A DNA stretch of 64,000 nucleotides, taken from Candidatus Caenarcanales bacterium. GTDB lineage: Bacteria > Cyanobacteriota > Vampirovibrionia > Caenarcaniphilales > Caenarcanaceae. Made by a program: the position numbers and the translations under genes. The notes beneath the pieces are model-generated. The model saw only the letters and a list, made by a program, of their open reading frames with translations, was not told the origin of the DNA and searched no databases. This document shows, one piece after another, positions 1 to 64,000 of the stretch (positions are counted from its first letter, which is position 1; each line of letters starts with the position of its first letter). Location: contig JBGSRC010000001.1 in NCBI GenBank assembly GCA_041737745.1, forward strand, positions 18,866 to 82,865, given 5' to 3'.

Positions 1-240
1 TTTGTTTTTGTCAACGCGATTGAAGCGGCGGACGCGGAAAGAAAAATTGACTTCACTTGTTGAAAGCTTTCCGTCTTTGTTGAAATCATTTGTTTCCATC
101 AGCTTCTGGGCAGATTCTTCCGGTGTGCGGTTGATCACTTCGGCTGGTTTGCCTTTATTGGTGAAAGGATTTTGCATACCGGCTAGGGCTGGCGCGGCGA
201 GCAAAGGCAAAAGTAAGGCTAGATAAGTTTTGTTTTTCAT
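1..240 (-). CDS. Secreted EF-hand calcium-binding protein (partial; 3' end lies beyond the window start)
   Basis: Reverse-complement ATG at 240..238, open with no stop through position 1 (80 codons): MKNKTYLALLLPLLAAPALAGMQNPF... gives a signal peptide. DFNKDGKLSTSE is a canonical EF-hand loop (D1,N3,D5,G6,L8,E12). Missing from the ORF track because it runs off the window. The listed plus-strand ORF 2..226 is antisense to it. Confidence 0.55.
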   Translation of the reverse strand, partial: MKNKTYLALLLPLLAAPALAGMQNPFTNKGKPAEVINRTPEESAQKLMETNDFNKDGKLSTSEVNFSFRVRRFNRVDKNK

Positions 241-378
241 GAGTTATTTCCTCTTGTTGGGTTTAGTCAAGTTTTTTAGCATAGCTCAGTTTTTGCCGTG
301 AATGGTCAGAGCTAACAAAAAGCAAATATTTGTCACCGAAAGCAGGCACCAAATAGACTAATATATTGTCTGTATCTA

Positions 379-2373
379 ATGAGCGTTTCCAAACGCATAT
401 TCCAAATAATATTTATGAAAGCATTACTCAGCTTCTCTCTATTGGCCTTGCTTTTCAGCCAAGCGCTGCCTTCCCGTGCTGAAGGGACAGTTTTACCGCT
501 AGATGAGATATCAGCCGAACAAGCCGCAAAGTTGGCTAAAGATGAAGAAGTGCTAGCCAGTGACCCGAACAAATCGATCGGGAATTTCGACAAAGCAATC
601 ACCATAAATGAGATCCAAGTAGCCGGCAATCAAATGATCCCAACTGAGGTGATCATGCAAAACATCAAGTCACGCGAAGGCTCCCGCTTTAGCCGCCGAA
701 AAATAGCATTTGACCTCAAATCGCTCAATGAGATGGGCTATTTCGATAAAAACAAACTGCTCGCTATTCCGATCCCACAAGGCGAAGAAGGCGTGATCTT
801 GCGCATTCAGGTAGTGGAAAACGCCCCTGTAACAGGACTGATCGTCTCCGGCACAGACGTGCTTGACAAAGCCCAGATCGAAGAATTTCTCACCCCTCTA
901 GTGGGCTTGCCCCGCAGCACAGTGCAAATCAAAAGCGCCGTAGATATGATCGAAAAGGTCTATCACGAAAAAGGCTATATGCTGGCGGCCGTCACTGAGC
1001 TTCACTTCGATCCAGATGGTTTTCTGACTGTCTCAGTGGACGAAGGAAAAATCTCTGAGCTTCAGTTTGAGGGCAATGAACGAACCCAAGAGAGCTATTT
1101 GCGCAAGATCGCCCCCAAAGATTTCACCGAAGGTAAGCCCTATAACGAAGAACAAGTCGCTAAGTTCATGGAAGGCCTCAAACGTTCTGGTTTTTTCAAG
1201 GATGTCACCCGCGAAATCAAGCCGAACCCAGAAGACCCCAGCAAGCATATATTGTCTTTCAAGATCGAAGAACAACGTACCAAGCAGCTTAGTCTTGGAA
1301 CCGGTCTAGGAACGCAAAATGGCTTTTTTGGTCAAGTTGGTTTTACTGAGCCGCATTTTAGAGGACAAGGAGAGACGCTCAGCGCCAACGTTACAGCCGG
1401 TACTGGTCTTTTGACCGCTCTGGACGGAGATAATGGTGGTAGATTTGCTCGCCGAGGCGATTTTCGTTTCAATGTCAGCTACGCCGATCCTTTCATCGGT
1501 GACAGCGACAAATCTTTTAGTGCCAGCAGTTCGGCTTTTCAGCAAGGAAGTTTTTTGGTTGACTCATCCATTCAACGTACACTGAAAGGGGGAGTTACTT
1601 TCGGGATGCCCGTACCAAAGCGCGATGATTGGTTCTTTACAGTCGGGCTTTTGGGCAGCACAAACAATATGATCTCAGCCGGTACAGCCGCTCAAGATCA
1701 GCTTCAGCGTTCATTGGTGGAAAGAGGAAGAAGCCAAGCAAATGCTCTTACCGAAGCGCAAGGACTCAGACGGAATCAGCTCCAAGACGGTTTCTATCTC
1801 GACATCACGCCCAGTCTGGTCTACCGAAAAATCGATGATGCTGGCACAGGCTGGCGCAATACTTTCTTTGCCGGTCCCTCTGTCGGTTCTGCTGGTTCTT
1901 ATGCAAGTGCTGGCGTAGATTTGCGGCGCTATGAGTCACTCACCGATGATGGTTGGATGTTCAAGAACGCCTTTCACGCCGAATCCTTGCTCGGCGATCC
2001 GGCCGGTTTCCGTCTCTTGAAAGCTGGTGGTCCTTATGGGGTGCGCGGTTATAGACAGTTTACAGACGTGGGTGTGGGTAGTACCAGTGTCAGCAATACC
2101 TTTGAGTTTTCTATGCCTATCACTATTCCCAAGGCGCCGCTCAAAGACGTCAAGTTGGCGCTTTTCAGCGATCTTGGTTTAGTGGCTGGAGAAAGCTTCC
2201 TCAACGGTCTCTATGACAGGCGATCTGTGCTAGCCAGTGTGGGAATTGGTCTGGAGATCAATATTCCGCTAGTTGGTCCTTTGCGGATCGACTATGGTAT
2301 TCCGCTGCTTCGTAACGATAACCGGAGCTTTTTCAGCGGCCGAGTTACCATCAATCCCGGCAATCAGTTATAA
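379..2373 (+). CDS. bamA: Outer membrane protein assembly factor BamA (Omp85 family, POTRA repeats plus C-terminal beta-barrel)
   Basis: 664 aa with a signal peptide. POTRA-like segments (INEIQVAGNQMIPTEVIMQNIKSREGSRFS...) and a C-terminal surface-antigen barrel ending in an aromatic residue. Followed by an skp homologue, as in bamA-skp operons. Confidence 0.8.
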   Translation: MSVSKRIFQIIFMKALLSFSLLALLFSQALPSRAEGTVLPLDEISAEQAAKLAKDEEVLASDPNKSIGNFDKAITINEIQVAGNQMIPTEVIMQNIKSREGSRFSRRKIAFDLKSLNEMGYFDKNKLLAIPIPQGEEGVILRIQVVENAPVTGLIVSGTDVLDKAQIEEFLTPLVGLPRSTVQIKSAVDMIEKVYHEKGYMLAAVTELHFDPDGFLTVSVDEGKISELQFEGNERTQESYLRKIAPKDFTEGKPYNEEQVAKFMEGLKRSGFFKDVTREIKPNPEDPSKHILSFKIEEQRTKQLSLGTGLGTQNGFFGQVGFTEPHFRGQGETLSANVTAGTGLLTALDGDNGGRFARRGDFRFNVSYADPFIGDSDKSFSASSSAFQQGSFLVDSSIQRTLKGGVTFGMPVPKRDDWFFTVGLLGSTNNMISAGTAAQDQLQRSLVERGRSQANALTEAQGLRRNQLQDGFYLDITPSLVYRKIDDAGTGWRNTFFAGPSVGSAGSYASAGVDLRRYESLTDDGWMFKNAFHAESLLGDPAGFRLLKAGGPYGVRGYRQFTDVGVGSTSVSNTFEFSMPITIPKAPLKDVKLALFSDLGLVAGESFLNGLYDRRSVLASVGIGLEINIPLVGPLRIDYGIPLLRNDNRSFFSGRVTINPGNQL

Positions 2374-2409
2374 TTTCATCTTTCCTCTCTCTTGGAGCCA
2401 CCAAAATAC

Positions 2410-2871
2410 ATGTTTAAGTCACTCACCAAGTTTGCCATTGCCTTTTTGCTAGTAGGTCTTGTCAGTGGCGCTCAAGCCGCCGAAAGCATTGCTGTTGTTG
2501 ATTCAGCAAAGCTACTCAATGATTTGCCCGATTATCAAACTGCCCGCACCAAGATTTCTCAGTCTCGTGAAGATTTGGAGAAACTAGCTGGCGAATTGGA
2601 AAAGAAATTGCGTGAAGATTTGCAAAATTCTGCACTCAGCGACGCTCAAAAACTTGAAAAGCAAAAGCAAGCTCGCGATCTAGTTTTGGCCAAGAAACAA
2701 CAATTTGACGCTCTCTCCGAAAAGTTTGAGATCGACTTGCAAAACAAAGTAACCAAAGCCGTAGAAGAAGAAGCTAAGGCTCAGGGTCTGACTCTTGTGA
2801 TCACCAAGGGCGCCACTATATTTGGCGGTAAAGACATCACCACTCAGGTGCTTGCTCGTTTGAAGAAATAG
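2410..2871 (+). CDS. skp: Periplasmic chaperone Skp/OmpH family
   Basis: About 150 aa, signal peptide MFKSLTKFAIAFLLVGLVSGAQA, and a coiled-coil-rich K/E/Q composition typical of OmpH. Sits immediately downstream of bamA. Start chosen at the Met preceding the signal peptide (the ORF begins at 2392). Confidence 0.65.
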   Translation: MFKSLTKFAIAFLLVGLVSGAQAAESIAVVDSAKLLNDLPDYQTARTKISQSREDLEKLAGELEKKLREDLQNSALSDAQKLEKQKQARDLVLAKKQQFDALSEKFEIDLQNKVTKAVEEEAKAQGLTLVITKGATIFGGKDITTQVLARLKK

Positions 2872-2899
2872 TCCCTCTTTTCACACTTGGGGCTAATCA

Positions 2900-4630
2900 A
2901 TGTCGAAGCTTACAGTAACCCAAGCAATAGAAGCGATTAAAGAGACTGTTGATATAGTCGCAATAGTCTCCAAATACATCAAGGTCAACAAAACAGGTAG
3001 CAGCTACAAAGCAATCTGCCCCTTCCACGCCGACACCAAGCCCTCTATGTCGATCAGCTCCGAGAAAGGCATCTTCAAATGCTTTTCTTGTGGCGCCAGT
3101 GGCGATGGGCTCGAATTCGTCAAGCGTTATCGAAATCTCAGTTTCATTGAGGCGATCAAAGAACTGGGCGAATTTTGTGGCTTTGAGCTAGCAGACCAAG
3201 ACCCCAAGGCCAGAGAAGAAGAAGACACCCTCGCTATCTTCTATGAGATAAACCAAGAAGCAAGCCTGCATTTTCAGAAAAACCTCCACAATCCTAGTGC
3301 TGGTCAGGAAGCACTGGACTACCTGAAAGAAAAGAGACTGCTGAGCGAAGAGACTATAGCCGACTTTGGGTTAGGCTACTCTAGTAGCTCCCGCAACGAT
3401 CTCTTTCGCCAGATCAAAGAAAAATTTGCGGAGAAACTCACACCAGATTTGATAGTTAGCTGTGGTCTTTTCTTCCAAGACGATCGAAGTGGGGAAATCA
3501 GCGATCGTTTTCGGGCAAGATTGATGATCCCAATTCTCGATCAACGATCTCGGGTAGTCGGCTTTGGCTCTAGGACCTTAAAAGCTGGCGAAGAACCCAA
3601 ATATATAAACTCGCCAGAAACGCCTGTGTACAGAAAAGGCGAGCATCTCTTTGGTCTAGTATTGGCCGCCAAGATAGCGCGGGAGCGGGGCAGTGTCTTG
3701 CTGCTCGAAGGTTACTTTGATGTGATCAGCGCCCACCAGAGCGGCCTAAAACAAGCTGTTGCCAGTCTCGGTACTGCTCTCAGTGAGACTCAAGCCAGAC
3801 TGCTGCTGAAGAGCAACACCAAGCGTCAGGTGGTCTTGGGTTACGACAATGACCTTGCTGGCCTGAAAGCGATGGAAGCGGCTTTGTTGGTCTTTGAGAA
3901 AATCTGTGGCAATGTGATTCCGGACTTGCGTGCACTTAGCTTGCCAGAGGGCTGCAAAGACATAGATGATTTTTTGCTCGCTAGACGCGAAGAGCTAGAA
4001 GCGGCCGAAAATCTACTCAAAGCTTTGCCGAAGGCGGCTAGCACGCTGATTAGCAAGCTCAGTTCAGTACTTGGGTTGGATCGTGAAGGCGCTCTGAGGA
4101 GACTAGCTGAGACTTTTCGCCATATACAAGATCCCATTCAACGTGAACTTTTGGCGGAAGAGACTGCCAGAGTGCTTGATTTCAGCAAAGCTACTGTCAT
4201 GCTGGCTTTCAGTCCAGAGAAAAGTCGTCTTCCAGAGCGGAAGAACAACTCAATAGCCAAAACCACTCACGGTAAAGCTCAACCGATCAATAATTCCCAG
4301 AAGACTATTTTGGCTTTATTATTGAAAGACTTGGGTCCAGATCAGCTAGCGCAAATAAGTGAGCTCGTATTGCCTGACTCAGAGCTAGAAACCCTTAAGC
4401 AAGAATTATTACTACTAGCTTTTGCGGAAAGAACAGACTTGGTGAGTACAGACAAGCGTTTGAGCGATCTAAGTTTGCTGCCAATGAGCGATAAGCCTGA
4501 AGACTGGCAGGCGACGCTGGCTGATTGTCTGGAAAAGCTAGGAAGTAGTGGGGCTTATCTCAGTACCAAGAAAGCTTATCGGTTTAAGGGCTTGATCGCT
4601 TTGCCTTTGTTACCGGAAAACAGAGAATAA
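2900..4630 (+). CDS. dnaG: DNA primase DnaG
   Basis: N-terminal CHC2 zinc finger (CPFHADTKPSMSIS...CFSCGASGD), a TOPRIM region (LLLEGYFDVISAHQSG), 576 aa. Confidence 0.85.
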   Translation: MSKLTVTQAIEAIKETVDIVAIVSKYIKVNKTGSSYKAICPFHADTKPSMSISSEKGIFKCFSCGASGDGLEFVKRYRNLSFIEAIKELGEFCGFELADQDPKAREEEDTLAIFYEINQEASLHFQKNLHNPSAGQEALDYLKEKRLLSEETIADFGLGYSSSSRNDLFRQIKEKFAEKLTPDLIVSCGLFFQDDRSGEISDRFRARLMIPILDQRSRVVGFGSRTLKAGEEPKYINSPETPVYRKGEHLFGLVLAAKIARERGSVLLLEGYFDVISAHQSGLKQAVASLGTALSETQARLLLKSNTKRQVVLGYDNDLAGLKAMEAALLVFEKICGNVIPDLRALSLPEGCKDIDDFLLARREELEAAENLLKALPKAASTLISKLSSVLGLDREGALRRLAETFRHIQDPIQRELLAEETARVLDFSKATVMLAFSPEKSRLPERKNNSIAKTTHGKAQPINNSQKTILALLLKDLGPDQLAQISELVLPDSELETLKQELLLLAFAERTDLVSTDKRLSDLSLLPMSDKPEDWQATLADCLEKLGSSGAYLSTKKAYRFKGLIALPLLPENRE

Positions 4631-4963
4631 TTTTGGGTCAAATCTTCTCAAGAAAAAGCTAATACTACTCAAGGGGGAGTTTGAAGGGCTGCGTATCGCT
4701 AGACTTGTGCTTTGCAGGAAGTCCCCTTATGGACAATACTTTAGCAAACTCTTTTTACTTGCGGCAAAAGAGTATTTTTAAGGAAACGCGGAATGATTCA
4801 ATTTAGGGGGAGTTTGAGGGGGCCGAAGGTCCCCTCATCATTAATATTTCAAGTAACCTTAAGTGAGCTAAAATCCTTGGATCACTTGAAGTTTAAGAGT
4901 TTTTCCATGGAGGCCAGCCTGCGTAGCCCAAGCTCCCGCTTGAATTAAAAGAAGAAGCTCTAA

Positions 4964-4999
4964 AACAAAAAAACAGCCTCTCCCGAAAGAAAGACTGCT
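4964..4999 (-). terminator. Putative intrinsic terminator downstream of rplL (imperfect stem GCAGTCTTTC/GAGAGGCTG followed by a U7 tract on the minus strand)
   Basis: On the minus strand: GCAGTCTTTCTTTCGGGAGAGGCTG followed by TTTTTTT, about 30 nt after the rplL stop. Sits in the convergent dnaG/rplL intergenic region. Confidence 0.4.
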
Positions 5000-5030
5000 T
5001 CTTTGTTGTGATGAGAAATGAAGCTAAAGC

Positions 5031-5405
5031 CTAGACTACATCGACCACTGCACCGACTTCTTCGAGCTTTTTCTTGAGCTCTTCGGCTTCGGCCTTGGGT
5101 ATTCCTTCTTTGATCGCTTTGGGAGCGCCATCTACTAGATCTTTGGCTTCTTTCAGTCCTAGTCCAGTCAAATCCTTAACGGCTTTCACTACTTGAAGCT
5201 TGTTTGGGCCAGCTTCCTTGAGCATGACATCAAAGGCAGTCTTTTCAGCTGGAGCAGCAGCGGCGTCACCACCGGCTGGAGCGGCCATCATCATCGGGGC
5301 GGCGGCGCTCACTCCGAACTTTTCTTCGATCATTTTTTTCAATTCGGCTGCTTCTAGCAAGGTGAGGCTTGAGAGCGATTCGAGAATTTCTAGTACTTTT
5401 GTCAT
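5031..5405 (-). CDS. rplL: 50S ribosomal protein L7/L12
   Basis: 124 aa, [32 protein letters not shown], an Ala/Pro-rich hinge, and a C-terminal [12 protein letters not shown]...[12 protein letters not shown] region. Immediately downstream of rplJ. Confidence 0.9.
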
Positions 5406-5435
5406 GGTTTATTTTCCTGTTATTTGTAGGGGGGA

Positions 5436-5963
5436 TTAGTTTGCTTTCTGTTCGGCGACTTTCACGGTCAATTCACCGATTGAGCCGATGATCTGATTGA
5501 TGGCGGAAGCGATACTAGCTGGTGTGGCCGTCAGCGCTCCGGCTATCTGAGCGAGGATCATCTCTCTGGAAGGCAGCTTGCCTATGGCCTCAATGTCTTC
5601 GGGCGAAAGCGCTTTGGCCTCGCCGATCATCGCTCCACCTTTTAGGGTGAGCTTGGGGTCATATTTTTTGCGTGCTTTCAAGAAGAGCTTGATCGTTTCC
5701 GAGGCGTCACCATGTCCGAAGACGATGAGGCTAGGTCCGACCAAAGCGCTTTCCAGATGAGCGAAATCGGTTCCGGCAAATGCTTGCATGGCCAAAGTGT
5801 TTTTGGCTACTGTGCATCTGGCGTTGCTTTTTAGCTCTTTTCTTAGCTTGGTGATGTCTTTTACTTTCATGGCCTTGAAATCGGCCACCAAAGCGACAGA
5901 AGCACCACTGGATTGCTCGCGTAGTGTTTCGATCATTTCGGTTTTTTGGTCTCTAGTTACCAA
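5436..5963 (-). CDS. rplJ: 50S ribosomal protein L10
   Basis: 175 aa in canonical rplJ-rplL order. N-terminal L10 fold motifs (KTEMIETLREQ...ALVADFKAMKVKD). Confidence 0.85.
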   Translation of the reverse strand: MVTRDQKTEMIETLREQSSGASVALVADFKAMKVKDITKLRKELKSNARCTVAKNTLAMQAFAGTDFAHLESALVGPSLIVFGHGDASETIKLFLKARKKYDPKLTLKGGAMIGEAKALSPEDIEAIGKLPSREMILAQIAGALTATPASIASAINQIIGSIGELTVKVAEQKAN

Positions 5964-6086
5964 TTTGTTTTCACTTATGCTCCTTAGGGAAGCTTGACTT
6001 TCTTGAGATTATCTTTTTTGGAAGACCTCAGTCAGAAATTAAGCGCTTTTGGCGCACTGACAGTCTTGGGTCAAGCGTAACAAAAA

Positions 6087-7313
6087 TTATAACGAGTATT
6101 TAGCTTTTGGGTCAAGTGATTCACTAGTTTGTTCCGCCAAAAGATCAAAGATCATCCAACTATAAATCTCCCTAGAATCAAGCTCAGGATGAAGCTTGTC
6201 AGCATATAAAGCCCCCATACCCCTCGGTCTGCGCCAATCAAGGTGATCTAACCCGTAAAAGACTCGGTTCAAAGAACCTCCCCTCAAACAAAAATCATTG
6301 CTGGGAAATAAACAAGAAAGCTCAGCGTCGCGCAGCTCAGAGGGCTCACACTGCTTAAGCCAAAGCGCGCTAGCAACAGGTACAACCCCATCGTTGAGCC
6401 GCCATGAATCACGCCAAGCCGGATCTTCACCCTCTTCGATCGGATCGGCAATCCAGCGATTGAGCTGACGCATAGAAGCGTGCCTTTCCAAAAATAACTT
6501 CGGTAAATCTTCACTGAACACAAAGAGCCCCCTCTTGATCGGGTTTCCTTTAGCGTAAACGGGTTTCTTGTACGAAGCGTAAAACATAAAACGATCGAGG
6601 CCACTGGGCTCACTGAGCGCTAAAGCTTCTGCGGGAGCACTATAATCCACCAAGGCTCCGTCAAAGTTATCCCAAGCCTGTTCTTTGATTGCGTACTTGT
6701 ATTTGCGGGATAGATCGCCCAAGATACTCATGTAAAGGGCGTTGAAGGGGGGCGGCTCTTTGGCTATCGCTTTGCTCAGATAGGGAATAGTCAGCACTGG
6801 CGTTCCATGGTGTGGAGCGGCCACTGTCAGCACCTTTCTGGTCAGCGAATTGATTTTAGGGTTTTTAGTTAGCAGCTGACGAACAATTAAGCCCCCTTGG
6901 CTGTAGCCGACAAAGCTAAAGCGCTCAATGTTCGGGTGCTCGATCAAAATCTCTTCAAGGCCAGTTTCTAATAGACTTGCCGCTTGATTTAGCTCCATCC
7001 AGCCGTCATAGCGAAGCACAAAGAGACTATATGGTTTAGTCGAGTTTGGCTCTAGGCTGGTTTGTTGCCGCCATGCTTCCCAAAAATATTTCCATTCATA
7101 GAGCTGGTCGGTGAGCCCGATTCCGTTTAGACCGGGGAGTAAAATTATTGCTTCTTTGGCTTCACCTGTAGCATTTGGGTCAATTGCTCTGAGCGAGTTC
7201 ACCGCTTGCGTTTTGCCCGATCTGGCTGTGCTCGAATAGGTTTTAGCTAGTGCTTGAAATTCGAGGCCAAATAGAGCCAGCAGCAAGAGAATAATTTTGA
7301 GGCGTAGATCCAT
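6087..7313 (-). CDS. Secreted alpha/beta-hydrolase (lipase / palmitoyl-thioesterase-like, GYSQGG nucleophile elbow)
   Basis: Signal peptide MDLRLKIILLLLALFGLEFQALA. A GxSxG-type motif FSFVGYSQGGLIVRQLL resembling PPT/lipase families. 408 aa. Confidence 0.5.
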   Translation of the reverse strand: MDLRLKIILLLLALFGLEFQALAKTYSSTARSGKTQAVNSLRAIDPNATGEAKEAIILLPGLNGIGLTDQLYEWKYFWEAWRQQTSLEPNSTKPYSLFVLRYDGWMELNQAASLLETGLEEILIEHPNIERFSFVGYSQGGLIVRQLLTKNPKINSLTRKVLTVAAPHHGTPVLTIPYLSKAIAKEPPPFNALYMSILGDLSRKYKYAIKEQAWDNFDGALVDYSAPAEALALSEPSGLDRFMFYASYKKPVYAKGNPIKRGLFVFSEDLPKLFLERHASMRQLNRWIADPIEEGEDPAWRDSWRLNDGVVPVASALWLKQCEPSELRDAELSCLFPSNDFCLRGGSLNRVFYGLDHLDWRRPRGMGALYADKLHPELDSREIYSWMIFDLLAEQTSESLDPKAKYSL

Positions 7314-7403
7314 CGATCAGTAGGAAGGCTCAGTGACTGATAACAAATCTAGCACCCTTTAGGCTTACTGAGAGAGCGTCTTCCGTGTTAGTGTTCTTTT
7401 ATT

Positions 7404-8768
7404 ATGGCTAAAGAATACGACTATGATCTGTTTGTGATTGGGGCTGGCTCTGGTGGCGTGAGAGCTTCTAGAAAGACTGCTGAGCTCGGGAAACGGGTGG
7501 CCGTCGCCGAAAACAAATATCTTGGTGGTACTTGCGTGAACGTGGGCTGTGTCCCCAAAAAACTGCTTTACTACGCATCGTACTTCGGTCAAGATTTTCA
7601 AGACTCGCGGGGTTTTGGTTGGGATTTAGGCTCTCAGCCAAAGTTTTCTTGGAGCACGCTCATTGAAAACAAAAACGCCGAGATCTCGCGCCTGAATGCG
7701 ATTTATCAGACTCTTCTGACCAAGGCTGGCGTGCAGATATTACGCGGCACAGCGCAAGTTTTAGACCCGCACACTGTCTCAGTTGACGGAGATACTTACA
7801 GTGCCGAGAAGATCTTGGTTGCTTGCGGTGGTTGGCCTCATATCCCCCAGTTTCCTGGCTCTGAGCTGGTGATCTCTTCCAACGAACTCTTCTTTTTGCC
7901 AGAACTACCCCAAAAAGCGCTGATTGTCGGTGGTGGCTATATAGCCGTCGAGTTTGCCGGTATTTTGCGCGGACTCGGTGTAGAGGTGAGCTTGGTCTAT
8001 AGAGGCGATTTGTTCTTGCGCGGTTTTGACCAAGACGTCAGGCTCTTTCTCGCTCAGGAGATGACGAAAAAAGGCATTGAGCTCTTGTTTGAAAGTGATA
8101 TAGAAGAAGTGAGTGGGACTGCTGGTGCGCTTAGCGCTCGCTTCAAGGACGGTAGCGTCAGGGAAGTCGGTCAGATCATCTATGCCACTGGCCGCAAACC
8201 CAATACTGCCGGTCTTGGTCTGGAAAAGACGGCCGTGGAGCTAGCTAGTAGTGGCGCGATCAAAGTGAATCAATACTTTGAGACGGCTGAGCCTTCGATT
8301 TATGCTCTCGGCGATGTGATTGACAGGGTGCAGCTGACACCAGTCGCTCTAGCTGAGGCGATGATCTTGGTCAGTAATCTTTACGGCTCCAATGCCGAAA
8401 AACAAAGCATGGACTACGAAAATATCCCGACAGCTGTTTTTAGTCAACCGACTATAGGCACTATCGGGCTCAGTGAGGAACAGGCACGGACAAAATACTC
8501 AGACGTGGCTATTTATAGGGCTGAGACTAGACCGATGAAAAATACGCTCAGTGGCTCAAAGGGTTTGGCCTTGATCAAACTAATCGTCGACGTCAGCACA
8601 GACAGGCTGATTGGGCTGCATCTTGTCGGTCCTGAGGCTGGAGAGATTGCGCAGGGCTTTGGGGTAGCGATGAAGCTTGGGGTCACTAAGACTCAACTCG
8701 ATAGCACTGTCGGCATTCACCCGACTCTAGCAGAAGAGCTTGTAACGCTTCGGACTAGAACTAGCTAG
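7404..8768 (+). CDS. gor: Glutathione-disulfide reductase-like pyridine nucleotide-disulfide oxidoreductase
   Basis: FAD-binding GxGxxG (VIGAGSGG), redox-active disulfide GGTCVNVGCVPKK (glutathione-reductase type), C-terminal dimerisation HPTLAEE. 454 aa. Confidence 0.7.
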   Translation: MAKEYDYDLFVIGAGSGGVRASRKTAELGKRVAVAENKYLGGTCVNVGCVPKKLLYYASYFGQDFQDSRGFGWDLGSQPKFSWSTLIENKNAEISRLNAIYQTLLTKAGVQILRGTAQVLDPHTVSVDGDTYSAEKILVACGGWPHIPQFPGSELVISSNELFFLPELPQKALIVGGGYIAVEFAGILRGLGVEVSLVYRGDLFLRGFDQDVRLFLAQEMTKKGIELLFESDIEEVSGTAGALSARFKDGSVREVGQIIYATGRKPNTAGLGLEKTAVELASSGAIKVNQYFETAEPSIYALGDVIDRVQLTPVALAEAMILVSNLYGSNAEKQSMDYENIPTAVFSQPTIGTIGLSEEQARTKYSDVAIYRAETRPMKNTLSGSKGLALIKLIVDVSTDRLIGLHLVGPEAGEIAQGFGVAMKLGVTKTQLDSTVGIHPTLAEELVTLRTRTS

Positions 8769-9867
8769 GGGACTTCTTTTCTAGAGCTTCTAGACGCTCT
8801 TTTAGCTGCGGAACGTCTCTCAGTACTCTCCTCAGGCTCTTTTCGCGTTTGATATACTCTTGCGCTGGAACGGCCGGACTGCCCCCAAGTACACTAAAAG
8901 CGGGAGCGTCTTTGTGGACGTGACTGGCCCCAAGCACAAGACTATCGTCACCAATAGTCGTATTGTCCCGACAGCCAGCTTGGCCAGCGATCACCACCCG
9001 ATCGCCGAGCGTGACACTGCCAGCCAGCCCGCATTGACCAGCCAGCAAAACGTCTTCGCCTAGCTTGCAGTTGTGGGCTACTTGGACCAGGTTATCGATC
9101 TTCGTGCCCCGCCCAATGATTGTAGCCCCAAATGATCCCCGATCAATGCAACTGTTGGCGCCGATCTCGACATCATCACCGATCTCTACCCAGCCTACTG
9201 AGGGGACTTTGAGCTGAGCTTGTTTGATAATCGCCAAATCAGCAGACTGACCGCCAGCAATCAAGCGCTCCACATTGGTCGGCTCAGCCGTCACATAGCT
9301 GAAACCATCAGCCCCGATCACCGCTCCTGGATGGACTATCACCCGATCGCCCAGCTGGCAAAAATCTTCGATCACCACCCGATACTTGAGGCAACAAGCC
9401 TCACCCAAGCGCACACCCTGACCGAGCGAGCAGCCAGCTTGAATTTCACTTCTCGCCCCAATGGTGCATTGAGGACCGATAAATACATGAGCCCCAACCC
9501 TCACCCCTTCACCGATCTGAGCGCTCGGATCGATCACAGCAGTGGCGTGAACACCGACCGGAGGAGCAAAGCGTTTAGGGGCAAAGTGCGTGAGCAGAGT
9601 ACGTACTACTAGCTTTGGTCTGTCCACGGCTATTCCGTTGAAATCCACCTTGAACTCAAAATCGCTGGGGACTAAATAAGCGCCAGCTTGCAGGGCTCCT
9701 TCGTTTAGCAGGCGACAAAATTTTGCATTGAAAATAAAACAAAGCTCAGTGGGCGAAGCTTTAAGCGGATCGCCGTTGAAACCGGTCAGCTTTAGGGCTG
9801 GGTCTCCGATGATTTGGCCGGAAAGTAAAGAAGCTAGGTCTGAGAGAGTAAAGGGCGGTATTTGCAA
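8761..9867 (-). CDS. lpxD: UDP-3-O-(3-hydroxyacyl)glucosamine N-acyltransferase LpxD
   Basis: 368 aa, a non-repeat N-terminal domain followed by long hexapeptide (left-handed beta-helix) repeats and a C-terminal helix. Size and layout match LpxD. Confidence 0.7.
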   Translation of the reverse strand: MQIPPFTLSDLASLLSGQIIGDPALKLTGFNGDPLKASPTELCFIFNAKFCRLLNEGALQAGAYLVPSDFEFKVDFNGIAVDRPKLVVRTLLTHFAPKRFAPPVGVHATAVIDPSAQIGEGVRVGAHVFIGPQCTIGARSEIQAGCSLGQGVRLGEACCLKYRVVIEDFCQLGDRVIVHPGAVIGADGFSYVTAEPTNVERLIAGGQSADLAIIKQAQLKVPSVGWVEIGDDVEIGANSCIDRGSFGATIIGRGTKIDNLVQVAHNCKLGEDVLLAGQCGLAGSVTLGDRVVIAGQAGCRDNTTIGDDSLVLGASHVHKDAPAFSVLGGSPAVPAQEYIKREKSLRRVLRDVPQLKERLEALEKKSPS

Positions 9868-9956
9868 GGAATTGGTGAGCTAAGATCTGCGCATATTATA
9901 GGCTACATCGGGCATATAAATAATGTCTGGAGTCTTGAGAGAGTATTAGTTAACCG

Positions 9957-11495
9957 ATGAATTTTCCTAACTCACCACGTCTGCGCGAGCCATTGCGGGT
10001 TTTGACTAAGATCATTCAGCTTTTTGCCCTCACCAAAAACTTCAACCGTGACCAATGGAAGGGCATTGAGTTTGAGCTTTGGCGCACAATTGCGCGCGAT
10101 CTCAGCAGTCTTTTTCTCGATAGGCCAGCTGTCCAGATCTGGAGTCACGATCCCTGTCAGGAGAATATGCGTCTGATCGCTAGCTCCACCACTTCTCTGC
10201 TTGCTGTCAGTGAAAGTAAAACCCGCCAAGATCTAGCGCTCAGTGGGTCAGTATTTGATTTCGACGATGAACTCTTTCTCTTCGTCCAGAGGCCTTTCTT
10301 GACGCTCAGTGAAGAAGAGAAAAGTTTGCTTGCAGCCGTAGTCGATCACCTTGCTGTCGCTCGGGAGTGGCGGTCATCTTTGGAAGTGGGTTTTGAGTTT
10401 CAGAGCCGGATGCTGCTGTTGCATAAGATCACTATTTCGCTTCATGGGACTTTGGAGTTACCGGAGATTTTGGCTAGTACAGCACGCGATCTTGGTGAAA
10501 CTTTGGGGGTTAGTCGTTGTTTCATTCGGCGTTACGATCCCATCGAGCCGGGTAAAGTTTTGGCTACAGAAAAAGCTTATGTCTTGGCTGGCCTGCCCGA
10601 TGCTCGTGATTTTATCTTTGACTTTGAGATCGATTGGATCAAAGAGCTTTCTTTATTGCTTGAAGATCCTGAAAGGGAAGCTAGCGATCTGAAAAATTCT
10701 GAGAGCATACTCTATATCGAAAACATCAATCATCACCCCGATCCAGATGGTCTGCTCGCTGCGCTCAATGAGATGACCCAGATCTTTACTTTCCTCAGCG
10801 TTCCCATTATCAATAACAAAGGCATAGTGGGTTCACTTTGTTTTCACCAATGCGATCGTGCGCGTTCGTTTAGCGTTCACGAGCTTGATTTCATCAGACA
10901 AGTGGCCGACGAAGCAGCAATAGCGATAGAACATGCTCAAATGTACGAGCAAATTCAAGAAAGAGCCAAGACTGATAGTCTCACTGGTCTTCTCAATAAA
11001 TCCGCTTTTCACGAGGAGCTGACCAAAGAGCTGAATCGCTCAAAACGGAGCAATCAAAATCTCTCGATCATGATGATCGACCTCGATTATCTAAAAAGAG
11101 TGAACGATACCTACGGACATATAGTCGGCGATGAAGTCTTGAAGCTACTTGGTAGTAAGATGAAGCAGGTTTTGCGGCAAGTAGACCAGGTTGCTCGTTT
11201 TGGTGGAGATGAATTTGGGGTGATTTTGCCTGAGACCTCGGCGGCTGGGGCTAGGGTTTTGGGGGCGCGTTTAGCGCAAGAGATTTTGGCTACTGTCCAT
11301 CCTGTTTGTGGCAGTCTCAGTGCCAGTATAGGTGTGCATGGTAGTCCTGAGTCTGCACTTGATAGTGAAGAATTGATTGAGGGGGCTGATATGGCGCTTT
11401 ACTTTGCTAAGCGGAGCGGTAAGGGGCGGATGTGTGCTTTTGGTGATATGACTACTGAGGATCTCGAAAATCCTTTCTTAAACCCGCAAGGCTAA
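9957..11495 (+). CDS. GAF domain-containing diguanylate cyclase (GGDEF)
   Basis: C-terminal GGDEF domain with RFGGDEFGVILP active-site motif. The upstream domain is GAF-like. 512 aa. Confidence 0.8.
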   Translation: MNFPNSPRLREPLRVLTKIIQLFALTKNFNRDQWKGIEFELWRTIARDLSSLFLDRPAVQIWSHDPCQENMRLIASSTTSLLAVSESKTRQDLALSGSVFDFDDELFLFVQRPFLTLSEEEKSLLAAVVDHLAVAREWRSSLEVGFEFQSRMLLLHKITISLHGTLELPEILASTARDLGETLGVSRCFIRRYDPIEPGKVLATEKAYVLAGLPDARDFIFDFEIDWIKELSLLLEDPEREASDLKNSESILYIENINHHPDPDGLLAALNEMTQIFTFLSVPIINNKGIVGSLCFHQCDRARSFSVHELDFIRQVADEAAIAIEHAQMYEQIQERAKTDSLTGLLNKSAFHEELTKELNRSKRSNQNLSIMMIDLDYLKRVNDTYGHIVGDEVLKLLGSKMKQVLRQVDQVARFGGDEFGVILPETSAAGARVLGARLAQEILATVHPVCGSLSASIGVHGSPESALDSEELIEGADMALYFAKRSGKGRMCAFGDMTTEDLENPFLNPQG

Positions 11496-11611
11496 GTTTA
11501 GTTCGCATGTTCTAAAGATTCTTTCCCCATCAGTCTTCAAGGGGGGGTTGGGGGCGAAGCCCTCAAGGAAATTAACTTCCCAAACCACAAGTGAGTACAG
11601 AGGTTTTCGAG

Positions 11612-11675
11612 CTCACTTGCGGTTATGAGAACCAATACGCCATGAGGGCTTGCAGCCCTCAAACTCCCGCTGAAT
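11612..11675. repeat. Copy 1 of a ~64 bp duplicated intergenic unit (…GGTTATGAGAACCA…CCATGAGGGCTTGCAGCCCTCAAACTCCCGCTGAA)
   Basis: Near-identical to 11810..11872 (about 90% identity). Contains the hairpin GAGGGC-TTGCA-GCCCTC followed by AAACTCCCGCTGAA. Confidence 0.8.
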
Positions 11676-11809
11676 AACTCCAATTCTCGCTAATTTTTCG
11701 GCAATCATAGGTTTGTTTTTTCAAAATCAAGGGGGGTTTGGGGGCGAAGCCCCCTTGGTAAAAAGTTTCTCCCCTCCCTCAGGGAGGGGTTGGGGGTGGG
11801 GGTTTTAGG

Positions 11810-11872
11810 CTCACTGATGGTTATGAGAACCAGCATGCCATGAGGGCTTGCAGCCCTCAAACTCCCGCTGAA
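11810..11872. repeat. Copy 2 of the ~64 bp duplicated intergenic unit
   Basis: Direct repeat of 11612..11675 about 200 bp downstream. The two copies are separated by G-tract palindromes (11731..11756 GGGGGGTTTGGGGGCGAAGCCCCC and 11771..11789 CCCCTCCCTCAGGGAGGGG). Confidence 0.8.
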
Positions 11873-11997
11873 AATTAGTTATTCAGAGTTTCCTTAATGA
11901 AGAATTAGATAGTTCCCAATGAAACCCCGCAAATGTCCTATTCCAACTGGACCAAAGCTAGCTTTACACTCGGGAATTAGTACACTTGCGCTACGCG

Positions 11998-12960
11998 CTA
12001 CCAATAACCACGAACAGGCTGGCCCTGCTGAGGAGCAGCGTAAGTAGGAGCAGGAGGTGCTGGCAAATAACGCTTGTAAGGAATAGGAGGTGGCACAAAG
12101 TTAGCCTGCGCAATCACAGGACAACCAGGTGAACCAACATAGAAATCACCAGAACAATGAGGCTGTGCCGGTCTTTTTACCCGTGTAGTCCCCCAAGTAG
12201 CGCCAATTGAAGTTCCACCAGCAACACTCTCAGAATCAGTAGCACTACCACCGATGCTAGCTCCTATTCCGGTGCTGTAGCTTCTAACTGTTTCAGCGTA
12301 AGTACAGTTCAGATTGCCGACTAGATTTGCGGAATTTTTGGAAGCGATACGCGCTAAGCCGACTAGTGCAGCCTCAGTTGTGGCATATTCTTCCATGAAG
12401 ACATAACCGGTTCCGAGATAGCTGACGCAAGAAGGAGGAAGATTGGTGTCAAGTCCACAAACAATGATGGCACCGGACGGAACACTAGGACTAGCGCTGC
12501 TAATGGCTGAGGCTATGTATTCTTTCTCGTCATAAATTCCAAAAAGATAATCTTTGATTCTTGCTCTAAGTGGCGCACCGACGTTTACAACGCGACAGCG
12601 CGAATAGATCGAGTTGTCATTGATGGTCTTGGTCGGGTGAAAAAGTATATGAGGAGGAGTGAAATTCCATGGCCCATGAAAGAGCTGAGTATGCGAATAA
12701 GCACTAGGCGACATTAAGACGGCTTGGGTAGAAGGAGCGATGAAGCCCGAACTGTAACCTAGACCGGCTCCACTCTCAACGAGCACATTGCTTATTGAGC
12801 CACTGTTGCTGAGAGCGTTGTTCGTTCCCACCTGCGAGTTAGGGCCATTTGAGATAGCTCCGACCTGTGTGTCGGATTTACTCATAAGGGGGGTAAACAT
12901 TGTTCCCGCTAACAACAAGAGCGAGAGACTGATCTTCGTACCTAAAAGTCTTTTTGTCAT
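11998..12960 (-). CDS. Hypothetical secreted protein (Gly/Ser/Thr/Ala-rich, Pro-rich C-terminus)
   Basis: N-terminal signal-like segment MTKRLLGTKISLSLLLLAGTMFTPL. No recognisable catalytic motif. 320 aa single ORF. Confidence 0.4.
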   Translation of the reverse strand: MTKRLLGTKISLSLLLLAGTMFTPLMSKSDTQVGAISNGPNSQVGTNNALSNSGSISNVLVESGAGLGYSSGFIAPSTQAVLMSPSAYSHTQLFHGPWNFTPPHILFHPTKTINDNSIYSRCRVVNVGAPLRARIKDYLFGIYDEKEYIASAISSASPSVPSGAIIVCGLDTNLPPSCVSYLGTGYVFMEEYATTEAALVGLARIASKNSANLVGNLNCTYAETVRSYSTGIGASIGGSATDSESVAGGTSIGATWGTTRVKRPAQPHCSGDFYVGSPGCPVIAQANFVPPPIPYKRYLPAPPAPTYAAPQQGQPVRGYW

Positions 12961-13126
12961 AGCTTTATATTTCTTAAGGAGTAATCCCTATGCTTTTTGT
13001 TCCACAAATTGAGACCAGCTATGCGGCAAATCCTCTTTTCCTAAACCTAACAACCTAGAATGCTTGATTTATCTTGAGTGTGGGGCTGAAGCAAAGTAGA
13101 ATAGTCTTAAGATAGGAGAAAAGTTT

Positions 13127-13450
13127 ATGAGCGACAAATCAAACAATGACTTTTTGAGTGGCTTTATAGTCGGAGGCGTAATAGGCGCTCTGGTTGCCAT
13201 GTTGAACACACCGCACAACGGTAACGAATTCAAACGGGAACTGGGCAAAAACTACAAGCTAGGCCTCGAAAAGACCGGTGAGACCTGCAACGAACTGCGC
13301 GATTCACTCGATGATTTGCAAAAAAACGTCGAAGGAAAATTCAGCCATGTCGTAGACGACCTAAAAGACAAAGCAGTCTCCCTCTCTAAGCGCCTTGAGG
13401 CTCTCACCAATCGTGGCGCCCGCGTTTTGATCGAAGATGAAATCGTCTAG
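13127..13450 (+). CDS. YtxH-like (DUF948) small membrane-anchored protein
   Basis: GFIVGGVIGALVAMLNTPHNGNEFKRELGKNY matches the YtxH N-terminal TM plus GxxxG pattern, followed by a coiled-coil-like tail. 107 aa. Overlaps the next gene by 14 nt (operon). Confidence 0.5.
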   Translation: MSDKSNNDFLSGFIVGGVIGALVAMLNTPHNGNEFKRELGKNYKLGLEKTGETCNELRDSLDDLQKNVEGKFSHVVDDLKDKAVSLSKRLEALTNRGARVLIEDEIV

Positions 13451-14096
13451 ATTCAAGCACCTAGCCCCTTGTTTTGGGCTTCTTGTCTGGTTTCTATTGA
13501 GTACTGTAGCCAAGGCCGAGTCAGTGGCTTCTCTGGAGTCGGCTTCAATTGGCTCGAACGTATTGCCTGGCACAACGGTCAAGCTTGTCGTGGAAAGAGG
13601 AGTGAGTGCTTCAGACAGCAAAATAGGTGATTTGTTTGTCGCTCGAGTGCAGACGGCTGCTTATGATGACAGGGGCTTGAATGTGGTTGTCCCCGATGGC
13701 TCTTGGGTGACGGGGCGGGTTCTTGCTGTGCAGACTCCGGCTTTGCTCAGCCGTGCTGGTAAAATCAGCCTTGAGCTCGAGTATTTGACCAGTGTCACCG
13801 GTGAGATTTATCCACTGGCGGCAGTTTTGAGCTTTGACAAGAACAAAATAAATCGTTTTGGTGTTTTAGATCCTCAGACTGGGTTTTTATCGCGCGCACT
13901 GAAGCCCACCCAAAATCTGCTTTCCAGTGAGGGAGGACAGATTGCTTCTATTGCTACGCTGGGTATTCCCGTCGTTTTTACTTTGATTGAAGGTTCAGCC
14001 AAGGCAGCGATCTGCAAGGGCGATAGTGTTGGTTTGTATCCTGGTGAAGTTTTTCAGATCGAGATAGCCGATGAGGGCGTTCAGCTAAAGCAATGA
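13437..14096 (+). CDS. Hypothetical secreted protein
   Basis: Signal peptide MKSSRFKHLAPCFGLLVWFLLSTVAKA. 219 aa. Translationally coupled to its neighbours (overlaps at both ends). Confidence 0.4.
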   Translation: MKSSRFKHLAPCFGLLVWFLLSTVAKAESVASLESASIGSNVLPGTTVKLVVERGVSASDSKIGDLFVARVQTAAYDDRGLNVVVPDGSWVTGRVLAVQTPALLSRAGKISLELEYLTSVTGEIYPLAAVLSFDKNKINRFGVLDPQTGFLSRALKPTQNLLSSEGGQIASIATLGIPVVFTLIEGSAKAAICKGDSVGLYPGEVFQIEIADEGVQLKQ

Positions 14097-14596
14097 CTGC
14101 TGCCAGCGGCTCTGGTGAGCTGAGAGTTTTTTTGTTTGCTATTTTTTGGGCTTTGCTTGTCAGTGCTGTGCTTGCTTTTGCGCCGCTTGGGGTTTGTTTT
14201 AGTCTGGTTGGTGGGGCTATTGGGGCTGTTTATTTTCAGCATGGGTTGGCTCGCTTGAGAGGGAGAGTGAATCCGCTCAGTGCTGCAGAGAGGATGTTTT
14301 TTTTATTGATGGTCACTATTTTGCTTGCTTTTTTGGCTGGGACCATTTCTTGGGCTTTTGGCTTACGGGCTCCTCAGACAAACAGTTTGATTGAGTTTGT
14401 CAGTAACAGACCTTATGAAGAAGTTTTGTTGTTTTTTGTGGGGGAGAGCAAGGCCTATTTTCTCAGTCTTTTGGCTGCTGGGGTTTGTGGTGGTGGTGGT
14501 GTTTTGATTGGGTTTGCGCTTCCGTCTGGGCGCTTGCTTTCCGATGCAGAGTTTTTGGCTAAAAGCAGTCCTGAGGAGCTGGATGAATATTTGTAG
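14093..14596 (+). CDS. Hypothetical integral membrane protein
   Basis: Four predicted hydrophobic helices. ATGA overlap with the upstream gene. 167 aa. Confidence 0.4.
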   Translation: MTAASGSGELRVFLFAIFWALLVSAVLAFAPLGVCFSLVGGAIGAVYFQHGLARLRGRVNPLSAAERMFFLLMVTILLAFLAGTISWAFGLRAPQTNSLIEFVSNRPYEEVLLFFVGESKAYFLSLLAAGVCGGGGVLIGFALPSGRLLSDAEFLAKSSPEELDEYL

Positions 14597-14891
14597 AGTG
14601 TTGCCACCCCAAACCTCAGTTGGTTTTTTAGATTTATTCAAGGTTTTTTTTGGGGGAGGCACAGCAGCGAATCAAGCTCAAATTGAGTTGGTTTTCTAGA
14701 TTTATTCAAGGGGGTTTGGGGGCGAAGCCCCCATAAAAAAACTCTTTTAACCGACAGTAAAAACAGTAATGCTTGGTTCGCCGGAGGTTTGTGAAGTCTT
14801 TTTGATGGGCGACTAAACTCTCCCAAACTCCCTGTATTTCAAAGAAAATTCAAACGAAGAAAAAAGCTCTTATTATAGAGACTCTAAAAAC

Positions 14892-15602
14892 ATGCTCAAT
14901 TTCATCACATCTTTGCTGGTCGGTTTTTATGTACTGAGTCTATTAGTAGACCCTGCGGGTATTACTTTTTCACTCGATATTCAGCAGCATGCTCTGCTCG
15001 CCCCCAGCAATGCCGGTCTCTTGCAGCTTGGCGCCACCGGCGCTTGGTTGGTCTTTGAGCAGGGCCTGCCATTGACCGTTTTTACGGGCTTACTGCTGCA
15101 TGCAGATTTGTTGCATCTATTTTTCAATGTGGCCAGTTTTCGTTACGTTTCGGCTGAGCTCAGGCGTTTCATCGGTGAGGAAGATCTTGGGCTTATTTTT
15201 GGGTTTTCGGCTGCTTTGGCCAGTCTTGCCAGTGCTAGTCTTTATCAGTTTTGGGGTTTTAATCACCCTCTGCTTTTGGATTTAGGTTTAGGGGGAGCTT
15301 ATCTTGGCATTGGTGCTTCAGGTGGAGTTCTAGGGGTTGTGGGGGCGCTTTTGGGGCGTGGGCAGACCAGTGGCAGCCTAGCGGCTCGTCAAACCGGTGA
15401 GGGTTTTGCGATGGCTGGCATTGTGGCTGGTTTTCTGCTTGGGGCTGATAATTGCGCTCATTTGGCGGGCTTTGCGGCGGGCTATCTACTTTCTTTTGTC
15501 GTCGCGGTTTTGCCTTTGTGGTTGAAGCGCATCGCTTTGGTTTTGCTGTTGGGGATTATTTGCTACGCCGTCTGTTTGTCTTATTTTCATTTTACGGCTT
15601 GA
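14892..15602 (+). CDS. Rhomboid family intramembrane serine protease
   Basis: GIGASGGVLGVVGALLG (catalytic GxSG in a TM helix) and NCAHLAGFAAGYLL (catalytic His helix, AHxxGxxxG). Polytopic, 236 aa. Confidence 0.65.
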   Translation: MLNFITSLLVGFYVLSLLVDPAGITFSLDIQQHALLAPSNAGLLQLGATGAWLVFEQGLPLTVFTGLLLHADLLHLFFNVASFRYVSAELRRFIGEEDLGLIFGFSAALASLASASLYQFWGFNHPLLLDLGLGGAYLGIGASGGVLGVVGALLGRGQTSGSLAARQTGEGFAMAGIVAGFLLGADNCAHLAGFAAGYLLSFVVAVLPLWLKRIALVLLLGIICYAVCLSYFHFTA

Positions 15603-15618
15603 GCGGTGAGAACAAAGC

Positions 15619-17178
15619 TCAAATCCAACGGAAGAAATGATGCTTAGAATCGTTTAGCCCCACTATCTTCTCCGGATGAAAACGAAACTCGACTTCCTTC
15701 GAAGAAATATTTAGCCCATAAAACAAAGGCGCCCAATACACAAATGACCAAACGATACTGGCAATCAGACCCCAGACCAGAAGCCTTACCCAGCGCCATC
15801 TAGACTGCAAGAGATTAGTAAAAACCAAAGCCAAAGCACAAAAAGCAAAACAAACAGCCGGCAAGTAATGGTAAAGAAAAAGACAACGCTTGAGTCCCAA
15901 AAAAGGAAAATACAAAAGAGAAAAATTGAGCAGCAAAAAAACCTGAGTAAATAAATCACTACGCTTACTAGCCGGCAAAAGCCTAAAGTGTCTTGCAATA
16001 GGCGAAACAACAAGCCCAATGACAATAGGCACAAAAGCTAAAATCCCAAACCACCACAAAAGCGGATTCCCCATCCCAATCACAGCCCGAGTAAAGCCAG
16101 TGCGTCCGAGTGCAGCTGGGCTAGTCTCATAGACGTAAGCGATAGGCCGAAGCATAATAGGCCAGCCAGTAGCCACTGCGCAATAGGGATGAATGCTCTG
16201 AGGGTCAGTCTTGCCCAGCCCAAGGTTGTGGTGATAATCGTAAATGCCCTTATGATAGTTGTAGAGCTCACTGGTCTTCAGTTTATTTATCTGAAAATGT
16301 GGCGCTAGGACAAGCAAGTAAGCGAGCAGAGGAATCAGTCCAAAGCAAATAGGCAAGCTCAGTGCAGGCAGCCAAGGATAAGCAGCTCGTTTATTGAAGA
16401 GCTCAGTGATTTTCAGAAAACCAAAAAGACTAAGCAGCAGCTTGCGCGATCTAGGCAAAAAGAGCAAACAAAGACGCGAAGCAAAGCCGATCCCCAACAG
16501 AGCAAAAACAGCCCCCAAATAGCCCAGTCCGCTCCATTTGCAGCCGACAGAAAGACCCAGCGAAAGCCCAGCGCCTAAGTGCCAAAGCAGACGATGCAGT
16601 TGATTTGTTTTGCTCTGGAAGCCTTTCAGAAAAAGCAAGAGCCCTAGCAGGCCAAAGAAAATGAGGGCGATATTGTTGAACGCATAACGGCTCTCAGTCA
16701 GCAAAAAACCATCGAGCAAGGTGAGTAGACCAGCCAGCAGCCCAAAAGTACGGGCTCTAAGTTCTCTCTGTCCACTGAGACGGGCTAGATTGAGCGCTAT
16801 GCCAGCCATAAAAAGCGGAATGAAGCTGCCAATCAGCGCGTTAGCGCAACGATAACCGAAAGGCCCCTTCAGATAATCATCGGGAGCGAGATTGACGCCC
16901 AGCAAAAAAGCCAGTTCATTGGAGAGCTTGGTGCCAAGAGCGATGATCAGCTTTCCTAGAGGCGGATGAACATCATAAAAGACCTGCTGGTTTATGTAAT
17001 CGACCGCAAAACGGGCGAAATACACCTCGTCAAAGACAAAGAAATCAAAACGATCTAAGATCCAAAAGCGCATAGCCAGCGAAAGCCCAAGCAAAATCAC
17101 TAGCAAAATCTTGTAGCGGGCAAGTAGAAAATCACCGAGAGCACGCAACGAATAAGGCTTGGCTATAAGTTCCATCAT
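15619..17178 (-). CDS. GT39/GT83-type (PMT/ArnT-like) membrane glycosyltransferase
   Basis: The loop after TM1, FDEVYFARFAVDYINQQVFYDVHPPLGKLIIALG, carries the DE...HPPLGK signature of dolichyl/undecaprenyl-phosphate-sugar-dependent GT-C transferases. More than 10 TM segments. Start assigned to Met (MMELIAKP) at 17178, overlapping the leuS stop. The ORF extends to 17313. Confidence 0.6.
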   Translation of the reverse strand: MMELIAKPYSLRALGDFLLARYKILLVILLGLSLAMRFWILDRFDFFVFDEVYFARFAVDYINQQVFYDVHPPLGKLIIALGTKLSNELAFLLGVNLAPDDYLKGPFGYRCANALIGSFIPLFMAGIALNLARLSGQRELRARTFGLLAGLLTLLDGFLLTESRYAFNNIALIFFGLLGLLLFLKGFQSKTNQLHRLLWHLGAGLSLGLSVGCKWSGLGYLGAVFALLGIGFASRLCLLFLPRSRKLLLSLFGFLKITELFNKRAAYPWLPALSLPICFGLIPLLAYLLVLAPHFQINKLKTSELYNYHKGIYDYHHNLGLGKTDPQSIHPYCAVATGWPIMLRPIAYVYETSPAALGRTGFTRAVIGMGNPLLWWFGILAFVPIVIGLVVSPIARHFRLLPASKRSDLFTQVFLLLNFSLLYFPFLGLKRCLFLYHYLPAVCFAFCALALVFTNLLQSRWRWVRLLVWGLIASIVWSFVYWAPLFYGLNISSKEVEFRFHPEKIVGLNDSKHHFFRWI

Positions 17179-20132
17179 CAAAACACCACATTGACCAGTC
17201 TGCCGGGGACGATTATCACTTTTTTGGTGGGATTGGCTCCTAGTCTGGCGCAAATCTTGGCGTTGCTGAGCGCTAATCTTTCCAGTTCTTCGCTGCTGGC
17301 TGATTTTGAGCAACTGATCGCATCTACTTTTTTGCCATTGATCTGCAAAACCAGCTCAAAGTTTTCGTCAACAACACACTCAGGATCGAAGCTAGGCCAT
17401 GCGCTCTGGTGCACAAAGCCCTCCAAGCCCACTAACCCCCAACATTCTTGGGTGAGATGAGGAGCGAATGGAGCCAAAAGCTGCAGGAAATTTTTTAGAG
17501 CAAAGAGCTTGACTGAAGCCTGACAGACCAGCTCTTGGCGGGTGAGTATATTTAGCAGCTCAAAGAGTCGAGCGATGGCCGTATTGAAGGCATAACGGTC
17601 AGCTTGCAAGTCGTGACTGACAGCTCTAATAGTCTTGTGCACTGCTCTGATGAGCTCTGCTTCGCCCTCTTCTAGACTGGCCAAATCAGCACTGGCAAAC
17701 TCTTGAGCTGGAATGTTTTGTAGTTTGTCAGCCTCAGAGCTGACTAGGCGCCAGATTCGCCCCAAAAACCGTGACTGTCCACGGGCTCCATCTTCTGACC
17801 ACTCGATTTCGTCACTGGGAGGACCGGCAAAGAGCATGAAAAGCCTCGCAGCGTCAGCTCCATGTTCGGCCACAAAAGAGTCTATGGCCACCACATTGCC
17901 GCGTGACTTGGACATTTTGGCCACCTTGCCCTCCTTGGGGCTGTGCATAGTCACCATCCCTTGGCTGAGGAGACGAGTGAAGGGCTCAGAAAAATCGAGC
18001 AAACCGACGTCACGGAGCGCCTTAGTGAAAAAACGGGCATACAAGAGATGCAAGATGGCATGCTCGATCCCACCGACATATTGGTCTACTGGCAACCAGC
18101 GCTTGAGGGCCTCAGCCGAGAAGGGCTCTGACTGGTTCTGGGCGTCAGCAAAACGTAAAAAATACCAACTAGAACACACAAACGTGTCCATGGTATCGCT
18201 CTCGCGAGTAAGCTTTTCGCCAGTTTTGGGGTCTGTATAGCTGAGCCAGTCGGCGCATTCGCTCAGTTTTTTGTATTCGCTATTTTTTGGGAGCTCCACT
18301 GGAAGCTCTTCGTAGGCTACTGCTTTCGCTTTACCCTCTGCGTCGTAGACAAGCGGAATAGGCGTTCCCCAATAGCGCTGTCTGCTCACTAGCCAGTCTC
18401 TGAGTCTGTATTGAATTTTTAGACGGCCGAAGCCAGCTTGCTGGGCGTAAGCAGCCATTTCTTGTTTGGCCTGACTTGAACTCAGTCCGGAAAAAGCTCC
18501 AGAAGAATGGGTGTAACCGTAATCGCAATAGGCCGCACCGATAGTCAAATTCTTGACATAAAACACATCGGCAGCCACATTGTCGTTGTAGCGTTCAGTG
18601 GGGACGAAACCACAAGACTGGTAGAGAGCATTGGCGGGGGCAAGCACGACGCGACTATCGAGATAGACTTCCTTGAAGCCCAAGCCTCTGGCCTGCTCGT
18701 CAAAGAAACTGATCAATTGGCGAGCAAGTCCAAGACCACGAGCACTAGGTGCAATGAACATCCTTCTCAGTTCGCAACGATCGGCGTCAAGCGGCCTGAG
18801 TGAGATTGATCCTAAGATTTCTTGGCTATCTTTTCGGCGGAGAATCCAAAAGATATTGCCGTTGACGGCGTATTCAGAGAGGCTCTGATCGATTTCTGAG
18901 GCTTGCACGCCATAGTCGCTTTTTAGGTTTGCAAAATATTGGCCGAGAATCAGCTCACAGTCTCTGAGGTGTGTTTCATTGAGCGGGTCGATGCGCTGTA
19001 GCAGATACTCACTAGGTAGAGCTCCAAGCCCAGCCTTGGCGGCAATCACCGGCTTAATCGGCAAATGATATTTATTGGCGAAGAGAAAATCTCGCTCATC
19101 GTGAGCCGGTACGCCCATCACCGCTCCAGTGCCATAGTTGCCGAGGACATAATCCGCTATCCAGACAGGCACCCGCTCGCCACTGTAGGGGTTGATCGCA
19201 TAAGAACCGGTGAAGACGCCTGTCTTATCCCCTTGTTGTTGGGTGCGGTCAAGGTCGCTCAAAGCGGCGCTTCGCGCCCTGTACTCGTCGACCTTTCGGC
19301 GCTGAGCGGGGTGAGTGATCTCAGCTACCAGTTCGTTTTCGGGAGCCAGAACGAGATAGCTGACGCCGAAGATCGTATCTAATCTGGTGGTGAAGACGGT
19401 GATTTTTTTTGGTGAGCCTTCGAAAACAAAGTCGATTTCCGCCCCTTCAGAGCGCCCAATCCAATTCCTTTGCATGGTCTTCACCTGCTCTGGCCATTCT
19501 TTTAGGAGCTCTAGATCGTTGAGGAGCTCTTCGGCATAGACTGTCACTTTGAAGAACCATTGGGCTAAGAGCTTCTTTTCGACCAAGACCTCGGAGTGTC
19601 GCCAACAGTAGCCGTCTTCAACCTGTTCATTAGCGAGCACAGTGCCGCAGGCTGGGCACCAGTTGACCGGTGATTCTTTGCGATAGACCAGACCTTTTTC
19701 GTAAAACTTGAGAAAGATAAACTGAGTCCAACGATAATAATCTTTGTGGCAGGAAGCTAGTTCTCGTGTCCAATCAAAGCTGGTGCCTAGTGATTTTAGC
19801 TGGCGACGCATATTGGCCATATTCGCCTCAGTCCAGTCGCCCGGGTGAATGCCTTTGTCTTGGGCGGCATTTTCGGCCGGAAGACCAAAGGCATCGAAGC
19901 CCATTGGGTTAAGTACATTGAAGCCTTGCATGCGCTTGAAGCGGCTGATCACGTCAGCGATGGTATAGACTCTCGCATGTCCCATGTGCAAGTCCCCGCT
20001 CGGATAGGGGAACATCACTAGCGAGTAGAATTTTGGCAGTGGTGATTCTTCTTGTGCTTTGTCTATGCCGCTTTCAGCCCATAGCTTTTGCCATTTTTTT
20101 TCTAGCTCTGAGGGGGAATATTGGTCTGACAT
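17178..20132 (-). CDS. leuS: Leucine--tRNA ligase (LeuRS) with an in-frame GNAT acetyltransferase-like insertion
   Basis: HMGH (HIGH) and KMSKS motifs, a CP1 editing domain (TTRLDT...[30 protein letters not shown]) and [15 protein letters not shown]. 984 aa. Residues ~372-530 form an extra ~155 aa module with GNAT motif A ([19 protein letters not shown], matching Q/R-x-x-G-x-G/A) and YQSCGF motif D. Confidence 0.85.
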
Positions 20133-20238
20133 CTTGCTGGTTTTAGTGACTACCTAACAACACAAAGTCTGTATTTTAGCATTTGCGGGGTGAAAGCTCT
20201 CACTGGAAGCAAAAAAGCTCAGCCTGTATACTCTTATC

Positions 20239-21355
20239 ATGGACGAACAAGAACTAAAAAGCACAGCCTCCCTTGCCCGCGAGCGCCTAGAAGCTGCCCG
20301 CGACTTTCTTTGAGCAACGTGGCGTCTTTCAAGAAGTCTCTCTGCTAGAAGCCAGCCTTCAAGATCCCGCTCTCTGGGAAAAGCCCACTGAGCTAGGCCA
20401 AATCAACCGTAAACTCTCCCACCTCAAACAAAAAATCAGTAATCTATCCCTCTGGAACGATCTCTTGGAAGAAATAGATCTAGCGCTTGAGTTGACTGAT
20501 CCAGCTGACTTCCCCAAAATTCTCCCCGACTATTTCACCAAACTAGCCACGATGAACGGCGAAATGGAGCGCTTTGAACTCGAACAGCTGCTTACTGGCA
20601 CTTACGATCAGGCGGCCGCTCTGGTCTCCATAAATGCTGGAGCCGGTGGCACAGACGCTCAAGATTGGGCTGAGATGCTTCTACGCTTGTATTTTCGTTG
20701 GGCTGAACGCCAAAGTTTCACCGTAGAACTACTAGAGAGCTCACCTGGTGAAGAAGCGGGACTGAAATCAGCTAGCTTCAAGGTGATCGGCCTGAACGCC
20801 TTCGGCTTTTTGCGTATGGAAAAAGGAGTGCACCGCCTCGTGCGCAAATCACCCTTCAAATCGAGCGGAGACAGTAGGCAGACTAGCTTTGCTGGGCTTG
20901 AGGTTTCGCCTATTTTGCCGGATCTAGCGCATGAGATCGAGCTGAAAGATGATGATCTAGAAGTCTCTACGATGCGCTCTGGGGGAGCTGGTGGCCAAAA
21001 CGTTAACAAAGTGGAGACGGCTGTCCGGATCAAACATATCCCTACGGGTATTAGCATTCGTTGCGATCAGGAGCGTAGTCAGCTCCAGAACAGGGAGAGG
21101 GCTTTGGATATGATCCGTTCGAAGTTATTATTGCTCAAGATCGAGGCTAGGGAAAAAGAGATAGCGTCTATCAAGGGGAAGTCTGGGTCAGCTGGTTTCG
21201 GATCTGATCAGGTGATTCGTTCTTATGTTTTGGATGAGGGTCGGATTAAAGATCCTCTTACTAAGGCTGAGACGCGTGACACGCAACGGGTCTTGGATGG
21301 TGAGGTGATGGATTTTATTTTTGCTCGTTTGAAGTATTTTGCTTCGCAAAGCTGA
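20239..21355 (+). CDS. prfB: Peptide chain release factor 2 with programmed +1 ribosomal frameshift
   Basis: Frame 0: ATG 20239 ...ARDFL then CTT TGA at 20308..20313. The +1 frame continues from 20312 ([15 protein letters not shown]...) into the listed ORF 20465..21355, which carries the SPF and GGQ motifs. Classic RF2 autoregulatory frameshift site. Confidence 0.85.
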
Positions 21356-21397
21356 CAAAGCTAAGCCTTGCACTTGCGGTTAGGGAAGTTTAGTTCT

Positions 21398-21419
21398 TTA
21401 GGGGACTAGCGTCCCCTAA
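21398..21419. terminator. Perfect GC-rich hairpin (TTAGGGGAC-TAGC-GTCCCCTAA) between convergent prfB and cimA; likely bidirectional terminator
   Basis: 9-bp perfect stem with a 4-nt loop, 43 nt after the prfB stop and 44 nt after the cimA stop. No U-tract on either side. Confidence 0.45.
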
Positions 21420-21462
21420 TACCCCTCTTGAACTTGAGAACATGTGGACTCACGGTAAGCGC

Positions 21463-23043
21463 TCAGCCTTGGACAAAACGAAATAAGCCATACTCCACAC
21501 TCTCACTGATAGCCCAAAAGGTCGCCTGCAAAATATTTTCATGCACCCCAACAGTGATCCAAGTATCACCCCGAAAATCCATCTCAACGCTGACCCTAGT
21601 CTTAGCCGCCGTCCCATCCTGACTATCGACGACCCTGACTTTGAAGTCAGTTAGCTTGAAGTCTTTGAGCGGCGCGTAATAGTTAGCTAAAACCTTGCGC
21701 AGAGCACTATCGAGAGCATGCCCCGGTCCTACCCCTAGACTGGCCGTATGAAATATATCTTCGCCGACACGTACCCGCACAGTGGCCTCAGCTGAGGTGT
21801 CCAGCGTGGAGAGCACCCGAAAATCCAAAACCTCAAAGAAACTTGGCTTGATCCCCAACTCCCCCAAAATAAAGAGCGTTAGGCTAGCATCAGCACCTTC
21901 AAATTGATGACCGGAATTTTCTCTTATCTTGATTTTAGTCAAGAGATCTCGGGCTTTTTCGTTGGGATTTGCTCCCAAATCGATCGTATTATCTGTACAA
22001 AATGAAAGCAAATTGCTGATGCCGGATTGTTCACTGACAAGTACTTTGCTGAGATTTCCCACCAGAGCAGGATCGATATGCTCATAAGTGAGCGGATTGC
22101 GGGCCATGGCGCTAGCGTGCAGCCCTCCTTTGTGTGCGAAAGCATAGCGTCCAACGAATGGTTGCCCAGCTTGCGGGTTCATGTTCGCTATCTCTGAGAT
22201 CTTGTGGCTGAGTGCCGTGATCTCACTGAGCTGAGAGGCTTCAATGAGTGGGGCATAGTTTGTCTTCAGCTCTAAGTTGCAAATGATCTGCACTAGATCG
22301 GCGTTCCCACAGCGCTCCCCATAGCCGTTGATTGTCCCTTGGATTTGGATTACACCGGCTTCTACGGCGGCGAGCGAATTTGCGACAGCTAAGCCAGAAT
22401 CGTTGTGTGCGTGAATGCCTAAGGCGACTAAGGGAAAACTCTCTCTGACCGCTTCTATTGTCGTTTTGACCCAAGAAGGAAGTGAGCCTCCGTTCGTGTC
22501 ACAAAGAATCAAACAGTCAGCGCCAGCCTCAGCCGCACTGGCTAGGACTTTGAGGGCATACTCAGGATTGGCTCTGTAGGCGTCAAAGAAATGCTCAGCG
22601 TCAAAGAAAACCTGTCTTTGCTGAGCTTTTAGGTGAGCAATGCTTTCCCGGATCAGTCTTAGATTTTCATCCAGCTCAATCCGCAAAGCTTCTCTAACAT
22701 GAAAATCCCAGCTCTTGCCGACGATAGTGACTGTCTGAGTATTGACGGCAAGTAAAGCTTTTAGCGTTGGGTCTTCAGGCGCCGATGGTGAACCGGCACG
22801 CATCGTTGAGCCGAAAGCAACTAGTTTGTTGCCGGCAGTGGGAAACTTTTGGGCTTGCTCAAAGAAAGCGATGTCTTTCGGGTTCGAGCCTGGCCAGCCG
22901 CCTTCGATATAGGGCACTCCGAAGTCGCTTAAGAGCGAAAAAATTTTTAGCTTGTCGGCTACCGAAAAAGAAATACCCTGCATCTGAGCGCCGTCTCTGA
23001 GGGTCGTATCGTAGATTTGGATTTGGCTATTACTTGGTAGCAT
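21463..23043 (-). CDS. cimA: (R)-citramalate synthase / 2-isopropylmalate synthase family protein (CimA-like)
   Basis: N-terminal IYDTTLRDGAQMQGISFSVADKLKIF...GVPYIEGGWPGSNPKD (DRE-TIM metallolyase), HAHND metal-binding motif, C-terminal LeuA-dimer regulatory domain. 526 aa, typical of CimA. Confidence 0.65.
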   Translation of the reverse strand: MLPSNSQIQIYDTTLRDGAQMQGISFSVADKLKIFSLLSDFGVPYIEGGWPGSNPKDIAFFEQAQKFPTAGNKLVAFGSTMRAGSPSAPEDPTLKALLAVNTQTVTIVGKSWDFHVREALRIELDENLRLIRESIAHLKAQQRQVFFDAEHFFDAYRANPEYALKVLASAAEAGADCLILCDTNGGSLPSWVKTTIEAVRESFPLVALGIHAHNDSGLAVANSLAAVEAGVIQIQGTINGYGERCGNADLVQIICNLELKTNYAPLIEASQLSEITALSHKISEIANMNPQAGQPFVGRYAFAHKGGLHASAMARNPLTYEHIDPALVGNLSKVLVSEQSGISNLLSFCTDNTIDLGANPNEKARDLLTKIKIRENSGHQFEGADASLTLFILGELGIKPSFFEVLDFRVLSTLDTSAEATVRVRVGEDIFHTASLGVGPGHALDSALRKVLANYYAPLKDFKLTDFKVRVVDSQDGTAAKTRVSVEMDFRGDTWITVGVHENILQATFWAISESVEYGLFRFVQG

Positions 23044-24079
23044 TTTTGTAGAGATAAGCGCTGGTTAGGGCTGTGAAGGGAATTGCGGTGATCAGACCGA
23101 TACTACCCACTAGCGAGAAGATGATCTCTTTGATCACGATCTCCGAGTTAAGGAGCAAGAAAGGATCGAATTCGCTCATCAGGATGATTGTAGCGAGAGA
23201 GCTACCGATATAAGCCAGAATCAGCGTGTTGATCATCGTCCCCAAGATATCCCGCCCAATGTTCATGCCGATCTCAAAGAGTTCGCTGAGAGTCTTTTCT
23301 GGAGCGGCTTCATGCACTTCTTGCAGAGCGCTGGCAATAGAAATAGCCACGTCCATAGTTGCTCCCAGAGCCCCGACCAACACACCAGCAGGAATCAGTT
23401 CAGTTAGTTTGATCCCCGGAAACTGATAATAAATACTCTGAAACTCAGGCTCCATCGTGCCACTGAGCTTGGCTAAAGCCACCACCCAAGCCCCAAACAA
23501 CCCAGCTAAAACCACCCCAAAAATAGTCCCCAAACAAGCAGCCAAACTTTTTCGGTTCAGCCCACTGACTAAGGCGATTGTCAGAAACGTAGCTGCCACA
23601 CAAAAGAGACTGAAAACCAGCAAAGGCGAAGCGCCAGTCTTGATCGCCGGAATGACTAGAAAAAAGAGCAAAGATCCTTTGATTGCAAGCGAGAGCAGAG
23701 CGAAGAGACCTTTGGTGCGGCCGACGACTATAACCAGCAAGAGAAAACAGGCAAAGATGAAATAGCTAACCCAGTCGACCTGATGACCTTGAACATAGAT
23801 CATTTCTTCGTCTTCTTCGATCATCACCCTTTCACCGGCTTTGTAGATTTGGCCGGATCCAATGCCCTCTAGGGGTGATTCGCTCAGGGATTCGACTATT
23901 TGGCCGTCGGATTTTTTGAGATTTAAAACTTGTTGTCTGATCTTGCTACCGTCACTGAGCGTGATTTGTCTATCGTCGATCACTTCTATCACCAGAGCGG
24001 GCATCACTTTTGACTCAGCTAGAGCGGGCTGAGCGAGGCAAAAACAGATACAGAGTAGATGAAAGAGAAAGCTCATCAA
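23030..24079 (-). CDS. YibE/F family membrane protein
   Basis: Signal peptide, then a periplasmic segment, then about 8 TM helices with YibE/F-like spacing. 349 aa. Overlaps the cimA start by 14 nt. Confidence 0.45.
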   Translation of the reverse strand: MMSFLFHLLCICFCLAQPALAESKVMPALVIEVIDDRQITLSDGSKIRQQVLNLKKSDGQIVESLSESPLEGIGSGQIYKAGERVMIEEDEEMIYVQGHQVDWVSYFIFACFLLLVIVVGRTKGLFALLSLAIKGSLLFFLVIPAIKTGASPLLVFSLFCVAATFLTIALVSGLNRKSLAACLGTIFGVVLAGLFGAWVVALAKLSGTMEPEFQSIYYQFPGIKLTELIPAGVLVGALGATMDVAISIASALQEVHEAAPEKTLSELFEIGMNIGRDILGTMINTLILAYIGSSLATIILMSEFDPFLLLNSEIVIKEIIFSLVGSIGLITAIPFTALTSAYLYKNATK

Positions 24080-24176
24080 TGGTCATTATGGCAAGCGTTG
24101 ATAGCAGACCTGTGATGTTGCTGATGTGAAGTCTTTAGAACTCTGCTGAGATCTAACGCTGAGGTAGTCAATCAAA

Positions 24177-24255
24177 GGGGAGTTTGAGGGCGATCGCGTA
24201 GCGTGAGTGCAGTGACTAGCTGCCGATATTCTTGCCCTCATTGAAATGATCTCCC
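24177..24255. repeat. Inverted-repeat element of the G-tract family (GGGGAGTTTGAGGGC … GCCCTCATTGAAATGATCTCCC)
   Basis: Left arm at 24177..24191, imperfect right arm at 24234..24255. The internal sequence includes GCGATCGC. Lies upstream of the M16 peptidase gene. Confidence 0.6.
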
Positions 24256-24367
24256 AAAACCTTAAGTGAGTTGAGAAAACATAGTCTCAACTAATCCCTT
24301 GCACTTTACTAACCCAGCCCTCAAAAAGAAATACCAAGATTTCCCCAGAAGACCCTAAAATTTCAAC

Positions 24368-27097
24368 ATGTCTATTAGAGAAACAAAAAAAAGTAAAATA
24401 GTTTTCGCAGCTCTTTTCTTGCTCATAACTCTATTGCTCCCGCCCCAAGCCCAATCTAAACAAGCAATGCAAAATATCACCGAAACAATTCTCCCCAATG
24501 GCCTGAAAGTCCTAATCGAAGAAAACCACCAATCCCCCGTCTTCGCCCAATCGATCTTCTATGACGTCGGCTCAAGGCTCGATCCCAAAGGCCGTAGCGG
24601 CATAGCGCATTATCTCGAGCACATGCAGTTCAATGGCACAGACAAACTCTCTAAAACCGAAATATCATCTGAAATCGAACGCCTAGGTGGCAGCTTCAAT
24701 GCCGCAACCAGCACAGACTATACAGTTTATTATGTGACTATGCCCTCCTCTAGTGAGGGATTAGAGTTTTCACTTCGTCTAGAAGCTGACCGTATGCGCA
24801 ACTCCAAGCTTGACGCTGAAGAAGCCGCCCGCGAAAAGAAAGTGGTGATGACTGAGTTAGCCGGAGGCGAGAACAATCCCTTCACTGTCATTCACCGCCA
24901 GACCATGAAAGCGCTCTATCCAGAGCATCCCTATGGCATCCCGATCATCGGTTGGCCGAACGAAATAGAGGCGACCACACCAGCCGATCTGAAAGCTTTT
25001 TACGATAATTTTTACCAACCGGATAACGCAACACTCGTTCTCAGCGGCGATCTGGATACAGCCAAGACTATGGAGCTAGTCAAAAAATACTTTGGGGGGC
25101 TTCCAAAACCGAGCAGAGTGCTAAATAAAAGCACAGTTCAGCTGAAAAACAATTCTGATAAACAAACAGAATCGCGTAAAGTCCAAGTAAAAATCCCCAG
25201 CGAAAGCAATCTCTTGATCTATGCTTGGGACACAGTGAACTTTGCTCACCCAGACTACGTTTCGCTCTCCGTGGTGGCAAGCGTCTTGGCTGGTGGAAAA
25301 CTGAGCAGACTGGAAAAAGCTCTGGTGGAAACTGGCCTAGCCAGTTATGTTGGCGCTAATCTCAGACAAGGAAAAGAAGATTTTGCCTTTTCGATCATCG
25401 TTGCCACTGATAGGCAAGGCGATCTCCAAAAAATAGGCTCAGTGATCGAGAGAGAACTAGCTAAGCTTATCGCCGAAGGAGCCAGTCCTGAAGAGCTAGC
25501 AAGAGTAAAAGCAAAAGCGGAGACCGGTTTCATCTTCGGTCTAGAAGAGCCCTCGGGTATGGCCAGCCAGCTTGGTTCTTTTGAGGTGGTAGGAGGAGAC
25601 TGGAGACGCACTTACGGTTGGCTCGAAGAGCTGAAGCAAATGCCCCTTGCAGCCGTTCAGACTGCTGCCAAAAAATATTTAGACCCGAACAGAGCAGTGA
25701 TCGGAGAGCTCAATGGCGAACCCGGAGGAGCAGAGTTACTCGATCCGAGCGCTGCTGGTGGTGTTCAGCACTATAAGCCTGTCACAGATACCCCAAGGGC
25801 AGCCCAGTCTGTTAGCTACAAAGTCGACTTTAGCGATCAAAAGCTAGCCAATGGTCTACGCCTGATCCATCGCGAGAACGCTCAGTTGCCCATAATAGCG
25901 ATCAGTGCCACCGTAGATGCTGGCGAAGGAATGGCTGAGGCTGGATCGGAATTGATTCCAACACTCGCCGCCATGATGCTCGAAAGAGGCACTAAGACTA
26001 GAAGCAAAGACCAATTGAATATCGAGCTCGAAAACATCGGTGCCGAGCTTTCTGTGGAGAGTAGCGAGGACTTTTTGCATTTCACGATGAAAGGTCGCGC
26101 CGAAGACTTTGAGGCTTTGGTGGATATTTTGGCTGATGTGATCAGCAGTCCAAGCTTCCCCGAAGAAGAGCTCAAAACGCTTAAAGTCCAGCTTCTTTCA
26201 GAGATCGAACAGGGCAAAGATGAACCCGGTAGCCTTGCCCGCACTGCGCTTTACAAATCGATCCTCGACAAAGACCATCCCTATCGTGCGCTCAGTCCCG
26301 ATGAAGAGATTGCTCGTGTGCAGCAAATCACCACAGCAGATCTCAGTCAGTTTCACACTGATTTCATCAATCAACCAGCTAGCATGATCGTTTCTCTCTC
26401 AGGAGCCGTGAGTGCCAGCGAGGCTGAGCGAGTCTTTTCCGCAAAAATCAAGAAAAGTGACAAAGCAGGCAAAGCCAAAGACCCCTTCAAGCAAGACCGC
26501 TCAGCTCTTATCAGCAAGAAAGCAACAACAGTGCAAGCAGAGCTACCGGGAAAATCGCAAGCAATTGTCATGCTCGGCCAATATGTTCCCGTCGATCGTT
26601 CCTCAGACGAATATTACGCCATGCTGCTGGCCAACGAAGTGCTAGGTGGCGGCAGTACGCTTGCTTCCCTGCTCGGCAAAGAAGTGCGTGAAGAGAACGG
26701 CTTGGTTTATTCGATCTATTCCAGTCTGCATTCTTCTAGGGCTGCTGGTCCTTTTACGATCAAGATGGGCATTGCCACGGAAAACATCCCTAAGGCCGTT
26801 GCGCTCAGCAAGCAATGTTTGAAAGAGCTGATTGCTGGTGAATTCTCAGGCGCTGATCTGGAGCGGGCTAAGAGTCATCGGATCGGGGCTTTTATTTCAC
26901 GCATTCTCACCACCAATGCTGCTGTCGCTTCATCGCTAAATTATTACGCCATCTGGGGCTTGCCTTTGGAGACTATTAACGAATATCCTGAGCTCATTTC
27001 GGCTGTAGACAAGCAACAGGTCACTGCAGTCAGCAAAAAACATCTCAATCCTGAGGCTCTCTCTATGTCTGTCTACAAGCCTGCTAGCAAAAAATGA
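24368..27097 (+). CDS. Tandem M16 family zinc metallopeptidase (pitrilysin/insulinase-like)
   Basis: Signal peptide, inverted zinc motif HYLEHMQFNGT (HxxEH) plus a downstream E, and two full M16 units fused in 909 aa. Confidence 0.75.
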   Translation: MSIRETKKSKIVFAALFLLITLLLPPQAQSKQAMQNITETILPNGLKVLIEENHQSPVFAQSIFYDVGSRLDPKGRSGIAHYLEHMQFNGTDKLSKTEISSEIERLGGSFNAATSTDYTVYYVTMPSSSEGLEFSLRLEADRMRNSKLDAEEAAREKKVVMTELAGGENNPFTVIHRQTMKALYPEHPYGIPIIGWPNEIEATTPADLKAFYDNFYQPDNATLVLSGDLDTAKTMELVKKYFGGLPKPSRVLNKSTVQLKNNSDKQTESRKVQVKIPSESNLLIYAWDTVNFAHPDYVSLSVVASVLAGGKLSRLEKALVETGLASYVGANLRQGKEDFAFSIIVATDRQGDLQKIGSVIERELAKLIAEGASPEELARVKAKAETGFIFGLEEPSGMASQLGSFEVVGGDWRRTYGWLEELKQMPLAAVQTAAKKYLDPNRAVIGELNGEPGGAELLDPSAAGGVQHYKPVTDTPRAAQSVSYKVDFSDQKLANGLRLIHRENAQLPIIAISATVDAGEGMAEAGSELIPTLAAMMLERGTKTRSKDQLNIELENIGAELSVESSEDFLHFTMKGRAEDFEALVDILADVISSPSFPEEELKTLKVQLLSEIEQGKDEPGSLARTALYKSILDKDHPYRALSPDEEIARVQQITTADLSQFHTDFINQPASMIVSLSGAVSASEAERVFSAKIKKSDKAGKAKDPFKQDRSALISKKATTVQAELPGKSQAIVMLGQYVPVDRSSDEYYAMLLANEVLGGGSTLASLLGKEVREENGLVYSIYSSLHSSRAAGPFTIKMGIATENIPKAVALSKQCLKELIAGEFSGADLERAKSHRIGAFISRILTTNAAVASSLNYYAIWGLPLETINEYPELISAVDKQQVTAVSKKHLNPEALSMSVYKPASKK

Positions 27098-27507
27098 ATT
27101 TTAAATTGAACATTTCTGATCTTGGGCTTCTTTTGATTCGGGTGATGGTAGGAGTGATGTTTATTTTCGTTCATGGTTACCCAAAGCTAGCCTCTGGGAT
27201 GGGTGATTGGGCTAAGCTCGGTTCTGTGCTCGTCTCTTTGGGGGTCTTGTGGCCACCGGCTGCTTTTTGGGGGTTTTGTGCGGCTTTGACTGAGGCGCTC
27301 GGTGGATTATTGTTTTTCTTGGGGCTTTTTACTAGACCTGTTGCTTGTTTGCTTTTTGTGGTGATGGTTGTGGCTGTTATTTTCCACTTTAAGGCTGGTG
27401 AGGGTTTGGCTGAGGCTTCTCATGCCATTGAATTGGCGGGAGTATTTTTGGGGTTTAGTTTTGTGGGGGCTGGGGCTTATAGCTTGGATCAGGGCGGCGG
27501 AAAATAG
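27094..27507 (+). CDS. DoxX family membrane protein
   Basis: 137 aa with 4 TM helices (LLLIRVMVGVMFIFVHGYPKL) typical of DoxX. ATGA overlap with the M16 gene. Confidence 0.55.
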   Translation: MNFKLNISDLGLLLIRVMVGVMFIFVHGYPKLASGMGDWAKLGSVLVSLGVLWPPAAFWGFCAALTEALGGLLFFLGLFTRPVACLLFVVMVVAVIFHFKAGEGLAEASHAIELAGVFLGFSFVGAGAYSLDQGGGK

Positions 27508-27578
27508 CTTGAGGCTTGAAGTCCAAAAAGCAGCGGAGTCTGCCAAGAAAGTTATCAGTGAAACAACTGGGTCAAGAC

Positions 27579-28331
27579 TCAGCCTTGTTGTTCGGAAAGC
27601 ATAAAGTCTTTGTAAGCAGCAACCACCTCTTCTGGCTTGCCGTCAAGGCGCAAAATACCCCGATCAATCCAGAGACATCGTTGGCAAAATCGCAAAACGT
27701 CATCGAGATTGTGCGTCACAAGGATCAAGGTGACATTTCCCCGAGAAATTAATTGGTGCAGCTTCTTCAGGCATTTTTGCTGAAAAGCAATGTCACCGAC
27801 AGAAAGCACCTCATCAATCAACAAAATCTCCGGGTCAGCCTGCACAGCAATGGAAAAAGCAAGCCTAGTGAGCATCCCCGCCGAATAAGTGCGCACCTGC
27901 TCATCGATTTTACCCTCTAGCTCACTGAACTCAATGATCTCATCAGTCTTAGAAGCAAGATGGGCATTGCTCATCCCAAAAAGACTACCGTTGAGCGAAA
28001 TATTTTCCCGTCCAGAAAAATCTGGATGAAAACCAGCCCCAAGCTCAAGCATCGAAGTGATTTTCCCCTTGAGCGTTATTGAGCCCGAACTGGGAAAAGT
28101 GATCCCCGCAATCATCTTCAAAAGAGTGCTCTTGCCCGAGCCATTGCGCCCAATAATAGCGACGCTTTCACCGGTCTTAAAACTGAGACTGAGTGGGGCC
28201 AGACTGGGGCCAGCCGGTTTGTTCTTTTTGCGCAGACCTTTGGCGAAAAGCTCTCTAAGCACTGTAGCGTCAAGACTACGGTGATAGGTTTTGCTAGCAG
28301 CAGTGAGCTCAAGGATGATAGTTTCGTTCAT
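27579..28331 (-). CDS. ABC transporter ATP-binding protein, polysaccharide/polyol-phosphate export type (Wzt/KpsT/TagH-like, short form)
   Basis: Walker A GRNGSGKSTLLK, an LSGG-like signature, Walker B ILLIDE. Paired with an upstream ABC-2 permease. 250 aa. Confidence 0.75.
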   Translation of the reverse strand: MNETIILELTAASKTYHRSLDATVLRELFAKGLRKKNKPAGPSLAPLSLSFKTGESVAIIGRNGSGKSTLLKMIAGITFPSSGSITLKGKITSMLELGAGFHPDFSGRENISLNGSLFGMSNAHLASKTDEIIEFSELEGKIDEQVRTYSAGMLTRLAFSIAVQADPEILLIDEVLSVGDIAFQQKCLKKLHQLISRGNVTLILVTHNLDDVLRFCQRCLWIDRGILRLDGKPEEVVAAYKDFMLSEQQG

Positions 28332-29146
28332 ATTAGATCGGAAATCTCGGGCTGAACACGTCTAAAAAGATAATGGCAAACCAAATACCAGAGCACATTG
28401 GCGCCCAAGCAAAGCCCAAAGTTAGTCCAGTTGGGGTGCGAAGCACTATAGAGCACATCACGGTAAAGCCCGATGAGAATAGCAATTGGTTGATTGGCAA
28501 TGATCAAAGCGAACTTCTCTGAAACCTGCGTCGGCAAATAAAGTACGGGAGTCAAGAAGAAAAGGAGCGAGATCAACGTGTTCATGATCACCCCCAAATC
28601 ACGCACCAAAACGCCCAAAGCGGAAAGCAAAAGCCCAGAACTATAGAGAAAAAGACAATGCAAAGCCACAACAGGCAAAAACCAGAGCAACTCAAAACTA
28701 AAGCGCTGTCCCTGCCAAATAATAAAAGGCAAAATAAAAGCGCAAGTGATTAGAAAATTGATCAGTCCTGAAAGGACAAGAGAAATGACCAGCACTTCTT
28801 TTGGCAAATAGACTTTTCCCAAGACATTAGCGTTTTGCCAGAGGACATCAGAAGCGCGTGTAAAGAGCTGAGCCGTGAAAAACCAAGGAATCAAGCCGCT
28901 AAAGATATAACTGAGATAGTTGGGGATACTATCCCTGCTGATTCTAGAGAAGACAAAGTAATAGATGAGCATGGTCAGGAGCGGATTTAGCAAGTTCCAA
29001 AGCACGCCTAGTATAGAGCTTCGATATCGCATCTCGAGCTCACGCTGGGTCCAGTTCAGCAAAAAGCTGCGATAAGACCAAAGTTCTCGGTAAATAGCTA
29101 GTAGATTGAAATTGGGCTTGCTGTCTCTGAGGGTGATTTGGCTCAT
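28328..29146 (-). CDS. ABC-2 type transporter permease (Wzm/KpsM/TagG-like)
   Basis: 272 aa with 6 TM helices. 4-nt overlaps with the ATPase gene and with manB. Confidence 0.65.
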   Translation of the reverse strand: MSQITLRDSKPNFNLLAIYRELWSYRSFLLNWTQRELEMRYRSSILGVLWNLLNPLLTMLIYYFVFSRISRDSIPNYLSYIFSGLIPWFFTAQLFTRASDVLWQNANVLGKVYLPKEVLVISLVLSGLINFLITCAFILPFIIWQGQRFSFELLWFLPVVALHCLFLYSSGLLLSALGVLVRDLGVIMNTLISLLFFLTPVLYLPTQVSEKFALIIANQPIAILIGLYRDVLYSASHPNWTNFGLCLGANVLWYLVCHYLFRRVQPEISDLI

Positions 29147-30504
29147 AAATGCCCCTCGATTAGAGCGCTCAATGTCTTTGTGTGAGAGCTAAGTGAGTCT
29201 GGGTCAGCTGCTTCCACGTTCAAGCGCAGATAAGGCTCAGTGCCACCGGGTCTCAGATTGAAGCGCCAATTTTCACCGCTCATACTAAGTCCGTCCAGAT
29301 GACAGACTTTCAGACCGGCCAGTTTTGCTTCGATCTCTCTCAAGATCCTCACCGGCTCGCCCGTGAGCGGGAAACTGATCTCGCCGCTGGCAAAATATTT
29401 GCAATAAGGAGCTATCAGTTCACTCAGTGGCTGTTTGCTCTGAGCGAGCAGCTTGAGCACTAACAAAGAGGCTAGAAGAGCGGAATCAGCACAAAAAGTA
29501 GCCCGAAAATAAAAATGCCCCGATAGTTCACCGCCAAAGACAGCGCCGCTTTCTTTGAGCAGTTTTTTCATGTGTGAGTGACCGACTTTGCCTTTGAGGG
29601 GCTTGCCTCCAGCGGCCAAGATGCTTTCAGGGACTATCGAAGAGCTTCTGTTATCGTAAATAATCCCCGCGCCAGGCTCTTGTTTCAGAAAAGTAGCAGC
29701 GAGCAAAGCCGTGATCAGATCGCAAGAAATATACTGACCGCGCTCGTCTAGAAAGACACAACGATCGCCGTCACCGTCAAAAGCAACGCCAAAAGCACAG
29801 TTTTTCGCTCTTACCAGCTCACCCAAAGCGAGTAGATTCGCGCTCTTCATCGGGTCTGGATCGTGGTTGGGAAAGCTCCCATCTGTCTCCCAATAAAGCC
29901 TTTGGGCTTTTAGTGCGGGAAGCTGAGCGCAGAGGTTTTCTAGTTCCGGTCCCATCACACCATTGCTGGCATCTATTGCCACTAGCGGCAAATCACCTTC
30001 TGGGAGGCCAACTAAGTCTAATACAAATTCTAAATATTTTTGTTGCTCTTTACTGCAGTCTAGTTGAAGTCGCTCTCCACCCTCTGGAGGAAGATCAGAA
30101 GCGGCGACCAGCTTCTCTTCGACTAGCTTCAGGCCACCGTCATAGTCTATTGGTCTAGCACCGGCTACGCTCACCTTGAGACCATTGTAGCGAGCAGGAT
30201 TGTGCGAGGCCGTCACTTGCAAGCTTCCGTCACAGCTATGGGTGACATTGGCCCAGTAGTTCATCGGTGTAGAAGCGACGCCCAGATCTAAGACGATGCA
30301 GCCTGCCCGCCTCAGGCCTCTAGTGACAGCTTCACTGAGCTGAGGTGAATGAAGGCGCACGTCGCGGCTTAGTAGTATTTTGGCTTTGGGGGGATAAAGC
30401 TCTAGGGCTATTGTATAGGCGATTCTTTCCAGCAAATCAGCGTCCAGCTCAGTGCCATAGACCCCTCTGACATCGTATTGGCGGAAGACAGGAAGTTTGC
30501 TCAT
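29143..30504 (-). CDS. manB: Phosphomannomutase/phosphoglucomutase
   Basis: Active-site phosphoserine loop VTASHNPARYNGLK. Four-domain PGM/PMM architecture, 453 aa. Confidence 0.8.
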   Translation of the reverse strand: MSKLPVFRQYDVRGVYGTELDADLLERIAYTIALELYPPKAKILLSRDVRLHSPQLSEAVTRGLRRAGCIVLDLGVASTPMNYWANVTHSCDGSLQVTASHNPARYNGLKVSVAGARPIDYDGGLKLVEEKLVAASDLPPEGGERLQLDCSKEQQKYLEFVLDLVGLPEGDLPLVAIDASNGVMGPELENLCAQLPALKAQRLYWETDGSFPNHDPDPMKSANLLALGELVRAKNCAFGVAFDGDGDRCVFLDERGQYISCDLITALLAATFLKQEPGAGIIYDNRSSSIVPESILAAGGKPLKGKVGHSHMKKLLKESGAVFGGELSGHFYFRATFCADSALLASLLVLKLLAQSKQPLSELIAPYCKYFASGEISFPLTGEPVRILREIEAKLAGLKVCHLDGLSMSGENWRFNLRPGGTEPYLRLNVEAADPDSLSSHTKTLSALIEGHL

Positions 30505-31931
30505 TTTACTGACTCCTCCACCCGACCATAAGAGTCGGCTAAGCGGACTATATCGTCTTCGCCCAGATAGGCTCCTGTTTGCACTTCGATGATCTGCAAA
30601 TCAATCAGTCCCGGATTGCTGAGCCGATGCACAGCCCCAAGCGGAATATAAACAGACTCGCCTTCGGCTAGCATGCTGGTTTTTTCGTCTACTTCTACTT
30701 TTGCCGTGCCCGAGATCACCACCCAGTGCTCGGAGCGATGGTAATGCTTTTGGAGAGAAAGTATTCCACCAGGCTTAACCAGTATGCGTTTCACCTGAAA
30801 ACGGTGCCCTTGTTGGAGCGTCTCATAATGCCCCCATGGACGCCTAACCACAGCGTGATCGACTCCTAAGAGCGGTCTTTTACTGGCTACTAGATCTACC
30901 AATTGGCGCAATTCTTGGTCTTGGTCTTTGCGGCCAATGAAGATGCAATCACTGGTTTCCGCAATCACCAAATCTTCCAGTCCAAGAGCGGCCACCGCTC
31001 GTCCTTCTGCCCAAAAGATATTTCCTTTGCAGCCGAGCGTATAGACTTCGCCCCGAATGTGATTTTCGTTTTCGTCTTTGTTTCCGACTTCCCAGAGCGC
31101 TTTCCAAGTGCCTAGATCATTCCAATGCCCTTTGTATTCCACCACTGAGCCCAGTTTTGTTTTTTCCATCACCGCTTTGTCAAAAGGCAGTGGATCGAAG
31201 TTCACCTCGCTCAAATCAGGCAAGACCCGAAACCCTAAATCTTCAGTGATGGCGGCGTGCATAGAGCGAGCGCTAGCGAGCATCTCTGGACACAAAACTT
31301 CTAGTTCAGCTAAGAGACTTTCTGCTTGAAAGATAAAAGCGCCCATATTCCAGAGACAGTCATTGCCTGCTATCAGCGCGCTAGCTAGCTCTGGATTTGG
31401 CTTTTCAATGAACTGAACAATCTCAGAGATTGGTTCTTGGTCTGCTCTTTGGATATAGCCGTAACCGCTTGCATTGCTGCTGGGCAAAACGCCCAGAGTC
31501 ACTATCCGTCCCTTACTTGCCCCTTGTACGGCCAATTGAAGGGCTTCAGCGAAAGCGGCCTCGTCAGAGATGAACTGATCGGCTGGCAAAATAGCGACTA
31601 CAGTGTTGGGAGCTAGGCGAGCGGCTTCGAGCGCCCCAATGGCACAGGCAAAAGCTGTTCCCAGTGCAGACTTTTCTAAAACAAGTGTGACCGAGGAGCT
31701 GAGTTGGTCTTGGACTGTGAAGCGATGAGCAAAGCTAGCAAGCACAATGGGTCTGAGAGCTTCTGGCAGGGCAGAAAGCCTGTCGCTAGTTGCTTGAAGA
31801 GGGGTCTTACTGCCTAGCAGTTCATTGAGTTGCTTGGGGTGATTCTTGCGCGAAAGCGGCCAGAGCCGGATGCCGGAGCCACCTGAGAGAATAATCGGTT
31901 GAAAGGGAATTGCGTCCATGAGACTTCTCAT
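30501..31931 (-). CDS. manC: Mannose-1-phosphate guanylyltransferase / mannose-6-phosphate isomerase (bifunctional ManC type)
   Basis: N-terminal nucleotidyltransferase (ILSGGSGIRLWPLSR) plus a C-terminal cupin PMI domain. 476 aa. Confidence 0.75.
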   Translation of the reverse strand: MRSLMDAIPFQPIILSGGSGIRLWPLSRKNHPKQLNELLGSKTPLQATSDRLSALPEALRPIVLASFAHRFTVQDQLSSSVTLVLEKSALGTAFACAIGALEAARLAPNTVVAILPADQFISDEAAFAEALQLAVQGASKGRIVTLGVLPSSNASGYGYIQRADQEPISEIVQFIEKPNPELASALIAGNDCLWNMGAFIFQAESLLAELEVLCPEMLASARSMHAAITEDLGFRVLPDLSEVNFDPLPFDKAVMEKTKLGSVVEYKGHWNDLGTWKALWEVGNKDENENHIRGEVYTLGCKGNIFWAEGRAVAALGLEDLVIAETSDCIFIGRKDQDQELRQLVDLVASKRPLLGVDHAVVRRPWGHYETLQQGHRFQVKRILVKPGGILSLQKHYHRSEHWVVISGTAKVEVDEKTSMLAEGESVYIPLGAVHRLSNPGLIDLQIIEVQTGAYLGEDDIVRLADSYGRVEESVK

Positions 31932-33040
31932 TTTAGATCGCCCTCGCTGATTTTCTGGAGATAATTTAGCGGGATTTTTGCATAGCTTGGTCTATAAATC
32001 TTCTCGTACTCTAGCTCATAAAGCGCTTTTGTGATTTCAAAAAACAACAACAAATCTTTCTCGAAGTGAGCTAGAGCGCTCGGAATAGTCCTAAAGTAAG
32101 CCTCAAGAAAAACTTCTCGCCAGCGAGGGAGCTTGCTTGTTTGCTCTGTCAGCTGCACTAAATAATCCAGTGAACGCAGCATGCCTGCTAGATCGCGGAG
32201 TGGAGAAGATTTTGTGCGTCTTTGGGCTGTGCTGGCTAGTGGCTCTCCTTCGAAGTCTATGAGCCAGAGAGAATTGTTAGCTGATTTCAAGACTTGACCG
32301 AGATGATAGTCTCCATGCACTCTGATCAGTGTGTGTTTATCAGCTTTGCTTTTCTCTAGCAGAGACAGGGCGAATGTCTTTGTCTTCTCAGTCCTTTCGT
32401 CTTGGAAATTTTCTAGGTTAGCCTCTAGCTCCCCAAAGTAAGTTGGATTGGCTTTACTGACTGCAAAGCCCACGCCCTCAAGGCTAAGCGTTTGGTGCAG
32501 GAGGGCAGTTTTGTGGCCTAGTTCTTCTAGACTTTCGTCAAGCTGCTGTGTGTTTTGCAGGGCCAAATCCCAGAGACTGGTCCCGCCAAGCACCAGCTCA
32601 AAGACCAAGCCCAAGAGGCCCCATTCAGACTCAAGCACAGCCACTAGCTTGGGGCTAGACTGAAAGTGGTGCGTGTGCAAGTGCAAATTCACCTCTAGCT
32701 CTACGGATTCAGCGCTTGGCTTTGGGTAGTGATAGAGCTTGACAAAAAACTGCTCGCCAAGCAGCAAAGCCGAGTTGCTCTGGTCAAAAACTAGCTCTCT
32801 AAGCGGCAATGCCAGTAGTTTTGTACTCGTGTACTCTGGATCGATGCTTCTCAGCTCTAGCTTTTCAGCTAGCAGGTTTGGGGGACTATGTGAGACCACT
32901 AACTGACCGGCAACCCGAAAAACGCTCAGCCCCACCCCCTCAAAAATCAGCCCAAAATCAGCTGGCATAGCCGACTCTTTCCCCCGAAACCACCGTTTGC
33001 CGCTTAGCTCGGCCCAATGCTCTTCTAGGCTGCGAATCAT
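31928..33040 (-). CDS. mak: Maltokinase (Mak/Pep2-like, aminoglycoside-phosphotransferase fold)
   Basis: HGDYHLGQVL catalytic loop and LIDFEGEP motif. Immediately downstream of glgE. Start set at MIRSLEEHW (33040), overlapping the glgE stop by 4 nt. The ORF extends to 33115. Confidence 0.6.
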   Translation of the reverse strand: MIRSLEEHWAELSGKRWFRGKESAMPADFGLIFEGVGLSVFRVAGQLVVSHSPPNLLAEKLELRSIDPEYTSTKLLALPLRELVFDQSNSALLLGEQFFVKLYHYPKPSAESVELEVNLHLHTHHFQSSPKLVAVLESEWGLLGLVFELVLGGTSLWDLALQNTQQLDESLEELGHKTALLHQTLSLEGVGFAVSKANPTYFGELEANLENFQDERTEKTKTFALSLLEKSKADKHTLIRVHGDYHLGQVLKSANNSLWLIDFEGEPLASTAQRRTKSSPLRDLAGMLRSLDYLVQLTEQTSKLPRWREVFLEAYFRTIPSALAHFEKDLLLFFEITKALYELEYEKIYRPSYAKIPLNYLQKISEGDLK

Positions 33041-34884
33041 TGCCTGTCGATCGAAAAGAGATGAGCTACTTGTCTGGCTGGATCGAGGTGCACAAAGTTT
33101 TGATCGCCATGCCATGTGTACTTTTCGCCAGTCAGCAGGTCTGTGAGCTGATAGGAACTACTCAGATCCAAGCCTAGACTAGATAGTGGCAAGCTTACAG
33201 AGCCTGACTGAGCGTTATGCGGATCGAGATTGATTACGCAGAGCAGGTTTTGCTTGCGGTAGGCGATCAGTTCAGCGTTGTCCGTTGGGCAAAATTCTAG
33301 ATTGTGCATATCTTGGAGCGCTGAGTGAGCTCGTCTGATGCTATTTAGTTTTTGGCAGAGACCTGTGAGCTCAGTGGACTGAGACCAATCACGGGGCTTT
33401 ATTTGGTATTTCTCAGAATCAAGATATTCTTCAGAGCCAGCATGTACGGGCTGGTTTTCCGCTAGCTCATAACCAGCATAAAGGCCATATACGGGCGAGA
33501 GCGTCGCTGCCAAGATTAATCTAATAGCAAAAGCGGCTCTGCCTCCTTCTTGGAGGTACTCGGAGAGAATGTCTGGGGTATTGGTGAAGAAATTTCCCCG
33601 ATAATAATCTTTCATTTCGCTCTTGGTCAGCTCAGTCAGATATTCTTCCAGCTCGTGCTTGGTATTTTTCCAAGTAAAGTATGTATAAGACTGATCGAAA
33701 CCAAGCTTGGCCAGATACTGCATGATGCTCGGTCTAGTGAAGGCTTCAGCCAAAAAGATCACCTCTGGATGCTCTCGCTTGACTTCAGCAATCAACCATT
33801 GCCAAAAGCTAAAAGGCTTGGTGTGCGGATTGTCGACCCGAAAGATAGTCACGCCAAAGCCTATCCAGTGCAGCACTATGCTCTTTAGCTCGTTCCAGAG
33901 CGCTTGCCAGTCCTCGCAGTGAAAATTTAGCGGATAAATATCTTCGTATTTTTTGGGGGGATTTTCGGCTGTTTTGATGATCCCATCAACCGAATATCTG
34001 AACCAGTGAGGCTTCTTGCTTACATAAGGATGATCGGGCGAACATTGGATGGCAAAGTCAAGCGCCACCGCCAGTCCTAGCCGCTTTGCTTCGCTCACAA
34101 AGACCCGAAAGTCCTCTTCTGATCCGAGCTCCTGATGGATCGCTTTGTGGCCACCAGCCTCAGAACCGATTGCCCAAGGTGATCCCGGTTCGCCTTCCTT
34201 GGCGCTGATTGCGTTGTTTTTGCCCTTGCGCTTGGTGAGTCCGATCGGGTGAATGGGGGGAAGATACACTACATCGAAGCCTAGCCGAGCTGCCCGCTCT
34301 AGGCCAGCGACGGACGTCTTGAAAGTGCCATGCGTCTTGGGATCTGACGTCTCAGAGCGAGGAAAGAACTCATACCAAGCCGAAAAGCTAGCCAGCTTCG
34401 CTCCGATCTCGATAATAAAACTTCTCTCGTGTCTTTTTAAAAAGCGCCGCAAAGGCAGAGTTTGGGCGTGAAGTGAAGCAAGTTCCAGATCGTATTCGCT
34501 GGCATCGAGCCCAGCGTCACTAGTTTTTTGTCTATCACGCAAGCAGGTAGCCACTGGGTCAACCCAAGCGAGCACTGCGAACTCAAGTATGGTGATTTCA
34601 TTTGGCAGAACCAGAGACGCTACACGGTTGCCGTTCCAGTCGGGTTCCCCTAGCAGAAGCTCTTGCCAAGGGTTTTCAGAACCGAGCTTGCGGTATAGTA
34701 TTGCGCCAGCGAGCTCTTCGTGTCCGTCTTTCAGTATTCTCGCGCCAAAGTGAAGAAGCTGGCCTTGATTGGCTTTGACCGGATAGAGGCCAGCTTCTAG
34801 GGTTGGCTTTATTGCTTCTATGACGATCGGGTTGAAATATTCTTCCATCGCCAATATTTTAGCTATTTTGCGCTTTGCTAACAT
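33037..34884 (-). CDS. glgE: Alpha-1,4-glucan:maltose-1-phosphate maltosyltransferase GlgE (GH13_3)
   Basis: GH13 catalytic region with the GlgE-characteristic FRVDNPHTKPFSFWQWLIAEVKREHPEVIFLAEAFTRPSIM. 615 aa. Co-operonic with mak. Confidence 0.7.
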   Translation of the reverse strand: MLAKRKIAKILAMEEYFNPIVIEAIKPTLEAGLYPVKANQGQLLHFGARILKDGHEELAGAILYRKLGSENPWQELLLGEPDWNGNRVASLVLPNEITILEFAVLAWVDPVATCLRDRQKTSDAGLDASEYDLELASLHAQTLPLRRFLKRHERSFIIEIGAKLASFSAWYEFFPRSETSDPKTHGTFKTSVAGLERAARLGFDVVYLPPIHPIGLTKRKGKNNAISAKEGEPGSPWAIGSEAGGHKAIHQELGSEEDFRVFVSEAKRLGLAVALDFAIQCSPDHPYVSKKPHWFRYSVDGIIKTAENPPKKYEDIYPLNFHCEDWQALWNELKSIVLHWIGFGVTIFRVDNPHTKPFSFWQWLIAEVKREHPEVIFLAEAFTRPSIMQYLAKLGFDQSYTYFTWKNTKHELEEYLTELTKSEMKDYYRGNFFTNTPDILSEYLQEGGRAAFAIRLILAATLSPVYGLYAGYELAENQPVHAGSEEYLDSEKYQIKPRDWSQSTELTGLCQKLNSIRRAHSALQDMHNLEFCPTDNAELIAYRKQNLLCVINLDPHNAQSGSVSLPLSSLGLDLSSSYQLTDLLTGEKYTWHGDQNFVHLDPARQVAHLFSIDRQ

Positions 34885-34891
34885 AGAGCCT

Positions 34892-36232
34892 ATGGATGGG
34901 GTTTATGAGACTAGTACTATTTTGGCGGAAGCCACACCAGCTGGCGTTGGGGCAGTAAGCATTCTTCGCCTGTCTGGCCCCAAGGCTTTCCGGTTTGCTT
35001 TTGCTTTGACCGGTTTATTAGCATTGCCTGTTGCTTTGCGCCAGCTCGCTTGGCTGTCTGTTGCTGGTGAGCGGATCGATCGGGCTTTAGTGCTTTTTTT
35101 TCCAAATCCAGCTAGTTTCACGGGTGAAGACGTGGTCGAGTTTCATCTTCATGGCAATCCGCTGATAGTTCAGAAAGTAATATGTGCTTGTTTGGGTTTG
35201 GGGGCTGAGCTGGCACGCGCTGGCGAGTTTAGCGAGAGAGCTTTTCTGAACGGCAAACTGGCTCTGCCTGAGGCTGAAGCGATCATGGAACTGATCTCGG
35301 CGCGCAGCGATCTGGGGCTAAAAGCGGCACTGAGAAGTCTAGGCGGTGAGCTAAGCCTTGAACTACTTGCCCTCAGTGATATGGCTATGGGCTTGAAGCT
35401 ACAACAACAGGTCTGTCTGGATTTTCCGCTTGAGTCTGAGGGTCAAGAGCTAGGCTTGCAGGGTTTGCGGTTGAGTTTAATGGAGCTACAAAAAAGACTG
35501 GAGCGCTTGGCTCTAGCTGCCCGCAATCAAGCTTTGCTGCGTCGTGGTCTAAGAGTCACTCTCTGTGGCCGGCCAAATGCGGGAAAGTCCAGTCTCTTCA
35601 ATGCTCTCTTGTCTTATGATCGGGCGCTGGTTTCGCCTCTGGCAGGTACTACACGTGATTATTTGCAAGAAGAAATCTTGCTTGAGGGTTTTCCGGTGCA
35701 GCTTACTGACACAGCTGGTATTTGGGATGAGAGCGAGTCGGCCACTGAGCAAGAAGGCATGGTGCGAGCGAAGCGAGCTATCGGGGCGGCTGATCTGGTT
35801 TTATATATTTATGATGCTAGTTTGGGTTTGACCGGTGAGGAGCAGGCTTTGCTTGATGAGCTCGGTTGTCTGGAAAAGACTTTTCTGGTCGCCAATAAAT
35901 CTGACCTGAGCGGCATTGATTCTGGTGTACTCAGCGTCTCAGCGAAGACTGGGGCAGGTTTGGAGGAACTAAGAGGTGTGCTTGTTTCTAGGTTTTTTGG
36001 AGATCAGATTCCTTTGGGCGAAGAGTGTGCGGTGAATGCTAGGCAAGCTATTTTGGTTGAAGCTGCGCTTGGCTTTACCAGAGAGTGCTTGGATGAGCCT
36101 GACGAAGCGAGGCAGCATTTTTTATTGGAGCAGATAGTGGCTAGTCTAAATACTCTTCGCTTTGGTGGGGAGTCTGGGGGTGGGCATAGAGAAGATGCTG
36201 AGATTTTTCGGAGTTTTTGTTTGGGGAAGTGA
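34892..36232 (+). CDS. mnmE: tRNA modification GTPase MnmE
   Basis: N-terminal TILAEATPAGVGAVSILRLSG, G-domain LCGRPNAGKSSLFNAL...DTAG, C-terminal ...CLGK (the C[IL]GK end). Start at MDGVYE. The ORF begins at 34820, overlapping glgE. Confidence 0.85.
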   Translation: MDGVYETSTILAEATPAGVGAVSILRLSGPKAFRFAFALTGLLALPVALRQLAWLSVAGERIDRALVLFFPNPASFTGEDVVEFHLHGNPLIVQKVICACLGLGAELARAGEFSERAFLNGKLALPEAEAIMELISARSDLGLKAALRSLGGELSLELLALSDMAMGLKLQQQVCLDFPLESEGQELGLQGLRLSLMELQKRLERLALAARNQALLRRGLRVTLCGRPNAGKSSLFNALLSYDRALVSPLAGTTRDYLQEEILLEGFPVQLTDTAGIWDESESATEQEGMVRAKRAIGAADLVLYIYDASLGLTGEEQALLDELGCLEKTFLVANKSDLSGIDSGVLSVSAKTGAGLEELRGVLVSRFFGDQIPLGEECAVNARQAILVEAALGFTRECLDEPDEARQHFLLEQIVASLNTLRFGGESGGGHREDAEIFRSFCLGK

Positions 36233-36246
36233 AGCTACTAAGTTGG

Positions 36247-38160
36247 TTAGTTAGGTGGCAAGGCGAAAGCGGGGCAGGCTGCATTTCTTGGTGCAACAAC
36301 TGTTGTTTCACAAGTAGTAGTAGTGTTGCCCGCTGGGTCGGTAACTGTAACAAGATCTCTTCTGATTGTTTCTCGAAAACAGCCGCATTGCTTGAGATAG
36401 TTACAGTCGATACGGACATTCATTGGGTTGAAGGCCGTATAAGGTGTATTTGACCAGACTTGAGCTACAGTGCTGATCATGGTCGCTGCGTCCACTCGAA
36501 CAAAAAAACCACACGGTTCTGGGTCAGGAGTTCCACCACAATTATCCTCAATGACACAGGATGAAAGCGGACAAGCGCTCAAGTTTGTCGAAAGTATTGC
36601 TGCCTGAAGCTGACCACTGTCTAAAAGCTGATTGCCATAGGAAGCAGTTCTATTACAAATAAGATTGAATTGATTGGAGGGGGTATTTCGGATAGCAACG
36701 ATAGGACCAGCATTATTTGCAGGAGCAGGTGGGGCTGGAAAGTTCACTAGATCGAAAACAGTTCCAGCTCCGGGAAGGGCAACAGGCTGGGCTGGAAACA
36801 TACCGTTGAAGCTAGCAGGCTGGTCAGTGCCATCTGTAGTCAGGATGCGGTTTTGGGTGAGAGGGACACTCACAGAATTGACGTAGTTAGGGCTAGTAGA
36901 TAGGGCTGTGCGGGTGGCAAAGCGAGCACCGACTACGATCAGTGGGTCAAGCGAACCGGCATTGCGGAGATTGCGCACGCCGATCAGCTGAGCTGGACTC
37001 TCTGAACCGGAAGCCAATCCAGCTGGCCCAATACTACCAATCGTTGAATTAAAGCCTCCAGCCACTGCACGAACATATTCAGTTCCTAGGATCGGTATAG
37101 CGTTACCGTTGTATGGAGGCAAAGTGGCAGTACTGATACCGGTGAAGATCGCATTTCGTCTAGGTCTCCCCAAAGTACCGATAGGCGTTCGCAGATAAGA
37201 ACCAGTAGGTGGATGAATGAATTGCGCTTCATCATTGGGACAATTTAGTCCAAGGCATTCTAAATAAGGCACAGGTCCAGCATTGAACTCTACCTGCCCA
37301 TAGGGCTCGCGCCTATCTGGTCCTCCGTCTTGAGAGAGAGATTCTAGATCGTAACTGCGCCCTGTTCCACTATCAAAATTAGCGCCGGGTTCAGAAAGAG
37401 CCGAAGCCGTGGCCTCCAAATAATAACCATTGAAAACTGGGCTGTTTGGATCACCGGAAAAGAAGCGACGAAAAGCGGTAAAGAGACTCTGAGCAAACAT
37501 CGGCCAAGCGGCTGGACTATGAAGCTTCACAAAGTAGCTCACTGTTCTTCTGGCTGGATCAATCACCGCGTAGCAGGCATTGTATTCTCGGATCTCATCA
37601 GCACGTTGAGCAAAGGGTCTTGATTGGCCAGGGTTAGCTGGGTCTGGCTCGACATTAGTCAGTCTAGTACCTCCAGCTCTCAAGCCCGGTACTAGTCCTA
37701 CTATTCCAATACCAGCTGGGAGGGGAACATTGGAAGTGCGCGGTGTTTCGAGGTTCGCTAACTCTTCTATAGAAAGCGGCGGGCCATTGTCGACATTGCC
37801 GCCCGCAGCTGTTTTAGCTGTTCCTTGGCGAGAAACGTTCACGTCGATGATTCCACTTCTGATACCAGTCAGATTCGCCAGAAGAGGGTCACGAAATTCA
37901 TTTCTATATCCCGGTGGCAAAGGGCCAATGGCATTGAAAGCAGCATTGCAGCGACCGCGAAAATCTTCATACGGAAAATTAGGATTATTGGCGGCAGAAC
38001 GAGCAATAAGCTGAGCAGCCGTAAAGAGCGTTGAGCGTTGCATATAGCTATAGGCCAGCTCATAGAAGATCATGAACAAAAAGAAATAAATTAAAATCAA
38101 TAGCGGCAATTGAAAAGTCGTTGAGCCGCGCTTTTTACGTTTAAAATTTTCTGAAATCAT
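36247..38160 (-). CDS. Large hypothetical membrane-anchored/secreted protein with TadE/pilin-like N-terminal segment
   Basis: N-terminus KRGSTTFQLPLLILIYFFLFMIFYELAYSYMQRS resembles TadE/TadG-like prepilin-type hydrophobic segments. The remainder is Pro/Gly/Asn-rich with no known motif. 637 aa. No other tad genes nearby. Confidence 0.35.
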   Translation of the reverse strand: MISENFKRKKRGSTTFQLPLLILIYFFLFMIFYELAYSYMQRSTLFTAAQLIARSAANNPNFPYEDFRGRCNAAFNAIGPLPPGYRNEFRDPLLANLTGIRSGIIDVNVSRQGTAKTAAGGNVDNGPPLSIEELANLETPRTSNVPLPAGIGIVGLVPGLRAGGTRLTNVEPDPANPGQSRPFAQRADEIREYNACYAVIDPARRTVSYFVKLHSPAAWPMFAQSLFTAFRRFFSGDPNSPVFNGYYLEATASALSEPGANFDSGTGRSYDLESLSQDGGPDRREPYGQVEFNAGPVPYLECLGLNCPNDEAQFIHPPTGSYLRTPIGTLGRPRRNAIFTGISTATLPPYNGNAIPILGTEYVRAVAGGFNSTIGSIGPAGLASGSESPAQLIGVRNLRNAGSLDPLIVVGARFATRTALSTSPNYVNSVSVPLTQNRILTTDGTDQPASFNGMFPAQPVALPGAGTVFDLVNFPAPPAPANNAGPIVAIRNTPSNQFNLICNRTASYGNQLLDSGQLQAAILSTNLSACPLSSCVIEDNCGGTPDPEPCGFFVRVDAATMISTVAQVWSNTPYTAFNPMNVRIDCNYLKQCGCFRETIRRDLVTVTDPAGNTTTTCETTVVAPRNAACPAFALPPN

Positions 38161-38286
38161 AAGGGTGCTGGGGAAAGCAAATCTTACCTGTCATATATTA
38201 GATTCCCCAAAAACCAAATAGTTCTGCTGAACTTTGGCGAACTTGTTAGGGGTTATACTAATTTGCAGTAGATTATTTGGTGTGAT

Positions 38287-39072
38287 ATGCCCTTCATCGG
38301 TTTAGTCGGTTGTGGAAATCTTGGTTCAGCTATTCTCGATCGTTGGATCGAGAACGGTGTAGACCCAAGCTTGCTGCGTGTAGTCGACAATCATCCCGAA
38401 AAAGTCGCCAAACATAATTTCAAAGTTTCCAGCCTCAGTGAGCTTGAGGGAGTCGACGTGCTGGTGATCGCAGTGAAACCCTGGAATGTCTTAGAGATGC
38501 TCGCCCAAGTGAATCTCGATCCAGACACGGTGATCGTCTCGATGGCGGCGGGGATCGGCATTAAGAATATAGCAGCTACTTTGCAAAACCCTCAGCAGCC
38601 CATTTGTCGGGTGATGCCAAACATAGGGGTGCGTGTTGGTGCTGGTGTGCTTGCACTAGCCTTCAATGATTTCGCCATTGCTGAGCATAGACAAAACGTC
38701 AAAGATATTTTGAAGCCTCTTGGAAAGACTCTTGAGCTAAAAGAAAAAGACTTTGATGCAGTGACTGCTTTGGCTGGGAGCGGACCGGCCTTCATTTCTA
38801 TTTTCTTTGAATCATTAATTATGGGTGGTATTGCGGGAGGATTATCGGCGGAGAATTCGCGCACTTTGGCGCTTGAGACCGTTGAGGCTACTTTGCGTCT
38901 CTGTGCTGCTGGGGTGAGTTTTCAGGAGATTCAGTTTTCGGTCAGTTCGCCTGCGGGCACTACGATAGCCGGACTAGAGGCTCTTGAGCGTTCTGGGTTT
39001 CGGGGGCATATCATTGAGTGTTTGCGTTTGGCCAGCAATAGAGCGGCTGAGCTTGGTCGTGAGTCTGTTTAG
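38287..39072 (+). CDS. proC: Pyrroline-5-carboxylate reductase
   Basis: N-terminal Rossmann (IGLVGCGNLGSAI), C-terminal P5CR dimerisation motif (SSPAGTTIAGLEALE). 261 aa. Confidence 0.8.
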   Translation: MPFIGLVGCGNLGSAILDRWIENGVDPSLLRVVDNHPEKVAKHNFKVSSLSELEGVDVLVIAVKPWNVLEMLAQVNLDPDTVIVSMAAGIGIKNIAATLQNPQQPICRVMPNIGVRVGAGVLALAFNDFAIAEHRQNVKDILKPLGKTLELKEKDFDAVTALAGSGPAFISIFFESLIMGGIAGGLSAENSRTLALETVEATLRLCAAGVSFQEIQFSVSSPAGTTIAGLEALERSGFRGHIIECLRLASNRAAELGRESV

Positions 39073-39077
39073 ACAAA

Positions 39078-39345
39078 GCTAGCGCCCTCAAACTCCCTCT
39101 CTGAGTCTAGTGATCAGTGAAAAATAAATTCGTTTACTTGAAAAAAGGGGGTTTGGGGGCTTCGCCCCCAAGGAGAAAAACTCTCCCCCTTCTTGGGAAG
39201 GGGGCTGGGGGTTGGGTAAAAAGCTTGAAAATCACTATAGGTCTGGGAGATCTTAACTATGAGGGCTGGCGCCCTCAAACTCGCCTCTGAGACTTAGAGC
39301 AGTGAAAAAGAAATTCGTCTTCTTGTAAAAAAGGGGGGATGGGTA
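39078..39345. repeat. Cluster of G-tract palindromic repeat elements, including two copies of a ~75 bp unit
   Basis: Copy 1 at 39078..39150 and copy 2 at 39263..39340 (GCGCCCTCAAACTC.CTCTCTGAG.CTAG...CAGTGAAAAA.AAATTCGT.T.CTTG.AAAAAAGGGGG). Between them lie the palindromes GGGGGTTTGGGGGCTTCGCCCCCAAGG (39146..39172) and CCCCCTTCTTGGGAAGGGGG (39185..39204). Confidence 0.8.
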
Positions 39346-39365
39346 TAGAAAATCTGCAAAAATCT

Positions 39366-40376
39366 CTACCCAAAACTCAAACTCAATTGCTCGGCAGAAA
39401 CAGGAGCACTCTTTAAACCCTGCAAAGTCAAACCCTCCCGCAACATGATCTTCTTAGCAAGCGGCGATAAAATCTCACCAGTCAATGTCTCATAAGTAGC
39501 ACCACCAAGCCGGTAGTCAGCTTTCAAAACATGACTAACCCGACCAGTAGAGAGAAAACGTTCAACAGCTCTCTTCTCTCCCTCTGGCTTGTGTGGCGAA
39601 TAAACCCCAATAGCAGTCCCACCATAAGATTCGACAGTGCAAAACATCGGGATATCGGTATAGCCATCTCCTATCACAACCATATCGGAGAAGGGAATGC
39701 GTTTTTGATGCACTTTCTGATTGACGTAGTTTGGCATGTTGTCTTTGTGCTCATCTGAAACAAAGCCCTTCTCGATCATGAAAAGACAAGGCACCTTGTC
39801 CGGATAGCTGAGCGGAAGCTGGGGGTATTCGATCCGGCCCTCTTGATCAAACATGAAATGACTGGACCAGAATTGCTTAAAATGCTCGATGATCGGAATG
39901 TTTTTGATCAGACTATGGATGCCACTGCTTATAGCGTAATGTTCCACTTTCACTAGACCCTTAGAGATCTCGTTTACATACTCGCTCAGTCGGGGAAGTA
40001 GATCTATTACGCCTGGAAGAAGAGGAGCCCTGTGCCCATAGTCTTCCATCATTTGTCTGGTGATTGGTTTTTTTCCTGCTTTCTCACGCGCTTGTGATTC
40101 TTGGATCATGTTGTGCATATAAAGAAAAGCTGGATTACAGTTTTTGAGATTTTTGTTGCGTTCAAAGAATTCGACTGGATCAAGGTCCAGTGCTTCTCGC
40201 AAGAAATTACTGGTCAAATCGCCTTTTTCGTTGCCGAGCGCCGTGTCGTCTAGATCCCAAGCAATAGCAATGAAGGCTTGTTTTTGGCCAGCTACGCTAG
40301 GTAGAACTCTGATTTCCTGTTTTGGCAAAGATCCGTTTCGGCTTGCAAATAGTTTATTTATTGTCATGAATTTCAA
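39366..40376 (-). CDS. HAD superfamily hydrolase (large-cap type), function unknown
   Basis: Motif I IAIAWDLDDTAL (DxDxT) and motif IV VVIGDGYTDIPM (GDGxxD). 336 aa. Confidence 0.5.
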   Translation of the reverse strand: MKFMTINKLFASRNGSLPKQEIRVLPSVAGQKQAFIAIAWDLDDTALGNEKGDLTSNFLREALDLDPVEFFERNKNLKNCNPAFLYMHNMIQESQAREKAGKKPITRQMMEDYGHRAPLLPGVIDLLPRLSEYVNEISKGLVKVEHYAISSGIHSLIKNIPIIEHFKQFWSSHFMFDQEGRIEYPQLPLSYPDKVPCLFMIEKGFVSDEHKDNMPNYVNQKVHQKRIPFSDMVVIGDGYTDIPMFCTVESYGGTAIGVYSPHKPEGEKRAVERFLSTGRVSHVLKADYRLGGATYETLTGEILSPLAKKIMLREGLTLQGLKSAPVSAEQLSLSFG

Positions 40377-40453
40377 GAACCCACCAAAAAAGTAGCACGC
40401 TTTAGGATACTGTCTAGTCGATTTGCGGTGCTAGGATTATAGATATTCAATTT

Positions 40454-41458
40454 ATGCGAATAGTCAAATACGCCACAGCCTGCAATCTCAAAACCAAAAA
40501 AGAGCATTTAGCGGCCAATGGCTTCGATCTAGACAAAAAAAGACCAAATCTGGTGATTTACACCACTATTTCTAGCAAAAACGCCAAAAAAATCAAACAA
40601 GACGAAATGATCCTCACCGATCAAGAGCTAGTCTTGGCCCACAGCAAAAATCTAGTAGGCGCTGAGCTCCCTCAAGCAAAACTGAACAATATAATACTGA
40701 AAAAAATCTCTCTTGATGGCGCAAATCTTCAGGGCGCTGATCTACGTAGGGCAAGACTGAACAAAGTCTCACTAATACGAACAAATCTCGCAAACACAAA
40801 TCTCAATATGGCCGTCTTGCGGGAATGCGACCTTCGGCTCACAAAGCTAGATGGCGCCAGCACTCAAAGTACAGACTTCTCAGAAAGCAAGCTGAGACCA
40901 GAGCAAATCCCACTTGAAACTAGAGATTTGGTTTTTGCTTTTCCGGTTAGCGGCAAAGAACATGTGGCTGCTTTGGCTAGAGCGATTTTGGGGCTAGATT
41001 TGACCCAAGGCCAACAATATCAGTTTGTGCGGGCTAGACCAGGACCACCAGCGCACGCTCACTTCTTAACAATAGAACTGACCGAAAAAGGCAAAAAAGC
41101 CAAAATAGAATATATTGACGATGAGCGGGTCTTGAGGAAATACAAGCTTCATTTCATCTACTCGCTTGACCTGCTCTCTGGAAAACTGAAGCTAGAAGAT
41201 GAAAGCCAGAGTGATTTCAAAGATGAAGCCCAAAGAGCAAAGCATCTAGAAAAGACTCCGCGCGCACTCTTGACAAATATTCTGAGCACCTTGACCGGTG
41301 ATGGGCCAGCTCATCAAGTCTTGGGCGGTCTAGGGCCACATGTCAGCCTTCAAGAAAGAAGAGGGGGCGAGATTTTTAGAGAAAAGATCTTTGTTAGGCA
41401 AGAGCGCACATTGCCTGTATCTTTGCGGAAGATGCTGCTTGCTTTGGTTGCTAGCTAA
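40454..41458 (+). CDS. Pentapeptide-repeat protein with uncharacterised C-terminal domain
   Basis: Residues ~65-140 form tandem A(D/N)LxG-type pentapeptide repeats (GAELPQAKLNNIILKKISLDGANLQGADLRRARLNKVSLIRTNLANTNLNMAVLRECDLRLTKLDGAS). 334 aa. Confidence 0.5.
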   Translation: MRIVKYATACNLKTKKEHLAANGFDLDKKRPNLVIYTTISSKNAKKIKQDEMILTDQELVLAHSKNLVGAELPQAKLNNIILKKISLDGANLQGADLRRARLNKVSLIRTNLANTNLNMAVLRECDLRLTKLDGASTQSTDFSESKLRPEQIPLETRDLVFAFPVSGKEHVAALARAILGLDLTQGQQYQFVRARPGPPAHAHFLTIELTEKGKKAKIEYIDDERVLRKYKLHFIYSLDLLSGKLKLEDESQSDFKDEAQRAKHLEKTPRALLTNILSTLTGDGPAHQVLGGLGPHVSLQERRGGEIFREKIFVRQERTLPVSLRKMLLALVAS

Positions 41459-41482
41459 TTTAAGTTAAAATTTTTATTTAAT

Positions 41483-42553
41483 ATGTCACTAGAAGAAGTC
41501 ACAATTTTCGTTATTCCTCGACAGATCTATGGCCAGTGCGTCAATTCGCTTAAGAGTATCTTTGAGCATCTGGGCAAGAATAGACCAACTATCATCTACC
41601 ACGCTGCTGGTTTGTCTAAAAAGATCAGAAAAGAGCTTGAAGAGGTAGCTAGTGGCTATTCGGACTTTCGTTTTTATGAGTCTGAGGGATATGACTTCAT
41701 CAGCCCAAATGAGGCCAGAAACTTGATGCTCTCTGAGCTTAAAGCCAATTGCAAGTACTTGATCACGATCGATACAGACGTAATAGTTCGGGCTGGTTGG
41801 TTGGAAAGTCTGGTGAGTTGCGCTGAAGAGACGGGGGCTGGGTTGGTTGGGCCCGCTTATATCGATAGTGACTTTGAGACGGGGAGAGTGCATATGCTCG
41901 GAGGTGGAGCTGATGTTCGGCCATGTACTGATGAGCCAGGAAAATTTCTTTTGACCGAAACTCTCTTTCATTTTGGCGAAAACTTTGCTGAGCTGGCGCC
42001 AAAACTAACTCATTATTTCAAGACAGAACATATAGAGTTCCATACTTGTTTGATTTCGCGTGCTTTTATCGAGGCTTTGATCGTTGCTCAGAGAGAGAGC
42101 GGCGCGCGGGGATTAGCTTTTGATGAGGGTTTTATGAGCTTGTCAGATCATCTGGACGCTTCGCTTGAGGCGAAGAGGCTTGGTTTTGGGGTTTATATTG
42201 AGCCACGTGCTGTGGTTTGTTTCCCTCAGCCAAAGGGAGCCGAGCTTTCGCCTAACGATTTCACTTTGCTGCAAATTCGCTGGTCAGATCGGTGGAATAG
42301 CGAGTCTATTAGGCACATAAAGAAAAAATGGAAGCTCTCCTCTAAAGATGTCTTCGCTGAAAGTTCAGCTTACTGGATGTCTTATCACAGAGGAAGGATA
42401 TTGTTTAAATCTTTGTTATCTTGGCTTCCATCAAGACTTACTAATTCAGGGAAATTCTTAAAGTTCTGTCTTATCTTTGAGTCACTTTGGAACAAGGTTT
42501 TATTTAAACTAAATGAGCATCGGATGTACAAGGGCGGGCAACAAATTAGCTGA
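41483..42553 (+). CDS. Putative GT-A fold nucleotide-sugar glycosyltransferase
   Basis: IFVIPRQ N-terminal beta-strand and a DxD-like ITIDTDVIV motif, followed by a hydrophobic region. 356 aa. Low sequence complexity toward the C-terminus. Confidence 0.35.
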   Translation: MSLEEVTIFVIPRQIYGQCVNSLKSIFEHLGKNRPTIIYHAAGLSKKIRKELEEVASGYSDFRFYESEGYDFISPNEARNLMLSELKANCKYLITIDTDVIVRAGWLESLVSCAEETGAGLVGPAYIDSDFETGRVHMLGGGADVRPCTDEPGKFLLTETLFHFGENFAELAPKLTHYFKTEHIEFHTCLISRAFIEALIVAQRESGARGLAFDEGFMSLSDHLDASLEAKRLGFGVYIEPRAVVCFPQPKGAELSPNDFTLLQIRWSDRWNSESIRHIKKKWKLSSKDVFAESSAYWMSYHRGRILFKSLLSWLPSRLTNSGKFLKFCLIFESLWNKVLFKLNEHRMYKGGQQIS

Positions 42554-42786
42554 TATCTTCAAAAGACTTTTTTAAACTCACTGGAGGTTACTTGAAGTAT
42601 TAATCTTGAGGGCTAGGCGCCCTCAAACTCCCCCAGAGTAAGAGAAGTATGAAGCTTCTACTTTGATTCGATTCTTGGAACGATCTTTTGCTTTCCTTTT
42701 AGCTGATATCTCCAAAAGACTCTTCTAAACTCACTTGAGGTTACTTGAAGCCTTAATCTTGAGGGCTAGCGCCCTCAAACTCCCCT
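42549..42786. repeat. Tandem duplication (~153 bp period) of an 85 bp unit ending in GAGGGCTAG(G)CGCCCTCAAACTCCCC
   Basis: Copy 1 at 42549..42633 and copy 2 at 42702..42786 (about 90% identity: GCTGATATCT.CAAAAGACT.TT.TAAACTCACT.GAGGTTACTTGAAG..TTAATCTTGAGGGCTAG.CGCCCTCAAACTCCCC). Lies in the intergenic region between convergent genes. Confidence 0.8.
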
Positions 42787-42841
42787 TGAGAGAGCACAAA
42801 GCAGCCTTCAAGGTAACAATTTAATGAAGCTTAAAGCTTCC

Positions 42842-44032
42842 TCAATAGCAAAGAATTACCTTAGCCCGATCAATCCAGCGATGTAAACGATTGAAACCAG
42901 GAACAGAAGAGTTCATTTCGTCTATCTTCACCGCTAAAGCCTCTTTGGTTTGAGCCGGTAAAATGCGGTTTAGTGCTTCTAGTATTTTAATCAAAAGCCA
43001 CCAAGCCAGAGGCCTAAAACCACTAAGACAAAAATGCACAAATAAACCAATAGCCAGCGAAAATCTCGACTTCCCCGAAATTTCAAGCACCCAAAAACAA
43101 AAACGCTGCCCAAATCGAAGCTCAGGAAGCAAAGCGGCCTTGTGTGGCACAAAAGCGCTGTGACCAGCCCCGTAAAAATCTAAAAGCTTATTGAATGGAC
43201 AGTTCCGGACAAGGTGAAACCACCAAGCTCTATAAAAAGCCAACAAATTTTGTGCATAAAGTTCCTCACTGGGCCAACTGAAAGTAAGCGAAGACTGAAA
43301 GGAAGTCAGTAGATCGTAAACGGCCATACTGCGTGAGTGAACGGCGCTTCCATCGCGACGACGATAAAAATAGACAATTTCCGGATAAAAAGAGATCCTA
43401 GCGCCAGAAACGAGCATCCGTCGCAAAAACTCCGTATCTTCAGTCATCGAAAGCGGCAGAAAAGCCTGATCTAAGCTCTCTTTTCCTAAGACCTCTTCTA
43501 AAAAAGACCGACGGTAAACTTTCCCCCAAACCACCAAAAAATTGCGATCGAGAAAAGCGAGCTCGCCCAAATCACTTAGCTTGAAAAGCTTGGACCCATC
43601 CTGACAGTTAGCTAAAAACTCGCTTGAAGCTTGGCGCTGCTTGGGGAGCTGGCCATCAGCAAACTCAAGATGATCGCCTATTACCAGATCCGCCCCGCTT
43701 GACTGAAGCAGACTGACCATTTTTTGGTGTGACCCCAAAACCATGAGATCGTCAGGGTCTACAAAACTAATAAAATTACCACTTGAAAGACCAAGCCCAA
43801 TGTTTCTAGCTTCGCCAATAGAGACTCTTGCTGGCAGTGTGTGAACTTTGATGGCTATATTTGGAGCGGTAAAAGAATTGATGATCTCAAGGCTTTGGTG
43901 CCAAGAACCCTCTGGATCTGGCTGAATAATGAAAATCGCCTCACAGGGCAAGCTTGATGTGTCAGGCAGGGTCTCGAGACAAGCACTTATCCAAGGATCG
44001 ACATTGTATATAGGAATGATCAAGCTGAGCAT
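42842..44032 (-). CDS. Family 2 glycosyltransferase
   Basis: N-terminal LSLIIPIYNVDPWISACLETL and DxD (SFVDPDD). 396 aa. Confidence 0.65.
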   Translation of the reverse strand: MLSLIIPIYNVDPWISACLETLPDTSSLPCEAIFIIQPDPEGSWHQSLEIINSFTAPNIAIKVHTLPARVSIGEARNIGLGLSSGNFISFVDPDDLMVLGSHQKMVSLLQSSGADLVIGDHLEFADGQLPKQRQASSEFLANCQDGSKLFKLSDLGELAFLDRNFLVVWGKVYRRSFLEEVLGKESLDQAFLPLSMTEDTEFLRRMLVSGARISFYPEIVYFYRRRDGSAVHSRSMAVYDLLTSFQSSLTFSWPSEELYAQNLLAFYRAWWFHLVRNCPFNKLLDFYGAGHSAFVPHKAALLPELRFGQRFCFWVLEISGKSRFSLAIGLFVHFCLSGFRPLAWWLLIKILEALNRILPAQTKEALAVKIDEMNSSVPGFNRLHRWIDRAKVILCY

Positions 44033-44067
44033 TAGTTAGTTATTCTACTCTTGAACGGCTCTATACT

Positions 44068-44424
44068 TTGACGATGTTGATGTATGTTCTCAAAGTGTTG
44101 ATCTCCGCTATTGTCATAGTGGCTGTGAGCGAGATCGCAAAAACTAATGCCTTATTAGGTGGTTTGATCAAATCCTTGCCTTTGGTCTCTTTATTGTCTT
44201 TTCTTTGGCTTTATATTGAGACGCAAGATCTAGGAAAGGTCGGGGCTTTGTCAAGCAGTACTTTCTATTTCGTTTTGCCTAGTTTGCCGATGTTTCTCTT
44301 GTTTCCTCTTCTCTTGAGGCAAAGCATCGGATTTTGGCTAGCTTTCGGGATCTCTGTGCTTTTTCTTTTGCTTTGTTACTGGTTGGCTTTTATGTTGATC
44401 CAAAAATTAGAGATCTCTTTCTAG
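44068..44424 (+). CDS. Small hypothetical integral membrane protein
   Basis: 118 aa with 4 hydrophobic helices. No motif recognised. Confidence 0.35.
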   Translation: MTMLMYVLKVLISAIVIVAVSEIAKTNALLGGLIKSLPLVSLLSFLWLYIETQDLGKVGALSSSTFYFVLPSLPMFLLFPLLLRQSIGFWLAFGISVLFLLLCYWLAFMLIQKLEISF

Positions 44425-44703
44425 CAGTTCGGTCAAGAGTGCGTGAATTTGCTCTGGGCTCTGAGCTTGCAGATCTTTTGCTTTCTCTCCGATAAGCTCA
44501 AGCTTTTCTGAGGCCTTCTTGACTAAAATTTCAAAGCCCTTTTGGTTGCCTCTTTGCTGGTGATAGAGCGCCACGCTCAGCTGAAGATATGCTTGTTGTC
44601 TGAGTTTGTTTATTGGATCGGATTCCAGCAGCCAGAGCTCTTCTAGGAGATCATGAAGACCATGATAGTCTCTAGCTTCCAGTGTTAGTAAAAAGTTCCC
44701 CAT
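44407..44703 (-). CDS. Hypothetical small protein (start trimmed to avoid antisense overlap with the dehydrogenase gene)
   Basis: The ORF 44407..44955 runs antisense across the N-terminal Rossmann region of the plus-strand dehydrogenase. An internal Met (MGNFLLTLEARDY...) at 44703 gives a 99 aa helical protein. Weak support. Confidence 0.25.
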   Translation of the reverse strand: MGNFLLTLEARDYHGLHDLLEELWLLESDPINKLRQQAYLQLSVALYHQQRGNQKGFEILVKKASEKLELIGEKAKDLQAQSPEQIHALLTELLERDL

Positions 44704-44721
44704 AGAAATTTCTAGTCTATA

Positions 44722-46051
44722 ATGACTGCCAGTATAAAAAAGAGTAAACATTTGACTTTGTCTCAGAATCAAAAAATCGCTATTATTGGCCTCGGCTATG
44801 TAGGCCTTCCCCTTGCTGTCGCTTTTGCTAAACGCTTTCCCACCACCGGTTTTGACCTTAGCCAATCCCTGGTCAGCTCGCTCAAGGCTGGTACTTGACC
44901 CGATGGGTGAAGTTGATTCAGCTGATTTGGTCGCTTCAGGCCTCACTTGCAGCACCGATGCCGCCGATCTCGCTCACTCAAATGTCTTTATAGTCACTGT
45001 CCCCACCCCCTGCAATAACGCCAATCATCCTGATCTGAGCTGCATCACGGCCGCCACTAAGAGCATTGCGCCGCTTTTGAAGCATGGTGATTTGGTGATT
45101 TATGAATCGACAGTTTATCCCGGTGTCACTGAAGATCTCTGTGTGCCTATTCTTGAGGCTGGTTCGGCTGGGCTAAAGCACAAGGTCGATTTCAATGTAG
45201 GCTATTCTCCTGAACGGATCGTGCCGGGTGATAAAGTCCATACGCTTCAGAAAATCGTGAAGATAGTCTCTGGTGATACACCTGAAACGCTAGAGCGGGT
45301 TGCTAGTCTTTATGAGCAAATCGTCGAAGTGGGCGTGCATAGAGCTGGTAGTATCCGTGCTGCTGAGGCGGCCAAGCTGGTAGAAAACATACAGCGTGAT
45401 GTGAATATTGCTTTGATGAATGAGCTATCGATTCTTTTCAGTCATTTGGGGATAGACACGCACGAGGTGATTCAGGCGGCGGCAACCAAGTTCAATTTTT
45501 TGGCTTTCACTCCTGGTTTGGTGGGAGGGCATTGTATTAGTGTCGATCCGTATTACCTTACACATCGGGCTTCCATTGCTGGCTATAAGCCAAACCTGAT
45601 GCTCTTTGCTCGGCAGATCAATGAGAGCATGGCTGACTTTGTGGCTGATAAGACTTTGCAGCTGATGCTGACTCATGGTCTGTATAGCAAGCAGTCTAAG
45701 GTCTTGGTTCTGGGAGTTACTTTCAAGGAAAACGTTTCTGATACTCGGAATTCCAAGGTTTTCGATTTGATTGCAAGGCTGAAATCTTTCAATTTGTTGG
45801 TAGAGGTGGCTGATCCACATGCTGATCCGGAGTCTGTGAGGAGACATTATGGGGTGGATCTGGTAGCTGAGCCTGCTCAGGGAGAGTATGCTTGTGTGCT
45901 TTTGGCTGTGCCGCACAAGATGTATATTGACAAAGGGTGGGAAACAGTGCAAAATTATCTTCACGTTAATAAATCCTCTTTGGTAGTTGATTTGAAAGCT
46001 AAGCTACCCAGAGATACAGTGCCCCCCCATATTACTTTTTGGAGACCATAG
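44722..46051 (+). CDS. UDP-N-acetyl-D-glucosamine/UDP-sugar 6-dehydrogenase (TviB/WbpO/CapL type), interrupted by an apparent +1 frameshift at 44896
   Basis: Frame A: MTASIKKSKHLTLSQNQKIAIIGLGYVGLPLAVAFAKRFPTTGFDLSQSLVSSLKAGT then TGA (44896..44898). Frame +1 continues DPMGEVDSADL...FIVTVPTP...VYESTVYPG...GYSPERI...PGLVGGHCI (catalytic Cys)...FKEN to 46051. Colinear with TviB-type dehydrogenases only if one nucleotide is skipped at ACT T GAC. Confidence 0.65.
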
Positions 46052-46055
46052 GTTT

Positions 46056-47360
46056 ATGTTTATCGAATATCAAATAATACCCACGATATTGATTGGCACT
46101 TATTCGCTCATACCTTTTGCTCTTGGGGGGCTTTTTCATTTTTACTTTCGCCAATTTGCTGTCAAAAAAGATTTCAGCTATAAACCTAGCGTAAGTATCC
46201 TTCTATCTTGTTATAACGAAGGTGAAGCAGTTTATAAAACTATTGAAAGTTTAGTCAATTCGAACTATCCCAAAGATAAACTAGAGATATTGGCTTTTGA
46301 TGATTGTTCTAAAGATGATAGTTTTTTCTGGTTAGAGAAGGCCGCCGAAGATTTTCCATGCGTCATAGCTAAAAGAAACTCGGTCAATAAGGGCAAAGCT
46401 CATACTCAAGTTGCAGCAGCAATGCAGTCAACTGGAGAAGTGCTTTTAGGAATTGACTCGGATTGTTATTTTGATCCTAATGCCATATCGGAACTTGTTT
46501 CATGTTTTAGTGAACCAAATATTGCCGCTGTCGGTGGGCAGGTCGGTGTTTCTAATGCAAACGCGAACTGGCTAACACGTTTCCAAGCTTACGAATACTC
46601 CGTTGTTTTCTTATTTAGCAAGGGCATGGAAAGTTTCTTTCGTAAAATACAATGTCTCAGTGGCGCTTTTTTAGCAATCAAACGTGAGCCATATTTCAAA
46701 GTTCTTCCTGATATAGTTAATAGGGAATTTTTAGGGCTCAAAGTGCCTTACGGAGAAGATCGTTGGCTTACTCAGATGCTTCTTTCCCATGGATATGGTA
46801 CTTATATGAACCCTGAGGCGCTTTGTTTTACTGAAGTTCCAAGCAAGGTTTCCGTTTACCTTAACCAGCAACTTAGATGGCGAAAAGGTGCTTTGAATTG
46901 TTTCTTCTCAAGTCTTTTTCAATGGAGCCATTTCAATAAAAATAGGAGTCTTTTTTGTTTTTTCTTAGCTTGTTTGCCGGCTCTTTGTATGCTCTCATGG
47001 CTTGCTTTATTTATAGACTCTTGGCTGTCTAATAATCTTTTTACCTTACTTTGTTTTTCACTTAAAGCAAACGTTGTTGCCACTGCTTTATTTGGCCTTT
47101 TTTACTTTGCTACAAAAAAATCCCTTCCCTATAAATTCGATTTTGGGCTAGCAGCCTTTGCTGAATCACAGCTATTACTGTGTCTTTGGTATCCAATTAA
47201 TGGACTTGTTTTAACAACTTTTTCATTTTTGACTCTTGACAATGTCGGCTGGGCAACCAGAGGCTCAGTCCCAGCAGCTGCTTCTCGGACATCGATAGAA
47301 CCAGAATCGACACCCTTAGAATTAATAGGAATTCCTGTCCTTGCAGGTCAAGCCAAATGA
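46056..47360 (+). CDS. Processive family-2 glycosyltransferase (cellulose/chitin/hyaluronan-synthase-like; D, DxD, ED, QxxRW motifs)
   Basis: SILLSCYNEGE, FDDCSKDDS, GIDSDCY, GEDRWL and QQLRWRKG. TM helices lie on both sides of the catalytic domain. 434 aa. Confidence 0.7.
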   Translation: MFIEYQIIPTILIGTYSLIPFALGGLFHFYFRQFAVKKDFSYKPSVSILLSCYNEGEAVYKTIESLVNSNYPKDKLEILAFDDCSKDDSFFWLEKAAEDFPCVIAKRNSVNKGKAHTQVAAAMQSTGEVLLGIDSDCYFDPNAISELVSCFSEPNIAAVGGQVGVSNANANWLTRFQAYEYSVVFLFSKGMESFFRKIQCLSGAFLAIKREPYFKVLPDIVNREFLGLKVPYGEDRWLTQMLLSHGYGTYMNPEALCFTEVPSKVSVYLNQQLRWRKGALNCFFSSLFQWSHFNKNRSLFCFFLACLPALCMLSWLALFIDSWLSNNLFTLLCFSLKANVVATALFGLFYFATKKSLPYKFDFGLAAFAESQLLLCLWYPINGLVLTTFSFLTLDNVGWATRGSVPAAASRTSIEPESTPLELIGIPVLAGQAK

Positions 47361-48415
47361 TTGTAGCTAAGCTTCATTCTATATATCTTGCTCTTTACCG
47401 ATCCGTTGGATTTCTCTTTTTAGTAACTCTTATCGGCGCGGTGTTCTTTTACTTTGGGGTGATGATCTTTTTCACTGTAAACAAATCATGGGCCCTTCCT
47501 GTTGTTCTCTCACCATCACAAGACAAAGTCCTCCAATACCAATCCCAAGCCGCCAACTTCAAATACACCCTCGAAAAACAAAAAATAGAACTGCAAGAAG
47601 CCGAAATAACCCTCACCGAAAAAACAAAATCCCTAGAACAACTGCGCACCCTTAAATCTAGACTGAATAAAACAATCAACACCGAAGCTAATCGCTCACA
47701 ACAAAACAGCCGCGCAGTGATTGCCATAGTCCCAGAAATGAAGACACTAATTAGCAGGGGAGAGAAGCTCAGAGAAAAATTGAGTGCCCTAAACGCTACA
47801 ACCGATTCTGAGCTTAAGGCTGGATTAATAACGAAAGACGAAGCCACCCTCAGACGCAAAGAAGAACTCACCTTCTCCTCAGACCTAGTCCAAAAGAAAG
47901 CCACAATCAATGCCCTCACCCAAGAAAGCCAAGAGCTGAACTCAGTGGCCAACACGCTCAGAGGAGGCACAGACTCACTAGCTAGCTCGCAGGTATACAC
48001 GTCATTAGCTGACCTAGACCTTAAAATCGCTCAGCTCAGTATAGACTTGCAGACACTAGAAGCCTCAATCAGTTCGCTGAGAGTGGCAGTGAGCGAAGCG
48101 GAGCGGGTCTTAGGGGTGATGGAAGACAGTCCTCATTTTCTAGCGCTCACAAAACCGGTGAACATTGCTTTTGTGCCTTACGAAAACATCAATGATCTGA
48201 AGGAAAATACCCCTGTTTATGTTTGCTATCTGAAGTTTTTGTTTTGTCATAAAGCTGGAAAAATCGAGAAAGTCTATGATCGCTCTGAAGAATACGCCCG
48301 CCATCCAGTGTTTGCAACTGAGCTGAAAGGACGTTTTTTGAGGATCAATTTTCGCTCTAAGGAAGACGAGCAGAGCGAGGTTATATTTATTGGCCGTAGG
48401 CCTTTGTTTGTCTGA
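47357..48415 (+). CDS. Membrane-anchored coiled-coil protein (HlyD/periplasmic-adaptor or polysaccharide co-polymerase-like)
   Basis: N-terminal TM helix, then about 200 aa of coiled coil, then a C-terminal beta-rich domain. ATGA overlap with the synthase gene suggests translational coupling. 352 aa. Confidence 0.4.
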   Translation: MIVAKLHSIYLALYRSVGFLFLVTLIGAVFFYFGVMIFFTVNKSWALPVVLSPSQDKVLQYQSQAANFKYTLEKQKIELQEAEITLTEKTKSLEQLRTLKSRLNKTINTEANRSQQNSRAVIAIVPEMKTLISRGEKLREKLSALNATTDSELKAGLITKDEATLRRKEELTFSSDLVQKKATINALTQESQELNSVANTLRGGTDSLASSQVYTSLADLDLKIAQLSIDLQTLEASISSLRVAVSEAERVLGVMEDSPHFLALTKPVNIAFVPYENINDLKENTPVYVCYLKFLFCHKAGKIEKVYDRSEEYARHPVFATELKGRFLRINFRSKEDEQSEVIFIGRRPLFV

Positions 48416-48519
48416 GTAAGCTTGAAGCTTCACCCAATTGAAATGAAACATTGCTTTGGTCTTATCGGCTGCTTTTTGCTTTCTGCTCTCAAGGAGGAGT
48501 TTTCAAGTCATCCAGCTAT

Positions 48520-49626
48520 TTACTTAACGGGCTCAAGCACATCATTGATTTTTAACTCTTTTAATTGTTGACTAAGATAACTGTTTTGCTCCAGCTCAAT
48601 GCCCAAGAGAACAGCATCAAGCCGCAACTTAGTAGTGAAACGCACAGCATCACTAGCATCATATTGGGTGAGTTTATCGATAGTACCCTGCAGCTCTTCA
48701 CTTTCTTTGAGTAATTCTGCTTGAATGAGCTTAGTCTGCTTCTCCAAGGAAATCAGCTCATCTTGCGCTTGGGAAATACGATTATCGAAGCTAGTACTAT
48801 CGAGCCTCTTCCACTCAGCATAATATTTATTGGCTTGGTCAAGCGTCTGATTAGCGGGCAGACTAGCCAGATTGTAACGGGCATTTACACCGATAAAAAG
48901 ATTTGGGCTGTCTATCTTGTCATTGATACTTATTCTTTGATTGATACCGGCCACCAGCGCAAAGCCCCAATCATCTTGTTTTTGTAAATCAGTGAGTAAT
49001 TTCTGCAAAGCGACTTCAGCGTTCAAGAGAGTCTCAGCCTTGAAGCGGAGCGTAGAGATCGGCTCAAGCTTATCGATTGGCAACAAAGTCTTTTCCATAG
49101 CCAGCTTAGTCTCTCTTTCCTGAGTCACCAAGCGTTTTACATATGATTGCGCTTCATAGAGAGTGATGATCGTTTCGTTTTGGGCTTGGATTCTCTCTTT
49201 TATTTTGTTGATTTCCTCATCTATTTTGCCTTTAGCTTTGGCAAGTAGCTTGAGCTTGTTGCTCAGGCCATCTCTTTCCACAAAAGGCAGTAGCGAATCC
49301 ACTTGGTTTCTCAGTTCTATGCTTTGCTCATAGATCGAGCATTCTTGCCGGGCTATCTTGAGGATGATGCTTCTTTTCCGAAAATCACCGAGATCTTTAG
49401 AGAGGCCGATCAAAGCCACTACTTCGCCATTGTCGCCACCGGGGAAAGATCTAGCAATCGCTTCTGGCGCAAGCAGCTTGAGCGCTTTTCCTTCGGCTTC
49501 CGTTTTGATATACCGGCAAAACGCTAGTGTTTCATCTTCAAACTCTTCTTTTGCTAAGGAGGGAAGACTCGGAGACACAGCAACGATGGCGGTTAACAGC
49601 TTGAAAAATATATTCTTGGAAATCAA
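48520..49626 (-). CDS. Hypothetical secreted coiled-coil protein (possibly outer-membrane-efflux/OEP-like)
   Basis: Signal peptide MISKNIFFKLLTAIVAVSPSLPSLA, alternating helical-heptad and beta segments. 368 aa. No confident family assignment. Confidence 0.35.
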   Translation of the reverse strand: MISKNIFFKLLTAIVAVSPSLPSLAKEEFEDETLAFCRYIKTEAEGKALKLLAPEAIARSFPGGDNGEVVALIGLSKDLGDFRKRSIILKIARQECSIYEQSIELRNQVDSLLPFVERDGLSNKLKLLAKAKGKIDEEINKIKERIQAQNETIITLYEAQSYVKRLVTQERETKLAMEKTLLPIDKLEPISTLRFKAETLLNAEVALQKLLTDLQKQDDWGFALVAGINQRISINDKIDSPNLFIGVNARYNLASLPANQTLDQANKYYAEWKRLDSTSFDNRISQAQDELISLEKQTKLIQAELLKESEELQGTIDKLTQYDASDAVRFTTKLRLDAVLLGIELEQNSYLSQQLKELKINDVLEPVK

Positions 49627-49696
49627 AATACTAAACTAACCGGTCAGAGAGGCTAAACATAAAATCTCAGAATATCACAACAAGCGCTAGGCTCGC

Positions 49697-51697
<2,001 letters not shown>

Positions 51698-51812
51698 TTA
51701 ATTGATTGATTGGACTTAAAAACTTATTGTCATTCTAGCAGTGAGGTGGGTGAGAAGGCTTTTAGCTTGGGTTAGAGGGTCTGAGCTCACTGAAGACAAT
51801 GGCTCAGCCATG

Positions 51813-52427
51813 CTATTGAGCGAAAATATCAGCGAAAAGTGAACTCTCCAAACGTGTCTCCGAAACTTCCTCTTTGTCAGCCTTATTCAGCTCAGTAACC
51901 TTGCCCTTGGACACAACAGGAGCAAATAAAGCACTGAGTCCCGCCATCCGCTTCACACCGACTAAACGGGAAGTCCAGTATTTATTGCCGTTGAGCGGAA
52001 TCAGTTCAACGCCTTTAGACGAGCTAGAGTGAAACATCAAATCATTTTGCTTATCATCACGCCCATAATAAAAACCAACATGGCTCACTCCATGGCCAGT
52101 ATTGAAAAACAATAAATCACCGGTCTTAGCTTCCTTGAGCGGCACCGAAGACTCTAAAGAACGAAACATATCTTGGCTGCTTCGAGGAAGCTTGGAGCCA
52201 ATGCAAAGCGAATCGACAACGGTCAAAACTAAACCAGAACAATCAAACCCTCCACCACCAGTGCTTCCGTACGAATAATGAGATCCTTTGAATTTGCTGA
52301 ATTGTTTTTGTAAGAGAGCTTGGCACTCTTCAGGGTTGTTGCACTTTGGGGTGAGGCTACCAGCTTTGGCGCCGTTTGCGGTTATCCCGAGTAACAAGAT
52401 GAAAGCAATTGTTAAGTATTTGTTCAT
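51813..52427 (-). CDS. NlpC/P60 family cell-wall peptidase
   Basis: Catalytic Cys motif GGGFDCSGLV and His motif GHGVSHVGFY. Signal peptide starts at MNKYLTIAFILLLG (52427). The ORF extends to 52490. Confidence 0.7.
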   Translation of the reverse strand: MNKYLTIAFILLLGITANGAKAGSLTPKCNNPEECQALLQKQFSKFKGSHYSYGSTGGGGFDCSGLVLTVVDSLCIGSKLPRSSQDMFRSLESSVPLKEAKTGDLLFFNTGHGVSHVGFYYGRDDKQNDLMFHSSSSKGVELIPLNGNKYWTSRLVGVKRMAGLSALFAPVVSKGKVTELNKADKEEVSETRLESSLFADIFAQ

Positions 52428-52666
52428 AGGCAATTGATAAGTAGAATATATGATGCTCAAAAATTTTGCTATGTCTTTCGGTATGAGCATGTGTGGTGCA
52501 TGTCTTAATTCTTTTATTCCCGCTTAGACTCTTCTATATATAGAATGCGGGGACACTTCAATGTGCCAAGAAAAGCGTATTACAAAAGACTTCTCCTAAC
52601 CTGTTCCTTACAAAGACAGCCGCATTGTTACTAATAGTCACTACAAGCTTTACAATGAGTTTTTAG

Positions 52667-53815
52667 ATGCAGTCCACAAAGACAGCCCAAGCTCCCCCAA
52701 GCAAGCCGCAAAGAGCCAAAGTCGGTCCGCTCAGTTTTGACAAGGGGCTTTTTGCCGTGGCGCTTTTCTTGATGGCTTTTGGTCTATTGGTTTTGCTGAG
52801 CGCCTCGGTTTATGAATCAGAGCGCTTGACGGCAAACAGTTCACCGGACTTTCTCTTTCGGGAGCAGGCTTTGGCTATGCTGCTCGGTCTTTTTTGTATG
52901 GTTGGCGTTTCTTTGATCGATTATCGGGTTTGGCGCAATTTGGCTATTCCCCTGCTCTTACTTGCTGGGGCTGCACTTTTGGCTGTGGCTTTCAGTCCTT
53001 TAGGAATCAGTTCTGGAGGGTCAAGGCGCTGGCTCAGGTTAGGCGCTTTTTCTTTGCAGCCTTCTGAGTTCGCTAAGCTGGCCGTGATCGTCTTTTGTGC
53101 CAGTCATCTCACCAGACACAGATGGCAAAGTGTTGCTGGTCTCTTTGGGTTAGCGGCCTGTTTTGGCTTAGTCTTTTTGGTGCTCAAGCAGCCTGATTTG
53201 GGGACTGCCGTTGTGATTTTGCTGTCGATCGCTTATTTGCTTTTGTGTAGCGAGTTCAATTTACTTTTGGCTTTTGTGCTCGGATCAGCTGGCCTAGCCG
53301 GTCTCTGGTTCAATATCCAAAATAGCCCTTATCAGTTTCAGCGCCTCACTAGCTGGCTCAATCCGGAAAAATTCCCGCTCTCCAGTGGCTGGAATTTATT
53401 GCAAGCTCAGTATGCTATTGCTCTGGGTGGACTCTGGGGAGTAGGTTACGGAAACTCTATCCAAAAGCTCGGTTATTTGCCCGTCAGTCACGCTGATTTT
53501 ATCTTTGCGGTGATTTGTGAGGAGCTTGGCCTGCTGGGTGCTTTGATCGTGATCTGTTCTTTCTTGTTTTTGCTCTGGAAGGGGCTGGAGATCAGCTTGC
53601 AGTCGCGTGATGACTTTGGGCGGCTTCTGGGCATTGGGATCACGCTCAGCATTTGCACTCAGACTTTTTTCAACCTAGCTGGCTGTACGGGATTGCTGCC
53701 GGTGACGGGCATGACTTTGCCTTTTATCAGTCACGGCAAGACCTCGGTGGTGGTTTTAGGGTTAATGCTGGGCATTCTGTTAAACTTATCGAAATACAGG
53801 ATAAGGGCAATATGA
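52667..53815 (+). CDS. SEDS family peptidoglycan polymerase (FtsW/RodA)
   Basis: 10-TM protein carrying the FtsW/RodA/SpoVE signature, including the conserved C-terminal ...TGMTLPFISHGKTSV. Confidence 0.75.
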   Translation: MQSTKTAQAPPSKPQRAKVGPLSFDKGLFAVALFLMAFGLLVLLSASVYESERLTANSSPDFLFREQALAMLLGLFCMVGVSLIDYRVWRNLAIPLLLLAGAALLAVAFSPLGISSGGSRRWLRLGAFSLQPSEFAKLAVIVFCASHLTRHRWQSVAGLFGLAACFGLVFLVLKQPDLGTAVVILLSIAYLLLCSEFNLLLAFVLGSAGLAGLWFNIQNSPYQFQRLTSWLNPEKFPLSSGWNLLQAQYAIALGGLWGVGYGNSIQKLGYLPVSHADFIFAVICEELGLLGALIVICSFLFLLWKGLEISLQSRDDFGRLLGIGITLSICTQTFFNLAGCTGLLPVTGMTLPFISHGKTSVVVLGLMLGILLNLSKYRIRAI

Positions 53816-54261
53816 AAATTTTAGGGTTATTCTCACTACTTTTGCTATTTATCGGTTTTTTTGACTTAAAGTCAGCTTTGGCTAAGCCACCCAATACAGC
53901 TAAGCTGATCGTTCAAGCGAGTGAAGCTTTTGCTAGCAGGGACTATACTTTTGCGTTAGGTCTATATAAAAAAATACTGGCGCTGGATGCCAGCGATCCG
54001 CAGACGCAATTCAGTTTAGGTTGTACTTATATAGCGCTAAATGATTTTTTGAGAGCCAGTGAGCATCTGAAAAACGCCATCGAACTGAATCCGGCTTTGA
54101 TTGAGGGTTATTTTGCACTCGCTTACGCATATCAGGCCTTGGGCAAAAAAGATGAGGCCTTGGTATTTTATAGACGTGGGCTTGGACTAGATTTGAATAA
54201 GCCGCTCCCGCGCAATACACTTTTCTCGGAAGTTGTCCTCAATCCCTCACCAGCTGAATAA
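53812..54261 (+). CDS. Secreted TPR-repeat protein
   Basis: Signal peptide MKILGLFSLLLLFIGFF followed by three TPR-like repeats (…ALGLYKKILALDASDPQTQFSLGCTYIALNDFLRASEHLKNAIELNPALIEGYFALAYAYQALGKKDEA…). ATGA overlap with the SEDS gene. Confidence 0.55.
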   Translation: MKILGLFSLLLLFIGFFDLKSALAKPPNTAKLIVQASEAFASRDYTFALGLYKKILALDASDPQTQFSLGCTYIALNDFLRASEHLKNAIELNPALIEGYFALAYAYQALGKKDEALVFYRRGLGLDLNKPLPRNTLFSEVVLNPSPAE

Positions 54262-54273
54262 ACCTTTAATCTC

Positions 54274-56115
54274 ATGCCTTTTGGCTTAAAAAATTTTCTA
54301 ATCGGCCGTCCGCTGGCCAGCGCTGCTTTCAAAGAAGAAAAACTGAGCATTCCGGCTGGACTGGCGATCCTCTCTTCTGATGCGCTTTCCTCTGTTGCCT
54401 ATGCTACGGAAGAGATAGTCTTGGTGCTTGGCGCTGTCTCTATGCACTGGTCTAGCCCGATCTCTATGGTGATCTTGGGCTTGCTCGCTATCGTCATCGT
54501 CTCTTATCGCCAAACGATCAAAGCTTATCCGCAAGGAGGCGGTGCTTATTTCGTCTCCAAGGGCAATCTCGGCATTAATGCTGGTCTTACCGCTGCTGCC
54601 GCCTTGATGATCGACTATATACTCACTGTCACGGTCAGCGTTTCGGCTGGGATCGCAGCGCTTATTTCTGCTTTTCCCGATTTGGCTATGTGGCGAGTAC
54701 CGCTCTGCATCGCTTGCATCATCTTCATTGCTATTTTGAATTTGCGGGGTTTGCGTTCGTCTGGGTCTATTTTTCTCATTCCGACATATATTTTTGTAGT
54801 TTTGATCTTCGTTCTGATCGGCACTGCTCTTTACCAGCAGGCTTTTCAGCTTGGGGGAACTGAGCGAGTAGCCAATCTGAAGGCCATGACTGAGATGGGT
54901 GAAATTCAGTTTTTTCTGGTTCTAAGAGCTTTTTCGGCCGGTTGCACTGCCCTGACCGGCGTTGAGGCGATCTCAGACGGCGTGACTATTTTCAAGGAAC
55001 CGGAATGGGTCAATGCTCGCAAGACTCTGCTCATCATGGGTCTGATCTTAGGGTTCATGTTCATTGGGATCACTTATCTGGCGAATTTTTACTCGGCGCA
55101 ACCCAGTCACGATAAGACACTTTTAGCTGAGCTGGCCGGTCAAATCTTTGGCGTTGGGCATCCGCTTTTCTACGGACTGCAGTTTGCCACTTTGGGGATT
55201 TTGATTTTGGCCGCAAATACCAGCTTTGCCGACTTTCCTCGTCTAGCCAGCTTTCTCGCCAAGGATGGTTTTTTGCCGCGTCAGCTCTCGCTCTTCGGCG
55301 ACAGACTGGTCTTCACCAATGGCATAGTGCTGCTTAGCGTTACTTCTATTCTGCTCGCTATCGCTTTTCAGGGGCAGGTGAGCGCTTTGATTCCGCTCTA
55401 TGCTGTCGGGGTTTTCACCTCCTTTACGCTCTCACAGAGCGGCATGGTTGTGCGTTGGTTCAAGCGGCGTGAGCCGGGTTGGGTGCAGAGTATGCTCGTC
55501 AATGGTCTTGGCGCTATTGCTACGGCATTAGTCTTGGTCGTGATCGTCAGCACCAAATTTCTCAATGGCGCTTGGTTGGTGGTGGTCTGTATACCGCTCA
55601 TGGTGCAGCTTTTTCACCAGATTCATTGGCATTATATCGAAGCGGCCGGTAAGCTTGGCCTGAAGGGCGCTAAGCCCCAGTTTACCCGTTCAAATCCTGA
55701 GCTTCTAGCCAATGTCAAGCATCACGCGATCGTTTTGGTGGGCAGTCTGAACAAAGGAACGATCGCCGCTCTCGACTATGCCCAAGCGATCTCCAAAGAC
55801 ATTGTCGCTATTCATATCAATCTGGGCAATACAGACTGTGACGAGCTCCATAAGCGCTGGAAGGGGTTGGACACACCGGTACCGCTTGTCATTCTCGATT
55901 CGCCGTTTCGTTCATTGGTAGAGCCGCTCGCGGAGTTTGTCAGTAGATTTGAGGCCAGTCATCCGGGGGGCTTTTCGACGATCATCATCCCCAACTTCGT
56001 TACCGGATCGTTTTGGGAAAATTCGCTACATAACCAAACCACTTGGTTCTTGGAACAGGCTCTGAGAAGCAAAAAGAGCCGAGTGATCACAACAGTAAAC
56101 TATTATCTGAAGTGA
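54274..56115 (+). CDS. APC-family amino acid/polyamine permease fused to a C-terminal USP-like cytoplasmic domain
   Basis: 12 TM helices with an APC-like N-terminus (IGRPLASAAFKEEKLSIPAGLAILSSDALSSVAYATEEI). C-terminal ~170 aa resemble a universal stress protein (HAIVLVGSLNKGTIAALDYAQAISKDIVAIHI). 613 aa. Confidence 0.55.
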   Translation: MPFGLKNFLIGRPLASAAFKEEKLSIPAGLAILSSDALSSVAYATEEIVLVLGAVSMHWSSPISMVILGLLAIVIVSYRQTIKAYPQGGGAYFVSKGNLGINAGLTAAAALMIDYILTVTVSVSAGIAALISAFPDLAMWRVPLCIACIIFIAILNLRGLRSSGSIFLIPTYIFVVLIFVLIGTALYQQAFQLGGTERVANLKAMTEMGEIQFFLVLRAFSAGCTALTGVEAISDGVTIFKEPEWVNARKTLLIMGLILGFMFIGITYLANFYSAQPSHDKTLLAELAGQIFGVGHPLFYGLQFATLGILILAANTSFADFPRLASFLAKDGFLPRQLSLFGDRLVFTNGIVLLSVTSILLAIAFQGQVSALIPLYAVGVFTSFTLSQSGMVVRWFKRREPGWVQSMLVNGLGAIATALVLVVIVSTKFLNGAWLVVVCIPLMVQLFHQIHWHYIEAAGKLGLKGAKPQFTRSNPELLANVKHHAIVLVGSLNKGTIAALDYAQAISKDIVAIHINLGNTDCDELHKRWKGLDTPVPLVILDSPFRSLVEPLAEFVSRFEASHPGGFSTIIIPNFVTGSFWENSLHNQTTWFLEQALRSKKSRVITTVNYYLK

Positions 56116-56639
56116 TTTTGGCCAAAAACATTGCGCTCATTGGTCTAATGGGCACTGGCAAGAGTACGCTCGGTTTCAAGCTAGCCTCAGTGCTCTCCAA
56201 GTCTTTTCTGGATAGTGACGCTCTGCTGGAGAGTTTTGCGGGGCAATCTGTGCGTGCTTTCTTTGCAGAACGTGGTGAGCTGGCTTTTCGGGAGCTGGAA
56301 AGTAAAATCTTGCAAACTACTTTTGAGGGAAATCAAGACTTTGTGCTCGGTACTGGAGGCGGCGTAGTCCTAGAGCCAGCTAATAGAGAATTCTTGCGGG
56401 CCAAAGCGCTCGTTGTCTGGTTGCATTGTGACGTTGAGATTCTCGCTTCTAGACTGACCGGTGATGATACTAGGCCGCTTTTGGCTGAGGGCGAGAGGCT
56501 AAATAAACTCCTTGAACTCACTCAAGCTCGAAACCCCCTCTACAAACTAACTGCTCATCATAGTCTGGATACCGGTGCGCTGAGTGAAGCTGAGGCTTTG
56601 GGCGGCCTCCTTGATCTGGTCTATAATCATTCTAAATGA
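56114..56639 (+). CDS. aroK: Shikimate kinase
   Basis: P-loop IALIGLMGTGKSTLGFKLA. About 175 aa from GTG at 56114, which overlaps the permease stop (the ORF begins at 56043). Confidence 0.7.
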
Positions 56640-57925
56640 CTTCCAAACAGCCAGTCACAGACCCCAACAAGCTCCATCAGGAGATTCTACGTCTTCGTGA
56701 CCGCGTGAACTCTTCTGCTGGAGCAGATACGCGCGAGCAGTTAGTGCGTGAGATCATTGCTGGAGTCAAGGCAAACGGCCTCTCAGAGCTGATCTCTCTC
56801 ACCAAAAAAATCGAGAAACTAGACTTTCAACTCTCAGACTTCTTCAAACCATGTGCCGGTCACTTTGAGGCACAAAGTCCAGCAGTGCGCGAAGCGCTGA
56901 TCTTAGCCAAAACGCGCATCGAGGCTTTTCAGAAAGCCAGCATGCCCAATGCTCTTGAGCAAGTTTTCTTTGAGACTGCTGGCCAGATCACTCTCCGTTG
57001 GACTGCTCTAGAGCGAGTGGGGATTTATGTGCCCGGTGGCAATGCTGCTTTGTTTTCTTCACTATTGATGACAGCTATTCCGGCTTTGGTGGCTGGTGTG
57101 CGCGAAATATATATCTGTAGTCCGCCACCGGTCAGCTCTAGTATTTTGGCTGTAGCAGAGTTGCTCGGTCTAGAAGGTGTCTTTCAGATCGGGGGCGCTC
57201 AGGCCATCGCGGCTCTCGCTTATGGTATTTCTGAACTAGACTTGCCAGCTGTAGACAAAATCTGTGGCCCCGGTAACGCTTATGTTGCTCTTGCCAAACG
57301 CCAACTGGCGGGGATAGTCGGGATCGATGCTTTCTATGGTCCTAGTGAAGTGGCTGTGATCGCTGGTCAGGGGGCTAATCCCCAGAGTCTTTGTTTAGAT
57401 CTGATCGCTCAACTCGAACATGGCTCCGGTCTGGAAGCGGCCGTTTTGCTTACTGATAGCTCCGAGATCGCTCATGCTGTCTGCGCGCAGCTTCCGGTTC
57501 TAGCTCAGACTTTCCCCAATCACCAAAGAATTTTGGAGACTTGGGATAGTTTTGGCTTAGTGGGTTTGGTGGCTAGTCTTGAGGAAGCTTGTGAGTTAGT
57601 TGATCTGTTTGCGCCAGAGCATTTGGAGATCAAGGCTGCTCAGGCTGAACAACTAGCCAAATCAATTCAAAATGCAGGAGCGATTTTTATCGGGGGATCG
57701 AACGAGGCACTGGGGGATTATTTGGCTGGCCCCAGTCATTGTCTGCCTACCTGTGGGGCGGCTCGTTATAGTTCTGGGCTTTCTGTTTATGACTTTTTGC
57801 GGCGCCATAGTGTGGTGAATTTGTCTGCTGATCGAAGATTAATTGAGGCTACGGCTATTTTGGCTGAATTAGAGGGCTTGCCTGCTCACGCGGCTTCAGC
57901 TAGAGCTGCACTTGACATTGAATAG
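56636..57925 (+). CDS. hisD: Histidinol dehydrogenase
   Basis: YVPGG, DAFYGPSEVAVIA, QLEHG, and Zn/NAD-binding residues in HisD order. 429 aa. Confidence 0.8.
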   Translation: MTSKQPVTDPNKLHQEILRLRDRVNSSAGADTREQLVREIIAGVKANGLSELISLTKKIEKLDFQLSDFFKPCAGHFEAQSPAVREALILAKTRIEAFQKASMPNALEQVFFETAGQITLRWTALERVGIYVPGGNAALFSSLLMTAIPALVAGVREIYICSPPPVSSSILAVAELLGLEGVFQIGGAQAIAALAYGISELDLPAVDKICGPGNAYVALAKRQLAGIVGIDAFYGPSEVAVIAGQGANPQSLCLDLIAQLEHGSGLEAAVLLTDSSEIAHAVCAQLPVLAQTFPNHQRILETWDSFGLVGLVASLEEACELVDLFAPEHLEIKAAQAEQLAKSIQNAGAIFIGGSNEALGDYLAGPSHCLPTCGAARYSSGLSVYDFLRRHSVVNLSADRRLIEATAILAELEGLPAHAASARAALDIE

Positions 57926-57947
57926 AATCAATCGTTATATATCTCAT

Positions 57948-59735
57948 TCAAGATTCAATCACTTGATAGCCTCTAGCACCTCTATCTATTGCACTCACTT
58001 CATAGCCACTAGCGCTAGTATCTATAGCAAAAGTGAGTCCCATCAAGCTTTTTAGTACTGTTTTGGCTGCTTCTTGGTCATTGGCTTGTTCACCAGAGTA
58101 AGGAATTCCTTTTTCTTTGATTTTTAGTGAGGCAATGCTCTCTTCGCCTGCTTTACTAACAAGGGTGAGGCAGAAAATACCGCTTTCTTCTTTGAAGGTT
58201 AGTTTAGTGGCTTTGAAGAGGGCTGGTGTTGCTGAATCGAAGAGTTTTTTGGCTACTTCATCAGTGCTGGCTGGTTCAAGCAGATTTTTGATGGCGAAAG
58301 CGTAGAAAGCTTGTTCATCTGGGGTTTTTTCGGGGATATTTTTCGCTAAAGTGGTGAAGGCTGTGTAGTTTTCTAGTTTATTGGGGTTGAGGCGAGGGAT
58401 TATATTCTTGTAGAGTTCAGTCCATTTGGATGCAGCGCCTGTTGGTTCTGTGCTTTGGATTAGGGCTGAGACACTGGAACTGACGTCATTTAGGCTTTTG
58501 CCGGTGGCAAATTGATTGATTTGATTGAGGTTTTTCAGGCCATATGATGTATTGTCTTCTGTTGTTTTTGGGGCTAAATAACTTTCAAAACGGCTAAATT
58601 GTTTTGGGTCTGATAGTACTGGCAGAGCGTCGGTTTTAGTTGTGTCTATTCCTTCGAAATATTTCTTGTAGGTGGCGAGTTTTGCTGTTTTCTCTTCAGC
58701 TGAAAGCTTAAGCGGCTCAATGAAGCTGTGAAGCAGAGTATCGGCGATCACCAAGCGCGCTTGGATCGGAACAGTTTCTAGTTTGCTGGGATCTAGATAT
58801 GGCTTTATTTTTTCGCTGGCTAGACGATTTAAGACAAACTGGAGGGGACCGGAATATTCTGGGTTGTCGGTGAAGGTTTGGAGGGCTGCTTTATCAGCAA
58901 AGAGCTTATTTTCGCCTACTAATAGATTTTCAAATTCTGTCAGTATTCCTGTTGTTGGTTCTGTTATTCCGGCAGGCAATGTGATTTTATTTGTTGCTGC
59001 TGGTGTTTGAGTTGTTGTCGGAATTGTGGTTGTGGTGGTGGTTGTTATTGTTGTTGCTGTAGGAGTTTTTATTGTTTCTGTTTTTGTTTCAGTGGTTGCT
59101 AATGGTGAGTTTGTTTGTGTTGAGGTGGTGCTTGGATTTTCGGGGGTGCATTTGCAGGAGGGATCTGCTGTGGGGGTGGTGCTTGTTCCGGAGGAGGTGG
59201 TAGCTTGAGTTTCTTCTTCTTTTGACTTTATTAAGCCATCAGTCAATGCCTTGAATTTTGTTTCATCGTAGTCATAAGAGACTATTTGTTTACCGTCAAC
59301 GTTTCTATTGAATAAAACGGAACCTAATTCAGCTTCTAGTTTTACATTTGGGTTATAAGAATTTTCTGTGGCTCCATCAAAATTGGAGCTGGTCTTAGTA
59401 ACTGTTCTTTTGTCTTCTCCCTTTTCACTCAAAGTCCCTATTCCATAAAGAAACTGGTCAAGTTCAGTCTCGTTTTCAATTAAATAATTTCCTGTTGCAT
59501 TTGAAAAACTATTGAGAACAGCATTGCCATCATTAGCAACATCATTCGTGAAAGCGGCCGTATCGCGAAGAAGTCGATGCTTCAACACCTTAAGATCGAG
59601 AGTTTTGCCTGCAGCAAAGGCTTCTTTTGCTTTTTCTTTGAATTTAGCTATGCCTTTGGTGATTTGGCTCTCTTCCAAAGCCTTATTGAAGGTCTTTAAC
59701 TGCTCAGCGTTAGGGTTGAAGTTGGCTGCGTTCAT
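57948..59735 (-). CDS. Hypothetical Lys/Thr-rich protein with mucin-like poly-Thr/Pro tract
   Basis: Single long ORF, 640 aa to the first ATG at 59870. MNAANFNPN at 59735 is a plausible start. Central tract TTTTTTIPTTTQTPAATNK. No clear signal peptide. AT-rich relative to its neighbours. Confidence 0.4.
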   Translation of the reverse strand: MNAANFNPNAEQLKTFNKALEESQITKGIAKFKEKAKEAFAAGKTLDLKVLKHRLLRDTAAFTNDVANDGNAVLNSFSNATGNYLIENETELDQFLYGIGTLSEKGEDKRTVTKTSSNFDGATENSYNPNVKLEAELGSVLFNRNVDGKQIVSYDYDETKFKALTDGLIKSKEEETQATTSSGTSTTPTADPSCKCTPENPSTTSTQTNSPLATTETKTETIKTPTATTITTTTTTTIPTTTQTPAATNKITLPAGITEPTTGILTEFENLLVGENKLFADKAALQTFTDNPEYSGPLQFVLNRLASEKIKPYLDPSKLETVPIQARLVIADTLLHSFIEPLKLSAEEKTAKLATYKKYFEGIDTTKTDALPVLSDPKQFSRFESYLAPKTTEDNTSYGLKNLNQINQFATGKSLNDVSSSVSALIQSTEPTGAASKWTELYKNIIPRLNPNKLENYTAFTTLAKNIPEKTPDEQAFYAFAIKNLLEPASTDEVAKKLFDSATPALFKATKLTFKEESGIFCLTLVSKAGEESIASLKIKEKGIPYSGEQANDQEAAKTVLKSLMGLTFAIDTSASGYEVSAIDRGARGYQVIES

Positions 59736-59849
59736 GGCTGAATATCCTCTCTCAGAAAAATCAAATCTATATATCAAATATGGAATACCAAGAATAGTAA
59801 AATGACAAGAAAGGATTAAAGTAAAGATATTGAAAATAGCAAAAAACAG

Positions 59850-60617
59850 ATGCCTAAGACACTTCTCCACATCAAAAACCTCACCCTAGCCATAAACGGC
59901 AAAGCAATCCTCCAAAATATCAACCTAGAACTAGAACTCGGTCAAAGACTAGCCCTAGTAGGAGAATCAGGCTCAGGCAAAACAATGCTCGGCTCAGCGA
60001 TCCTAGGCTTACTCCCCCCCCAAAGCCTCCTAGGTGGCCAAATAAGCTACAAAAACAAACCCCTCACACAACAAGACAAAAGCGCACTCAGAGGCAAAGA
60101 AATAGCCTATATCCCCCAAAATCCCTTTACAGCCCTAAACCCCGTCAAAAACATCGGCGATCATCTCCTAGAAACCATAGAAGTACTTTGCCCTAGCCTC
60201 CAACAACCAGCAAGAAAAGAACTAGCAAACGATCTGCTCACAAAAGTCCAACTAAAAGGCTGGCAAACAATGAAAGACCTCTACCCCTTCGAGCTCTCTG
60301 GTGGCATGGCTCAGCGTGTGATGGTGGCTCTTGCCCTTGTTGCCTCACCCAAGCTGCTGATAGCTGATGAGCCGACCACTGCGCTCGATCCAGAGACTCA
60401 AGCGGAAATATTGGCGCTAATCGAAGGGCTGGTAAACAAAGCTGAGATGACCTTGATCTTCATCACTCACGATCTAGCCATTGTGAAAGACCTCTGCGAG
60501 CGGGTTTGTGTGATGAAAACAGGACTGGTAGTGGAAGAAGGGGTCACTTCTCAGATCTTTCAAGCTCCCAGAGAGGTTTATACGCAAGAACTTTTGGCGG
60601 CGGCTTTTTATTTATAG
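59850..60617 (+). CDS. ABC transporter ATP-binding protein (Opp/Dpp-type nucleotide-binding domain)
   Basis: Walker A GESGSGKT, signature LSGGMAQRVMVA, Walker B LLIADEPTTALD, H-loop ITHD. 255 aa. No adjacent permease or solute-binding protein gene. Confidence 0.7.
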   Translation: MPKTLLHIKNLTLAINGKAILQNINLELELGQRLALVGESGSGKTMLGSAILGLLPPQSLLGGQISYKNKPLTQQDKSALRGKEIAYIPQNPFTALNPVKNIGDHLLETIEVLCPSLQQPARKELANDLLTKVQLKGWQTMKDLYPFELSGGMAQRVMVALALVASPKLLIADEPTTALDPETQAEILALIEGLVNKAEMTLIFITHDLAIVKDLCERVCVMKTGLVVEEGVTSQIFQAPREVYTQELLAAAFYL

Positions 60618-60863
60618 ATGAAGAAGAAACTTAATTTTTGTTTGATTGTTGTGTTTGTTTTGTTGAGCGCGGCTCAAGCGAAAGAGGCTGTCGATCTGGT
60701 GATTTATAACCATCAGACCAAGAAATTTCATCACCCAAGCTGTGAGTGGGCGATCAAATGCACCAAGAGTTGCGATATTGTCAGTCGTGAGGAGGCTCTT
60801 CGACGCCTTGGGGTTCCGTGTCAGGTTTGTGGGTCTGCTGGTTTGCCTGTGCCGAGGATTTAG
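60618..60863 (+). CDS. Small secreted protein with Ada-like Cys4 zinc-binding motif
   Basis: Signal peptide MKKKLNFCLIVVFVLLSAAQA, then FHHPSCEWAIKCTKSCDIVSREEALRRLGVPCQVCGS. Compare the Ada N-domain FCRPSCRARHALRENVSFYANASEALAAGFRPCKRCQP. 81 aa. ATG immediately follows the ABC gene stop. Confidence 0.45.
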   Translation: MKKKLNFCLIVVFVLLSAAQAKEAVDLVIYNHQTKKFHHPSCEWAIKCTKSCDIVSREEALRRLGVPCQVCGSAGLPVPRI

Positions 60864-60942
60864 CCAGGCTGACCCCTGACCCAATTATTCACGAATCATT
60901 CTTTAGTCTCTATTTCAGATTTTCATTTCATCCCTAAATCAA

Positions 60943-60969
60943 GAGGGGTTTGGGGACGCCAGTCCCCAT
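60943..60969. repeat. G-tract palindrome of the dispersed family (GAGGGGTTTGGGGACGCCAGTCCCCATT)
   Basis: GGGGAC..GTCCCC stem. Lies in the convergent intergenic region between the small secreted protein gene and the SDR gene. Confidence 0.6.
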
Positions 60970-61000
60970 TAAACAAATTTCCCAAACTGACAGTGCTTAA

Positions 61001-61717
61001 TCACCCCAAACTCAGCCCAGCACAAACACAAATATTCTGACCAGTAATAGACTGAGCCTCATCTCCACAAAGAAAAGCAGCCAAAGCCCCAAGCTCACTA
61101 GCCGAAACCCAACGGTGAGCCGGAACAGTAGAAAGAATCTCCTCTTCACTCAGTTCTGTGCGAGTAAAAAGTTCTGTCTTCACCCAACCAGGACTAATGC
61201 AGTTGACGGTGATATCGAGTGAAGCGAGTTCCAAAGCCAAAGAACGACTATAAGCAATGAGAGCCCCCTTGCTGGCCGCATAGACTCCGGCATTTGCTTC
61301 ACCTGTTGTGCCGCTCACTGAGGCAATGTTCAGAATGCGCCCCCAGCGCTGTTGCTTCATATGGCCTAGGCAAAGACTGCTCAGTTTTTCGGCAGCAAAA
61401 AAATTGAGAGCGAAAAGCGCTTGGACATCATTACTGGTCGTGTTTTCAGCTGGTTGCCAAACATAAATCCCAGCATTGTTCACTAGTACCGAAAAGTCAA
61501 AGGTCAGTTTGTTTGCAAGCTCATCCCAGTTTTGACCAATAGCCAAATCCAAAACCAAATAATCCTCTATGAAACCTGCCGCTTTAGCGATAGCAAGACT
61601 TTGCTCATCTCGACCAAGAGCAGTAACCTGAAAGCCTTTTTGCTGCAGTGCTTGGCTGATGGCAAGTCCTATGCCTTTGGCTCCGCCGGTTATCAGTGCT
61701 TTAAGGGGTTTATGCAT
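61001..61717 (-). CDS. Short-chain dehydrogenase/reductase (SDR) family oxidoreductase
   Basis: TGGAKGIGLAI (TGxxxGxG), NNAG, catalytic YAASKGAL (YxxxK). 238 aa. Confidence 0.75.
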   Translation of the reverse strand: MHKPLKALITGGAKGIGLAISQALQQKGFQVTALGRDEQSLAIAKAAGFIEDYLVLDLAIGQNWDELANKLTFDFSVLVNNAGIYVWQPAENTTSNDVQALFALNFFAAEKLSSLCLGHMKQQRWGRILNIASVSGTTGEANAGVYAASKGALIAYSRSLALELASLDITVNCISPGWVKTELFTRTELSEEEILSTVPAHRWVSASELGALAAFLCGDEAQSITGQNICVCAGLSLG

Positions 61718-61837
61718 GCATTGTTAGTGATGGCCATTTAAGACGGGTGGCTATCCCTTCTTGGCTCTTGATTTGTTTAAAGTTTGAGGCAACAGGGCAA
61801 GTTTTGAATAGGTCTTTAACTAACATTGAGTAGAATC

Positions 61838-64000
61838 ATGCCTGCTGCAAAATTATTAAAACTTCTAAGTTTCTTTGCTCTCTTGAGCTTTCTGGTTTCT
61901 TGTAAAACCTGTCCTCCCGGTGACGTGGACTGTATAGTCAAAAACGTCTTTGGAAACAACGACAACGATAATTCGAGCGATGATGACACTATTACTGATG
62001 TCAATATTTCACCCGGAACTGGCTCGCCATCAGTGTCAGTCGGTGGCTCGCCATCAGTGTCAGTAGGTGGTTCGCCATCAGTGTCAGTCGGTGGCTCGCC
62101 ATCAGTGTCAGTAGGTGGTTCGCCATCAGTGTCAGTCGGTGCTTCGCCATCAGTAGCAGTAGGTGGTTCGCCGTCAGTGTCAGTAGGTGGTTCGCCGTCA
62201 GTGTCAGTAGGTGGTTCGCCATCAGTGTCAGTAGGTGGTTCGCCATCAGTAGCAGTAGGTGGTGGTTCGCCGTCAGTGTCAGTAGGTGGTTCGCCATCAG
62301 TGTCATTAGGTGGTTCGCCGTCAGTGTCAGTCGGTGGTGGTTCGCCATCAGTGTCAGTCGGTGGTGGATCGCCGTCAGTGTCAGTCGGTGGTGGATCGCC
62401 ATCAATTGTAAGAACATCTGACTGTGACGGTAGAGTGCCTCCAGTGACAGTCAATTCTATAAATACTGACGTAGCCTTGATTGCGCTGGCAGCATCAACC
62501 CTACAAACTTCATCGGCTAGTGAGATCAATGATTTTTTACTCACAGCAGGTTCACCACTCAGTGGCGATTATGCAAATCCTTTGTTGATCTCGCAAATAG
62601 CAAATTATGATTGGGACAATAACGGCAAGACTTCAGTAGAAGGCGATAGAGCTGATTTAGAGTATACGCTCTTGGTTTCTTTGCTACCGAATGCGGCTAA
62701 AACGCCTGAAATGATCGAAGAAGCGATCACAAAATCAAACAAATTGCCATTGCTTTTAAGCAGAGTACAGATTGGTCAGAATGCTTGCTTGTTTTGCGAG
62801 CTAAATTGCGGCGAAGATGGTTGCGTCACAGTCTGTGATGGCGATCCAGATGATGGAACAGGAGCAGGCGTAGGTGCAGGCGCTGGACCAAATGATGGAA
62901 CAGGTGCAGGCGTAGGTGCAGGAGCTGGACCAAATGATGGTACAGGAGCAGGTGCGGGTGTAGGCGCTGGACCAAATGATGGAACAGGTGCAGGCGTAGG
63001 TGCAGGCGCTGGACCAAATGATGGAACAGGTGCAGGTGTAGGTGCAGGCGCTGGACCAAATGATGGAACAGGTGCAGGTGTAGGTGCAGGCGCTGGACCA
63101 AATGATGGAACAGGAGCTGGCGTAGGTGCAGGCGCTGGACCAAATCCGACCCCAACTACTCCAAGTTGTAGTCCTCCACCGGTGCCTCTCAACGAAATAG
63201 ATGAAGCGGAATCACTGATCTCACTCATTGGTTTTATTAATCCAGAGTTTAGTTATGAAGAATTATTGGCTTCGATCGAAGCTGACTATGGAGTGATCCT
63301 AGACCCAACTTTTTTCACCCCTGAAAAAGTGAAATCAATTCAAGAATATGACTGGGATGGAGATGGCATTAAAGCTAGCACAAACGATTCAGCTTTAGTA
63401 GCAGCTGTCAGCCTAGCTAATAGACGTGGAGGCAATGCAACCAAACAATCAGTCGAAAACTATGTAAATAATATTCTGGAATTCGATCCGCCTCTAGTAG
63501 CGGCAAGCGAATGTGTTTTTGCGCCAGCAATTAACCCATCACCCAGTGAAGTAATAACAAGTCCAACGCCGAGTGCTCCAGTAACTAGTCCTTCAGCTTC
63601 ATCCAGTCCGGTAGTCTGTGACTGCCCTCCTGATGCAGGTTGCCCTCCGGGAGTAGAAGCTTCCTCTGAGACTTTTGAAGTAGACTGCGCTGCTGGAGGT
63701 TCTGGTGGCGGTGGAGAAGATGTCTTGAGTGGTGGATCGGACAGCATCACACTTCCAAGGAGACTTACATGCACTCGTTCAGTCTGTGGAAGCGTAAAAA
63801 CGCCTGAAGCAAGTCCTACACCTGATCTTTTGGGTTGCGGTGATACTTGTCAACCGGGCGCCGGAAATCCTATTGCTCTAGGAACTAATGAACCTGATTC
63901 TTTCGATCTAGATGCTGCCTCTACGGGCACCATTGATGGCGGAAATGGAGACGATAATTTCAATTATTCAGGAGCTAGTATTGGCGCTTTAGATACCTTC
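61838..64000 (+). CDS. Very large repeat-containing lipoprotein (partial; continues beyond window end), with (SPSVSVGG)~16 and (GTGAGVGAGAGPND)~7 tandem arrays and Ca-binding-like DWD(N/G)(N/D)G and GGNGDDNF motifs
   Basis: Codon-by-codon reading from ATG 61838 gives 721 codons with no stop to the window end. The N-terminus MPAAKLLKLLSFFALLSFLVSC is a lipoprotein signal with an LVSC lipobox. The non-repeat segments (62400..62850 and 63140..64000) are open only in this frame. The ORF track lacks this ORF because it has no stop inside the window. The minus-strand ORFs listed there are fragmented. Confidence 0.7.
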   Translation, partial: MPAAKLLKLLSFFALLSFLVSCKTCPPGDVDCIVKNVFGNNDNDNSSDDDTITDVNISPGTGSPSVSVGGSPSVSVGGSPSVSVGGSPSVSVGGSPSVSVGASPSVAVGGSPSVSVGGSPSVSVGGSPSVSVGGSPSVAVGGGSPSVSVGGSPSVSLGGSPSVSVGGGSPSVSVGGGSPSVSVGGGSPSIVRTSDCDGRVPPVTVNSINTDVALIALAASTLQTSSASEINDFLLTAGSPLSGDYANPLLISQIANYDWDNNGKTSVEGDRADLEYTLLVSLLPNAAKTPEMIEEAITKSNKLPLLLSRVQIGQNACLFCELNCGEDGCVTVCDGDPDDGTGAGVGAGAGPNDGTGAGVGAGAGPNDGTGAGAGVGAGPNDGTGAGVGAGAGPNDGTGAGVGAGAGPNDGTGAGVGAGAGPNDGTGAGVGAGAGPNPTPTTPSCSPPPVPLNEIDEAESLISLIGFINPEFSYEELLASIEADYGVILDPTFFTPEKVKSIQEYDWDGDGIKASTNDSALVAAVSLANRRGGNATKQSVENYVNNILEFDPPLVAASECVFAPAINPSPSEVITSPTPSAPVTSPSASSSPVVCDCPPDAGCPPGVEASSETFEVDCAAGGSGGGGEDVLSGGSDSITLPRRLTCTRSVCGSVKTPEASPTPDLLGCGDTCQPGAGNPIALGTNEPDSFDLDAASTGTIDGGNGDDNFNYSGASIGALDTF

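Follow-up and report, generated by a model that had tools for sequence, protein, structure and literature searches.

A predicted GNAT acetyltransferase domain nested in the CP1 editing domain of a bacterial leucyl-tRNA synthetase

Described synthetases and GNATs, and the leuS locus

Bacterial aminoacyl-tRNA synthetases are usually seen as architecturally conservative, and appended synthetase domains that bring a separate enzymatic chemistry are mainly eukaryotic. The only named precedent that we found for the fusion of a synthetase with a Gcn5-related N-acetyltransferase (GNAT) is NCBIfam NF040702 'ileS_w_GNAT' (isoleucine--tRNA ligase, N-acetyltransferase domain-containing), a curated family in which a sister class Ia editing synthetase is combined with a GNAT domain. 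An established mechanism of immunity is that of the GNAT MccE2, which alpha-N-acetylates aminoacyl nucleotides (PMC8323819), and in the TacT, AtaT and ItaT toxins a GNAT fold acts on the product of an aminoacyl-tRNA synthetase (PMC7367177, PMC7595197). A full-text literature search returned no description of a GNAT domain inside leucyl-tRNA synthetase (LeuRS), which fits the statement of an earlier note on the DNA studied here that such an architecture is undescribed; yet public databases already list GNAT-bearing LeuRS proteins, simply as 'leucine--tRNA ligase'.

Here we analysed leuS in a 64-kb stretch of DNA (64,000 nucleotides; the window) from an uncultured non-photosynthetic relative of cyanobacteria. 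The gene has prfB and a PMT-family glycosyltransferase gene as neighbours, and the 64-kb window holds no second leuS; the coordinates of its features are collected in Table 1. The earlier note, made from the sequence, had described leuS as a single 984-aa ORF with a module of ~155 aa where a linker of ~50 aa would be expected, and both statements stood, the first by the ORF list and the translation and the second by the distance from IKPVI to YRLRDW, which is 211 aa here and 54 aa in Thermus. All the strings that it quoted were located in the protein (HLPIKPVI at aa 356-363, EVYLDSRV at aa 488-495, SGAFSGL at aa 544-550, and three others of 24, 12 and 15 residues at aa 454-477, 500-511 and 575-589), and the coordinates that it gave for the module, 18540-19020, correspond to LeuRS aa 371-531.

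Table 1. Features of leuS and of the encoded protein; positions are those of the window
Feature	Position	Strand	Description and basis
leuS coding sequence including stop	17178..20132	minus	one unbroken ORF, 984 aa; LeuRS with nested GNAT domain
LeuRS aa 1-364	19041..20132	minus	N-terminal half of Rossmann catalytic core and first ~3/4 of CP1 editing domain
HMGH (HIGH) class I signature, aa 49-52	19977..19988	minus	H49, M50, G51 and H52 invariant in 63 aligned LeuRS
Threonine-rich editing motif TTRLDT, aa 248-253	19374..19391	minus	T248, T249, R250, D252 and T253 invariant in 63 aligned LeuRS
Asp345 (in AHD), universally conserved CP1 editing-pocket Asp	19098..19100	minus	invariant in 63 aligned LeuRS
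Inserted segment, aa 365-532 (168 aa)	18537..19040	minus	linkers and GNAT module, replacing an 11-residue CP1 surface loop
GNAT fold proper, aa 376-528	18549..19007	minus	beta1 (376-380) to beta7 (523-528); DSSP on AlphaFold models
Glu454 on beta4, candidate general base	18771..18773	minus	21/21 modules; aligns with Glu92 of 1ghe
Acetyl-CoA pyrophosphate-binding motif R465-G-L-G468-L-A470	18723..18740	minus	between beta4 and alpha3; from sequence
Asp492, end of beta5 (YLDS)	18657..18659	minus	Asp in 16/21 and Glu in 5/21 modules; aligns with Asp130 of 1ghe
Tyr504 on alpha4 (A-x-x-L-Y), candidate general acid of motif B	18621..18623	minus	21/21 LeuRS modules
LeuRS aa 533-984 and stop	17178..18536	minus	last quarter of CP1, return to catalytic core, KMSKS, anticodon-binding and C-terminal domains
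KMSKS class I signature, aa 739-743	17904..17918	minus	K739, M740, S741, K742 and S743 invariant in 63 aligned LeuRS

The encoded protein scored 999.3 bits against NCBIfam TIGR00396 leuS_bact (cut-off 548.4), in two stretches flanking the insert. It belongs to the same family as the canonical LeuRS of T. thermophilus (1H3N/2BYT) and E. coli (4AQ7), to which it is 35-39% identical and whose domain order it matches (Rossmann HIGH/KMSKS core, CP1 editing, anticodon-binding and C-terminal domains), and its full-length AlphaFold model gave a TM score of 0.86 to E. coli LeuRS. Residues 3-364 align to residues 2-363 of T. thermophilus LeuRS and residues 533-729 to 375-579, while the C-terminal part aligns also to Tth 634-875; Pfam tRNA-synt_1 covers aa 13-226 and Anticodon_1 matches aa 826-946. 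As judged from the alignment, the synthetic motifs of the GNAT-bearing LeuRS are intact, and so are those for editing, in which the residues of the threonine-rich motif act. Thermus LeuRS has a leucine-specific domain (Tth ~580-633) whereas the window LeuRS has none, and conserved cysteines of canonical LeuRS, at least those at aa 590 and 637, have been lost in its clade; we take these to be zinc ligands. Against the IleRS family NF040702 the window LeuRS scored 67.7 bits (cut-off 1999), through the shared N-terminal class I core only, and by this profile score NF040702 is an analogue of GNAT-bearing LeuRS and not the same family.

By alignment, the 168 residues of the insert stand against 11 in Thermus LeuRS, a net gain of ~157 aa. 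The earlier note had put the module between the end of CP1 and the return to the catalytic core; the extra module lies inside CP1 and not after the end of it. The Pfam editing-domain match (tRNA-synt_1_2, aa 222-367) breaks off at profile position 144 of 185, having begun at position 1, and when aa 365-532 were deleted in silico the match extended over positions 1-184 of 185. Since the editing-domain profile is interrupted by the module and is whole again after its excision, we conclude that the GNAT module is nested inside the CP1 editing domain.

Fold and relatives of the inserted module

Among the Pfam families, Acetyltransf_1 (PF00583) matched aa 424-509 with an E-value of 7.4e-14 and 52.5 bits (gathering score 20.7), Acetyltransf_7 matched with 47.4 bits (cut-off 27) and Acetyltransf_10 with 25.7 bits (cut-off 23.6). 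The module had no match to Pfam Acetyltransf_3, which we take to be the family holding the RimL/MccE-type enzymes. In the AlphaFold models, DSSP assigned the order beta1-alpha1-alpha2-beta2-beta3-beta4-alpha3-beta5-alpha4-(beta6)-beta7, the full GNAT topology, in which beta6 was not scored as a strand of at least three residues and appeared in the full-length model as a two-residue bridge only (aa 510-511). The mean pLDDT was 93.2 for the module modelled alone, the module's blocks lay at 81-95 in the full-length model, and the whole full-length model averaged 89.7. Foldseek gave TM scores of 0.76-0.80 to complete stand-alone GNATs, among them 3d8p, 8iym and 2q7b. The proposal that a complete GNAT fold sits in frame in an otherwise intact LeuRS is thus borne out by the HMM matches, the predicted fold, and the CoA motif with the catalytic-type residues described below, both the Pfam and the structure-prediction checks finding the segment aa 365-532 to be GNAT-like. 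On profiles and modelled structure, we therefore regard it as confirmed that a complete GNAT domain replaces a CP1 surface loop of a normal bacterial-type LeuRS. A Pfam search of aa 365-532 found no Hint or homing-endonuclease domain as a sign of an intein or mobile insertion; an intein or mobile-element reading was rejected because the insert matches GNAT families only.

The same complete fold is found in the stand-alone GNATs of S. aureus (3d8p), H. pylori (HP0935, 8iym) and S. agalactiae (2q7b), in YsnE (1yx0) and PaiA (1tiq) of B. subtilis, and in the tabtoxin resistance protein (1ghe). They share with the module a length of ~150-165 aa, the CoA motif and the Glu, Asp and Tyr positions, with profile E-values down to 2e-18, TM scores up to 0.80 and an identity of ~20%; they are free-standing, whereas the module has both termini spliced into a domain of another enzyme. 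By sequence and profile, the nearest characterised relatives are the tabtoxin resistance protein, streptothricin acetyltransferases, PaiA and SpeG, with weak matches to ArsN2 and amino-acid N-acetyltransferases; the substrates of these relatives are small amines and antibiotics that resemble amino acids. Most of the closest solved structures come from uncharacterised proteins, and protein acetyltransferases (HP0935, RimI, Naa) are also among them. The module showed no specific affinity, in sequence or in fold, to MccE2/RimL-type GNATs, and the window leuS, in contrast to those systems, is not part of an antibiotic gene cluster.

Distribution, inheritance and conserved residues

Relatives of the GNAT-bearing LeuRS were found only when the full-length protein was used as query in a collection of 5.8 billion proteins. 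The search brought the GNAT-bearing LeuRS to 16 in total with 21 modules, the 15 relatives being 51-58% identical to the window LeuRS and labelled Caenarcaniphilales/Melainabacteria by the data submitters. Against the same collection, the insert alone or a profile of 27 modules returned stand-alone GNATs only and missed the window protein itself. A full-protein scan of genome contigs gave generic LeuRS from unrelated phyla and no GNAT-bearing locus, and a scan of metagenome contigs with the module found no relative. An exhaustive search of representatives with the module had two LeuRS among its best 150 matches, the rest being single or tandem stand-alone GNATs. Within these best 150, the stand-alone GNATs carry source names no more specific than 'GNAT superfamily'.

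The 16 GNAT-bearing LeuRS and three insertion-free LeuRS formed one clade (neighbour-joining bootstrap 100/100), in which the three are nested. As to whether the insertion is lineage-wide, a point raised in the earlier note, the 15 orthologues share the layout and the three nested LeuRS are without the module. Nor is the segment a normal linker of the same length, as related insertion-free LeuRS have a short loop there. Because the three nested LeuRS have no module, either the module is dispensable or the insertion-free LeuRS are paralogues. Some relatives carry two or three modules per LeuRS, at three different sites and including tandem copies; all three sites are in CP1 or in the CP insertions of the Rossmann fold, and none is in the anticodon-binding or C-terminal domain. 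These comparisons show an old insertion that has passed vertically through a Melainabacteria clade labelled Caenarcaniphilales, and that in relatives the module was duplicated in tandem and placed at two further connective-polypeptide sites of the catalytic core. In the window gene, the codon usage and GC3 of the module equal those of the rest of leuS and composition is uniform over the junctions; because of this match in codon usage and GC3, recent horizontal acquisition was rejected.

The pyrophosphate-binding motif of GNATs is defined as Q/R-x-x-G-x-G/A (PMC5370406). The window module contains a canonical R-x-x-G-x-A, as the earlier note had read it; the first position of the motif is R or Q in 21/21 modules, and G468 is kept in 17/21. 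The same note had assigned EVYLDS...ALYQSCGF to motif D, but this beta5-alpha4 stretch is motif B in the usual GNAT nomenclature. The counterpart of Glu454 in the tabtoxin resistance protein 1ghe, Glu92, has a catalytic role there. Tyr504 is invariant in all 27 sequences compared (LeuRS modules and stand-alone GNATs), and Lys527 is kept in 21/21 modules. Since the CoA motif and the catalytic Glu, Asp and Tyr positions are kept in 21 copies despite pairwise identities of 25-87%, the module is, on the pattern of sequence conservation, probably a working acyl-CoA-dependent acyltransferase. The same conservation disfavours a degenerate structural insertion, one of the options in the earlier note.

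Possible roles of the module

Because the GNAT is anchored in the region of LeuRS around the aminoacyl-handling sites, we tentatively propose, as the favoured though rather doubtful function, that it may N-acetylate the free alpha-amino group of an amino-acid-type ligand bound or released by LeuRS. Candidate ligands would be non-cognate amino acids cleared by editing (norvaline-like) or inhibitors that mimic leucyl-adenylate. An acetylated alpha-amine would no longer be recognised by the synthetase pockets, and the ligand would thereby be removed from a futile cycle of activation and editing, or be detoxified, as MccE2 does with aminoacyl-nucleotide antibiotics. The small-amine and amino-acid-like substrates of the relatives, the insertion sites in the CP region and the MccE2 precedent are, by analogy, consistent with such a function. 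On the other side stand the structural neighbours that are protein acetyltransferases, the missing Acetyltransf_3 match and the three clade members without the module, and the presence of 1-3 copies at three sites argues against a precise geometric coupling to one active site. Hydrolytic editing, moreover, already disposes of mischarged products, and an extra acetylation step is not obviously needed.

We consider it unlikely that the tethered GNAT instead has lysines of its own LeuRS (such as those of the KMSKS loop or close to it) or of a bound partner as targets, so that LeuRS activity would be coupled to the acetyl-CoA supply. Pat/AcuA-type GNATs switch off acetyl-CoA synthetase, and LeuRS is acetylated at lysines near KMSKS. 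The presence of the protein acetyltransferases HP0935 and RimI and of N-terminal acetyltransferases among the fold neighbours would favour such self-regulation, as would the three insertion sites, for any attachment point on the enzyme's upper half would do; the activity of E. coli aminoacyl-tRNA synthetases is also reported to be modulated by lysine acetylation (PMC6209979). Against this, no deacetylase gene adjoins leuS, and a search for backbone residues conserved in the 16 GNAT-bearing LeuRS and altered in the three insertion-free ones gave none. Because the clade-specific substitutions are all common to both groups, there is no sign of a co-evolved acceptor lysine, though a universally conserved lysine could serve as acceptor.

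To a similar degree improbable, the module may be an active GNAT whose substrate is unrelated to leucine or tRNA, carried in LeuRS because CP loops tolerate insertions and the fusion assures co-expression with a housekeeping gene. In-frame insertions of other kinds do occur in LeuRS of the clade, at this site or elsewhere (in P0024 a complete DUF559/Vsr-like endonuclease domain, in P0022 and P0023 low-complexity segments), GNAT copy number and position vary, three members have no module, and stand-alone single or tandem GNATs score about equal to the LeuRS modules against the module profile. A passenger of this kind is, however, at odds with catalytic positions that stayed intact in 21/21 copies through such divergence, with modules confined to the CP region and never found in the C-terminal half, and with LeuRS being the only host protein seen to carry the module among the best matches.

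That the GNAT fold serves without catalysis, binding acetyl-CoA or CoA as a sensor or acting as a structural or dimerisation element, appears quite improbable. The motif glycine G468 is replaced by S or K in four modules, and tandem-GNAT enzymes often have one inactive half, which may bear on the relatives with tandem modules; the positions kept in all 21 copies (Glu, Asp/Glu and Tyr) are nevertheless those of catalysis and not of folding, and the window module has the canonical CoA motif.

Very improbable in our estimate is N-acetylation at the acceptor end of tRNA(Leu), either charged with Leu or mischarged, in the manner of TacT, AtaT and ItaT, by which growth would be controlled or products would be marked for peptidyl-tRNA hydrolase. 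Acetylation of aminoacyl-tRNAs on the alpha-amine is an established GNAT activity (PMC7367177, PMC7595197, PMC9177977), and the domain that carries the module is the one to which the tRNA 3' end comes for editing. No toxin-type GNAT, however, appeared among the 60 best profile matches or the 50 best Foldseek matches in the PDB, and the toxins are two-gene type II toxin-antitoxin systems whereas the module lies inside the housekeeping leuS and has no antitoxin-like neighbour. With a median pI of ~6, most modules are acidic or neutral and do not show the consistently basic surface that RNA binding would call for, and constant acetylation of its own product would poison the enzyme.

Even less probable is a two-step acyl-transfer machine. 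Class I synthetases are capable of aminoacylating CoA-SH (reviewed in PMC5370406), and in such a machine the tethered GNAT would receive leucyl-S-CoA or Leu-tRNA from LeuRS. Its own step would be to move leucine onto an acceptor or to cap Leu-tRNA with an N-acyl group; N-acyl-leucine or leucyl conjugates would thus arise non-ribosomally, and the 1-3 modules per enzyme could be successive or alternative transfer stations.

The chance that the gene is an artefact, through chimeric assembly or mis-joining, is negligible: although the source is a metagenome-type assembly and the window's genome is not among the species-representative genomes scanned, the frame runs through unbroken and the LeuRS motifs keep their order on either side, an identical gene and protein with the same neighbours occurs on an independently assembled contig (Logan), 15 diverged orthologues from several data sources have the same layout with the insertion at the same position, and composition and codon usage do not change across the junctions, in agreement with the earlier view that an assembly error is unlikely.

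A second, apparently active acetyl-CoA-using domain thus lies inside the proofreading domain of an essential translation enzyme, where a clade has retained it, with multiplication to as many as three copies. If the module does act on ligands of LeuRS, it would add a new layer of translational quality control or a built-in antibiotic immunity, and would link acetyl-CoA metabolism directly and physically to tRNA charging; should LeuRS itself be what it acetylates, translation would have a self-contained metabolic switch. Since insertion-free relatives exist, the module should be excisable at natural boundaries, and the GNAT-bearing LeuRS is a cleanly testable system under either of these two readings. 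The CP1 loop 364-374 (Thermus numbering) is, in addition, a site that tolerates the insertion of whole domains, which may be of use for engineering.

Anatomy of the insertion in leuS

The leuS gene of the window is one unbroken reading frame, as the earlier note had claimed, and every peptide string quoted there was found at its place in the LeuRS translation; positions 18540-19020, to which that note had assigned a GNAT fold, encode residues 371-531. Pfam matched the class I catalytic core (tRNA-synt_1), the LeuRS editing domain (tRNA-synt_1_2, residues 222-367) and the anticodon-binding domain, with the GNAT matches falling between these LeuRS domains, and the whole protein belongs to the bacterial LeuRS by the NCBI equivalog model (999 bits against a cut-off of 548). 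Alignment with T. thermophilus LeuRS gave three blocks (window:Thermus 3-364:2-363, 533-729:375-579 and 736-983:634-875), and from the gap between the first two, 168 residues stand in for an 11-residue loop, in agreement with the extra module of ~155 residues that had been proposed; the linker of ~50 residues expected in ordinary LeuRS was also confirmed, counting from IKPVI to YRLRDW. The ~55-residue leucine-specific domain that precedes KMSKS in the Thermus enzyme is lacking in the window protein (aa ~729-736). The module had been placed between the end of CP1 and the catalytic core, and while the extra module is real, it lies inside CP1 and not past its end. The editing profile was covered over positions 1-144 of 185 only, but when residues 365-532 were deleted in silico and the protein was rescanned, the match became contiguous over positions 1-184, indicating that the GNAT is nested inside the CP1 editing domain, in a surface loop that lies roughly three quarters along its length. 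None of the 63 aligned LeuRS departs from HMGH, KMSKS, the TTRxDT editing motif or the editing Asp345, and with these catalytic and editing motifs kept, the host LeuRS is intact too.

A 9.6-kb contig, assembled independently from a public sequencing run, codes for exactly this 984-aa protein, and leuS is flanked there as in the window, by prfB on one side and by genes for a PMT-family glycosyltransferase and a rhomboid protein on the other. This bears out the earlier opinion that an assembly fusion was unlikely, and together with the GNAT matches in 15 further LeuRS it rules out an assembly artefact. A recent insertion was also ruled out, since the insert cannot be told apart from the remaining leuS by its GC content, GC3 or codon usage (L1 codon-usage distance 0.413, against 0.422 +/- 0.034 for same-sized leuS pieces).

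Fold and candidate catalytic residues of the module

Within the insert, Acetyltransf_1 matched residues 424-509 (E=7.4e-14; 52.5 bits against a cut-off of 20.7), and Acetyltransf_7 (47.4 against 27 bits) and Acetyltransf_10 (25.7 against 23.6 bits) also scored above their Pfam cut-offs, placing it in the GNAT superfamily. In the AlphaFold2 model of the full-length LeuRS, which took the 63-sequence alignment as input (mean pLDDT 89.7, pTM 0.78; insert blocks 81-95), the backbone fits the solved structures of bacterial LeuRS, with a TM of up to 0.86 for the E. coli enzyme. The predicted module comprises beta1 (376-380), a long alpha1 (386-407), alpha2, beta2-beta3-beta4 (427-460), alpha3 (469-483), beta5 (488-493), alpha4 (498-506) and beta7 (523-528), beta6 being a two-residue bridge only (510-511). 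Modelled alone, it reached a pLDDT of 93.2, and the stand-alone GNATs 3d8p, H. pylori HP0935, SACOL1063 and 2q7b match it over their whole length with TM 0.74-0.80. Thus, as modelled, the insert is a whole GNAT domain rather than a fragment, and the family matches, predicted topology and likeness to complete GNATs all uphold the complete fold claimed in the earlier note. Its label of motif D for EVYLDS...ALYQSCGF needs correction, because this beta5-alpha4 segment is motif B in the usual GNAT nomenclature.

Coordinates of features in the window, and conservation of module residues among the 21 GNAT modules of 16 LeuRS
Feature	Window position	Strand	Description
leuS	17178-20132	-	single uninterrupted ORF, 984 codons
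Inserted segment	18537-19040	-	aa 365-532, 168 aa, from the Thermus LeuRS alignment
Glu454			invariant, 21/21 modules
Tyr504			invariant, 21/21 modules
Lys527			invariant, 21/21 modules
Position 492			Asp 16/21, Glu 5/21 modules
Q/R-x-x-G-x-G/A motif, first position			Arg 19/21, Gln 2/21 modules
Motif Gly468			kept in 17/21 modules
prfB (release factor 2)	20239-21355	+	divergently upstream of leuS
PMT-family glycosyltransferase gene	15619-17313	-	overlaps leuS 3' end
Long ORF	6090-7316	-	no Pfam match at E<=1e-5
Long ORF	12001-12987	-	no Pfam match at E<=1e-5
Long ORF	36250-38190	-	no Pfam match at E<=1e-5
Long ORF	57951-59885	-	no Pfam match at E<=1e-5
Long ORF	61820-64000	+	no Pfam match at E<=1e-5

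The modules have diverged well further than the synthetase around them, with pairwise identities of 25-87% against 51-62% for the backbone. Tyr504 remains the sole invariant column once six stand-alone GNATs join the 21 modules, and in an alignment with the tabtoxin resistance protein Glu454 falls on Glu92 and Asp492 on Asp130, which, with a motif-B tyrosine, have been proposed as the catalytic residues of the latter. Purifying selection on CoA binding and catalysis would leave such a pattern, and the kept Glu, Asp, Tyr and CoA motif do not look like a decaying insert, which speaks against the degenerate structural insertion that had been offered as an option. Since the catalytic and CoA-motif positions are kept despite such low module identity, we consider it probable from the sequences that the module is an active acyl-CoA-dependent transferase.

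Copies, ancestry and precedents

When 5.8 billion proteins were searched with the full-length protein, 15 more LeuRS with precomputed GNAT hits came up, 51-58% identical to the window protein and, where their source is named, annotated as 'leucine--tRNA ligase' of Candidatus Caenarcaniphilales, an order described in PMC4040986, or of Melainabacteria. The latter are the non-photosynthetic sister lineage of cyanobacteria. The insertion therefore recurs in related LeuRS, as the earlier note had wished to see checked. A scan with the window's module located 21 modules in the 16 LeuRS, at what we read from the sequences as three distinct sites. Site 1, the CP1 loop used in the window, is filled in 16/16 and holds a tandem pair in two relatives (P0020 and P0022); site 2, just ahead of the KIQYRLRDW strand returning to the catalytic core, is used in P0025 and P0028; and site 3, past LPVxLP in the second connective insertion of the Rossmann fold, holds the third module of P0025. 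This 1344-aa protein has three separate GNAT stretches by Pfam, and P0028 has two modules. Modules within one protein are 28-39% identical, as unlike each other as they are unlike the modules of other species, and extra modules are kept between species (first tandem module 62%, site-2 module 85% identity), which indicates that the duplications are old. At site 3 of P0024, a complete DUF559/Vsr-like endonuclease domain (aa ~620-760; Pfam 3-107 of 109, E=3e-33) is nested in-frame past LPVTLP between glycine-rich flanks (PLLVKGGAGGG), and low-complexity in-frame inserts occur in P0022, at site 3, and in P0023. The LeuRS of this clade looks like a hot spot of in-frame insertion, and a mobile element may have seeded it.

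In a neighbour-joining, distance-based tree of the LeuRS backbone (814 well-occupied columns, insert excluded), the 16 GNAT-bearing LeuRS and three insertion-free ones (P0033, P0035 and P0036) formed one clade with a bootstrap of 100/100, and monophyly of the GNAT-bearing sequences alone was never recovered. The three insertion-free proteins share all signature substitutions of the clade, including the change to Thr, GNAT or not, at aa 590 and 637, where most other Melainabacteria LeuRS of the alignment have retained two cysteines that we take to be ligands of the zinc-binding insertion. On the simplest reading of these sequences, the insertion was gained once, in an ancestor and at site 1, and a few lineages lost it later; insertion-free forms may be second leuS copies in some genomes. 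Outside LeuRS, the module profile is matched best by free-standing tandem GNAT-GNAT proteins of ~300-340 aa with uninformative names (P0138-P0150, E down to 4e-64). The LeuRS modules, tandem form included, could have come from this family. Scans of genome contigs and metagenome contigs returned no relatives.

No description of a LeuRS with a GNAT domain was found in the full-text literature searched, in line with the earlier claim that the architecture is undescribed, and GNAT-bearing sequences are already public under the plain LeuRS name. Synthetases with appended or inserted accessory domains are a known kind, to which LeuRS-GNAT belongs; what is unusual is that the added domain is a second catalytic one, nested in the editing domain and, in relatives, present more than once in the same polypeptide. 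Among named families, NCBIfam NF040702 ('isoleucine--tRNA ligase, N-acetyltransferase domain-containing') comes closest as a precedent, and by model score the window protein falls outside it (67.7 bits against 1999). NF040702, an NCBI 'exception' model, appears in the hit list for 17181-20132 (-). Because this IleRS model exists, class Ia editing synthetases may have acquired a GNAT on more than one occasion.

Candidate substrates and genomic setting

Among solved structures, those nearest to the module by sequence and profile are mostly uncharacterised GNATs, followed by enzymes of small amines or amino-acid-like antibiotics (YsnE, PaiA, tabtoxin resistance protein, streptothricin acetyltransferases and SpeG), with some protein acetyltransferases (HP0935, RimI and N-terminal acetyltransferases) also among them. 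The window's module had no Pfam match to Acetyltransf_3, the family of the RimL/MccE-type enzymes. All modules lie in CP1 or connective insertions around aminoacyl-handling sites and none in the C-terminal half. This placement would fit a role close to those sites, but it would also arise if these loops simply tolerate insertions. Our tentative proposal is that LeuRS binds or releases an amino-acid-type ligand whose free alpha-amino group is acetylated by the tethered GNAT. Candidate ligands would be mimics of leucyl-adenylate or the non-cognate amino acids that editing clears, and acetylation would take them out of the activation/editing cycle, following the logic of the GNAT MccE2, which neutralises aminoacyl-nucleotide antibiotics by acetylation (PMC8323819).

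Acetylation of LeuRS itself, as a metabolic switch, seems unlikely: no backbone residue conserved specifically in GNAT-bearing LeuRS was found, hence no sign of a co-evolved acceptor lysine. We give similarly little weight to an active passenger enzyme with an unrelated substrate, which the loop-tolerance reading of the placement would suit. A non-catalytic module with a CoA-binding or structural role is rather improbable given the catalytic-type positions kept in 21 diverged modules. Acetylation of charged or mischarged tRNA(Leu) is more doubtful still, since GNAT toxins that acetylate aminoacyl-tRNA (PMC7367177, PMC7595197) are absent among the best 60 profile and best 50 fold matches and the modules are mostly acidic to neutral, not uniformly basic; the window's module is not a member of the GNAT-toxin family. 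Leucyl transfer via leucyl-CoA or Leu-tRNA has a low probability; class I synthetases can aminoacylate CoA and some GNAT folds use aminoacyl-tRNA (PMC5370406).

Around leuS, the window carries ordinary chromosomal genes (Omp85/BamA, DnaG, GyrB, MnmE, GlgE and others), and Pfam-less long ORFs of 329-727 aa are interspersed among these otherwise ordinary housekeeping genes. The PMT-family gene, for a protein O-mannosyltransferase-like membrane glycosyltransferase, starts at or within the last leuS codons, and its called start coincides with the leuS stop in the independent assembly, which suggests that leuS is co-transcribed with this cell-envelope gene. The prfB gene shows the classic programmed +1 frameshift: a short ORF runs from ATG at 20239 to CTT TGA (CTT 20308, TGA 20311), and the RF2 body, with its PCRF and RF-1 domains, runs on in the +1 frame up to 21355.

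Follow-up and report, generated by a model that had tools for sequence, protein, structure and literature searches.

A large plus-strand gene for a predicted lipid-anchored modular protein with tandem arrays and helical DWD modules in a Candidatus Caenarcanales bacterium

The window analysed here, a stretch of 64,000 nucleotides from a Candidatus Caenarcanales bacterium, ends inside a large plus-strand gene, of which positions 61838-64000 constitute the 5' 47%. The gene call and the protein architecture are firm. Taken as a whole, the product can be explained, with a probability of about 0.55, as an exported, lipid-anchored modular protein in which tandem arrays would act as spacers and DWD modules would carry Ca2+ loops, functioning as a scaffold or adhesin of the cell envelope or surface. 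The features in the window are listed below, where P0001 is the complete product and P0002 and P0018 are its two detectable relatives.

61838..61903, plus strand: start codon and lipoprotein-type signal peptide, aa 1-22 (translation, PROSITE-type rule)
61904..62023, plus strand: mature N-terminus with the Cys pair C25 and C32, then an acidic N/D-rich linker, aa 23-62 (conserved in P0002)
62024..62404, plus strand: array 1, 15 complete copies and 1 partial copy of a unit encoding SPSVSVGG(G) (TRF, hand count)
62423..62788, plus strand: DWD module 1, aa 196-317, with the loop YDWDNNGKTSVEGD at 62606-62647 (alignment A1, profile score)
62786..62836, plus strand: five-Cys connector CLFCELNCGEDGCVTVC, aa 317-333 (nearly identical in P0002, CLFCKLNCGEDGCVTVC)
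62852..63145, plus strand: array 2, 7 copies of a 42-nt unit encoding DGTGAGVGAGAGPN (TRF, hand count)
63167..63514, plus strand: DWD module 2, aa 444-559, with the loop YDWDGDGIKASTND and its core Dx[DN]xDG (AF2, profile score, motif scan)
63515..63616, plus strand: Ser/Pro/Thr-rich linker, aa 560-593 (translation)
63617..63850, plus strand: eight-Cys element, aa 594-671, with CDCPPDAGCPPG, ETFEVDCAAGG, LPRRLTCTRSVCG and GCGDTC in this order (Cys map)
63851..64000, plus strand: first 50 residues of a conserved block, P0001 aa ~666-850 (69% identical to P0018)
61816-62544, 62001-62417, 62776-63228, 62826-63155 and 63460-63774, minus strand: five shadow ORFs in several frames

Coding strand and full-length product

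Translation of positions 61838-64000 on the plus strand yields 721 codons from ATG 61838 to the window end with 0 stops, as the initial annotation had stated, compared with 56, 56, 63, 9, and 34 stops in the remaining five frames. Given the base composition, the probability of 721 open codons is ~2e-17 and that of the 499 non-repeat codons alone is ~3e-12, and the longest open run obtained in 2000 shuffles of the sequence was 196 codons. An in-frame TAA is located at 61817, 21 nt 5' of ATG 61838, which is, therefore, the first ATG, and the sole alternative start is TTG 61826. Moreover, frame +1 reaches codon-usage scores of +0.15 to +0.37 in each non-repeat segment (control genes, 0.18-0.26), and every other frame scores below 0 across these segments.

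The five minus-strand ORFs, already regarded as spurious in the initial annotation, are shadow ORFs and not genes, and the longest of them occupies the antisense frame whose wobble positions coincide with those of the real frame. The opposite reading, that these ORFs are real genes and that the plus frame is open by accident of its repeat composition, can draw on array 1, the only segment where the wobble-sharing antisense frame outscores the plus frame (0.41 vs. -0.05), and on the synonymous-variant test, in which both frames tie (4 of the 7 distinct variants of array 1 and 6 of the 8 of array 2 are synonymous in the plus frame). However, all minus frames score negative outside array 1 and carry 9-63 stops over the gene span, and the plus frame not only stays open over its non-repeat codons but also has homologues with 25-75% identity across the non-repeat modules. 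Minus-strand genes were rejected on these grounds, and their probability is practically negligible. Since the synonymous-variant test is a tie, it is the stop counts, the codon scores, and the protein-level homologues in frame +1 that settle the plus strand as the coding one. The claim that the gene lay hidden behind antisense ORFs, in turn, was not sustained: the ORF listing does not report ORFs that cross the window edge, so that only antisense shadow ORFs remain and the impression is procedural and not biological. The product is already present in an NCBI record. Genome scans can draw a lesson from this, as long ORFs at a window edge drop out of the ORF track, where just their antisense shadows are then seen.

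The complete product was found in a phmmer search of 1.84 billion representative proteins as P0001, which comprises 1519 aa and is identical over residues 1-721, so that the protein, initially described as giant, is large instead. The gene is expected to run ~2.4 kb past the window, with its stop near coordinate 66397. P0001 begins with the lipoprotein signal, a Cys pair, the acidic linker, the 125-aa SPSVSVGG array, and DWD module 1, continues with the five-Cys connector, the 96-aa GTGAGVGAGAGPND array, DWD module 2, Cys-rich connectors, and the conserved block, and ends with a third DWD module, further Cys-rich connectors, a G/Q/N/S-rich region, and a Pro-rich tail. It contains 59 Cys residues, 58 without the putatively lipidated one, and has a net charge of about -104.

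The same search returned only two real relatives, the remaining ~1000 matches being unrelated low-complexity repeats. P0002 (1885 aa, E 7e-173) is apparently encoded on the same 122,765-bp contig, is 72-76% identical to P0001 over the N-terminus and the modules, and is probably its paralogue, while P0018 (996 aa) is encoded on a different contig. The family is, then, tiny and lineage-restricted, its function probably lies at the cell envelope or surface, and its three detectable members all lack Pfam domains. Searches of Pfam, NCBIfam, and PHROGs with the fragment or pieces of it, the complete proteins, the connectors, and the C-terminal region gave no match above threshold. Word-indexed protein searches were empty for the two concatenated modules, for profile A1 of the module, and for the conserved block A2. 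A scan of genome contigs with module 2 recovered no locus, and metagenome scans with module 2 and the neighbouring SDR found only SDRs at 31-38% identity. A hisD scan retrieved only Melainabacteria/Caenarcaniphilales loci of ~45-54% identity, in which a tblastn search for homologues of the target was negative, and looking up the neighbouring SDR, P0001, P0002, and P0018 as exact products led to no syntenic locus.

Export signal, tandem arrays, and connectors

The signal sequence MPAAKLLKLLSFFALLSFLVSC contains the lipobox L-V-S-C, with the codon of Cys22 at 61901-61903. The lipobox was assessed by a coded PS51257-type rule, which asks for [LVI][ASTVI][GAS]C after an uncharged hydrophobic stretch, a Cys at one of residues 15-35, and a K or R close to the N-terminus. 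The signal passes it through FFALLSFLVSC, Cys22, and K5/K8, with a K among the first 7 residues and six non-charged residues ahead of F-L-V-S-C, in agreement with the lipoprotein-type signal proposed initially. P0002 behaves alike when counted from Met16, and its N-terminus counted in this way is 76% identical to that of P0001. P0018 has an ordinary signal without Cys and, therefore, lipid anchoring is not constant across the family. Compared with the bacterial lipoproteins processed by Lgt and Lsp (PS51257 class), P0001 shares the positive n-region, the hydrophobic core, and the L-V-S-C lipobox, but it greatly exceeds typical lipoproteins in size and modularity, and it has a relative with a plain signal peptide. 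The host is taken as a diderm because a BamA/Omp85 gene is present at 379-2373. Judging from these sequence features, export and membrane tethering of the protein are likely; it would be lipidated on Cys22 and held at a membrane of the diderm cell, and disulfide bonds would form outside the cytoplasm, an oxidising-compartment reading for which the 59 Cys residues were counted as support.

Two tandem arrays follow. For array 1, estimated initially at ~16 copies of SPSVSVGG, TRF reports a 24-nt unit repeated 15.2 times at 62020-62392 with 87% matches; the array is real, and hand counting gives 15 complete copies and a partial 16th. Among the 15 complete copies, 4 are 27 nt long rather than 24 nt, and all length differences are multiples of 3, a point in favour of the plus strand as the coding one. 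Array 2 appears in TRF as a 42-nt unit repeated 7.1 times at 62846-63145 with 92% matches, which, like the hand count of 7, coincides with the initial estimate of about 7 copies. AF2 models both arrays as coil with a pLDDT of ~30. P0002 carries different units at the same positions, GGTSGS/TGNT in place of array 1 and a GGTTGSTSGET-type array in place of array 2, and the array in P0018 (SPSAMPSM) differs again. Between the paralogues, array position, small-residue composition, and rough length are kept (125 vs. 145 aa and 96 vs. 129 aa in P0001 and P0002, respectively), whereas the sequence is not. Because the paralogue has different repeat units at the same positions, the arrays are read as spacers, and they probably form extended stretches that tolerate sequence change.

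The connectors are rich in cysteine. P0002 strongly conserves the first part of the eight-Cys element, and the GCGxxC part is conserved in P0018. The block conserved between P0001 and P0018, whose first residues close the window, is entirely missing from P0002.

The DWD module and its candidate calcium loop

The DWD module comprises ~120 aa, is bracketed by cysteines, consists of five helices, and is centred on a [YF]D[WY]xxxG loop, with 12 copies across P0001, P0002, and P0018 in whose alignment Cys1, Pro5, Asp62, and Cys116 are invariant. Against the 12-copy profile, module 1 scores 94.8-96.3 bits, with helices predicted on either side of the loop, and module 2 scores 124-125 bits; the two non-repeat modules of the initial annotation are, as it held, related to each other (tblastn E 0.004; both 94-125 bits against the profile). 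The AF2 model of module 2, built from the 12-copy alignment, reaches a pLDDT of 83.9 and a pTM of 0.78, with helices predicted at 13-24, 30-41, 52-60, 72-86, and 93-103 in module numbering. Pfam has no match to the module, and Foldseek retrieved no structure similar to the model, EF-hand or otherwise, from the libraries searched. The DWD module is a previously undescribed helical domain, absent from Pfam and with no detectable structural neighbour.

The motifs quoted in the initial annotation, YDWDNNGKTSVEGDRAD, CLFCELNCGEDGCVTVCDGDPDD, YDWDGDGIKASTNDSA, VCDCPPDAGCPPG, and GGNGDDNF, all occur in the translation as given. An EF-hand consists of a helix, a 12-residue loop with ligands at positions 1, 3, 5, 7, 9, and 12, and a second helix. 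The proposed resemblance of the loop to an EF-hand is weak: the top PDB matches of the module profile are all calmodulins or centrins, with a best E of only 0.0026, whose FDKDGDG aligns with YDWDGDG of the profile, and the AF2 model of module 2 places helices on both flanks of the loop; yet the fragment, the modules, and the full proteins match no Pfam EF-hand family, even at E<=10 on 60-aa pieces. For this EF-hand-like match, hhalign gives a probability of 33% (P = 4.6e-4). Module 2 has the linear motif Dx[DN]xDG as DWDGDG (P0001 aa 505), P0002 has it twice at the homologous module position (aa 573 and 1647), and DWDNNG of module 1 is a near-miss. Loops of this class are Ca2+ ligands in a wide variety of structural settings (Rigden et al. 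2011, PMC3123361). Compared with EF-hands and other Dx[DN]xDG loops, the DWD module shares, by prediction, the helix-loop-helix arrangement, the D-x-D-x-D-G spacing in module 2 (D-x-D-x-N-G in module 1), and an acidic residue at the start of the exiting helix. However, it has one loop per ~120-aa five-helix module and no paired hands, and its loop, from Asp1 to Asp13, spans 13 residues instead of 12, so that alignment needs a one-residue insertion; loop positions 8 and 9 also misfit the extended EF-hand pattern. Moreover, about half of the 12 copies are degenerate, in that loop position 3 is not Asp/Asn/Ser or position 5 is not Asp/Asn and, therefore, the conserved Asp-Trp may be structural and not a metal ligand. 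That the DWD loop binds Ca2+ is a conjecture whose odds fall somewhat short of even.

Dockerins are domains of ~70 aa with a duplicated pair of ~22-residue loop-helix segments. The dockerin-like description of the loop was not upheld: no dockerin appears among the PDB profile matches at E<=10, and hhalign against a CelS-type dockerin sequence gives a probability of 0.6%. The single loop per module and the lack of a Pfam match, together with the missing PDB chains, led to the rejection of a dockerin (PF00404) assignment. Dockerin-bearing cellulosomal proteins and P0001 are both extracellular modular proteins, by prediction in the case of P0001, with Ser/Pro/Thr-type linkers, and in both a hydrophobic helix comes after a D-x-[DN]-x-D-G loop (STND...ALVAAV here and STD...LLKRYL in the dockerins), but the 120-aa DWD domain contains a single loop instead of two duplicated loop-helix segments.

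Alternative readings and proposed role at the cell envelope

Two alternative readings would assign parts of the protein to known folds. One takes the SPSVSVGG array as a triple-stranded beta-helix like that of gp5 and VgrG (octapeptide VxGxxxxx) and the protein as a trimeric spike or fibre. The period of 8 residues and the V-x-G spacing are consistent with it, and array 1 is matched by Pfam Gp5_trimer_C at E 2.8e-4 to 5.6e-4, by PDB chains of gp5, VgrG, and central spikes at E 0.007-0.16, and by a PHROG baseplate hub at E 0.002. All these matches are, however, sub-threshold, PF22178 scoring 20.5-21.4 bits against a cut-off of 30.9, and the array query also matches many unrelated period-8 repeats; every unit of array 1 contains proline, and the prediction of low-confidence coil also argues against it. 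At the corresponding position, P0002 has a Gly/Ser/Thr array that is not made of octapeptides, so that any gp5-like fold would not be conserved. Membership in the gp5/VgrG C-terminal beta-helix family, below the Pfam gathering score and with PDB E values >=0.007, was rejected, and this reading is very improbable. Even more so is that of an RTX-type adhesin or toxin exported by type I secretion, in which the nonapeptide near the window edge would begin a Ca2+-binding beta-roll. The initially reported RTX-like GGNGDDNF is present, as GGNGDDNFN at 63938-63964 (P0001 aa 701), a second nonapeptide, GGAGSDSLV, lies beyond the window at aa 724, both fitting GGxGxDxUx, and the homologous block of P0018 reaches HemolysinCabind (PF00353) at E 0.047. 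Yet 14 residues separate these two isolated nonapeptides and no tandem array exists; the third match to the expression, GGGGEDVLS at aa 623, lies inside the Cys-rich element. P0018 attains 14.1 bits against a cut-off of 23, and P0001 has no HemolysinCabind or other Pfam match. P0001 shares its acidity and predicted secretion with RTX/hemolysin-type proteins, but it has an N-terminal lipoprotein signal, absent from T1SS substrates, instead of a C-terminal T1SS signal, its C-terminus is Pro-rich, the conserved block is missing from P0002, and the only ABC gene among the five upstream encodes a 255-aa ATPase with ABC/AAA ATPase folds only. The full-length sequence largely refutes the RTX reading, and an RTX/T1SS substrate was rejected for want of a tandem nonapeptide array and a PF00353 score above threshold.

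A third alternative stays closer to the explanation favoured here and regards P0001 as a lipid-anchored, extended, acidic periplasmic component, a spacer, tether, or Ca2+ buffer whose length is set by the arrays, with no surface adhesin involved. The lipobox, the long spacers, the strong acidity, the many cysteines, and the diderm host all fit this picture, and the five upstream genes include neither a surface-export system nor any other gene with a known surface-export link. However, 1519 aa with ~220 aa of spacer greatly exceed the length required to span the periplasm, and a multi-module, paralogue-shuffled architecture is commoner in surface or secreted proteins; a purely periplasmic role is, on balance, unlikely.

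In the favoured explanation, the two arrays would keep the folded modules at a distance from the membrane as extended spacers, and the DWD modules would be the functional units, each of them a bundle of five helices with its terminal cysteines as a clamp. Their invariant Asp-aromatic loop may bind a divalent cation, probably Ca2+, as Dx[DN]xDG loops do, and cation binding would stabilise the module for contacts between proteins or with cell surfaces. The adhesive or scaffold role at the cell envelope or surface is, by itself, a tentative conjecture with the odds against it. Large repeat-bearing surface proteins with low-complexity stalks, such as adhesins with Ser/Pro/Thr-rich linkers, share the overall design of P0001, in which an anchor is followed by extended low-complexity tandem arrays, near-identical at the DNA level (87-92%) and different between paralogues, and then by folded modules. 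The folded unit of P0001, however, is an unclassified helical domain, no Ig-like, cadherin, VCBS, or beta-helix fold being detected.

A bolder and quite improbable version considers the DWD module as a new Ca2+-dependent interaction domain that assembles or attaches an extracellular multi-protein scaffold, with the arrays as slippage-prone length switches. If true, the module would be a functional analogue of dockerins, structurally unrelated to them, in a deep-branching Melainabacteria-like lineage, and changes in array length would alter the reach of the modules from the cell. To our knowledge, there is almost no experimental information on how the cell envelope is built in Melainabacteria-like bacteria. 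As a large modular protein that has paralogues and is probably exported and disulfide-rich, P0001 is a plausible candidate for a structural component of their surface or envelope, and the DWD module family lends itself to structure determination and to assays of Ca2+ binding.

Reading frame and complete product

From ATG 61838 to the end of the window at 64000, the plus strand carries 721 stop-free codons, whereas the remaining five frames across this span contain 56, 56, 63, 9, and 34 stops. From local base composition, the probability of such a frame staying open is approximately 2e-17 (approximately 3e-12 for its 499 non-repeat codons), and 2000 shuffles gave no open run longer than 196 codons. 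A TAA lies in frame at 61817 and, thus, ATG 61838 is the first ATG. Moreover, when codon usage was scored as log-odds with 21 further window genes as the training set, the plus frame reached +0.15 to +0.37 per non-repeat segment (control genes, 0.18–0.26), while all other frames were negative in these segments. In the plus frame, ten of the repeat units' 15 different nucleotide variants are synonymous, a test that does not separate this frame from the antisense frame sharing its wobble positions. This antisense frame, which holds the longest minus-strand ORF and is the one with just 9 stops, is a classic shadow frame. The open plus-strand frame is therefore a real gene, as the initial annotation proposed, and its being "hidden" behind antisense ORFs is an artefact at the window edge, since the ORF lister skips ORFs running off the source end. 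The gene shows a GC3 of 0.30 in each segment, non-repeat ones included (most window genes, 0.45–0.55), with a normal overall GC (0.49) because GC2 is high, a pattern that could reflect compositional compensation or foreign origin.

Searched exhaustively with phmmer, 1.84 billion cluster representatives yielded P0001, a 1519-aa protein whose residues 1–721 are identical to the window product. The gene therefore measures approximately 4.56 kb and ends approximately 2.4 kb beyond the window, and its product is large instead of "giant". Only two true relatives emerged from these representatives, namely P0002 (1885 aa, E 7e-173) and P0018 (996 aa); the other ~1000 matches were rejected, as they align to the two repeat arrays only and represent unrelated period-8 or Gly/Ala-rich repeats. 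The three proteins, all from NCBI, are singleton clusters. Since P0001 and P0002 are each on a 122,765-bp contig, the two can almost certainly be regarded as paralogues from the window's own contig, while the contig of P0018 measures 576,741 bp. Pfam domains are absent from all three. Word-indexed protein searches with the non-repeat modules gave no match, and profile searches of the indexed database, using the module alignment and the conserved block, added no relatives.

Modular architecture and repeat arrays

P0001 contains 59 Cys residues and has a net charge of about -104. Its features, from N- to C-terminus, are as follows:

N-terminus, lipoprotein-type signal peptide, lipobox L-V-S-C (Cys22), passing a PROSITE PS51257-type rule
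Cys pair and acidic N/D-rich linker
Array 1, 125 aa (62020–62392, plus strand), 24-nt unit x15.2, 87% matches (Tandem Repeats Finder)
aa 196–317, DWD module 1
Five-Cys connector
Array 2, 96 aa (62846–63145, plus strand), 42-nt unit x7.1, 92% matches (Tandem Repeats Finder)
aa 444–559, DWD module 2
Ser/Pro linker, then eight-Cys element
aa ~666–850, block conserved with P0018 (69% identity; just ~25–40% outside it)
aa 825–910, Cys-rich connectors with a D-x-N-G-C-[PL] mini-motif, beyond the window
aa 910–1040, DWD module 3
aa 1040–1185, further connectors with repeated D-x-N-G-C-P, beyond the window
G/Q/N/S-rich region, then Pro-rich tail at the C-terminal end

The mini-motif (e.g., DANGCPIFRCGG, DANGCPTQGSGCGCEC, and DRNGCPIWAYPACP) recurs in the Cys-rich connectors of all three proteins, gives no Pfam match, and may mark a second undescribed small disulfide module.

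Both arrays described in the initial annotation, like the lipoprotein-type signal, proved true. Array 1 comprises 15 complete SPSVSVGG(G) units plus a partial 16th, with length differences all of 3 nt, and array 2 seven DGTGAGVGAGAGPN units. P0001 and P0002 share 72–76% identity in the N-terminus and first two modules, while the arrays that P0002 carries at both positions (145 and 129 aa, against 125 and 96 aa) are built from other Gly/Ser/Thr units with another period; the array of P0018 is of SPSAMPSM type. Since position, rough length, and small-residue composition are kept while the sequence differs, the arrays bear the signature expected of spacers. The octapeptide array repeatedly matches the gp5/VgrG beta-helix, although always below threshold, and these matches are attributed to a shared 8-residue V-x-G periodicity; a beta-helix is retained as a rival reading of low probability. 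Recent expansion or homogenisation is indicated by the high DNA identity among copies and by signs of a 48-nt higher-order unit in the first four. Copy-number variation is plausible.

The DWD module and the calcium question

The non-repeat modules are related, as was initially suggested, since 12 copies from P0001, P0002, and P0018 enter a common alignment of this Cys-bracketed module of ~120 aa. Four residues are invariant, namely the two terminal Cys, an early Pro, and the [YF]D[WY] Asp, which is followed 12 positions later by a nearly invariant second Asp. With this alignment, AlphaFold2 modelled module 2 as a five-helix domain in which helices 3 and 4 flank the DWD loop (pLDDT 83.9, pTM 0.78); the fragment without alignment was uninterpretable (pLDDT 38.5).

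The top PDB matches of the module profile were all EF-hand proteins (calmodulin, E 0.0026 and 0.006; centrin, 0.17), with YDWDGDG aligned on FDKDGDG, and hhalign against calmodulin gave P = 4.6e-4 with a probability of just 33%. Moreover, module 2 holds the exact Dx[DN]xDG core, a Ca2+-binding motif not only of EF-hands but also of a dozen or more unrelated contexts (PMC3123361). However, the loop is one residue longer than the canonical site, its positions 8 and 9 fall outside the extended EF-hand pattern, and position 3 or 5 is Val, Ala, Pro, or Phe in approximately half of the copies. Therefore, the proposed EF-hand likeness survives as weak similarity and not as membership, and Ca2+ binding is plausible for some copies only. 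The dockerin label is unsupported by the PDB profile matches and hhalign and was rejected. RTX membership was likewise discarded: there are just two isolated nonapeptides (P0001 aa 701 and 724, the latter beyond the window), P0001 has no Pfam match, P0018 scores 14.1 bits where 23 is the cut-off, and both the N-terminal signal of P0001 and the missing conserved block in P0002 oppose this reading.

Genomic setting and meaning of the family

The window is chromosomal, since it encodes a GyrB/ParE-type topoisomerase subunit, an FtsW/RodA-family protein, HisD, LeuRS, and DnaG, and a BamA/Omp85 protein indicates a diderm organism. HisD, 4 kb upstream of the target, is 45–54% identical to Melainabacteria/Caenarcaniphilales MAGs, with no closer relatives in the species-representative genome set, and the HisD loci of these MAGs contain no target homologue. 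Other loci include:

11998–12960, minus, 320-aa orphan
17178–20132, minus, leucyl-tRNA synthetase (984 aa) that contains, past the editing domain, an inserted GNAT acetyltransferase domain (PF00583, aa 424–509, E 7e-14), an unusual fusion
36247–38160, minus, 637-aa orphan with Cys-rich C-terminus
44813–48415, plus, three-gene cluster of UDP-glucose/GDP-mannose dehydrogenase, GT2/chitin-synthase-like glycosyltransferase (GC 0.39, GC3 0.30), and a 352-aa ORF whose N-terminal segment is hydrophobic and which lacks a Pfam match
57948–59870, minus, 640-aa orphan with Thr/Pro-rich low-complexity core, low GC (0.41) and GC3 (0.35), and no Pfam or PHROG match, sharing ~20 nt with the beginning of the divergent ABC ATPase gene
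60618–60863, plus, 81-aa ORF with signal-peptide-like N-terminus, six Cys beyond it, and no Pfam match, beginning one base past the stop of the 255-aa ABC ATPase gene (59850–60617)

The 637-aa and 320-aa orphans have N-terminal hydrophobic segments, no Pfam match, and, as in the target, high GC2 and lower GC3, and may represent additional secreted or envelope proteins. The three-gene cluster, which is atypical in composition, looks like one for polysaccharide synthesis and export.

The target is thus one of a lineage-restricted orphan family whose modular, acidic proteins are probably exported and disulfide-rich and share a new helical module that may bind Ca2+. For this family, we infer a function in envelope or surface scaffolding or adhesion.
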